Shown one piece after another: positions 1-25,617 of a DNA stretch of 25,617 nucleotides. The notes under the pieces were generated by a model, which saw nothing but the letters and a program-made list of their open reading frames with translations, had not been told where the DNA came from and did not search any database. Both the position numbers and the translations under genes were made by a program. This stretch comes from Planctomycetia bacterium. Lineage in GTDB: Bacteria > Planctomycetota > Planctomycetia > Pirellulales > UBA1268. Position 1 is the first letter of the stretch. Every line of letters begins with the position of its first letter. The DNA is taken from contig JBJSZP010000411.1 in assembly GCA_046090365.1 (NCBI GenBank), forward strand, positions 1-25,617, read 5' to 3'.

Positions 1-2714
<2,714 letters not shown>

Positions 2715-2720
2715 GTCGCC

Positions 2721-2726
2721 ATTGTA
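2721..2726 (-). promoter_or_regulatory. Putative -10 box (TACAAT) of a leaderless uvrA transcript
   Basis: TACAAT lies 6 nt upstream of ATG 2714; no Shine-Dalgarno; no clear -35. Confidence 0.55.
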
Positions 2727-2734
2727 GAGGCGGC

Positions 2735-2763
2735 TTTACAGTGGGGGGACGGTGCCGTACGAT
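2735..2763 (+). promoter_or_regulatory. Putative sigma70 promoter of tRNA-Ala
   Basis: TTTACA (2735-2740), 17-nt spacer, TACGAT (2758-2763), 43 nt upstream of the tRNA. Confidence 0.65.
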
Positions 2764-2806
2764 CGATTTTCCGGCGGTGGCAGCGGCATCCCCGCGCCAC
2801 CCGATC

Positions 2807-2879
2807 GGGGCGGTAGCTCAACTGGGAGAGCGCGGCGTTCGCAATGCCGAGGTTGGGAGTTCGATCCTCCTCCGCTCCA
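2807..2879 (+). tRNA. tRNA-Ala (anticodon CGC), CCA not encoded
   Basis: Cloverleaf: acceptor GGGGCGG/CCGCTCC with the G3:U70 Ala identity pair, D-arm GCTC/GAGC, anticodon loop TT-CGC-AA, T-loop TTCGATC, discriminator A. Confidence 0.97.
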
Positions 2880-2885
2880 TTTCAC

Positions 2886-3070
2886 GGCTGCACGGCCATC
2901 CTGGCCCGTGCAGCCTTGAGGGCGTGGCGGCCTTCCAGGCCTTCCTCCCCGCAGCCCTGGCCCGGCGGAGGGAAAGCCAAGGTTTCCCTCGCCGGGCGTG
3001 CGCGAGCCCTCCCGACGTGCGGGCTTGCGCCCGCCGTCTTGGCTCGCGTGGCCGCCACGCGGTGGCGGCC
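2886..3070. other. Cluster of four strong GC-rich hairpins between the tRNA and the sigma factor
   Basis: Stems 2886-2895/2906-2915 (10 bp); 2960-2997 (7+8+2 bp with bulges); 3000-3009/3021-3030 (10 bp, one G-U); 3050-3058/3062-3070 (9 bp). Confidence 0.6.
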
Positions 3071-3093
3071 GATCGAATTGGGAGGGCTTGCAC

Positions 3094-3720
3094 GTGGCGT
3101 CTGATGCATCGTCGACGGTGTCACGGTCGGCCGATCCGTCGACGGCGCTGATGTTGCGCGTGCGCGATGGGGATGCGCAGGCGTTCGAGGAGCTCGTCGT
3201 GCTCTGGCAGGATCGGCTCGTGACGCTGTTTCGCCACCACACCGGCGACCACGCGATCGCCGAAGATCTCGCCCAGGAGGTGTTTCTGCGGGTGTACCGC
3301 GCCCGGGCTTCCTACAAGCCGACGGCGAAGTTCACCACCTGGATCCACACGATCGCCAACAACGTCTCGAGCGATCTCCGCCAGCGGGCCTACCGCCGCA
3401 AGGAGCGGGGCGTGCCGCAGAACGTGTCGGCCTCGACGAGCGCGATCGGCCTCGAGCATCTCGCCGTCGCAGCGAGCGGCATGCGGCCCGCGCGGCAGGC
3501 CGACCGCAGCGAGCTTCGCGACGTCGTCCAGGACGCGATCGCGTCGCTCGCCGACAACCAGCGGATGGCGGTGCTGCTCGCGAAGTTCGAGCACTGCTCC
3601 TACGAGGAGATCGCCCAGGCGATGGGGCTCTCCGTGCCCGCCGTGAAGTCGCTGTTGTTCCGGGCCCGCGACCAGCTCCGCGAGAAGCTCGGGCCCTACG
3701 AGCGGGAGGGCGTGCGGTGA
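3094..3720 (+). CDS. ECF sigma-70 family RNA polymerase sigma factor
   Basis: Region 2 (AEDLAQEVFLRVYR, FTTWIHTIANN) and region 4 (SYEEIAQAMGLSVPAVKSLLFRAR). GTG 3094 preceded by GGAGGG chosen as start instead of 2998. Confidence 0.95.
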   Translation: MASDASSTVSRSADPSTALMLRVRDGDAQAFEELVVLWQDRLVTLFRHHTGDHAIAEDLAQEVFLRVYRARASYKPTAKFTTWIHTIANNVSSDLRQRAYRRKERGVPQNVSASTSAIGLEHLAVAASGMRPARQADRSELRDVVQDAIASLADNQRMAVLLAKFEHCSYEEIAQAMGLSVPAVKSLLFRARDQLREKLGPYEREGVR

Positions 3721-4658
3721 GCGAGCGCACGCACGCATCGCCAGCCGCCGACACGCCCGCCGAGCTGCTCGGGCCGGCGTGGGACCTGCTCGACGCGCTG
3801 CCGCGGACGACCGCCCCCGCGGGCATGACGGCGACCACCGTCGAGATGGCCGCGGCCCGGTCGCGGCCGGCACGGGCATCGTGGTGGCGGGGCTGGATCG
3901 CCCCCGTGGTGGTCGTGGCGGCCGCGTTCGTCGTGGGCGTGGCGGCGGGCCGGGGGACCACGACCGACGCCGAGCAATTCGTGTTCGACTACCTGCCCGT
4001 GTTCGAGCACTACGACGTCCTCCGCGAGGCCGGGAGCATAGAGTTTCTGATGGCCCTCGCACGGAAAAACTACCCGCCTCCGCGGCGGCTGTTTCCGCGG
4101 AATGGCGACGGCGGTCCGCCCACATATGAGGCGCTCGATGCGGCCGTCGCGGCGCTCGCAGCCGAGCCGTTTGGCGCGGGCGCAGGCGGCGAGGCTGAGC
4201 GGCGGGCGGCCTTCTCGCGGCAAACCCCCGAGGAGCGGCGCCGGGTGGCCGATGCCGCCGCCGCCGTCCAGCGGCTCTCGTCGATGGAACGCCGCGATCT
4301 CATGCACCTCGCGCGAACGCTCGGCGGCCGCGACGGCACGGGCCCCGACCGCGACGAGCTGCTCGCCGCCGCGCGGCTCTGGCACCAGTGGCTCGCCACG
4401 CGCGATCCGGCCGACCGCAAGGCCGTGATCGACCTCGACACGGCCGAGCGGCTCGAGTGGCTCGACTACGCCCTCGCCCGGCCCGGGGCCGGCCGCGGCG
4501 GCGCGTTTCGCGACGGGGGCGGGTTTCGCGGGTTTCCGCCGCCGGGCCCGCCGCCGGAAGGGGCTCCGGTCGACGGCCCACGGTTCAACGGCCGGCCGCC
4601 GTTCGACCCGCGGCCCCGGCCTCCACTTCCCCGAGAAACTCCAGCACCGCCGCGTTGA
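3717..4658 (+). CDS. Putative membrane-anchored anti-sigma factor
   Basis: GTGA overlap with the sigma stop; short N-terminal domain (AWDLLDALP), one TM helix (WIAPVVVVAAAFVVGVAAG), helical extracytoplasmic region and a G/P/R/F-rich tail. Confidence 0.7.
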   Translation: MSERTHASPAADTPAELLGPAWDLLDALPRTTAPAGMTATTVEMAAARSRPARASWWRGWIAPVVVVAAAFVVGVAAGRGTTTDAEQFVFDYLPVFEHYDVLREAGSIEFLMALARKNYPPPRRLFPRNGDGGPPTYEALDAAVAALAAEPFGAGAGGEAERRAAFSRQTPEERRRVADAAAAVQRLSSMERRDLMHLARTLGGRDGTGPDRDELLAAARLWHQWLATRDPADRKAVIDLDTAERLEWLDYALARPGAGRGGAFRDGGGFRGFPPPGPPPEGAPVDGPRFNGRPPFDPRPRPPLPRETPAPPR

Positions 4659-5421
4659 ACGTGGCCGGATCCTCGAGCGGCGCCATGTGGCCACACCGCG
4701 GCATGATCAGGAGGCGGGGCCGCTGGAGCACCCGCTCGGCCCGCTCCATGCACTCCGGCGGCGTGATCGCGTCTTCTGCGCCGACGACGAGCAGCACGGG
4801 TACCGCGACGGCTCGCATCGGCTCCACCATGTCGGGCCGGGCGGCAAGGGCGGCGAGCGCCGCGGTGATCGTGGCGACGGGCGTGGCGTGGATCGTGCTA
4901 CGCAGGTATTCCTCGATCAGGGGCCGGGCTGGGCTCGCCCGCGCCGCCTCCGACCGGGCGAGCAGGTTGGGGATCATCGCCTCGGCGACCGCCTCCTGGC
5001 CGACCCGCGCGACCGTCGCGGCGAGCTTGCTCCGCGCCGCGCGGGCCTCGGGCGTGTCGGCCTCGAGCTTCGTGTCGACGAGCACGAGCGCCCGCACGCG
5101 GCCGGGGTGGCGCACCGCCACGTGCTCGGCCACGTAGCCCCCCATCGACAGGCCGCAGATCACGGCCGGCTCGGCCACGTGCAACGCGTCGAGGAGGGCG
5201 ACGACGTCGTCGCCCAACTGGGCGATGCTCTCGGGCCCCGCGCCGCCGCTCGCGCCGAAGCCGCGTTGGTCGGGCACGATCAGCCGCACGGAGTCGGCGA
5301 GCGCGTCCTGCCCGGACCACATCGCGTGGTCGAGGGGAAACCCGTGGAGCAGCACGACGGGCAGGCCGCTGCCGCGCGAGTGGACCGCGAGGCTGACGTC
5401 GGGGAGGGAGACGTGGTGCAT
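4585..5421 (-). CDS. Alpha/beta fold hydrolase (PcaD-like)
   Basis: HGFPLD oxyanion motif, GLSMGG nucleophile elbow, GAEDAIT acid, GHMAPLE histidine. Confidence 0.93.
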   Translation of the reverse strand: MHHVSLPDVSLAVHSRGSGLPVVLLHGFPLDHAMWSGQDALADSVRLIVPDQRGFGASGGAGPESIAQLGDDVVALLDALHVAEPAVICGLSMGGYVAEHVAVRHPGRVRALVLVDTKLEADTPEARAARSKLAATVARVGQEAVAEAMIPNLLARSEAARASPARPLIEEYLRSTIHATPVATITAALAALAARPDMVEPMRAVAVPVLLVVGAEDAITPPECMERAERVLQRPRLLIMPRCGHMAPLEDPATFNAAVLEFLGEVEAGAAGRTAAGR

Positions 5422-5424
5422 GAC

Positions 5425-5476
5425 GTAGGACAGGCTTTAGCCTGTCGGGTGTGGGACAGACTGAAGCCTGTCCTAC
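5425..5476. repeat. REP-like doublet, GACAGGC family
   Basis: GTAG-GACAGGC-TTTA-GCCTGTC (5425-5446) and, on the minus strand, GTAG-GACAGGC-TTCA-GTCTGTC-CCAC (5451-5476). Related copies at 18015-18037 and 25281-25327. Confidence 0.85.
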
Positions 5477-7293
5477 GGGGCGAGGTTTTCGAACCGCTCG
5501 AGGTTGCGCTGGATCGTGCGGTTGTGCGGCTCGTAGCGCTTCGCGAGCCGCTGCGTGCGGATCGCGGCGGCGTGCCGCCCCGCGGCGGCGTAGCAGTGGG
5601 CGAGCGTGTCGAGAAAACTCGCGTTGTCGAACGACTTGAGCAGCGACACCTTCGAGAATCGCGTGGCCTTGGCCACGTCGCCTTCCGTGTTGGCCACGAG
5701 CCACGCATATTCGTTGTAGCCCGACGCTTCGTCGGGCACGGCGTTGATCTCGTCCTCGAGCTGCAACGCGGCGGCCTTCACCTTGCGAACCGCATCGGCC
5801 CGCTGCTCGGCCGTGTGGTTGGGGAAACTGTAGAGCGCGATCAGGGCATCGACGTCCTTCGGATAGACGGCGAGCGCCTTCTCGAGCTTGGCACGGCTGC
5901 CGGCCATGTCGCCCTTCTGGAGGAGCGCACACGCCTCGAAGAAGTGCATCCGGGAACGGATCGACCGCAGGTCGCGGCCGAGAAGCCCCTGTCCGAGACC
6001 GCCGTCGCGGCGGCCATCGCCCTGTTCGTCGTCGCCGAACACTTTCCGCAGGCAGCGGGCGGCCTCCTCGTCGCGCTCGAGGTCGTGAAGCAGTTCCGAG
6101 TACAGCATCGACACGGCCGCCGCTTCGGCGACAGGGAGGCTCGGCTCGGCCAGGATGCGGTCGTAGAGATCGACGGACCAGTCGATGCCGCCCCACTTCG
6201 CGAGCAGCCGCGCGGCCGCCAGCCGGTCGGACACGTCGGCCCGCGCCGCAGCCGCGAACGCCGCGGTGATCCGTTCGGCCGCCTGGGCCTCGCGGCCCCG
6301 GGCCCGCTCCGCGAGCGCGATCGCACAGCCCACGAGCGGGTTGCCGTCGGCGACGCCCGGCACGGCGAGCATGGCCTCGACCGCCTCGGGCAGCCCCGCC
6401 TCGACCGCCCACGTGAGCGCTTCGACGCCCCCGGCGCGGGTGTCGTCGTCATCCTCGAGGGCCGCGGCCACGTGCGCCCGCGCGGCGGCGATGGCCTCGT
6501 CGCGGCGGCCGGCAGCGGCGAGCATCTGGGCGTGGCAGCGGGTGAAGATCTGTTCGGTGTGGCTGAAGATCACCTGCGACTCCTCCACGCCCTCGCCCGT
6601 GGAGAGCAGGGGCACGCCGTCGGGCGCGGGGCGGCGCAGGTCGTCGAGCGTGGTGGTGGCGGCGGCAAGCGCCGTATCGCGGTCGGCCGGGCTCGACGCG
6701 CCGGTGAAGGCCACGAGCGCCGAGAGGAACCGGGCCGCCGGCCGCGTGCTGGGGCCGAGGCCCGCCTCGATGCGGCGGCGGATGTCGGGCCACGAGGGAT
6801 CGCCCTCCCGCCACTCGCGGGCGAGCAGCGCCGCCGCGATCCGCGAGCCGGCCGTCGATGGATCGAGCCGCGTCACGCGGGCGAGCGGCTCGATGCCGGC
6901 GTCGTCGTCGATCCGCAGGAGCCGGTGCATCGCCCGCACGCGTTCGCCGAAGTCGCGCTGCTTGAACCGGGCGAGCAGTTTCACGACCTCGGGCGGGTCG
7001 TGCGGCAGTTCGAAGGGGATCGTCTCCACGAGCCAGCGGGCCCGGAGGGCGATCTCGAGATCGCCGCTCGTCTCGCCGGCCTCGAGAAGGGCGTCGATCG
7101 CGCCGGGCCCGAGCGCCTTGAGCTCCGCGGCCGCCGCCTCGCGGCGGTGATAGTCGTCGTCGCCGAGGGCCTCGACGAGGGTGCCGAGCCGCTCCTGCGT
7201 GTCGGTGTCGGCGCCGGCCCTCGTCGCGGCGAGCACGTGACACGCGAGCAGGAGGACGGCGACGTTCGACAGGCGGAGCAGGCCCAATGCCAT
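5473..7293 (-). CDS. Exported helical-repeat (HEAT-like N-terminus, TPR C-terminus) protein
   Basis: 606-aa ORF with a signal-peptide-like N-terminus, LVEALGDDDYHRREAAAAELKALG, and TPR-like AYNEYAWLVAN...FLDTLAHCYAAAG segments. Confidence 0.85.
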   Translation of the reverse strand: MALGLLRLSNVAVLLLACHVLAATRAGADTDTQERLGTLVEALGDDDYHRREAAAAELKALGPGAIDALLEAGETSGDLEIALRARWLVETIPFELPHDPPEVVKLLARFKQRDFGERVRAMHRLLRIDDDAGIEPLARVTRLDPSTAGSRIAAALLAREWREGDPSWPDIRRRIEAGLGPSTRPAARFLSALVAFTGASSPADRDTALAAATTTLDDLRRPAPDGVPLLSTGEGVEESQVIFSHTEQIFTRCHAQMLAAAGRRDEAIAAARAHVAAALEDDDDTRAGGVEALTWAVEAGLPEAVEAMLAVPGVADGNPLVGCAIALAERARGREAQAAERITAAFAAAARADVSDRLAAARLLAKWGGIDWSVDLYDRILAEPSLPVAEAAAVSMLYSELLHDLERDEEAARCLRKVFGDDEQGDGRRDGGLGQGLLGRDLRSIRSRMHFFEACALLQKGDMAGSRAKLEKALAVYPKDVDALIALYSFPNHTAEQRADAVRKVKAAALQLEDEINAVPDEASGYNEYAWLVANTEGDVAKATRFSKVSLLKSFDNASFLDTLAHCYAAAGRHAAAIRTQRLAKRYEPHNRTIQRNLERFENLAP

Positions 7294-7390
7294 CGCGACT
7301 CTCCCGACGGCGGGTGGCAGCTCCGACGGCGGGCGGCACCCGGATCACCTTCAGCCTACGTCCGCCGCCGACGCGTGGGCAAGCGGCCGG

Positions 7391-7969
7391 TCAGGTCTCG
7401 CCGGGTTCGATTCCCAGGTCGCGGATCGTGACCAGCGACTCCAGCGGAATTCCCTGGGCGGCGAAGGCCGCCTCGGCTCCGGCGAGCCGGTCGATCACGG
7501 TCACCACCCGCTCGACGACGAGGCCGAACTCCCGCGCCCGCTCGATGGCCAGAAGCGACGACCCGCCGGTGGTGGTCACGTCTTCGACGATCACGACGCG
7601 GTGGCCGGGCTCCACCGGTCCCTCCACGTAACGCTTCGTGCCGTGGTCCTTCGGCTCCTTGCGGATCATGAAGCCCTTGAGCGGGCGGCCCGCGACGCCC
7701 GCCATGGTGACGACCGCGCTCGTGATCGGGTCGGCGCCGATCGACATCCCGCCGACGGCGTCGGGAAACCGGGGGAGCGCCGCGAGGCGGGCGAGGATCG
7801 CCTGGCCGACGAGCATCGAGCCTTCGGCGTCGAGCACCACCTGCTTCGCGTCGAGGTAGAAGCTCGCCTCGCGGCCCGATGCCAGCCGAAACGTCCCCCG
7901 CTTGAGCGCCTTGCGGGCGACGAGGTCGACGAGCCGGCTCGTGAGATCGGGGGCGGCAGGCATGGCCAT
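7391..7969 (-). CDS. pyrE: Orotate phosphoribosyltransferase
   Basis: FRLASGREASFYLD, IRKEPKDHGT, PRPP-binding VIVEDVTTTGGS; alternative start at 7963. Confidence 0.97.
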   Translation of the reverse strand: MAMPAAPDLTSRLVDLVARKALKRGTFRLASGREASFYLDAKQVVLDAEGSMLVGQAILARLAALPRFPDAVGGMSIGADPITSAVVTMAGVAGRPLKGFMIRKEPKDHGTKRYVEGPVEPGHRVVIVEDVTTTGGSSLLAIERAREFGLVVERVVTVIDRLAGAEAAFAAQGIPLESLVTIRDLGIEPGET

Positions 7970-7978
7970 AGGCGCGGG

Positions 7979-7987
7979 AGTATAGCA
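7979..7987 (-). promoter_or_regulatory. Putative extended -10 promoter (TGcTATACT) for pyrE
   Basis: TGC-TATACT lies 9 nt upstream of ATG 7969. Confidence 0.55.
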
Positions 7988-7999
7988 GCCGGGCGATTT

Positions 8000-8027
8000 T
8001 TGACTCGCCGGGGCACGGTTTTAGAAT
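8000..8027 (+). promoter_or_regulatory. Putative sigma70 promoter of the nfeD-floA operon (leaderless)
   Basis: TTGACT (8000-8005), 16 nt, TAGAAT (8022-8027), 6 nt, ATG 8034. Confidence 0.65.
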
Positions 8028-8033
8028 GCAGCC

Positions 8034-10175
8034 ATGGCTCGCTCTCGGCTTGTGTCCGCCCTGTGTTGCGCGCTCGTGGCGGCGGTGGCCGTGGTTTCGG
8101 CGGCCGATCCCGCGGCGGCTGCCGACGCGCCCGTGCCGGCGGCCACGGTGGTCGTGCGGCTGCCGCTCACCGGCACACGCGACACGCAGGTGAAGTCCGC
8201 CATCCTGCGGACGCTCGACGGCCTGCGTGCCCCGGCGCCACACCGCGGCGTGCTCGTGCTCGAATTCCGTCCGACCGACGACGAGGGCGCCCTCGCCAGC
8301 GATTTTGGCCGGGCGGTCGAACTGGCCCGCTTTCTCGGCGACGCCCGGCTCGGCGGCGTGAAGACGGTGGCATTCCTGCCGGAAGGCCTGCGCGGGCATG
8401 CCGTGCTCGCGGCGCTGGCGTGCGAGGAGATCGTGATGCCGGCCGACGCGGTGCTCGGGCCGGCGAACGCGGAGGAGCCGGCCGTCGATGACGCGATGCG
8501 GGCTGCCTACGCCCAGGTGGCCGGCCGCCGCAAGACCGTGCCGCCGGCGCTCGCGCTGGCCCTGCTCGATCCGGCCGCGAAGGTTGTGCGGGTGTCGACC
8601 GACGACGGCGAGCGGTTCGTCGCGGAGCGCGACCTCGATGCCGTGAAGCGCGACGCCGCGGTGCTCGCCGTCGACGAGGTGGGCCCGGTGCCGCTTGCGC
8701 TCACGGGCCGCCGGGCCCGCGAGTTCGGCGTCGTGCGGCTCCTCGCCGCGAGCCCGGCCGAGCTCGCCCGCGGGCTCGGCGTCGACGAGCAGTCGCTCAT
8801 GGCGAACGCCGCGGCCGAGGGGGGATGGAAGGCCGCGCAGGTGGTCGTGTCGGGGCCGATCACGGCCGACGCCGTCGCCCGCGCGCGGCGGACGATCGAC
8901 GAGGCCGTCGCCGGCGGGGCCAATTTCATCTGCCTCCGGATCGACAGCCCGGGCGGAGATCCGGAGCAGAGCCTCGTGCTCGCCACTTGGCTGGCGACGC
9001 TCGACCCGGCGCGGGTGCGGACGGTGGCCTGGGTGCCGCGCGAGGCGCGGGCCGATGCGGCGCTCGTGGCCCTCGCCTGCGATGAGCTCGCGATCGCCCC
9101 GCTGGCCGTGCTCGGTGGCGAAGGGGCCGCCACCATCGATCCGCGCCGCTCCGAGGCCCTCGCCGTGGCGTGGGCGGAGGGCGTGGCCAAGAAGCGTGGC
9201 CGATCCTGGTCGCTGCCGGTGGCGCTCGTGACCCCGGGCATGGTCGTGCACCGGGCGACCCAGGAGGCCACCGGCCGCAGCGACTTCTTCAGCGACGCCG
9301 AACTCCTGCCGCGCGAGGACCGCGACTCGTGGAAACTCGGCGACGATGTGGGCGTCGGCCCGATCGAGCTCTCCGGCAGGAAGGCCGAGTCGCTCGGGCT
9401 CGCGACGCACGTGGTCGACGGCTTCCCGGCGCTCGTCGCCACGTATGGCCTGCCGGCCGATATCGCCCTCAAGGAGCCTGGCTGGGCCGACCGGCTGCTC
9501 GACGCGCTCGCGAGCCCCGGCGTCGCCTGGCTCCTGCTCCTGATCGGGGGAGCCGGGCTTTATATAGAGATGCACACGCCCGGCGTCGGCCTGGGCGGGT
9601 TCGTGGCGATGGTGGCCTTCATCGTCTACTTCTGGAGCCAGCACCTGCATGGCACGAGCGGCTGGCTCGAGGTGATGCTGTTTCTCGCGGGGCTCTTTTG
9701 CCTCGCGGCCGAGATCTTCGTGCTCCCCGGATTCGGCGTGCTGGGCCTGGGCGGCGGGCTGCTCGTGATCGCCGCGCTCGTGCTCGCGAGCCAGTCGTTC
9801 GTGCTTCCGTCCAACGACTACCAGATCCGTCAGCTGCAGTGGTCGCTCCTGGGGATCCTCGGTGCGGCCGTGGGCGTGGCCCTCGTCGGCGTGCTCGTGC
9901 GCCGCTGGCTGCCGCGGGCGCCCGTGCTGCGGCATGTGCTGCTCGAGCCGCCAGCCGAGGATCTCGCCGTCGAGGAGCCGCCGCCGGTGGCGGTGGGCCG
10001 GCAGGGCGTGGCCACCACGCGGCTCGTGCCGGCGGGGAAGGCGCGGATCGACGGCCACCTCGTCGACGTGGCCACCGACGGCCATCTCGTGGAGCCGGGC
10101 GAGGCGGTGCAGGTCGTCGAGGTGCGCGGTGGCCGGATCGTGGTGCGGCCGGCGGGCGGGACGGGTGCGCGATGA
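8034..10175 (+). CDS. Long NfeD-family membrane protein with two ClpP/crotonase-like domains
   Basis: Signal peptide, LRIDSPGG, two ALAC[ED]E segments, multi-TM block (LYIEMHTPGVGLGG, AEIFVLPGFGVLG), C-terminal OB-like GKARIDGHLVDVAT. Confidence 0.9.
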   Translation: MARSRLVSALCCALVAAVAVVSAADPAAAADAPVPAATVVVRLPLTGTRDTQVKSAILRTLDGLRAPAPHRGVLVLEFRPTDDEGALASDFGRAVELARFLGDARLGGVKTVAFLPEGLRGHAVLAALACEEIVMPADAVLGPANAEEPAVDDAMRAAYAQVAGRRKTVPPALALALLDPAAKVVRVSTDDGERFVAERDLDAVKRDAAVLAVDEVGPVPLALTGRRAREFGVVRLLAASPAELARGLGVDEQSLMANAAAEGGWKAAQVVVSGPITADAVARARRTIDEAVAGGANFICLRIDSPGGDPEQSLVLATWLATLDPARVRTVAWVPREARADAALVALACDELAIAPLAVLGGEGAATIDPRRSEALAVAWAEGVAKKRGRSWSLPVALVTPGMVVHRATQEATGRSDFFSDAELLPREDRDSWKLGDDVGVGPIELSGRKAESLGLATHVVDGFPALVATYGLPADIALKEPGWADRLLDALASPGVAWLLLLIGGAGLYIEMHTPGVGLGGFVAMVAFIVYFWSQHLHGTSGWLEVMLFLAGLFCLAAEIFVLPGFGVLGLGGGLLVIAALVLASQSFVLPSNDYQIRQLQWSLLGILGAAVGVALVGVLVRRWLPRAPVLRHVLLEPPAEDLAVEEPPPVAVGRQGVATTRLVPAGKARIDGHLVDVATDGHLVEPGEAVQVVEVRGGRIVVRPAGGTGAR

Positions 10176-10789
10176 CGGCGCTCGTGTGGGTCGTCGTGCT
10201 GCTCGTCGTGGGCCTGGCGGTGATGGTGCTCGAGGTGTTTCTCCCGTCGGGCGGGATCCTGGGTTTCTTGAGCCTCACGGCGATCGTGGCCGCGATCGCC
10301 ACCGCATTCCTCGAACTGGGCGCGACGGCGGGGCTCGTGATGCTCGCCGTGGCCACGGTGGTGGTGCCGGTGGTGCTCGGGCTCGCGTTTCGCTGGTTTC
10401 CCGAGACGCCGCTCGGCCGGCGGGTGCTGCCGCCCCCGCCCGAGCCGCTCGATGTCGCCCCGGCGGCGGCCCGGCGGCGGGAACTTGAAAAACTCGTGGG
10501 CCGGCCCGGTCGCGCCGTGAGCGAGATGCTCCCCTGGGGCGTCGTCGAGGTCGACGGTGTGCGGCTCGAGGCCCTCAGTGAGAGCGGTCCGATCGACCGC
10601 GGGGCGGCGATCGAGGCCGTGGGCGTGCAGGGCCGCGACCTCGTGGTGGCGGCGGTGCGCGGTCGAGACGGGCTGGCGGAGGCCGCAGGACCGGCGCAAT
10701 CGGCACGGCAGGAGGCCGAGGGGGCCGACCGGCTGTCGCCGACGCTCGAAACCTTCGAGTTCGACGGACTCGCCCCGCCGCCGCCTTGA
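10172..10789 (+). CDS. Short NfeD-family protein (TM + OB-fold)
   Basis: ATGA overlap with the upstream stop; [34 protein letters not shown]. The ORF track start at 9170 is a shadow extension. Confidence 0.9.
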
Positions 10790-10874
10790 CTCACCCCCGC
10801 CCCGGAACAAGTCTTGGAAGGCCGGGGAGTCCCGGCAGCACCGCCACCAGGCCCCCAGCGAACGGAGCACGTCC

Positions 10875-11891
10875 ATGCCCACCTTGATCCTCCTCGGCCT
10901 CGGCATCCTGGCCGTGGTCGTCGTGTTTGGGCTGCTCGCCCGCTACCTGCGGCTGTGGCTGCAGTCGTATGCGTCGAGCGCCGGGATCGGCCTCTTCGAC
11001 CTCGTGGCGATGAGCTTCAAGAAGGTGAGCCCCACCGTCATCGTGCGCAGCAAGATCATGGCCGTGCAGGCCGGCCTCGGCGACTCGTCGGGGATCACGC
11101 GGCAGGCGCTCGAGGCCCACTACCTCGCCGGCGGCCGCGTGCCGCTGGTGGTGCAGGCCCTGATCGCGGCCAACAAGGCGAAGATCAAGGAGCTCGACTG
11201 GAAGCTCGCCACCGCGATCGACCTCGCCGGCCGCAACGTGCGGGAGGCCGTGCAGACGAGCGTCTACCCGAAGGTGATCGACTGCCCGGGCAAGAACAGC
11301 GGCCGCGAGTCGCTCGACGCGGTTGCCAAGAACGGCATCCAGTTGAAGGTGCGGGCGCGGGTGACCGTGCGGACGAACCTCAACCAGCTCATCGGCGGCG
11401 CCACCGAGGAGACGATCATCGCCCGTGTCGGCGAGGGCATCGTGTCGGCGATCGGCTCGGCGGAGCGGCACGCCGACGTGCTCGAGAATCCCGACGTGAT
11501 CTCGAAGACCGTGCTCGCCCGCCGGCTCGACGCCAACACCGCGTTCGAGATCGTGTCGATCGACATCGCCGACATCGACGTGGGGGCCAACATCGGCGCC
11601 CGGCTCCAGGCCGACCAGGCCGAGGCCGACACGCGGGTGGCCCGCGCCAACGCCGAGGGCCGGCGGGCGATGGCCGTCGCCCGCGAGCAGGAGATGGTGG
11701 CGAGCATCGAGGAGAGCCGGGCGGCGCTCGTCGAATCGGAGGCCGAGGTGCCGAAGGCGATCGCCGATTCGCTGGCCACCGGCAGCCTCGGGATCGTCGA
11801 CTACTACAAGCTGCGAAACCTCCAGGCCGACACCGACATGCGCCGCACGATCGCCGGAGGCGGCACGCCGGCCCCGGTGGCCCCGTCATGA
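10875..11891 (+). CDS. floA: Flotillin-like protein FloA (YqfA/UPF0365 family)
   Basis: [73 protein letters not shown]. Confidence 0.96.
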
Positions 11892-12562
11892 CGAGCATCG
11901 TCCTCCAGCCGCCGGTCCTGTTCGCAGCCGGTATCGACTGGCTCGAGGCGATTCTTCCGCTCCTGTTCGTCGGCTTCTGGATCCTCTCGCAGGTGTTCGC
12001 CGTGTTGCGGCGTGTGGGCGGTGGTCCGGCGAAGCCGCCGGTCGTCCGGCTGCCCGACGCTCCCCGGCCCGACGAGATGCCGCGGGCGCCGCAGCCGGCC
12101 GGCGACGTCGACCCGCGGGCCGAGCTCGAGAAGCAGATCGCCGATTTTCTCAGGCAGGTGACGGGCGAAAGCGTCGGCCCCGAACGCGCCCCGCCGCGCC
12201 CACGGCCGGCGCCGCAGGCATCGTCGGCCCCCAAGCCGCCCGCCCCGCGGCCCAAGGCGGAGAAGCCGGCGAGGCCGAAGCCCGCCGCGCCGGCGGCTCA
12301 GGCACCGCGGTCGGTCGGCACGCTCACCGCCGGGCCCTCGGACGTGGCCCGGCATGTGCAGGATGCCTTCGCGCACGACCTCGGCCACCTGCACTCGGGG
12401 CTCGAGAAGGTCACCGATGAACCGGCGAAGGTGGCCCCTGCGAGACCTGCGGCCCGCGGCCTCTCGGCCCGCGACCTCGTGGCCGCGGCCCGCGACCCGG
12501 CCACGATCCGCCAGGCGATCCTCCTGCGCGAGATCCTCGAGCGGCCAGTCGATCGCTGGTAG
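11888..12562 (+). CDS. Membrane-anchored Pro-rich hypothetical protein (position of yqfB in floA operons)
   Basis: ATGA overlap with floA; N-terminal TM, Pro/Ala linker, C-terminal [13 protein letters not shown] motif. Confidence 0.8.
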
Positions 12563-12577
12563 GGCGCGGCGCGATCT

Positions 12578-12639
12578 GGAGCCGCAGATTGTCTATCTGC
12601 GGAATGCTTTTGGGTGCAGATTGAACAATCTGCACCTAC
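12578..12639. repeat. Inverted REP-like doublet, GCAGATT family, between convergent genes
   Basis: GGAG-CCGCAGAT-TGTCT-ATCTGCGG (12578-12602) and, on the minus strand, GTAG-GTGCAGATT-GTTC-AATCTGCAC (12614-12639). Confidence 0.8.
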
Positions 12640-12653
12640 CTTGGGCCGCAGAG

Positions 12654-14138
12654 TCAGCGGGTGAGCGCGCCGTCGCCGGCGGGGGTGGCGGCGAGCCGTG
12701 GGCGGGCTTCGGAGGCCACCATGTAGGGCCGCTTGTATTCGGGCATGTAGCCCTGCGCCCCGCGCACCGACACCTGCTGGCCCACGAGCGGCGCGAGGTT
12801 GAGGCCGGTCTGCGGCGTCACGAACACGAGCACCGTGTTTTGCTCGTCCACGATCGCCCAGCGCGGGGCATCGGGCCGGCGCGACACGACCGTCGCGAGC
12901 CGGCCGGTCATCTCCGTCGTCGAAGGAGGCGTCCACGTGGGCTGGCCGTCGGCGGGGCCGCCGCCGGGCAGCACGCCCGGTCGCACGGGCCGCGAGCCGA
13001 GCGCCGAGAGGCTCGACCACATGCTGCCGAGGCGGAGGGGCGATGCGTCGGCCGGCTGCGCCGAGGCGAGCGCCTGGTACTTGCCCTGGATCGCCTCGAA
13101 CCGCGAGAGCCGGGCGTCGATCGCCTCCGCCCGGAGACGGTCGGCCTGCGACGTCGTCTTCGCGGCGGCCACCCGGAGCCGCTCCCGGATCTGGGCGAGG
13201 TTCATCTGGTCGGGCGGGCCGGTGACCGCGAGCGACAGGGCGAGGTCGATGTCGGCTAGTTCGTCGGTGGCGACCGCTCCGCCTCCGCTTGCGACCGCGA
13301 CGGGCCCGGGCTGGGCCGTCGCCTCGAGCACGCCGCTGCCCATCGGCAGCCAGCCGCCGAACAGGCGCTGCGAAAGGGGCACGGGCTCGAGTGCCGGGGG
13401 CGTGGCCTCCTGTGGCAGCGGCGCGGCGCTCGCCGCGTCGCGCACCTCCTCGACGGCGGCCGCGACGGCGGCGCCGGCGTCTTTGAGGGCGGTGAGGGCC
13501 GAGCCGGCGGTGGCTGCGGCCGCGGCCGGCCGGGGCGCGAAGGCGGCCAGGGCGGGAGGGAGCGCGAGATCGGCCAACTTCGCCCAGCGGAACTCACCCG
13601 CGGGCGGCTCGATCCGCATCCACAGCCCGGCGTGGCGTCCCGAAGGGATGCGCACCTCCTCGAGGATGCGCACGCGTTCGCCGGCCTCGAGCCGCACCTG
13701 CGCGACGTGCCGGAGGTCGTTGAGCTGCGACCCGATCCGGGCCACGGCCCCGTCCTCCACGATCACGCCGATGCGGCCTGCGGCGGACGCCGTGTCCTGC
13801 GGACCGTCGTCGAGCAGCGCCTCGTCGTCGATGTCGGCGGCGCGCACCCAGCTGAAGCTGCCAGCCACGGGCCGCACGGCCGCGTAGCCCGAGGCGTCGA
13901 ATGCCCAGATCTCGACTTCGGCGTCGCGGGCGATCCGTTCGGTGGGGTAGAAGTCGTCGCTCGGGCCGGCGCGTAGGTAGGTGTGGTCGGCAGCCACCCG
14001 CACCTTCGCGGGCAGGAGTTTGGTCGAGTCAGTGGGAGGCGGGTCTGCGTCGTCGGCCCGGGAGGCGATGCCGACGGATCCCGCCGCGAGCGCGCACGCG
14101 AGTGCCAGCCTGCGCAGCGACCGATGGAAGCGGGTCAT
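12654..14138 (-). CDS. Exported protein with two putative SH3-like domains
   Basis: Signal peptide from ATG 14138 (MTRFHRSLRRLALACALAAG); YLRAGPSDDFY...SWV and ARIGSQL...WMRIEPPAGEFRW segments resemble bacterial SH3; small beta-rich C-terminal domain. Confidence 0.8.
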   Translation of the reverse strand: MTRFHRSLRRLALACALAAGSVGIASRADDADPPPTDSTKLLPAKVRVAADHTYLRAGPSDDFYPTERIARDAEVEIWAFDASGYAAVRPVAGSFSWVRAADIDDEALLDDGPQDTASAAGRIGVIVEDGAVARIGSQLNDLRHVAQVRLEAGERVRILEEVRIPSGRHAGLWMRIEPPAGEFRWAKLADLALPPALAAFAPRPAAAAATAGSALTALKDAGAAVAAAVEEVRDAASAAPLPQEATPPALEPVPLSQRLFGGWLPMGSGVLEATAQPGPVAVASGGGAVATDELADIDLALSLAVTGPPDQMNLAQIRERLRVAAAKTTSQADRLRAEAIDARLSRFEAIQGKYQALASAQPADASPLRLGSMWSSLSALGSRPVRPGVLPGGGPADGQPTWTPPSTTEMTGRLATVVSRRPDAPRWAIVDEQNTVLVFVTPQTGLNLAPLVGQQVSVRGAQGYMPEYKRPYMVASEARPRLAATPAGDGALTR

Positions 14139-14176
14139 GAACGGCGAATCCATCCGTGGATACACGCCTCGCACAG

Positions 14177-14213
14177 GCGCGTAGACGAGGCTTGGGCATC
14201 CTCGTCTACGCGC
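14177..14213. repeat. Perfect 14-bp hairpin with GTAG/CTAC arms (third REP-like family)
   Basis: GCGCGTAGACGAGG-CTTGGGCAT-CCTCGTCTACGCGC. Confidence 0.65.
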
Positions 14214-14248
14214 TGCCGACGGCCTGCCGGAAGCGGGCCTTCAGGGGT

Positions 14249-14277
14249 CTTGTAGACCACCCGCCGCGGCCGCTCAA
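14249..14277 (-). promoter_or_regulatory. Possible sigma70 promoter for the SH3-like gene, inside a 117-nt inverted repeat
   Basis: TTGAGC-17nt-TACAAG on the minus strand with an upstream A6 tract; weak -10. Confidence 0.35.
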
Positions 14278-14428
14278 GCCGCGATTTTTTCCGCGCGCCG
14301 GGCCCGGGAAACCGGCCCGCCAACGCCACCCAAGACCCCCACTTTGAAGGCCTCGGGCGCGAAGGGGCGGAGACCCGGCAAGGTGCGCCCGGGCGACAGC
14401 AGACAGCATGCCGTGCTGGCGCCGCCGA

Positions 14429-15244
14429 TCAGCCCCAGGGGCTCGTCCAGTCGCCCCAGGCGGCGAGGTAGCGGGCGAGGCCGGGAGCGGCGGCGGAGTG
14501 CTTCTCGATCCAGTCGCGGGCGTCGTCGATGAGGGATTGCTCCTCGGCGAGCGAGAGTTCGCCGGCGACCACGCGCGAGCGGAGGAACACGAAGTAGGTG
14601 TCGAGCACGTCGCCCCGGCAGTAATCGTGGATCTCGGCCTTCTTGCCCGCGTCCCACAGGTCCTGCACCATGTGCCCGGCCACGTCCATCTTGCCGGGCT
14701 TGCCGATCAGGTTCGCCGCGAGCGAGAGGCCGCCAGTGAACCGCGACGCGCCGTTGTTCGTGAGCCACTCGTGCAGGTCGAAGTGGGCGAACGTGGCGTA
14801 GCGGTTGCGGGGCTGGTCGAAGCTGCGCTTGTCCTCGGCGAACCAGTCGGGGATCGACAGGCCGTAGCGGAAGGCACAGATCTCGAGCAGCGGCAGGTCG
14901 AACCCGCGGCCGTTGAAGCTCACGAGCCGGGGGCGGCGATACTTCTGCCAGCCGTCCCAGAACAGCTTCACGATCTCGTGGGGCCGCGACTGGGCCTCGT
15001 CGAGGGCCACGAGATCGATGAGCCGGTAGTCGTGCGCCACCTTGGCGATCACGAGCGACACGGGGAGCTGGAACGTGTAGGGGATGAAGTCCTTGCCGTT
15101 CTCCTCGAGGAGCTCCGCGCGGTACTTCGCGATCGCCTTCGCGGAAGAGAGTTTTTCACCAGGATAGCGCAGGCGGGAGACGAGCTCCCCGTCGGCCACG
15201 CTCTCGATGTCGAACACGAAATACGCCGTGTCGGTCTTGGCCAT
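14429..15244 (-). CDS. Predicted 3'-5' exonuclease related to the PolB exonuclease domain (COG3298/WlaX-like)
   Basis: DEDD motifs: FDIES, VSFNGRGFDLP, HDYCRGDVLDTY. Confidence 0.9.
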   Translation of the reverse strand: MAKTDTAYFVFDIESVADGELVSRLRYPGEKLSSAKAIAKYRAELLEENGKDFIPYTFQLPVSLVIAKVAHDYRLIDLVALDEAQSRPHEIVKLFWDGWQKYRRPRLVSFNGRGFDLPLLEICAFRYGLSIPDWFAEDKRSFDQPRNRYATFAHFDLHEWLTNNGASRFTGGLSLAANLIGKPGKMDVAGHMVQDLWDAGKKAEIHDYCRGDVLDTYFVFLRSRVVAGELSLAEEQSLIDDARDWIEKHSAAAPGLARYLAAWGDWTSPWG

Positions 15245-15247
15245 GCG

Positions 15248-16444
15248 CTACTTCCGCGCGAGGGGATGGCGGAGCGGGAGCCAGGCGCCGTCGGCCTTGC
15301 TCGACGCCACCGACTGCTCGATGAAATACATCCCCTCCACGCCGTCGTGGATGTTGGGATAGACCGTGTGCGTCCGTTCGAACGGCTTGCCGGTGAGGGC
15401 GAGCTCCATGGCGTCGTAGGCGGAGCGGTAGACGTTGGCGAAGGCCTCGAAGAAGGCCTCGGGGTGCCCCGACGGCAGCCGGCAGGCCGCCTTGCCCGCC
15501 GCGTTCATGAACGGGGCGTTGGGGTCGCGGGTGTAGACCCGCAGCGGCTCGCCGTTTTGCCGCACGAGGAGCTGGTTGGGGTTTTCCTGGTGCCACTCGA
15601 GGCTCGCCCGCGTGCCGTCGACCTGGATCCGCAGGTCGTTTTCGCGGCCGTGGCTGATCTGCGAGGCCGTGACCGTGCCGAGGGCGCCGTTCTCGTAGCG
15701 GATCACGGCGTGGCCGTAGTCGTCGAGGGGGCGGCCCGGCTCGAACGTCTTGAGGTTCGCGCTGATCTTCTCCGGGAGCAGGCCGGTCATGTAGCGGCCC
15801 AGGTTGTAGGCGTGCGTGGCGATGTCGCCGAAAGCGCCGGCGGCGCCGCTCTTCGTGGGATCGGTCCGCCAAGCCGCCTGCTTCTGCCCCTCCGCCTCGA
15901 GCCTGGTCCGCAGCCAGCCCTGGATGTATTCGGCCCGGATCGCCTGGATCTCGCCGAGCTCGCCCGAGAGGATCATCTCCCGGGCCTGCCGCACGAGCGG
16001 GTAGCCCGTGTAGTTGTGCGACACGGCGAACACCACGCCCGACTTCTTCACCGCCTCGGCGAGGGCCTCGGCCTCGGCGAGCGTGAGCGTGAGCGGCTTG
16101 TCGCAGACCACGTTAAAGCCCGCCTCGACCGCCCCCTTGGCGACCGGGAAGTGCATGTGGTTCGGCGTCGTCACCGACACGAAGTCGATCCGTTTCCCAG
16201 CCGGCAGGGCCTTCTCGGCGGCGAACATCTCCGCGTAGGAGCCGTAGGCGCGGGCCTCGTCGACGGCATAATCGGCGGCGCTCGCCTTGGAGCGGGCCGC
16301 GTCGCTGGAAAACGCCCCTGCCACGAGCTCCGCCCGGTTGTCGAGCACCGCCGCGGTGACGTGCACGCGGCCGATGAACGAGCCCTGCCCGCCCCCCACG
16401 ATCCCCATCCGCAACTTCCTGCCGAGAGCCCCGTTGGTCGCCAT
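15248..16444 (-). CDS. Gfo/Idh/MocA family oxidoreductase
   Basis: [53 protein letters not shown]. Confidence 0.95.
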
Positions 16445-16579
16445 GCCTCTTCCTTTCCCTGTGCGGAGCGATGATTTGGCCGCCTCGCGCGGGCGGCGAC
16501 GCGAAGCGTAGCAGATGCCGATCGGCCGGTCAGGATGCCGCTCCGGACGAGCGGCCGAGGCGGGCGGCCCGCCCGGCGG

Positions 16580-16609
16580 TTGCCGCCGCCCCCCACGCCG
16601 CGCTACGAT
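16580..16609 (+). promoter_or_regulatory. Putative promoter of a leaderless rhomboid transcript
   Basis: TTGCCG-18nt-TACGAT, 7 nt upstream of ATG 16617. Confidence 0.5.
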
Positions 16610-16616
16610 GCCTCGG

Positions 16617-17510
16617 ATGGGATTCTCCGACCGCGGCTACTACCGCTCCGAGCCGTCGAACGCCTTCCTCCAGGAATGGACCGGCGTGCTCACGCTCATC
16701 GTGGCGAACGTGGCCATCTGGGTGGCGAACCTGCTCGGGGCGAACGAGTTTCCCGTGAACCGGTTCCTCGCCCTCCAGGGCGACCTCCCGCAGCACCTCC
16801 TCAAGGTGTGGGAACTGGTCACCTACGGCTTCGTGCACGACTCGTTCAATCCGTGGCACCTCGTCGTCAACATGCTCACGCTCTGGTTCTTCGGCCGCGT
16901 GGTCGAGGAGGTGATGGGGCGGGCCGAGTTCTTCCGCTTCTATTTCACGGCGATCGTGCTCGCGGGCATCGCCTGGCTCGTGAGTGTGCAGATGGGCCAC
17001 CCGCTCCAGGCGGCCCGGTTCTCGCTCGTGGGCGCCAGCGGCGCCGTGATGGCCGTGCTCGCCGTCTTCATCTGGTACTTCCCGCGGCAGACGCTCCTCA
17101 TCTGGGGCGTGCTCCCCGTGCCGGCCTGGGCGCTCGGCCTCCTGTATTTCGTGTCGGACGTGCAGGGCGCGGCCTCGGGCGGCGGCAACGTGGCCCACGT
17201 GGCCCACATCGCCGGCGCGATCTTCGGACTTCTCTACGCCTGGCGTGGCTGGAACCTCGGCGGCCTCGCCGACGTCGGCGCCGCCTTCCGCCGCCGCCGG
17301 ATGCGCGTGGTGCGGCCCGACGACGACCGCGCCGCCCCGCGGCCCGCCGCCCGCCCCCGCGAACCCGAGCGGCTCGACCCCGACCTCCAGGAGCAGGTCG
17401 ACCGGATCCTCGAGAAGATCAGCCGCTCGGGCGAATCGAGCCTCACGACCACCGAACGCGACACGCTCACGCAGGCCAGCCGCCGCCTCAAGGAACGCTC
17501 GCGCTCGTAA
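16617..17510 (+). CDS. Rhomboid family intramembrane serine protease with a C-terminal helical extension
   Basis: WELVTYGFVH, HLVVNMLTLWFFG, GASG catalytic Ser, AHVAHIAG catalytic His, QEQVDRILEKIS tail; start MGFSDRGYY chosen (16608 is an alternative). Confidence 0.95.
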   Translation: MGFSDRGYYRSEPSNAFLQEWTGVLTLIVANVAIWVANLLGANEFPVNRFLALQGDLPQHLLKVWELVTYGFVHDSFNPWHLVVNMLTLWFFGRVVEEVMGRAEFFRFYFTAIVLAGIAWLVSVQMGHPLQAARFSLVGASGAVMAVLAVFIWYFPRQTLLIWGVLPVPAWALGLLYFVSDVQGAASGGGNVAHVAHIAGAIFGLLYAWRGWNLGGLADVGAAFRRRRMRVVRPDDDRAAPRPAARPREPERLDPDLQEQVDRILEKISRSGESSLTTTERDTLTQASRRLKERSRS

Positions 17511-17527
17511 CCAATTTCGCGCGCGCC

Positions 17528-17833
17528 GGCTTCGGGCTCCCCGTATCCCGTCGCCGGACGTTCGCCTGCGCCCTCCAGGCTCCGGCTCACTCGACTCCGG
17601 CTGCGCTCCGCCTGGCGGCTTTCGCGCCGTCGCCGCCGTCCCGGCGTCGGCTCCGGCTTACGGTCGCCGGGCATAGCCCGGCTTCCACACGCGAACGTCA
17701 GGGCCGGAGGCCCGGGTGATCACCAGCCGACGGAGGTCGGCAAAGCGAACAGCGGCACGATGCCGGGTGTTCGCGTGAAGATGGCTGCGCTTGCCTACAT
17801 ACGCCTGCTCCAGGACACGGGGAGCCCGAAGCC
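17528..17833. mobile_element. Unit U1: 306-bp MITE/REPIN-like element with 17-bp perfect TIR and hairpin cargo
   Basis: GGCTTCGGGCTCCCCGT (17528-17544)/ACGGGGAGCCCGAAGCC (17817-17833); 17783-17833 is identical to the reverse complement of 25517-25567. Confidence 0.75.
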
Positions 17834-17853
17834 TCCTCAACTGGGAAAGAGGA

Positions 17854-17995
17854 GGCTCGGGGCTGCCCATGCCCTTGAGCGGGCTGTGGGAGCGAGCGCA
17901 GGCATGGATGCCGAAAGCGAAGCGCACACGCAGAGAGCCGAAGCCTGGAGGGCTGAGGCGAACGTCAAGCGAGAGGGCGTGGGCAGTCACGAGCC
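17854..17995 (-). mobile_element. Unit U2 copy A: 142-bp TIR-bounded palindromic element
   Basis: Ends GGCTCGGGGCTGCCC/GGGCAGTCACGAGCC; the reverse complement matches 22662-22802 with 14 mismatches and 1 gap by hand alignment. Confidence 0.8.
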
Positions 17996-18014
17996 GGCGC
18001 GTACCTGTAGCCGG

Positions 18015-18037
18015 TGACAGACTGAAGACTGTCCCAC
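18015..18037 (-). repeat. REP-like unit, GACAGGC family
   Basis: GTGG-GACAGTC-TTCA-GTCTGTC-A on the minus strand. Confidence 0.75.
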
Positions 18038-18047
18038 CTGCGGCGCC

Positions 18048-18677
18048 TTAGCGTGTGAGGCCGGTTGGGATCGCGGCAGTGCGCTGCTCGGGGCGGGCCT
18101 GCAGGCGCAGGGCGTCGATCGTGGCCACGAGTTCGCGCATCTTGACGTCGTCGACGCGGCCCGAGAGCACGGCATGCACTTCGCCGCGCGGGTTGACGAG
18201 CACCACGTTGGGCGCGCCGGGCACGATGCCGTAGGCGTGCTCGAGCCGGCCTTCGAAGTCGAGCCACACCGGGACGAAGGGGGAGTCTTTGCGGAGCTGT
18301 GCGCGGGCCACCGGCTGGAGCGCCTTGGGGATTTCGGGCAGGCTCGCGACGGCGACCACGTGCACGTCGGGCAGCCGCACGCCGGCCGGCCAGCCGGCGA
18401 GGCCGATCACGGGCTGGCGACACCATTCCGTGGCCGGGGCGGTGGCGGCGGTGGGGTGGAAGTGGAGGTGGAGCCGGCGGCCGAGTTCCTGCGCTGCCTC
18501 GCCCCCCTTGCGCTCCGCATACACGAGCACGACCACGTCGCCGCGCAGCATGCCGGTCTCGTGGCGGTGCTTGAACTGATCTTCCATCGCGATGTTCACG
18601 ACGCGCTCGGGAGGCTGTCCGGCAGTGGGCGAGGCGAAGAGCGAGACGAGGACGACCGCGGTGACGAGGGTGCGCAT
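18048..18677 (-). CDS. Exported hypothetical protein, thioredoxin/AhpC-like fold without CxxC
   Basis: Signal peptide from ATG 18677 (MRTLVTAVVLVSLFAS); EDQF..., VVVLVYA, VWLDFEGRLEHAYG, NVVLVNPRGEV pattern typical of Trx-like folds. Confidence 0.75.
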   Translation of the reverse strand: MRTLVTAVVLVSLFASPTAGQPPERVVNIAMEDQFKHRHETGMLRGDVVVLVYAERKGGEAAQELGRRLHLHFHPTAATAPATEWCRQPVIGLAGWPAGVRLPDVHVVAVASLPEIPKALQPVARAQLRKDSPFVPVWLDFEGRLEHAYGIVPGAPNVVLVNPRGEVHAVLSGRVDDVKMRELVATIDALRLQARPEQRTAAIPTGLTR

Positions 18678-18760
18678 GGCGGCTCCGGGGAGAGGGAGGG
18701 ATCGGGGAAGTACCGCGCGGCCGGATGCGGACACAAGGGCGGTTTCCCAGCGGGAGGCTG

Positions 18761-21523
18761 CTACGTCTCCGCGGTCGCACCGCCGGGCCGGAGCAACGCC
18801 AGGATCGCCGGCAGGAGGATGAGCGAGGTCACGGTGCAGGCGGTGACGCCGAGCGTGAGCACGCGGCCGAGGCTTTCGAGACCGCGGTGGCTGGCCACCA
18901 TCAGGGCGCCGAAACCGAGGATCGTGGTCAGCGCGTCGACGAGCACGGAGTTGGCCGTCGAGGCGCTGATCGCGTAGGGGCCGGGCCGTTCAAGGTAGTC
19001 GTGGACGATGTGCACGCCGTAGTCGACCGCGATGCCGAGGATCAGCGGGATGCCGATGAGATTGGCGGGATTGAGGTCGATGCCCACGAGGCCCATCAGG
19101 CCGAGCGTCTGCGCCATGCCCACGGCCAGGGGCAGCGCCGCCAGGAACGAGTGGGCGAGGCTCCGGAAATCGAGCCACAACACCGCGAGGATCACGACGA
19201 GCGAGTAGAGCGCGGCCTGCTCGTAGCTGCGCTTCATCTCGAGCGACGCCTCGTAGGCCTGGAGGGGATTGCCGGTGGCCCGCGGGTCGACGCCGCGGAC
19301 GTCCTTCACAAACGTCTCGAGCGCCGCGAAGTCCCAGATGTCGCCGCGGCCGTAGATCTTGAGCAGATGCCGGCCGTTCTGCCCCACGAATCGCTCCACG
19401 AGGCTCGGCGGCAGGTCTTCGAGCGACGGGGGTTCGGGGTCGGCGACGCCGGCGAGGGCGTGGAGCCGGCTCAGGAGCTCGCCGGCCGATCGCTGTTGGA
19501 ACGTGGCCAACGCCCGGGCGCATTCCTCCGGGCCGAGGCGGCGCAGCGCGTCGCGGGCCCGCTCGAGGTGCCAGGCGGTGCGCAGCGCGCCGGGCCGTTT
19601 CGATGCCTCCGTCTGCGCCCAGGCGAGCGTCTCGCCCACCTGGTCGAGCCGATCGAGCGGGATCTCGGGCGGCCGCTCCGGGAGCGTGGCCAGCCGCATT
19701 TGAATCCGCTCGATGAGCGGTCGCTTCAGATCTTCGTCGACTGGCAGGAGCGATGCGATCTCGTCGACCCGCTCCACGCTCGGCAGCGCCTGCAGCCGCT
19801 CCTTGCGGTCGAGGAGTTCCTCGCGGGAGTCGGCGATCGACAGGGCATACCACACGCTCTGGTCGCACTCGGCGAGCAGTTTCTTTTCGATCTCCACGCT
19901 CTCGAGGCCGTCGGGCTGCATGTTGAGCAGGTTGTGGTCGTAGTCCAGGTCGTGCAGGCCCGACGCCACCGCCATCGTGCCGGCCATCGCGGCCAGGGCC
20001 ACAAACCGCGGATAGCGGAAGATCGGGGCGAGCCACGCATGCACCGGCACCGGCATCGGGATGCGGCGGCCGAGCGGCCCACGGTCGACGACGGCCACGA
20101 CGGCCGGCAGCACGAGCAGTTCGGCGAGGCAGCAGAGGAGGATGCCGCCGCCGGCGATCAGGCCGAGCTCGGCCACGCCCACGAAGCTCGTGAGGGCCGC
20201 GGCGAAGAAGGCGACGGCCGTGGTGATAGCGCCGGTGAGGATGCCCGGCCCGACCGAGGCGCTTGTCTCGAGGAGCGCCGCTTCGCAGTCGAGGCCACGC
20301 CGGCGGAGCTCGAGGTAGCGGCCGATGTAGTACGTGCCGTAGTCGATCCCCACGCCGATCATCGTCACGGTGAACGTGACGCTGAGGATGTTGAGGTGCC
20401 CGACGCTCGCCGTCGCCCAGGCAAAGGCCCAGGCCATGCCGATCACGAGCACGCCGTTGGCCATCAGCGCGTGCCGCACGCCGCCGAACCCGGCGATGAT
20501 CACGAGCGCCACGGCTGCGAGCGAAAGCCCGCTCGCCCACACCATCGACTGCTGGCTGGCCCGCATCTCGTCGTCTTCCATGACCGGCAGCCCCGTGAGG
20601 CCGATCGTCACGTCCGGGTGCCGGTCGCCGACCAGCGCGATCACGCGGCGCAACTCGTCCGTGGCGGCCGACGCGCCGGCGAACCCGCCCGGAGCCTTCG
20701 CCAGCCGGAGGAGCACGAAGCCCAGCCGGCCATCCTTGGCGAGGAGGTGTTCGCTCGAGAGGTCGCGGAGCGTCGAGAGCGACTCGGGCATGGCCGGCCA
20801 GGGCGACACGTAGTCGGCCGTCGCGGATTCGCCCGGCCGGGCGACCGCCTCGAGCCCGGCCACGAGGCTCTCGCTGTAGCGCTCGAGGGCCGAGGTCGGA
20901 TCCTCGCGCTGCGCCCGCGTGCCGGCAGGCCCGCCGGCCACCATCTGGCCTGCGAGGCCGCCCACCATCGTCGTCACCGTCAGTTGGCCCCAGCCGCCGT
21001 CGAGGATCGGCCGCGTGCGCTCGATGAACCGGTCAATCTCCGCCAGGTCGGCCGGGGAAAGATAGTGCAGCCCCTTGGCGCGGATCTTCGAGAGATCGAC
21101 CTCGTGGAGCACCGAGCGGAAGAGCTCGCCGTTGCGGGCGACCTCAGCCGAGACCTCCTCGAGCACCTGGACGACGGCGGTCCGCGAGGGGCCCTCGACG
21201 ACGACGACGGCGTCTTCATCGGCGCCGAATTCCGCGATGTAGTCGATCCACAGCTTGTTGTATTCGCTGTCGGGATCGAGCAGGTCGGTGCGGCTCACCT
21301 TGTAGCCGAGCGACTGCGCGGTGAACACGCCTGCGGCGACTGCCGACAGCACGGCCGTGAGCACCACGAGCGGCGCGGCCCGCAGGCAGAGCCGCGTCCA
21401 GGCCACGAGCCCGCGGCCGAGCAGGCTCGGAGATGCGTGGCTGCCGTCGTTCGGCTCGGGCGCCGCCGCCGCGAGCAGATTCGGCACGGGATCGGCGTCA
21501 TCGTGTGACGGCATCGGGGGCAA
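18761..21523 (-). CDS. MMPL/RND family transporter (HpnN-like)
   Basis: 920 aa; two TM blocks (IGLTGLP, LNILSVTFTVTMIGVGIDYG; LNPANLIGIPLILGIAVDYGVH), LDYDHNLLNMQ. Confidence 0.92.
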   Translation of the reverse strand: MPPMPSHDDADPVPNLLAAAAPEPNDGSHASPSLLGRGLVAWTRLCLRAAPLVVLTAVLSAVAAGVFTAQSLGYKVSRTDLLDPDSEYNKLWIDYIAEFGADEDAVVVVEGPSRTAVVQVLEEVSAEVARNGELFRSVLHEVDLSKIRAKGLHYLSPADLAEIDRFIERTRPILDGGWGQLTVTTMVGGLAGQMVAGGPAGTRAQREDPTSALERYSESLVAGLEAVARPGESATADYVSPWPAMPESLSTLRDLSSEHLLAKDGRLGFVLLRLAKAPGGFAGASAATDELRRVIALVGDRHPDVTIGLTGLPVMEDDEMRASQQSMVWASGLSLAAVALVIIAGFGGVRHALMANGVLVIGMAWAFAWATASVGHLNILSVTFTVTMIGVGIDYGTYYIGRYLELRRRGLDCEAALLETSASVGPGILTGAITTAVAFFAAALTSFVGVAELGLIAGGGILLCCLAELLVLPAVVAVVDRGPLGRRIPMPVPVHAWLAPIFRYPRFVALAAMAGTMAVASGLHDLDYDHNLLNMQPDGLESVEIEKKLLAECDQSVWYALSIADSREELLDRKERLQALPSVERVDEIASLLPVDEDLKRPLIERIQMRLATLPERPPEIPLDRLDQVGETLAWAQTEASKRPGALRTAWHLERARDALRRLGPEECARALATFQQRSAGELLSRLHALAGVADPEPPSLEDLPPSLVERFVGQNGRHLLKIYGRGDIWDFAALETFVKDVRGVDPRATGNPLQAYEASLEMKRSYEQAALYSLVVILAVLWLDFRSLAHSFLAALPLAVGMAQTLGLMGLVGIDLNPANLIGIPLILGIAVDYGVHIVHDYLERPGPYAISASTANSVLVDALTTILGFGALMVASHRGLESLGRVLTLGVTACTVTSLILLPAILALLRPGGATAET

Positions 21524-21746
21524 GGCTCTCGAGGCTGGGCGGGGCGGCGATCGTAGGGGACGGGCGCGTCATGGCCAACGTCCACTGCGGGGAGGCCTGG
21601 CAAGCGGGGAAGGGTGGGCAAGCCCGTGCGGGGGCACGGTGCAGACGACGCGGGAAATGACTGTTTTGGAACGGTGCCCGAGGCCGAAAAGTCTCCGGCA
21701 CCGTCACGCCTCGACAGGGGCGGGATGGTGGTTCGGGGGGGAAGTC

Positions 21747-22661
21747 ATGCCAGTGCTTCGTGGATCGTGGATGGGATTGGCAGCCGTGCTCGCGGTGTTT
21801 GCCGGCACGCGGTTGCCAGCTGCTGAGCCTGCCGTGGCGGCGAACCTCGTGGCGGCGTGGAACGACGGTGGCTCGTCGAGCCGTGAGGCCCGGCGGCAGG
21901 CGATCGACAGCCTGCCGCTCGAGCGGATGACCGATCCCGCGCGGCGCACCGTCGAGAAGGCGCTGCGGGAGACCACGCTCTATCGCCGTCTGCCCGTGCA
22001 GACGTTCACGTGCGACGAGGCGCTGCTCGAGTTTGCGCTCGCCCATCCGGAGGCGATCGTCGACGTGTGGCGGGTGCTCGGCATCAGCCGCCTGTCGCTC
22101 GATCCGGCCGGGCCGCAGCAGTGGCGGCTCTCCGACGGCTACGGCACCGTCGGGGCCCTGCGGCTCATGCACCGGGAACGCCGCGGGCCCGGCGGCCTGC
22201 TCGTGTTCCATGGCCGCGGCGGCTATTCGGGAACGCTCGCACCGAAGCCGCTCACCGGCGGCTGCCTGATCCTCGTGCAGCATCACCCGGAGCCACCGGC
22301 GGCCGGCGGAGGCCACCGGCAGACCGTGCAGATCGACGCCTTCCTCGACGTCGATGGGATGGGCCTCGAACTCGTCACCCGCACGCTCCAGCCGCTGATC
22401 GTGCGTTCCGCCGCCATGAATCTCGGCGAGGTGTGCCTCTTCATGGAGTCGCTCTCCGCCGCCGCGGAGCGAAACCCGGCCGGCGTGGTGCGGCTCACCG
22501 AGCGGCTCGCCCGCACCGACCCGGCCCAACGGGCGACGTTCGCGAACATCGCCCGCGCCGCCGGCGCGAACGCAGGCCGCGTTGGCGATCCCGAGGCGGT
22601 GCAAGCCGAACTGGCCGCCCGCTGGCTGCCTGCAGAGGACGTCGACACGCTGCGGCGGTGA
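21747..22661 (+). CDS. Exported hypothetical protein
   Basis: Long ORF with a signal-peptide-like start MPVLRGSWMGLAAVLAVFAG and natural residue composition; upstream extension to 21321 overlaps the MMPL gene and was discarded. Confidence 0.8.
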   Translation: MPVLRGSWMGLAAVLAVFAGTRLPAAEPAVAANLVAAWNDGGSSSREARRQAIDSLPLERMTDPARRTVEKALRETTLYRRLPVQTFTCDEALLEFALAHPEAIVDVWRVLGISRLSLDPAGPQQWRLSDGYGTVGALRLMHRERRGPGGLLVFHGRGGYSGTLAPKPLTGGCLILVQHHPEPPAAGGGHRQTVQIDAFLDVDGMGLELVTRTLQPLIVRSAAMNLGEVCLFMESLSAAAERNPAGVVRLTERLARTDPAQRATFANIARAAGANAGRVGDPEAVQAELAARWLPAEDVDTLRR

Positions 22662-22802
22662 GGCTCGGGGCTGCCCACGCCCTCTCGCTTGACGTTCGCC
22701 TCGGCCCTCCCGGCCTCGGCTCTCTGCATGTCCGCTTCGCTTCGCCATCCATGGCTTCGCTCGCTCCCATAGCCCGCTCGAGGGCATGGGCAGCCCCTCG
22801 CC
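22662..22802 (+). mobile_element. Unit U2 copy B (stand-alone) between convergent genes
   Basis: Begins at the base after the upstream TGA; GGCTCGGGGCTGCCCACGCCCT...AGGGCATGGGCAGCCCC; about 89% identical to the reverse complement of 17854-17995. Confidence 0.8.
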
Positions 22803-22812
22803 AAGCCGTTCG

Positions 22813-23643
22813 TTATTTGTCGGCGTCTTCTATCGGCGCGTCGGCAGGCTTCTCTTCTGCCGGCTTCTCTTCCGCGGGCTTTGCATCCGCTGCGGGCGCG
22901 TCGGCCGGGGCGTCGGCTGCGGGTGCGGGGGCCGTGAGGGCGTCGAGCGGGCTCGCCTCGCCGTCTGGTGCCGCGTCGGCCGGTGCCTCTTCGGTGGCGG
23001 TGGTGGCGGATGGCGGGGCGAGCGCCGCGGCCACGGCCTTCGCGGCCGCCTTCGCCGCTTCGTCGATCTTTCCCTTCGGTGCCCGGGCCTCCACCGTGTA
23101 CATCCGCCCGCCGATCACGACGGCGTAGCTCCAGCGTTCGATCGGCTCGCTGATGCCATCGACCTTCGCCGACCCGGGGATGCCCCAGAAGGCGCCCAGG
23201 TGCGGCCCCACTTTCACCGCGGAGGACTTCTTCAGCGGCTTCGCCTTGCCGAGCGCGGCGGCCACGCCCTCCGCGATGCCGGCGGCGAAAGCCTGGTGAT
23301 TCTCGGCCGTCACCTCCGTGAACTCCGGTGGTGCCGCCTCGGCCGTGACGAGGATCTTCGGGTAGGTCTTCTTCGGGCCGGGCTGATACTTGACGAGGCA
23401 GTCCTTCGTGCGCGGCAGCCGCGTCCAGCCCGTCGGCGAGGCGACGGCGATCCGGCCGTCGTCGACCGCCAGCGCCGTATCGAGGTCGACGGCGGGCAGC
23501 TTGCCGCCCGCCGTGCCGCCGCCCGACTTCTTCTTCGTGGCCTTCCCGCCGCAGCCGACGGCAACCGTGAACGACAGGCACACGAGGCACACGAACAGCA
23601 GCCGCCCGAGCCGAGCAGTGTCCACCGCGGCGGTTTCGGCCAT
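22813..23643 (-). CDS. Putative lipoprotein with an acidic Ala/Pro-rich tail
   Basis: Hydrophobic stretch ending in lipobox-like VAVG-C; globular core; PAEEK repeats; 11 nt downstream of the previous stop with an AGGAA SD-like sequence. Confidence 0.75.
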   Translation of the reverse strand: MAETAAVDTARLGRLLFVCLVCLSFTVAVGCGGKATKKKSGGGTAGGKLPAVDLDTALAVDDGRIAVASPTGWTRLPRTKDCLVKYQPGPKKTYPKILVTAEAAPPEFTEVTAENHQAFAAGIAEGVAAALGKAKPLKKSSAVKVGPHLGAFWGIPGSAKVDGISEPIERWSYAVVIGGRMYTVEARAPKGKIDEAAKAAAKAVAAALAPPSATTATEEAPADAAPDGEASPLDALTAPAPAADAPADAPAADAKPAEEKPAEEKPADAPIEDADK

Positions 23644-23654
23644 GTCGGCGTTCC

Positions 23655-24002
23655 TTACTCCGAGATCGCTTCCTTCACGAGCTGCACGAAGTGCTGCGAC
23701 CGCGACGACGCCGTCAGGTCGGCGGCCTTCTTGTCGGCGGCCTTCTTGTCGGCGTATTCGAAGAGCACGAGCCGCTTCATCGACGGGTTGAACACGCCCC
23801 AGTAGGCCTTCATCCGGACCTCCTTGGCGACCTTCTTGCGGGAGGCCTTCTTGGCGGCGGGCTTCTTCGGCTCCTTGGCGGCCTTCTCCTTCTTCTCCTT
23901 GGCCGGCTTCTCCTTGGCGGCCTTCTTCGTCGTCTTGGCGCGGGCCTCCGCCGCGTCCGCCTGGGCCCTGAGTTCCTTGCGATTCACCACTTTTCGCGCC
24001 AT
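23655..24002 (-). CDS. Small Lys/Ala-rich hypothetical protein (histone H1-like low-complexity segment)
   Basis: 115 aa, 26 Lys; KKAAKEKPAKEKKEKAAKEPKKPAAKK segment followed by a folded-looking YWGVFNPSMKRLVLFEY...HFVQLVKE tail. Confidence 0.85.
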   Translation of the reverse strand: MARKVVNRKELRAQADAAEARAKTTKKAAKEKPAKEKKEKAAKEPKKPAAKKASRKKVAKEVRMKAYWGVFNPSMKRLVLFEYADKKAADKKAADLTASSRSQHFVQLVKEAISE

Positions 24003-24076
24003 GTCGCCCCGTGATCCTTCCGAAATGAAGAGGTATGGGAGGCGGAGTCGGACTGCTGCCGTCCCGCCGCGGCGGC

Positions 24077-24082
24077 AGTATA
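24077..24082 (-). promoter_or_regulatory. Putative -10 (TATACT) for the small basic protein/lipoprotein operon
   Basis: TATACT on the minus strand about 75 nt upstream of ATG 24002, divergent from the nadA promoter. Confidence 0.4.
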
Positions 24083-24112
24083 GCGGTCCCGCCCCCCCGC
24101 CGCACGGCGATC

Positions 24113-24118
24113 TATACT
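24113..24118 (+). promoter_or_regulatory. Putative -10 (TATACT) of a leaderless nadA transcript
   Basis: 7 nt upstream of ATG 24126; no SD. Confidence 0.6.
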
Positions 24119-24125
24119 TTCCCGC

Positions 24126-25268
24126 ATGAGCACCGCCGCCGACCCCGTGCCCCGCGCCGCCCCCTTCCCGGCCTACCGCAGCCTCGAGGACGCCGAACTC
24201 TCCGACCGCATCGAGGCGGTGCGGCGCCGCATGGGCCCGCGGCTCGTGATCCTCGGCCACCACTACCAGCAGGATGGCGTGATCGCCCACGCCGACTTCC
24301 AGGGCGACAGTTACCAGCTGTCGAAGTCGGCCGCGGAGCGGTCCGGCTGCGAGGCGATCGTGTTCTGCGGCGTGCACTTCATGGCCGAGACGGCCGACAT
24401 CCTCGCCAACCGCCCCGAGCAGGTGGCGGCCCGCGGCGGCCGCCGCGTCAGCGTCGTGCTTCCCGACATGGCCGCCGGCTGCTCGATGGCCGACATGGCG
24501 GGGATCGAGCAGGTGGAAGACGCCTGGGCCGACCTCGGCACCGTGATCGACACCTCCGACATCACGCCCGTCACCTACATCAACTCGGCGGCGAGCCTCA
24601 AGGCCTTCTGCGGCCGGCACGGGGGGATCGTGTGCACGTCGAGCAACGCCCGGGCCGTGCTCGACTGGTCCTTCGCCCGCTCGCGCCGCGTGCTCTTCTT
24701 CCCCGACCAGCACCTCGGCCGCAACACGGCCCGGAAGATGGGCGTGCCGCTCGATGAGATGTGCGTCTGGAACCCCCACGACCCGTCGCTCGGCGGCAAC
24801 ACGACGGCGCAGCTCGAGAAGAGCCGCGTCATCCTCTGGCAGGGGCACTGCAGCGTGCACGCCATGTTCAAGCCGGAGCACGTCGACGCGATGCGGGCGA
24901 ACCTTCCGGGCGTGAAGGTGCTCGTCCACCCGGAGTGCTCGATGGAGGTGGTGGACAAGGCCGACCTCGTCGGCTCGACGAGCTACATCCTCAAGCAGGT
25001 CGAGACCGCCCCCGCCGGCAGCGTGTGGGCGATCGGCACCGAACTGCACCTCGTGAAGCGGCTCGAGCAGCGGCATCCCGAGCAGACGGTCCGTTTTTTG
25101 TCGCCAGTCGTATGCACGTGCGCCACGATGTATCGCATCGACCTCGCCCACCTCTGCTGGAGCCTCGAGCACCTCGAGCGGGGCAAGCCCGTGAACGTGA
25201 TCCGCGTCGACGATGAGACGGCCACATGGGCGCTGACGGCGCTCGAGCGAATGCTCAAGGTGTCGTGA
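24126..25268 (+). CDS. nadA: Quinolinate synthase
   Basis: ILGHHYQ, FCGVHFMAETA, AGCSMADMA, TYINS, CTSSNA, PDQHLGRN, GHCSVH, HPEC, CTCATM (three Fe-S Cys). Confidence 0.98.
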   Translation: MSTAADPVPRAAPFPAYRSLEDAELSDRIEAVRRRMGPRLVILGHHYQQDGVIAHADFQGDSYQLSKSAAERSGCEAIVFCGVHFMAETADILANRPEQVAARGGRRVSVVLPDMAAGCSMADMAGIEQVEDAWADLGTVIDTSDITPVTYINSAASLKAFCGRHGGIVCTSSNARAVLDWSFARSRRVLFFPDQHLGRNTARKMGVPLDEMCVWNPHDPSLGGNTTAQLEKSRVILWQGHCSVHAMFKPEHVDAMRANLPGVKVLVHPECSMEVVDKADLVGSTSYILKQVETAPAGSVWAIGTELHLVKRLEQRHPEQTVRFLSPVVCTCATMYRIDLAHLCWSLEHLERGKPVNVIRVDDETATWALTALERMLKVS

Positions 25269-25280
25269 CGCGGGCTACGA

Positions 25281-25327
25281 GTAAGACAGGCGTCCTGCCT
25301 GTCAGTGGGATGGGCTTCAGCCTGTCA
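25281..25327 (+). repeat. Two tandem REP-like units, GACAGGC family
   Basis: GTAA-GACAGGC-GTCCT-GCCTGTC-A and GTGG-GATGGGC-TTCA-GCCTGTC-A. Confidence 0.75.
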
Positions 25328-25348
25328 CTGGCTCAACTCGTGCGCGCC

Positions 25349-25491
25349 GGCTCGGGGTTGCCCCGTACCACCTCGCCGGACGCTCACTGCGCCCCTCCAT
25401 GGGCTTCGTTCGCTCGGAGTCACAGGCGCTGCGCCATCCATGGCTCCGCTGGTGACTCACGCCGGCTTAGTGGTAGGGGCAACCCCGAGCC
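25349..25491 (+). mobile_element. Unit U2 copy C (diverged, 143 bp)
   Basis: 16-bp perfect TIR GGCTCGGGGTTGCCCC/GGGGCAACCCCGAGCC plus inner TACCAC/GTGGTA; shares TCGCCGGACG...CCCTCCA and GCCATCCATGGC boxes with the other copies. Confidence 0.75.
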
Positions 25492-25516
25492 TCCTCTTTC
25501 CTGATTCAGTTGAGGA

Positions 25517-25617
25517 GGCTTCGGGCTCCCCGTGTCCTGGAGCAGGCGTATGTAGGCAAGCGCAGCCCGGGCACCGATTCGCCGAAGGCGAATTGGTCGT
25601 GCGCAGCGCAGCCGGAG
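25517..25617 (+). mobile_element. Unit U1 second copy, truncated by the window end
   Basis: 25517-25567 is identical to the reverse complement of 17783-17833; 25605-25617 matches the reverse complement of 17595-17607; different 37-bp cargo in between. Confidence 0.75.

Follow-up and report, generated by a model that had tools for sequence, protein, structure and literature searches.

The analysed window, 25,617 nt in length, is the complete contig C411 of a freshwater Pirellulales metagenome-assembled genome (MAG). The assembly comprises 2.79 Mb on 620 contigs, has a G+C content of 70 % and is 80 % complete. Relatives of the encoded proteins stem from freshwater MAGs, including those of lakes, and most of these bear the label Pirellulales or Planctomycetia; the DNA runs in which the window sequence occurs are mostly labelled freshwater or lake-water metagenomes, with a few from aquaculture. 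Behind a rhomboid-family gene (16515-17510) and behind the NadA gene the window carries two composite repeats, here called locus 1 and locus 2, which are built from short REP hairpins, linkers, 148-nt hairpin units (U) and spacers. All modules described for both loci in a first-pass annotation were found in place. The repeat features of the window are:

1264-1311: partial copy of a dispersed family of about 85 nt with three hairpins, within uvrA
5425-5476, no strand assigned: plain REPIN-type doublet of the same REP, GTAG...CTAC outward, 8-nt gap
17522-17833, plus strand: locus 1, 148-nt unit of subfamily B, oriented opposite to the A unit and split by an insert (nhmmer model positions 2-91 and 96-148; eight-copy alignment)
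17613-17780, plus strand: locus 1, self-folding insert of 168 nt that takes the place of ATCC in the B unit's apical loop
17834-17853, no strand assigned: locus 1, tail-to-tail spacer of 20 nt with TCCTC...GAGGA ends and the core CAGTTG/CAACTG
17854-18001, minus strand: locus 1, 148-nt unit of subfamily A (nhmmer model positions 2-148)
18002-18014, minus strand: locus 1, linker of 13 nt from the REP to the unit head
18015-18037, minus strand: locus 1, REP hairpin with GTGG tag, GTGG-GACAGTC-TTCA-GTCTGTC
22662-22802, plus strand: solo A-type unit lacking a REP, a spacer and the CGCGCC head (147.6 bits, model R1)
25281-25327, plus strand: locus 2, tandem REPs, first a variant GTAA-GACAGGC...GCCTGTC (25281-25303), then GTGG-GATGGGC-TTCA-GCCTGTC (25305-25327)
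25328-25491, plus strand: locus 2, linker of 15 nt and unit of 149 nt (CGCGCC at 25343-25348)
25492-25516, no strand assigned: locus 2, tail-to-tail spacer of 25 nt
25517-25617, minus strand: locus 2, B-type unit in inverted orientation, tail first, truncated at the contig end

Locus 1 fills the gap between two convergent genes. Its REP starts 10 nt past the stop codon (18048-18050) of a minus-strand gene, and the head of the B unit lies 11 nt beyond the TAA (17508-17510) of the rhomboid-family gene. The A unit, with 106 near-full-length BLAST matches, runs from the head CGCGCC (17996-18001) to the tail end CGAGCC at 17854; the B unit has its head CGCGCC at 17522-17527 and accordingly ends in GGCGCG on the minus strand. 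The composite had been described as two types of module, U1 and U2. These are two subfamilies of one unit U standing tail to tail, and the 306 bp assigned to U1 are an inverted 148-nt unit of subfamily B whose extra length is the nested apex insert of 168 nt. At locus 2 the tandem REPs follow 12 nt downstream of the NadA stop codon. The 149-nt unit is chimeric, with the stem arms of subfamily C and an interior from another subfamily. The B-type unit behind it shares 61 nt identically with 17783-17843 and has at its apex a hairpin insert of 34 nt (25558-25591) that is unlike the insert of locus 1. The solo unit at 22662-22802 begins directly after the upstream stop codon TGA (22659-22661) and stops 10 nt short of a convergent gene.

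A profile of U built from 87 flanked copies gave at least 424 matches on 238 of the 620 contigs, together 1.9 % of the assembly; 135 of these matches are cut by contig ends. The repeats make up about 2 % of the genome and break assemblies from metagenomes of this planctomycete lineage, which is widespread in fresh water. BLAST located the parts of the composite in each of the 15 other genus members searched and in seven of nine other genera of the family. The thought that the two loci are a local duplication, or resemble each other by chance, is refuted by these hundreds of copies, their spread over the contigs and their presence throughout the genus and in most genera of the family; its probability is practically nil. 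Full-length units fall into subfamilies with differing terminal arms of about 23 nt that are still complementary to each other, and internal blocks are common to the subfamilies. The apex inserts are repeats of their own. The 168-nt insert has ten copies in the assembly, all 168 nt long, all at model position 91/96 and 93-97 % identical, hosted by units of at least three subfamilies; the insert-free form of the B unit with ATCC at the apex was seen in metagenome contigs. On the minus strand the first 87 nt of the insert (about 17694-17780) belong to the dispersed three-hairpin family of about 85 nt, of which 21 free copies, some of them adjoining REPs, and two copies inside units were found. 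The small apex hairpin, 34 nt at locus 2, has about 30 copies in the assembly. An exact scan of viral contigs for a conserved 19-nt core of U gave no match.

The REP has the consensus GT[AG]G-GACAGGC-TTCA-GCCTGTC with a 7-bp stem. Its pattern gave 600 strand matches in the assembly, about 348 loci after strand merging, versus 8 matches in a shuffled genome, and the reversed pattern as a control gave 0-1 matches per genome. Among the loci were 67 solo REPs, 24 inverted doublets and 10 tandem arrangements. The repeat carries a tag of the GT[AG]G-type superfamily together with the palindrome, and as in other members of the GTAG REP superfamily it is present in high copy number, extragenic, mostly 3' of genes, and arranged as singles, dimers and clusters. 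The doublets, 47 nt in length as REPINs, are inverted pairs with the short spacer typical of REPIN-RAYT systems (median gap 9 nt in the 24 cases).

A gene for a Y1 transposase or RAYT was found neither with the Pfam family PF01797 nor by tblastn with the proteins of the genomes G009 and G010 in this 80 %-complete assembly; the earlier statement that the window holds no transposase thus extends to the assembly as a whole. In the same-genus genome G009, a 175-aa open reading frame is bordered on both flanks by clusters of the same REP. It has an H-V-H motif and a downstream tyrosine and reached 83.5 bits with the NCBIfam model NF047646 'REP-associated tyrosine transposase' (cut-off 80). Orthologues flanked on both sides by the same REP are present in six genomes of the genus (G001, G005, G006, G007, G009 and G012), and paralogues in G004, G010 and G011 have other GTAG REPs as flanks. 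With at most one mismatch the REP occurred in 15 of 15 genus genomes, with 13-629 matches each and thus up to about 50-fold differences in copy number between species, and was essentially absent from 25 other genera. The range of the REP equals that of the RAYT clade; both are confined to the genus. In same-genus genomes a REP-associated tyrosine transposase of the HUH/Y1 type has this REP as its cognate repeat, and on every tested feature except the enzyme gene in the incomplete assembly the REP part belongs to the REP/REPIN-RAYT kind. Other Y1 genes of the family, ORFs of about 240 aa, are flanked by other inverted repeats (AAAGGTGCCAGCCACC..., AAAAGGGGACGCAGCTC..., GAAAGCCCGAGGCGTAAGCC). 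None of them had this REP or U alongside, and they were set aside as candidate mobilisers. A unit U was not present within 1.5 kb of any Y1 gene examined.

The arrangement of the modules was counted over all arrays as adjacencies of neighbouring features at most 60 nt apart, with R for REP, U for unit and arrowheads for the orientation. The most frequent adjacency was R>U>, a REP followed by the head of a unit in the same orientation (183 cases, median gap 16 nt), followed by the tail-to-tail pair U>U< (93 cases, median gap 25 nt), the REP doublets R>R< (24 cases), units in tandem, mostly a head fragment before a full unit (15 cases, median gap 10 nt), and REPs in tandem (10 cases, median gap 6 nt). 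Only two other REP-unit arrangements were present, hence 183 of 185 contacts between REP and U were canonical. Head-to-head units never occurred among the adjacencies counted, and all 52 adjacent pairs of near-full units stood tail to tail. The partners are almost always from different subfamilies: one of the 52 near-full dimers was more than 85 % identical, compared with 19.8 % of random unit pairs, and our own binomial estimate for at most one such pair is about 1e-4. The complete symmetric form R>U>U<R< was present in nine of the arrays located over 150 nt away from a contig end; these nine span 380-490 nt and have GTAG and CTAC as outer limits. A full mosaic spans 380-520 nt between the REPs, and the inner part of structured units measures 340-520 nt. 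The spacer motif follows 209 of 257 unit tails, in either orientation, and spacer length ranged from 18 to 37 nt across the 52 dimers. An ordered, BIME-like mosaic of units far larger than REPs had been proposed from the two loci, and this description holds genome-wide. Neither a pair of isolated loci nor a random order of modules was found; the order is fixed over the unit matches and REP loci of the whole assembly.

The linkers between REP and unit head (n = 183) peak in length at 14-16 nt, where 105 of them lie. They can be grouped into families, and one and the same linker may precede units of different subfamilies. Copies of the same combination of A unit and B unit with insert, on the other hand, carry unrelated linkers. 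Because linkers are shared across subfamilies and differ within like combinations, the mosaic is truly modular and does not consist of copies of one composite. The unrelated linkers within one unit combination also speak against a simple copy-and-paste of the whole mosaic. A block from REP to REP as the copied unit would agree with the GTAG and CTAC limits and with the folding of the composite as one hairpin, yet the linkers are unrelated and the modules shuffled. Together with the chimeric units, the shuffled modules point to frequent recombination at conserved junctions.

For the fold of U, 25 units from six genera of the family were aligned. RNAalifold predicted a closing stem of 15 bp and internal hairpins, with compensatory changes in 17 of the 27 predicted pairs. 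Pairs were also counted on a structure of 30 pairs that we supplied ourselves. In this structure 94.1 % of the cells were paired, compared with 31-54 % with a slid partner, and compensatory double changes occurred in 20 of the 30 pairs. The covariation score was 0.341, compared with at most 0.06 in the slid controls and 0.107 in shuffles. G-U pairs made up about 1 % of the cells and one-sided changes were nearly absent, which is unusual for an RNA helix and favours folding at the level of DNA. On the head-to-tail strand C-A mismatches exceeded G-U pairs, about 23 versus 8, counted in cells that are not independent events; this asymmetry hints at folding of the opposite strand and is not relied upon here. 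With DNA parameters the composite of locus 1 folds into one long imperfect hairpin centred on the spacer (-173 kcal/mol, z = -8.4 versus shuffles), in which the 168-nt insert forms local hairpins of its own. A solo unit is thermodynamically ordinary (z = -0.67, DNA parameters).

The covarying stems with conserved unpaired blocks in six genera may also be read as those of a structured RNA. U would then be a 3'-UTR stabiliser, a terminator or a small RNA, the tail-to-tail pair would serve both convergent transcripts, and the REPs would be bystanders. The location of the repeats agrees with such a role. Gene context was taken from our own crude GC3-based gene caller, which is good for 3' ends but incomplete. 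With this caller, 61 of 125 classified arrays (49 %) lay between convergent genes, compared with 244 of 1262 gene pairs (19 %); units are positioned just past stop codons, and the 3' end of each gene meets REP, linker and U in the same order. Solo REPs in co-directional contexts had the GTAG strand as the sense strand in 18 cases versus 4, by the same crude calls. Solo units in tandem gene contexts, however, had no orientation bias, in small numbers and again with the crude gene caller. Units were covered by RNA-library contigs of two metatranscriptome runs, from two studies, among the contigs matched to 16000-23500, where DNA carry-over is possible; the depth over the units did not clearly exceed the multicopy excess, roughly 200-fold, of a DNA run. 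A search of Rfam over 17300-25617 at E <= 1 gave no relevant family, only a chance miRNA match. The near absence of G-U pairs and one-sided changes is what is expected of DNA palindromes, and hundreds of copies with heterogeneous nested inserts and truncated units resemble selfish DNA. Given the pair statistics an RNA role for U is less likely, and we consider it unlikely on the whole of the evidence.

Beyond the genus, candidate copies of U number tens to more than 100 per genome in g4, g6, g9 and g10, with fewer in g7. The copies examined in g4, g6, g7 and g9 were solo units without REP, CGCGCC head or spacer motif; in g10, tail-to-tail dimers were present at two of four loci examined, also without REPs. 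By genus, U is present in g1, g4, g6, g7, g9 and g10 and was not found in g2 and g3. A covariance model from the six-genus alignment matched this family only: six of the seven genomes sampled from it gave a match, compared with none of 113 that represent 29 further families in the order. The range of U is thus wider than that of the REP and its RAYT, and U appears to be the older element.

Orthologous sites in the genus differ in their content. Downstream of the rhomboid-family gene, G015 has no element and a unique spacer of 74 nt, G010 has a solo unit directly past the stop codon and G005 a solo inverted unit. G002 carries R>U>U<, where the GTAG of the REP supplies the stop codon, and the genome studied here carries U(+insert)>U<R<. 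Behind the gene that stops at 22661, the junction of gene and unit is common to this genome and G002, where the unit is truncated and a REP comes next; in other species the equivalent site contains a head fragment and then a full unit, a unit and then REPs, only REPs, or nothing. The intergenic DNA is too diverged for occupied and empty orthologous sites to be aligned base by base at the insertion boundaries. Such syntenic sites, repeatedly occupied with changing content as in the NIME arrays of Neisseria (PMC1797815), would also agree with the possibility that the arrays were host-recruited sites for recombination or for the binding of a nucleoid or topology protein and were kept for this function, as has been proposed for Neisseria NIMEs and E. 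coli BIMEs. The long persistence across a whole bacterial family and the conserved internal blocks would suit a host function. Empty orthologous sites do exist, however, species of the genus vary in the copy number of the repeats by as much as about 50-fold, and no binding protein or recombinase was identified. We regard a host-kept binding or recombination site as quite improbable.

Around 22 solo units, direct repeats of 4-8 nt that would indicate a target-site duplication were no more common than in controls. This lack fits an HUH-type or a recombinational spread and bears on the interpretation of U as a classical MITE, bounded by terminal inverted repeats (TIRs), moved by a DDE cut-and-paste transposase and inserting site-specifically beside REPs. 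U does have terminal inverted repeats of about 23 nt, differing by subfamily, and REPs are known as insertion targets of IS elements (PMC1525189). Besides the missing duplication, a MITE would not account for internal hairpins that covary as well as the termini, nor for the fact that orientation and distance to the REP, about 15 nt, are both fixed. Among the split or long-spaced unit matches in the assembly, no larger element was noticed in which U ends enclose an ORF. A MITE of this kind is very unlikely. No contig among the metatranscriptome and metagenome contigs on 16000-23500 spanned the whole mosaic, hence no excised form was seen, which speaks neither for nor against excision.

In our interpretation locus 1 is one representative of a palindromic mosaic that occurs throughout the genus, is nested and strictly ordered, and consists of non-coding, non-autonomous modules which most likely act as single-stranded DNA hairpins; we assign this reading a probability of roughly 0.6. 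From the outside inwards, the mosaic is composed of an outward-facing GT[AG]G REP, a linker of about 15 nt, a 148-nt U, a spacer of about 20-25 nt and an inverted U of another subfamily, often closed by a mirror-image linker and REP; smaller self-folding hairpins can occupy the apical loop of U, as the 168-nt insert does at locus 1. The strict grammar, the fixed distance of REP and U, the outward GTAG limits and the folding into a giant hairpin all suggest that the mosaic is processed as hairpins of single-stranded DNA, the kind of substrate on which HUH/Y1 enzymes act (PMC3333891, PMC3479197). The REP parts in this genome are, or were, presumably nicked and joined in trans by the RAYT of the genus, whose gene would be missing from the incomplete assembly. 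U would be an older hairpin element of the whole family that was coupled to the REP system later, within the genus, and the modules would be reshuffled by recombination at the conserved junctions. If only self-closing modules are tolerated in the loops or at the stem bases of others, the Russian-doll order of the mosaic would result. An avoidance of long perfect palindromes, which are unstable, may be the simplest explanation for the pairing of units from different subfamilies. The elements probably accumulate at gene 3' ends, where they would do the least harm.

The first-pass annotation had considered the composite as non-autonomous and mobilised in trans. For the REP part this is plausible because a RAYT flanked by the same REP is present in six genomes of the genus. 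A mobilisation of the whole mosaic as one element by the RAYT is not supported, since U is family-wide, occurs solo without REPs in other genera and was never found beside the transposase genes; linker, unit and insert modules, moreover, recombine freely. The abundance of U in genera without this REP and RAYT clade, the absence of U beside the Y1 genes examined, the missing RAYT gene in this assembly and the ordinary folding energy of a solo unit also stand against our preferred explanation. In another reading, U is a separate, family-specific class of folded single-stranded DNA elements with its own copying machinery, and REP, U, the family of about 85 nt and the apex hairpins all spread by insertion aimed at hairpin loops or stem bases. 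This is possible, though we hold it for doubtful; a targeting of hairpins into hairpins, if true, would be a mechanism undescribed for bacterial repeats.

Of the long-lived 'resident' mobile DNA in bacteria, REP and REPIN systems are known best. To our knowledge they have been studied almost only in Proteobacteria, as simple hairpin doublets. In the mosaic described here, a near-invariant grammar ties a genus-specific REP, with its equally genus-specific enzyme, to an older folded unit of 148 nt whose range is limited to one family. A literature search did not reveal a description of U or its grammar in Planctomycetes, an absence that is not a proof. New are the grammar of REP and unit, the cognate RAYT of the genus, and the range of the REP at the genus level compared with that of U at the family level, furthermore the pairing rule of different subfamilies, the apex inserts and the argument for folding at the DNA rather than the RNA level. 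As a natural experiment, the system lends itself to testing which sequences a RAYT is able to carry or join. It could also show how a bacterial genome tolerates long imperfect palindromes and how mosaic repeats arise.

REPs and REPINs with their RAYT (TnpA-REP) tyrosine transposases are described from Pseudomonas and E. coli (PMC3116915, PMC3337134, PMC3333891), and the GTAG-tagged REP superfamily includes Planctomycetes, with REPs fused to unrelated stem-loops in Pseudomonas (PMC3733652). The present repeats share with these systems a 22-nt hairpin with a 5' GT[AG]G tag that recurs hundreds of times at the 3' ends of genes, inverted doublets whose tags point outward, an HUH/Y1 gene flanked by the same REP in same-genus genomes, the lack of a target-site duplication and a vertical, lineage-restricted distribution. 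They differ in that more than half of the REPs sit at a constant distance of about 15 nt from a folded 148-nt unit of wider phylogenetic range, that 380-520 nt separate the REPs instead of the 10-70 nt spacer of REPINs, and that the enzyme gene was not found in the present, 80 %-complete assembly. With the BIMEs of E. coli (PMC3333891, PMC2817692) the mosaic has in common an intergenic location and alternating REPs with conserved intervening motifs in a fixed order, here as R>U>U<R< and its shortened forms. The linkers of BIMEs, however, are short motifs of tens of nt with IHF or gyrase sites, whereas the inner part here consists of two structured 148-nt units of several subfamilies with nested inserts and measures 340-520 nt.

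Correia- and ERIC-type MITE-like repeats of 100-170 bp resemble U in size, terminal inverted repeats, intergenic site and internal indel variants. Correia elements duplicate TA, whereas no target-site duplication was detected for U, whose helices covary and whose orientation is strictly coupled to the REPs and to the partner unit. In the NIMEs of Neisseria, 20-bp dRS3 inverted repeats flank RS units of 50-150 bp (PMC1797815). There, as in the planctomycete mosaic, small inverted repeats bracket larger units, syntenic arrays vary and other repeats nest inside. The likeness is architectural only: the sequences are unrelated, the flanking repeat is a GTAG REP and not dRS3 (ATTCCC-N8-GGGAAT), RS units have no known conserved covarying fold or tail-to-tail rule, and dRS3 is tied to a phage recombinase and not to a RAYT. 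The NIMEs are the closest architectural counterpart. In kind, the mosaic is an elaborate form of REP/BIME/REPIN-type repeats, built with an additional, independent hairpin unit of the whole family.

The folded 148-nt repeat units are a main cause of the fragmentation of the G000 assembly, the metagenome-assembled genome from which the window derives. Contig ends were located within 300 nt of a unit in 219 of 1240 cases, 135 unit matches were cut by contig ends, and the read depth over units was about 200 times that over flanking genes in the best DNA run. Three further repeat-bearing features were recorded in the window:

1264-1311, within uvrA (3-2714, minus strand): partial copy of an ~85-nt three-hairpin repeat family, 48 nt matching at 81 %
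5425-5476: plain REPIN-type doublet of the window's REP, GTAG...CTAC, with an 8-nt gap between the REPs
22813-24105, minus strand: ORF with 15-nt periodic direct repeats of the GGCTTCTCTTC and GGCCTTCTTG types

Sequence of this three-hairpin family likewise makes up the initial portion of the 168-nt insert in the apical loop of the B unit, and the reading frame of uvrA seems to hold a repeat module. The 15-nt periodicity of ORF 22813-24105 suggests a low-complexity repetitive protein; its product had no Pfam match. The REPIN-type doublet occupies the gap between the minus-strand ORFs 4585-5436 and 5473-7344 predicted by our gene caller. At two sites a repeat either provides a stop codon or directly adjoins one: in the same-genus genome G002 (L021, 2111-2132) the rhomboid gene ends in a TAG contributed by the GTAG tag of the REP, and in the window the solo unit starts at 22662, immediately after the TGA at 22659-22661.

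REP matches per genome ranged from 13 to 629 among the species of the genus, an up to ~50-fold spread. The lowest two counts belonged to G015 and G010. A REP-associated tyrosine transposase (RAYT) was not found in G015, a genome 83 % complete, and the RAYT paralogues of G010 are flanked by other REPs.

Several other Y1-transposase genes in the family are ORFs of ~240 aa (L017, L018, L130-L135 and L141-L144, all in relatives), bracketed by their own inverted repeats ~800 nt apart, for example AAAGGTGCCAGCCACCAAATCTGGG, AAAAGGGGACGCAGCTC and GAAAGCCCGAGGCGTAAGCC. Copies of two of these bracketing repeat words also adjoin units in G000. Together with their inverted repeats, these ORFs resemble 'TIRtron/REPtron' units.

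Follow-up and report, generated by a model that had tools for sequence, protein, structure and literature searches.

The ~141-nt unit that recurs in a contig of a planctomycete MAG is most likely selfish mobile DNA of the REP/REPIN type rather than a gene. We think it probable that the unit is the self-folding, non-coding module of giant REPIN-like, non-autonomous elements that are spread as folded single-stranded DNA (ssDNA) by a RAYT, and we hold with greater confidence that it is a selfish, structured, non-coding repeat. The composite to which it belongs resembles a REPIN whose spacer has grown far larger and become structured. The window, by which we mean the whole 25,617-nt stretch analyzed, is one entire contig of the MAG (2.79 Mb in 620 contigs, 70% G+C, 80% complete).

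An initial annotation of the window had described three copies of the unit, and all three were borne out (copies A, B and C, of 142, 141 and 143 nt respectively; Table 1). The total, however, rises to five, as the window also holds a fourth unit and a truncated fifth (25515-25617), and for copies B and C the better-folding strand, hereafter S, is the complement of the orientation originally given. BLAST aligns copies A and B over 137 nt at 90.5% identity (E = 6e-48), and copy C is alignable with them from end to end, with conserved islands kept and a different stem sequence. Copies A and B do lie between convergent gene ends, as had been stated, A sharing its spacer with the fourth unit: a rhomboid gene (plus strand) ending at 17510 faces an ORF (minus strand) ending at 18048 around A, and an ORF (plus strand) ending at 22661 faces one (minus strand) ending at 22813 around B. 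The latter ORF (22813-24105, minus strand) contains 15-nt periodic repeats encoding lysine/alanine-rich tracts and has no Pfam match; its product is possibly a histone-like or nucleoid protein.

Table 1. Units, linkers and REP hairpins in the window (S, better-folding strand; CM, covariance model).
Feature	Position	Strand	Description
Unit copy A	17854-17995	+	Right half of an inverted doublet; S strand is plus; CM match 106.9 bits
Unit copy B	22662-22802	-	Solo without REP or linker; S strand is minus; CM R1 match 106.1 bits
Unit copy C	25349-25491	-	Left half of a doublet cut off at the contig end; S strand is minus; CM match 141.5 bits
Fourth unit	17522-17833	-	Third stem type; arms 17522-17607 and 17783-17833; basis: repeat families D4 and I4, partial CM match 17549-17605 (minus), BLAST copies 92-97% identical on other contigs
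Linker hairpin	17834-17853		20 nt; joins the two inverted units of the doublet
Linker (25492-25514) and truncated partner unit (25515-25617)	25492-25617	+	Runs off the contig end
REP hairpin, GTGG tag	18016-18037	-	20 nt 3' of the S strand of copy A; read from sequence
Two tandem REP hairpins, GTAA- and GTGG-tagged	25281-25326	+	Between the nadA stop and copy C, placed and oriented as REPs are genome-wide; read from sequence

The fourth unit is split by a hairpin-rich insert of ~175 nt (17608-17782) that lies exactly inside its central hairpin loop, and split units with inserts of 169-267 nt at the central loop also occur on two further contigs of the source assembly (C72 and C531). Positions 25507-25567, in the linker and truncated unit at the contig end, are 100% complementary to 17783-17843 (repeat pair I2), and at the insert position of the fourth unit the truncated unit carries a different hairpin of 37 nt (25568-25604).

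Consensus sequences of all the larger subfamilies share one architecture. On S, a closing stem of ~22 bp leads through a purine-rich internal loop to a 5-bp helix and then to a three-way junction with two hairpin arms, each capped by a short G+C stem with a 4-5-nt loop. The stem sequences fall into at least three types, and modules recombine between types with the fold retained. In the window, the predicted RNA fold of copy B reached -85.7 kcal/mol on the minus strand (z = -8.7) and -67.1 kcal/mol on the plus strand (z = -4.4); the corresponding values for S and its complement were -79.0 (z = -5.7) and -59.3 kcal/mol (z = -2.8) for copy A, and -95.4 (z = -8.3) and -88.5 kcal/mol (z = -7.3) for copy C, with DNA energy parameters ranking the strands of all three as RNA parameters do. 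This asymmetry extends across the source genome, where S was more stable than its complement in all 247 near full-length copies by a mean of 14 kcal/mol (in 240 of the 247 with DNA energy parameters), and to units from other genomes (91 of 93). S consists of 41% G and 19% A, and the 247 copies contain 955 G.U pairs on S against 234 on the complement. Such a strand asymmetry points to selection on a single strand, be it DNA or RNA, rather than on a duplex site. Of 28 solo units in the source genome, 9 had S on the locally G-rich strand, as had 2 of 10 on long contigs of relatives, which show a clear and steady skew; the pooled proportion (11 of 38, p of about 0.015, from a small sample and a partly post hoc test) is a hint that the orientation of the unit is linked to the replication strand.

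Several lines of evidence indicate that this fold is conserved above sequence, as the initial annotation had proposed from three copies. Following its suggestion that more copies be examined with a covariance model, we built a model from 39 source-genome units and a hand-set structure and aligned 110 units to it, almost all of them from ~45 other genomes. In this alignment 40 of the 52 pairs had changed on both sides. Every measure lay above all 500 shuffles and all controls in which the 3' partners were slid: a standard pair was present in 87.8% of cells, as against 75.4% after shuffling and 33-42% after sliding, and the covariation score was 0.298, as against 0.110 and at most 0.041, respectively, in an alignment that is fitted to the model and among sequences whose kinship inflates the shuffle test. 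The closing stem was 90.9% paired over 22 positions, and inner helices distant from the ends (helices 3, 5, 7 and 8) covaried too. One lower arm helix was just 63% paired, because subfamilies differ in register. Register differences between subfamilies likewise explain why RNAalifold, run on a MAFFT alignment, missed the lower stem of one arm; its structure was replaced by the hand-set structure and the covariance model.

Haplotypes within the source genome provided a check that is independent of the alignment. The swap of a G-C for a C-G pair that had been noted in the central hairpin of the window copies is real: genome-wide we counted 321 copies with C-G, 17 with G-C and ~5 half-changed, and the swap was found on several sequence backgrounds. 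The difference between GCGTG/CCCAC and GCATG/CCCAT, also read originally as compensatory, comes down to one base pair of a 4-bp helix, which is A-T in 54 copies, G-C in 31 and broken in none of the 85. Another arm pair behaves in the same way (49 A-T, 39 G-C and none broken among 88), and the two assort freely, all four combinations being present (31, 21, 10 and 5 copies). Four combinations with no broken pair indicate that these pairs have been reshuffled or repeatedly hit, yet never left unpaired. In the outer (TIR) and inner stems, where copies A and B differ from copy C, both versions pair, as had been claimed.

Of the two identities put forward for the unit, a structured ssDNA mobile unit fits better than an ncRNA; the unit does not, however, stand free but is a module of a larger ordered composite. 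In its complete form this composite runs from a REP through a weak-strand unit, a linker and an inverted strong-strand unit to an inverted REP, and it therefore reads alike from either DNA strand. Adjacent units were oriented '-+' in 96 of 106 pairs and never '+-', such that the two S strands run outward from the linker, each with its 5' end next to it. The linker is mostly 20-23 nt long (96 doublets), and its motif stands at the 5' end of S in 150 of 186 units. Its asymmetric loop occurs in both orientations whatever the types of the flanking units (for example, at 17834-17853 and 25492-25514), as expected if the linker is flipped by recombination between the inverted arms. The REP hairpin, of which the source genome has ~290 copies, pairs over 7 bp around a 4-nt loop and bears a GTAG (or GTGG) tag. 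It lies 17-28 nt 3' of S, always in one orientation, in 129 of 240 units, the other 111 having no REP within 70 nt; of the 34 doublets with enough flank, 7 had both REPs, 20 a single one and 7 none. The unit itself departs from the definition of a REP (a palindrome of 20-40 nt with a GTAG tag), being 141 nt long with a three-way junction and ends without GTAG.

The minimum-energy fold of a whole doublet is one long inter-unit hairpin of about -200 kcal/mol and not two separate units. Partners within a doublet are less alike than random pairs: none of 40 shared a 5' arm type, as against 19% of random pairs, and none of 22 typed doublets joined like with like. This rule may in part be an assembly artefact, and we keep it as a lead only, since near-perfect palindromes of 300 bp would break short-read contigs. 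As a lead, avoidance of long near-perfect palindromes would explain why the stem types have diverged around a constant fold. A preference for unlike REP partners has been recorded from complete genomes (PMC3733652).

The unit is highly abundant in the source MAG and narrowly distributed beyond it. BLAST searches with four units from the window identified at least 437 non-overlapping loci in the MAG, amounting to 1.65% of its bases, and a profile search (nhmmer) returned 402 matches, of which 247 were near full length. A unit copy lies within 200 nt of 212 of the 1240 contig ends. All 15 other genomes of the genus contain the unit, as do 22 of 24 sampled genomes of its freshwater, Pirellulales-labelled family (the other two sampled genomes lack it), and it was absent from the 16 genomes examined from other families of the same order. 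An exact-pattern scan with one genome per species found at least 104 stretches with the unit, and among the matches listed all but one were lake MAGs labelled Pirellulales, Planctomycetia or similar. The remaining match is one full unit in a Bacteroidota MAG labelled Chitinophagaceae (L120), most likely a mis-binned planctomycete contig. Plasmid and phage collections yielded no match to the unit. The Rfam search that the initial annotation recommended returned only tRNA for the whole window at gathering thresholds and, at E values up to 5, no match overlapping any unit, the one weak match (25475-25535) falling on a linker. The literature searched for REP, REPIN or MITE repeats in planctomycetes yielded general REP/RAYT papers only and no description of this family.

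With regard to genomic context, the units keep strictly to intergenic positions close to gene ends. Just one of 296 unit clusters overlapped a gene call, and the median distance from a unit to a gene end was ~60-75 nt. The 76 clusters with genes on both sides divide into 35 between convergent, 35 between co-directional and 6 between divergent genes, as against 15%, 68% and 17% of background spacers, a three-fold enrichment between convergent genes. Between co-directional genes, S of solo units was sense in 11 cases and antisense in 12, which argues against a strand-specific RNA role. Integron attC sites were considered and rejected on the grounds of this context, since the units form no cassette array but are scattered among ordinary genes on more than 200 contigs, many of them in inverted pairs.

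Comparison of sites between relatives revealed considerable turnover. In other species the copies most like B reach 93-98% identity and sit at different loci, although genes of these species differ by 13-25%; flanking genes are 75-88% identical. At the same site, one relative (G010) has a copy just 75% like B and with other modules, and the orthologous site of another (G002) holds a truncated unit and a REP. The composite that follows nadA in the window is absent from three related metagenome contigs, in which the downstream neighbours of nadA differ, and between G010 and a second contig of the source genome (C187) the spacer has been wholly remodelled. At the sites compared (G002, G010/C187 and nadA) we found neither a clean pair of filled and empty sites nor a clear target duplication, and insertion boundaries are unreadable in the absence of a clean empty site. 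Unit copy number and site occupancy vary between close relatives, all the differences observed being between species. This pattern suggests continued copying or conversion from conserved sources rather than static inheritance.

Gene order breaks at unit sites in several relatives, and at the site of copy B it does so in several genomes of the genus (L062-L067). In three of the latter (G005, G006 and G012) the two flanks of the B site lie 7-8 kb apart and are inverted, and a metagenome contig (L196) has the unit reversed and beside a different gene; the units look like rearrangement hot spots. In a set of 14 bare solos that includes 22662-22802, a GA dinucleotide stands outside both inverted-repeat ends on S, at the 5' side in 11 of the 14. 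These GA flanks are direct, not inverted, and must either belong to the element or reflect a target duplication of 2 bp.

A candidate enzyme for the composite is encoded in a relative. In one genome of the genus (G009), arrays of the very REP found beside the units stand on both sides of the gene for a 175-aa Y1_Tnp protein (33.6 bits), whose sequence includes HVHLV, an HxH motif such as an HUH enzyme would be expected to have. Another genome (G007) has a frameshifted copy of this type of RAYT with the same REPs. The source MAG, which is incomplete and breaks at repeats, gave no PF01797 match and no tblastn match to the RAYT, and with the G009 protein as query we recovered matches in just 9 of 41 family genomes; the RAYT locus may have been lost from MAGs that break at repeats. 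An autonomous parent IS with the same ends was sought and not found, no unit halves lying more than 270 nt apart in the source assembly.

Across the genus, the unit-associated REP is missing from the flanks of most other Y1_Tnp genes. RAYT paralogues in G010 (L193 and L185) and G058 (L184) each have their own GTAG REP variant, and the unit that G010 has in the place of copy B (L061) is followed by REP variants matching those around one of the G010 RAYT genes (L193). A different, lower-G+C Y1_Tnp gene occupies the same site in G011 (L017, 230-920) and G014 (L018, 1440-2150) and is bounded by a 22-nt A/T-rich inverted repeat, not by REPs. A similar arrangement of a RAYT with TIRs has been described (PMC3733652).

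We therefore favor a reading in which the unit moves as ssDNA, given its dispersed intergenic copies, the fixed association with GTAG REPs, the cognate RAYT of a relative and the lack of bias with respect to the orientation of transcription. Under this reading a RAYT (an HUH/Y1 transposase) would recognize the REP ends of the composite, which would be copied in trans as folded ssDNA; the fold would act in DNA rather than RNA, and copy B and other solos would represent halves of composites that have decayed or broken. It is possible, if unlikely, that the unit acts instead as RNA, either as a cis-acting structure at 3' ends (a terminator or exonuclease block, bidirectional when doubled) or as a free small RNA, the covariation then reflecting RNA folding. 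Proximity to gene ends and enrichment between convergent genes would suit such a role, as would the tolerance of G.U wobble on one strand, a classic RNA trait, the RNA z-scores of S in the window (-5.7 to -8.7) and the arrangement of the doublet, which gives each transcript direction one strong fold; moreover, mRNA stabilization has been credited to REPs elsewhere (PMC3733652). However, between co-directional genes the strong strand of solos is antisense about as often as sense, Rfam offers no match even at E values up to 5, no U-tract follows the stem, and hundreds of copies, mosaic recombination and turnover between species suit selfish DNA better. An RNA role could coexist with mobility.

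The covariation and the strand asymmetry also bear on two readings that place recognition in duplex DNA. An ordinary MITE, with 22-bp TIRs bound as dsDNA by a DDE transposase and stem covariation arising as both ends track one protein, would accord with long TIRs in three types that match between the arms (186 of ~200 typed units have like arms) and with the identical GA dinucleotide outside both ends of bare solos. We consider it improbable, in that helices far from the ends covary as well, duplex recognition would not predict the strand asymmetry, no kb-scale insert with a transposase is present in the source assembly (split copies hold ~170-270 nt), and the flanking dinucleotide is constant rather than site-specific and may belong to the element. 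Units kept by the host, and not selfish, as dsDNA sites for nucleoid proteins, gyrase or cruciforms are to our minds very improbable: nested palindromes could extrude cruciforms, positions at gene ends are strictly gene-free and rearrangement breakpoints coincide with unit sites, but copy number and occupancy vary among close relatives, wobble is confined largely to one strand, and two of the 24 sampled family genomes do without the unit. The preferred reading faces a difficulty of its own, which is that recognition of small REP hairpins by a RAYT leaves a conserved three-way junction of 141 nt without a reason. We accord a small but real chance to the view that the three-way junction of S is itself the functional ligand, as ssDNA or RNA, of a dedicated protein. 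It would then be either a bidirectional 3'-end element that the host has recruited or an HUH-enzyme substrate of a new kind, well beyond a REP in size. On this view, selection for paired units that fold each by itself, and not across the pair, would account for their mutually unlike stem types.

The units break the assembly of the source genome into hundreds of contigs and occupy more than 1.6% of a small genome, and such repeats account both for the fragmented MAGs of this family and for the breaks in gene order at unit sites. If the mobilizing enzyme reads the fold, this would broaden what RAYT-type enzymes are thought to recognize; should the unit instead work at the RNA level, a lake lineage that is common in the environment would carry a 3'-end element in very high abundance. 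The usual form of a REPIN or other bacterial repeat is a simple hairpin, whereas here an elaborate fold of 141 nt has been kept by many independent compensatory changes.

Correia/NEMIS elements of Neisseria, ERIC/IRU elements of enterobacteria and RPEs of Rickettsia are, like the unit, non-coding sequences of 100-170 nt with long TIRs that lie near gene ends. Unlike the unit, they are simple long hairpins with no tie to GTAG REPs, and the collections searched showed no sequence similarity; in addition, Correia elements have a TA duplication and RPEs insert in-frame into genes. The ends of IS200/IS605 elements and their miniature derivatives resemble the unit in that a Y1 HUH enzyme recognizes folded ssDNA strand-specifically (PMC6006769), and a link to the replication strand is possibly shared as well, the strong strand lying on the G-rich strand in just 11 of 38 solos here. 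They differ from it in having small subterminal hairpins, no long closing stem and a transposase inside the element (PMC6006769). REPINs form hairpins in ssDNA and show compensatory changes (PMC3116915), and the likeness to REPIN or REP-BIME and RAYT systems, known from P. fluorescens and E. coli (PMC3116915, PMC3733652), extends to high-copy, strictly extragenic palindromic repeats, small GTAG-tagged hairpins that in some doublets form inverted pairs around a spacer, hairpin formation in ssDNA, common compensatory changes, a possible preference for unlike partners (heterodimers) and, in a relative, a RAYT gene flanked by its own REPs. Unlike in REPINs, however, the spacer here consists of two ~141-nt units, polar in order, each with a conserved three-way junction and drawn from at least three stem types; complete elements measure ~380 nt as against ~70-110 nt, and the unit also occurs without any REP.
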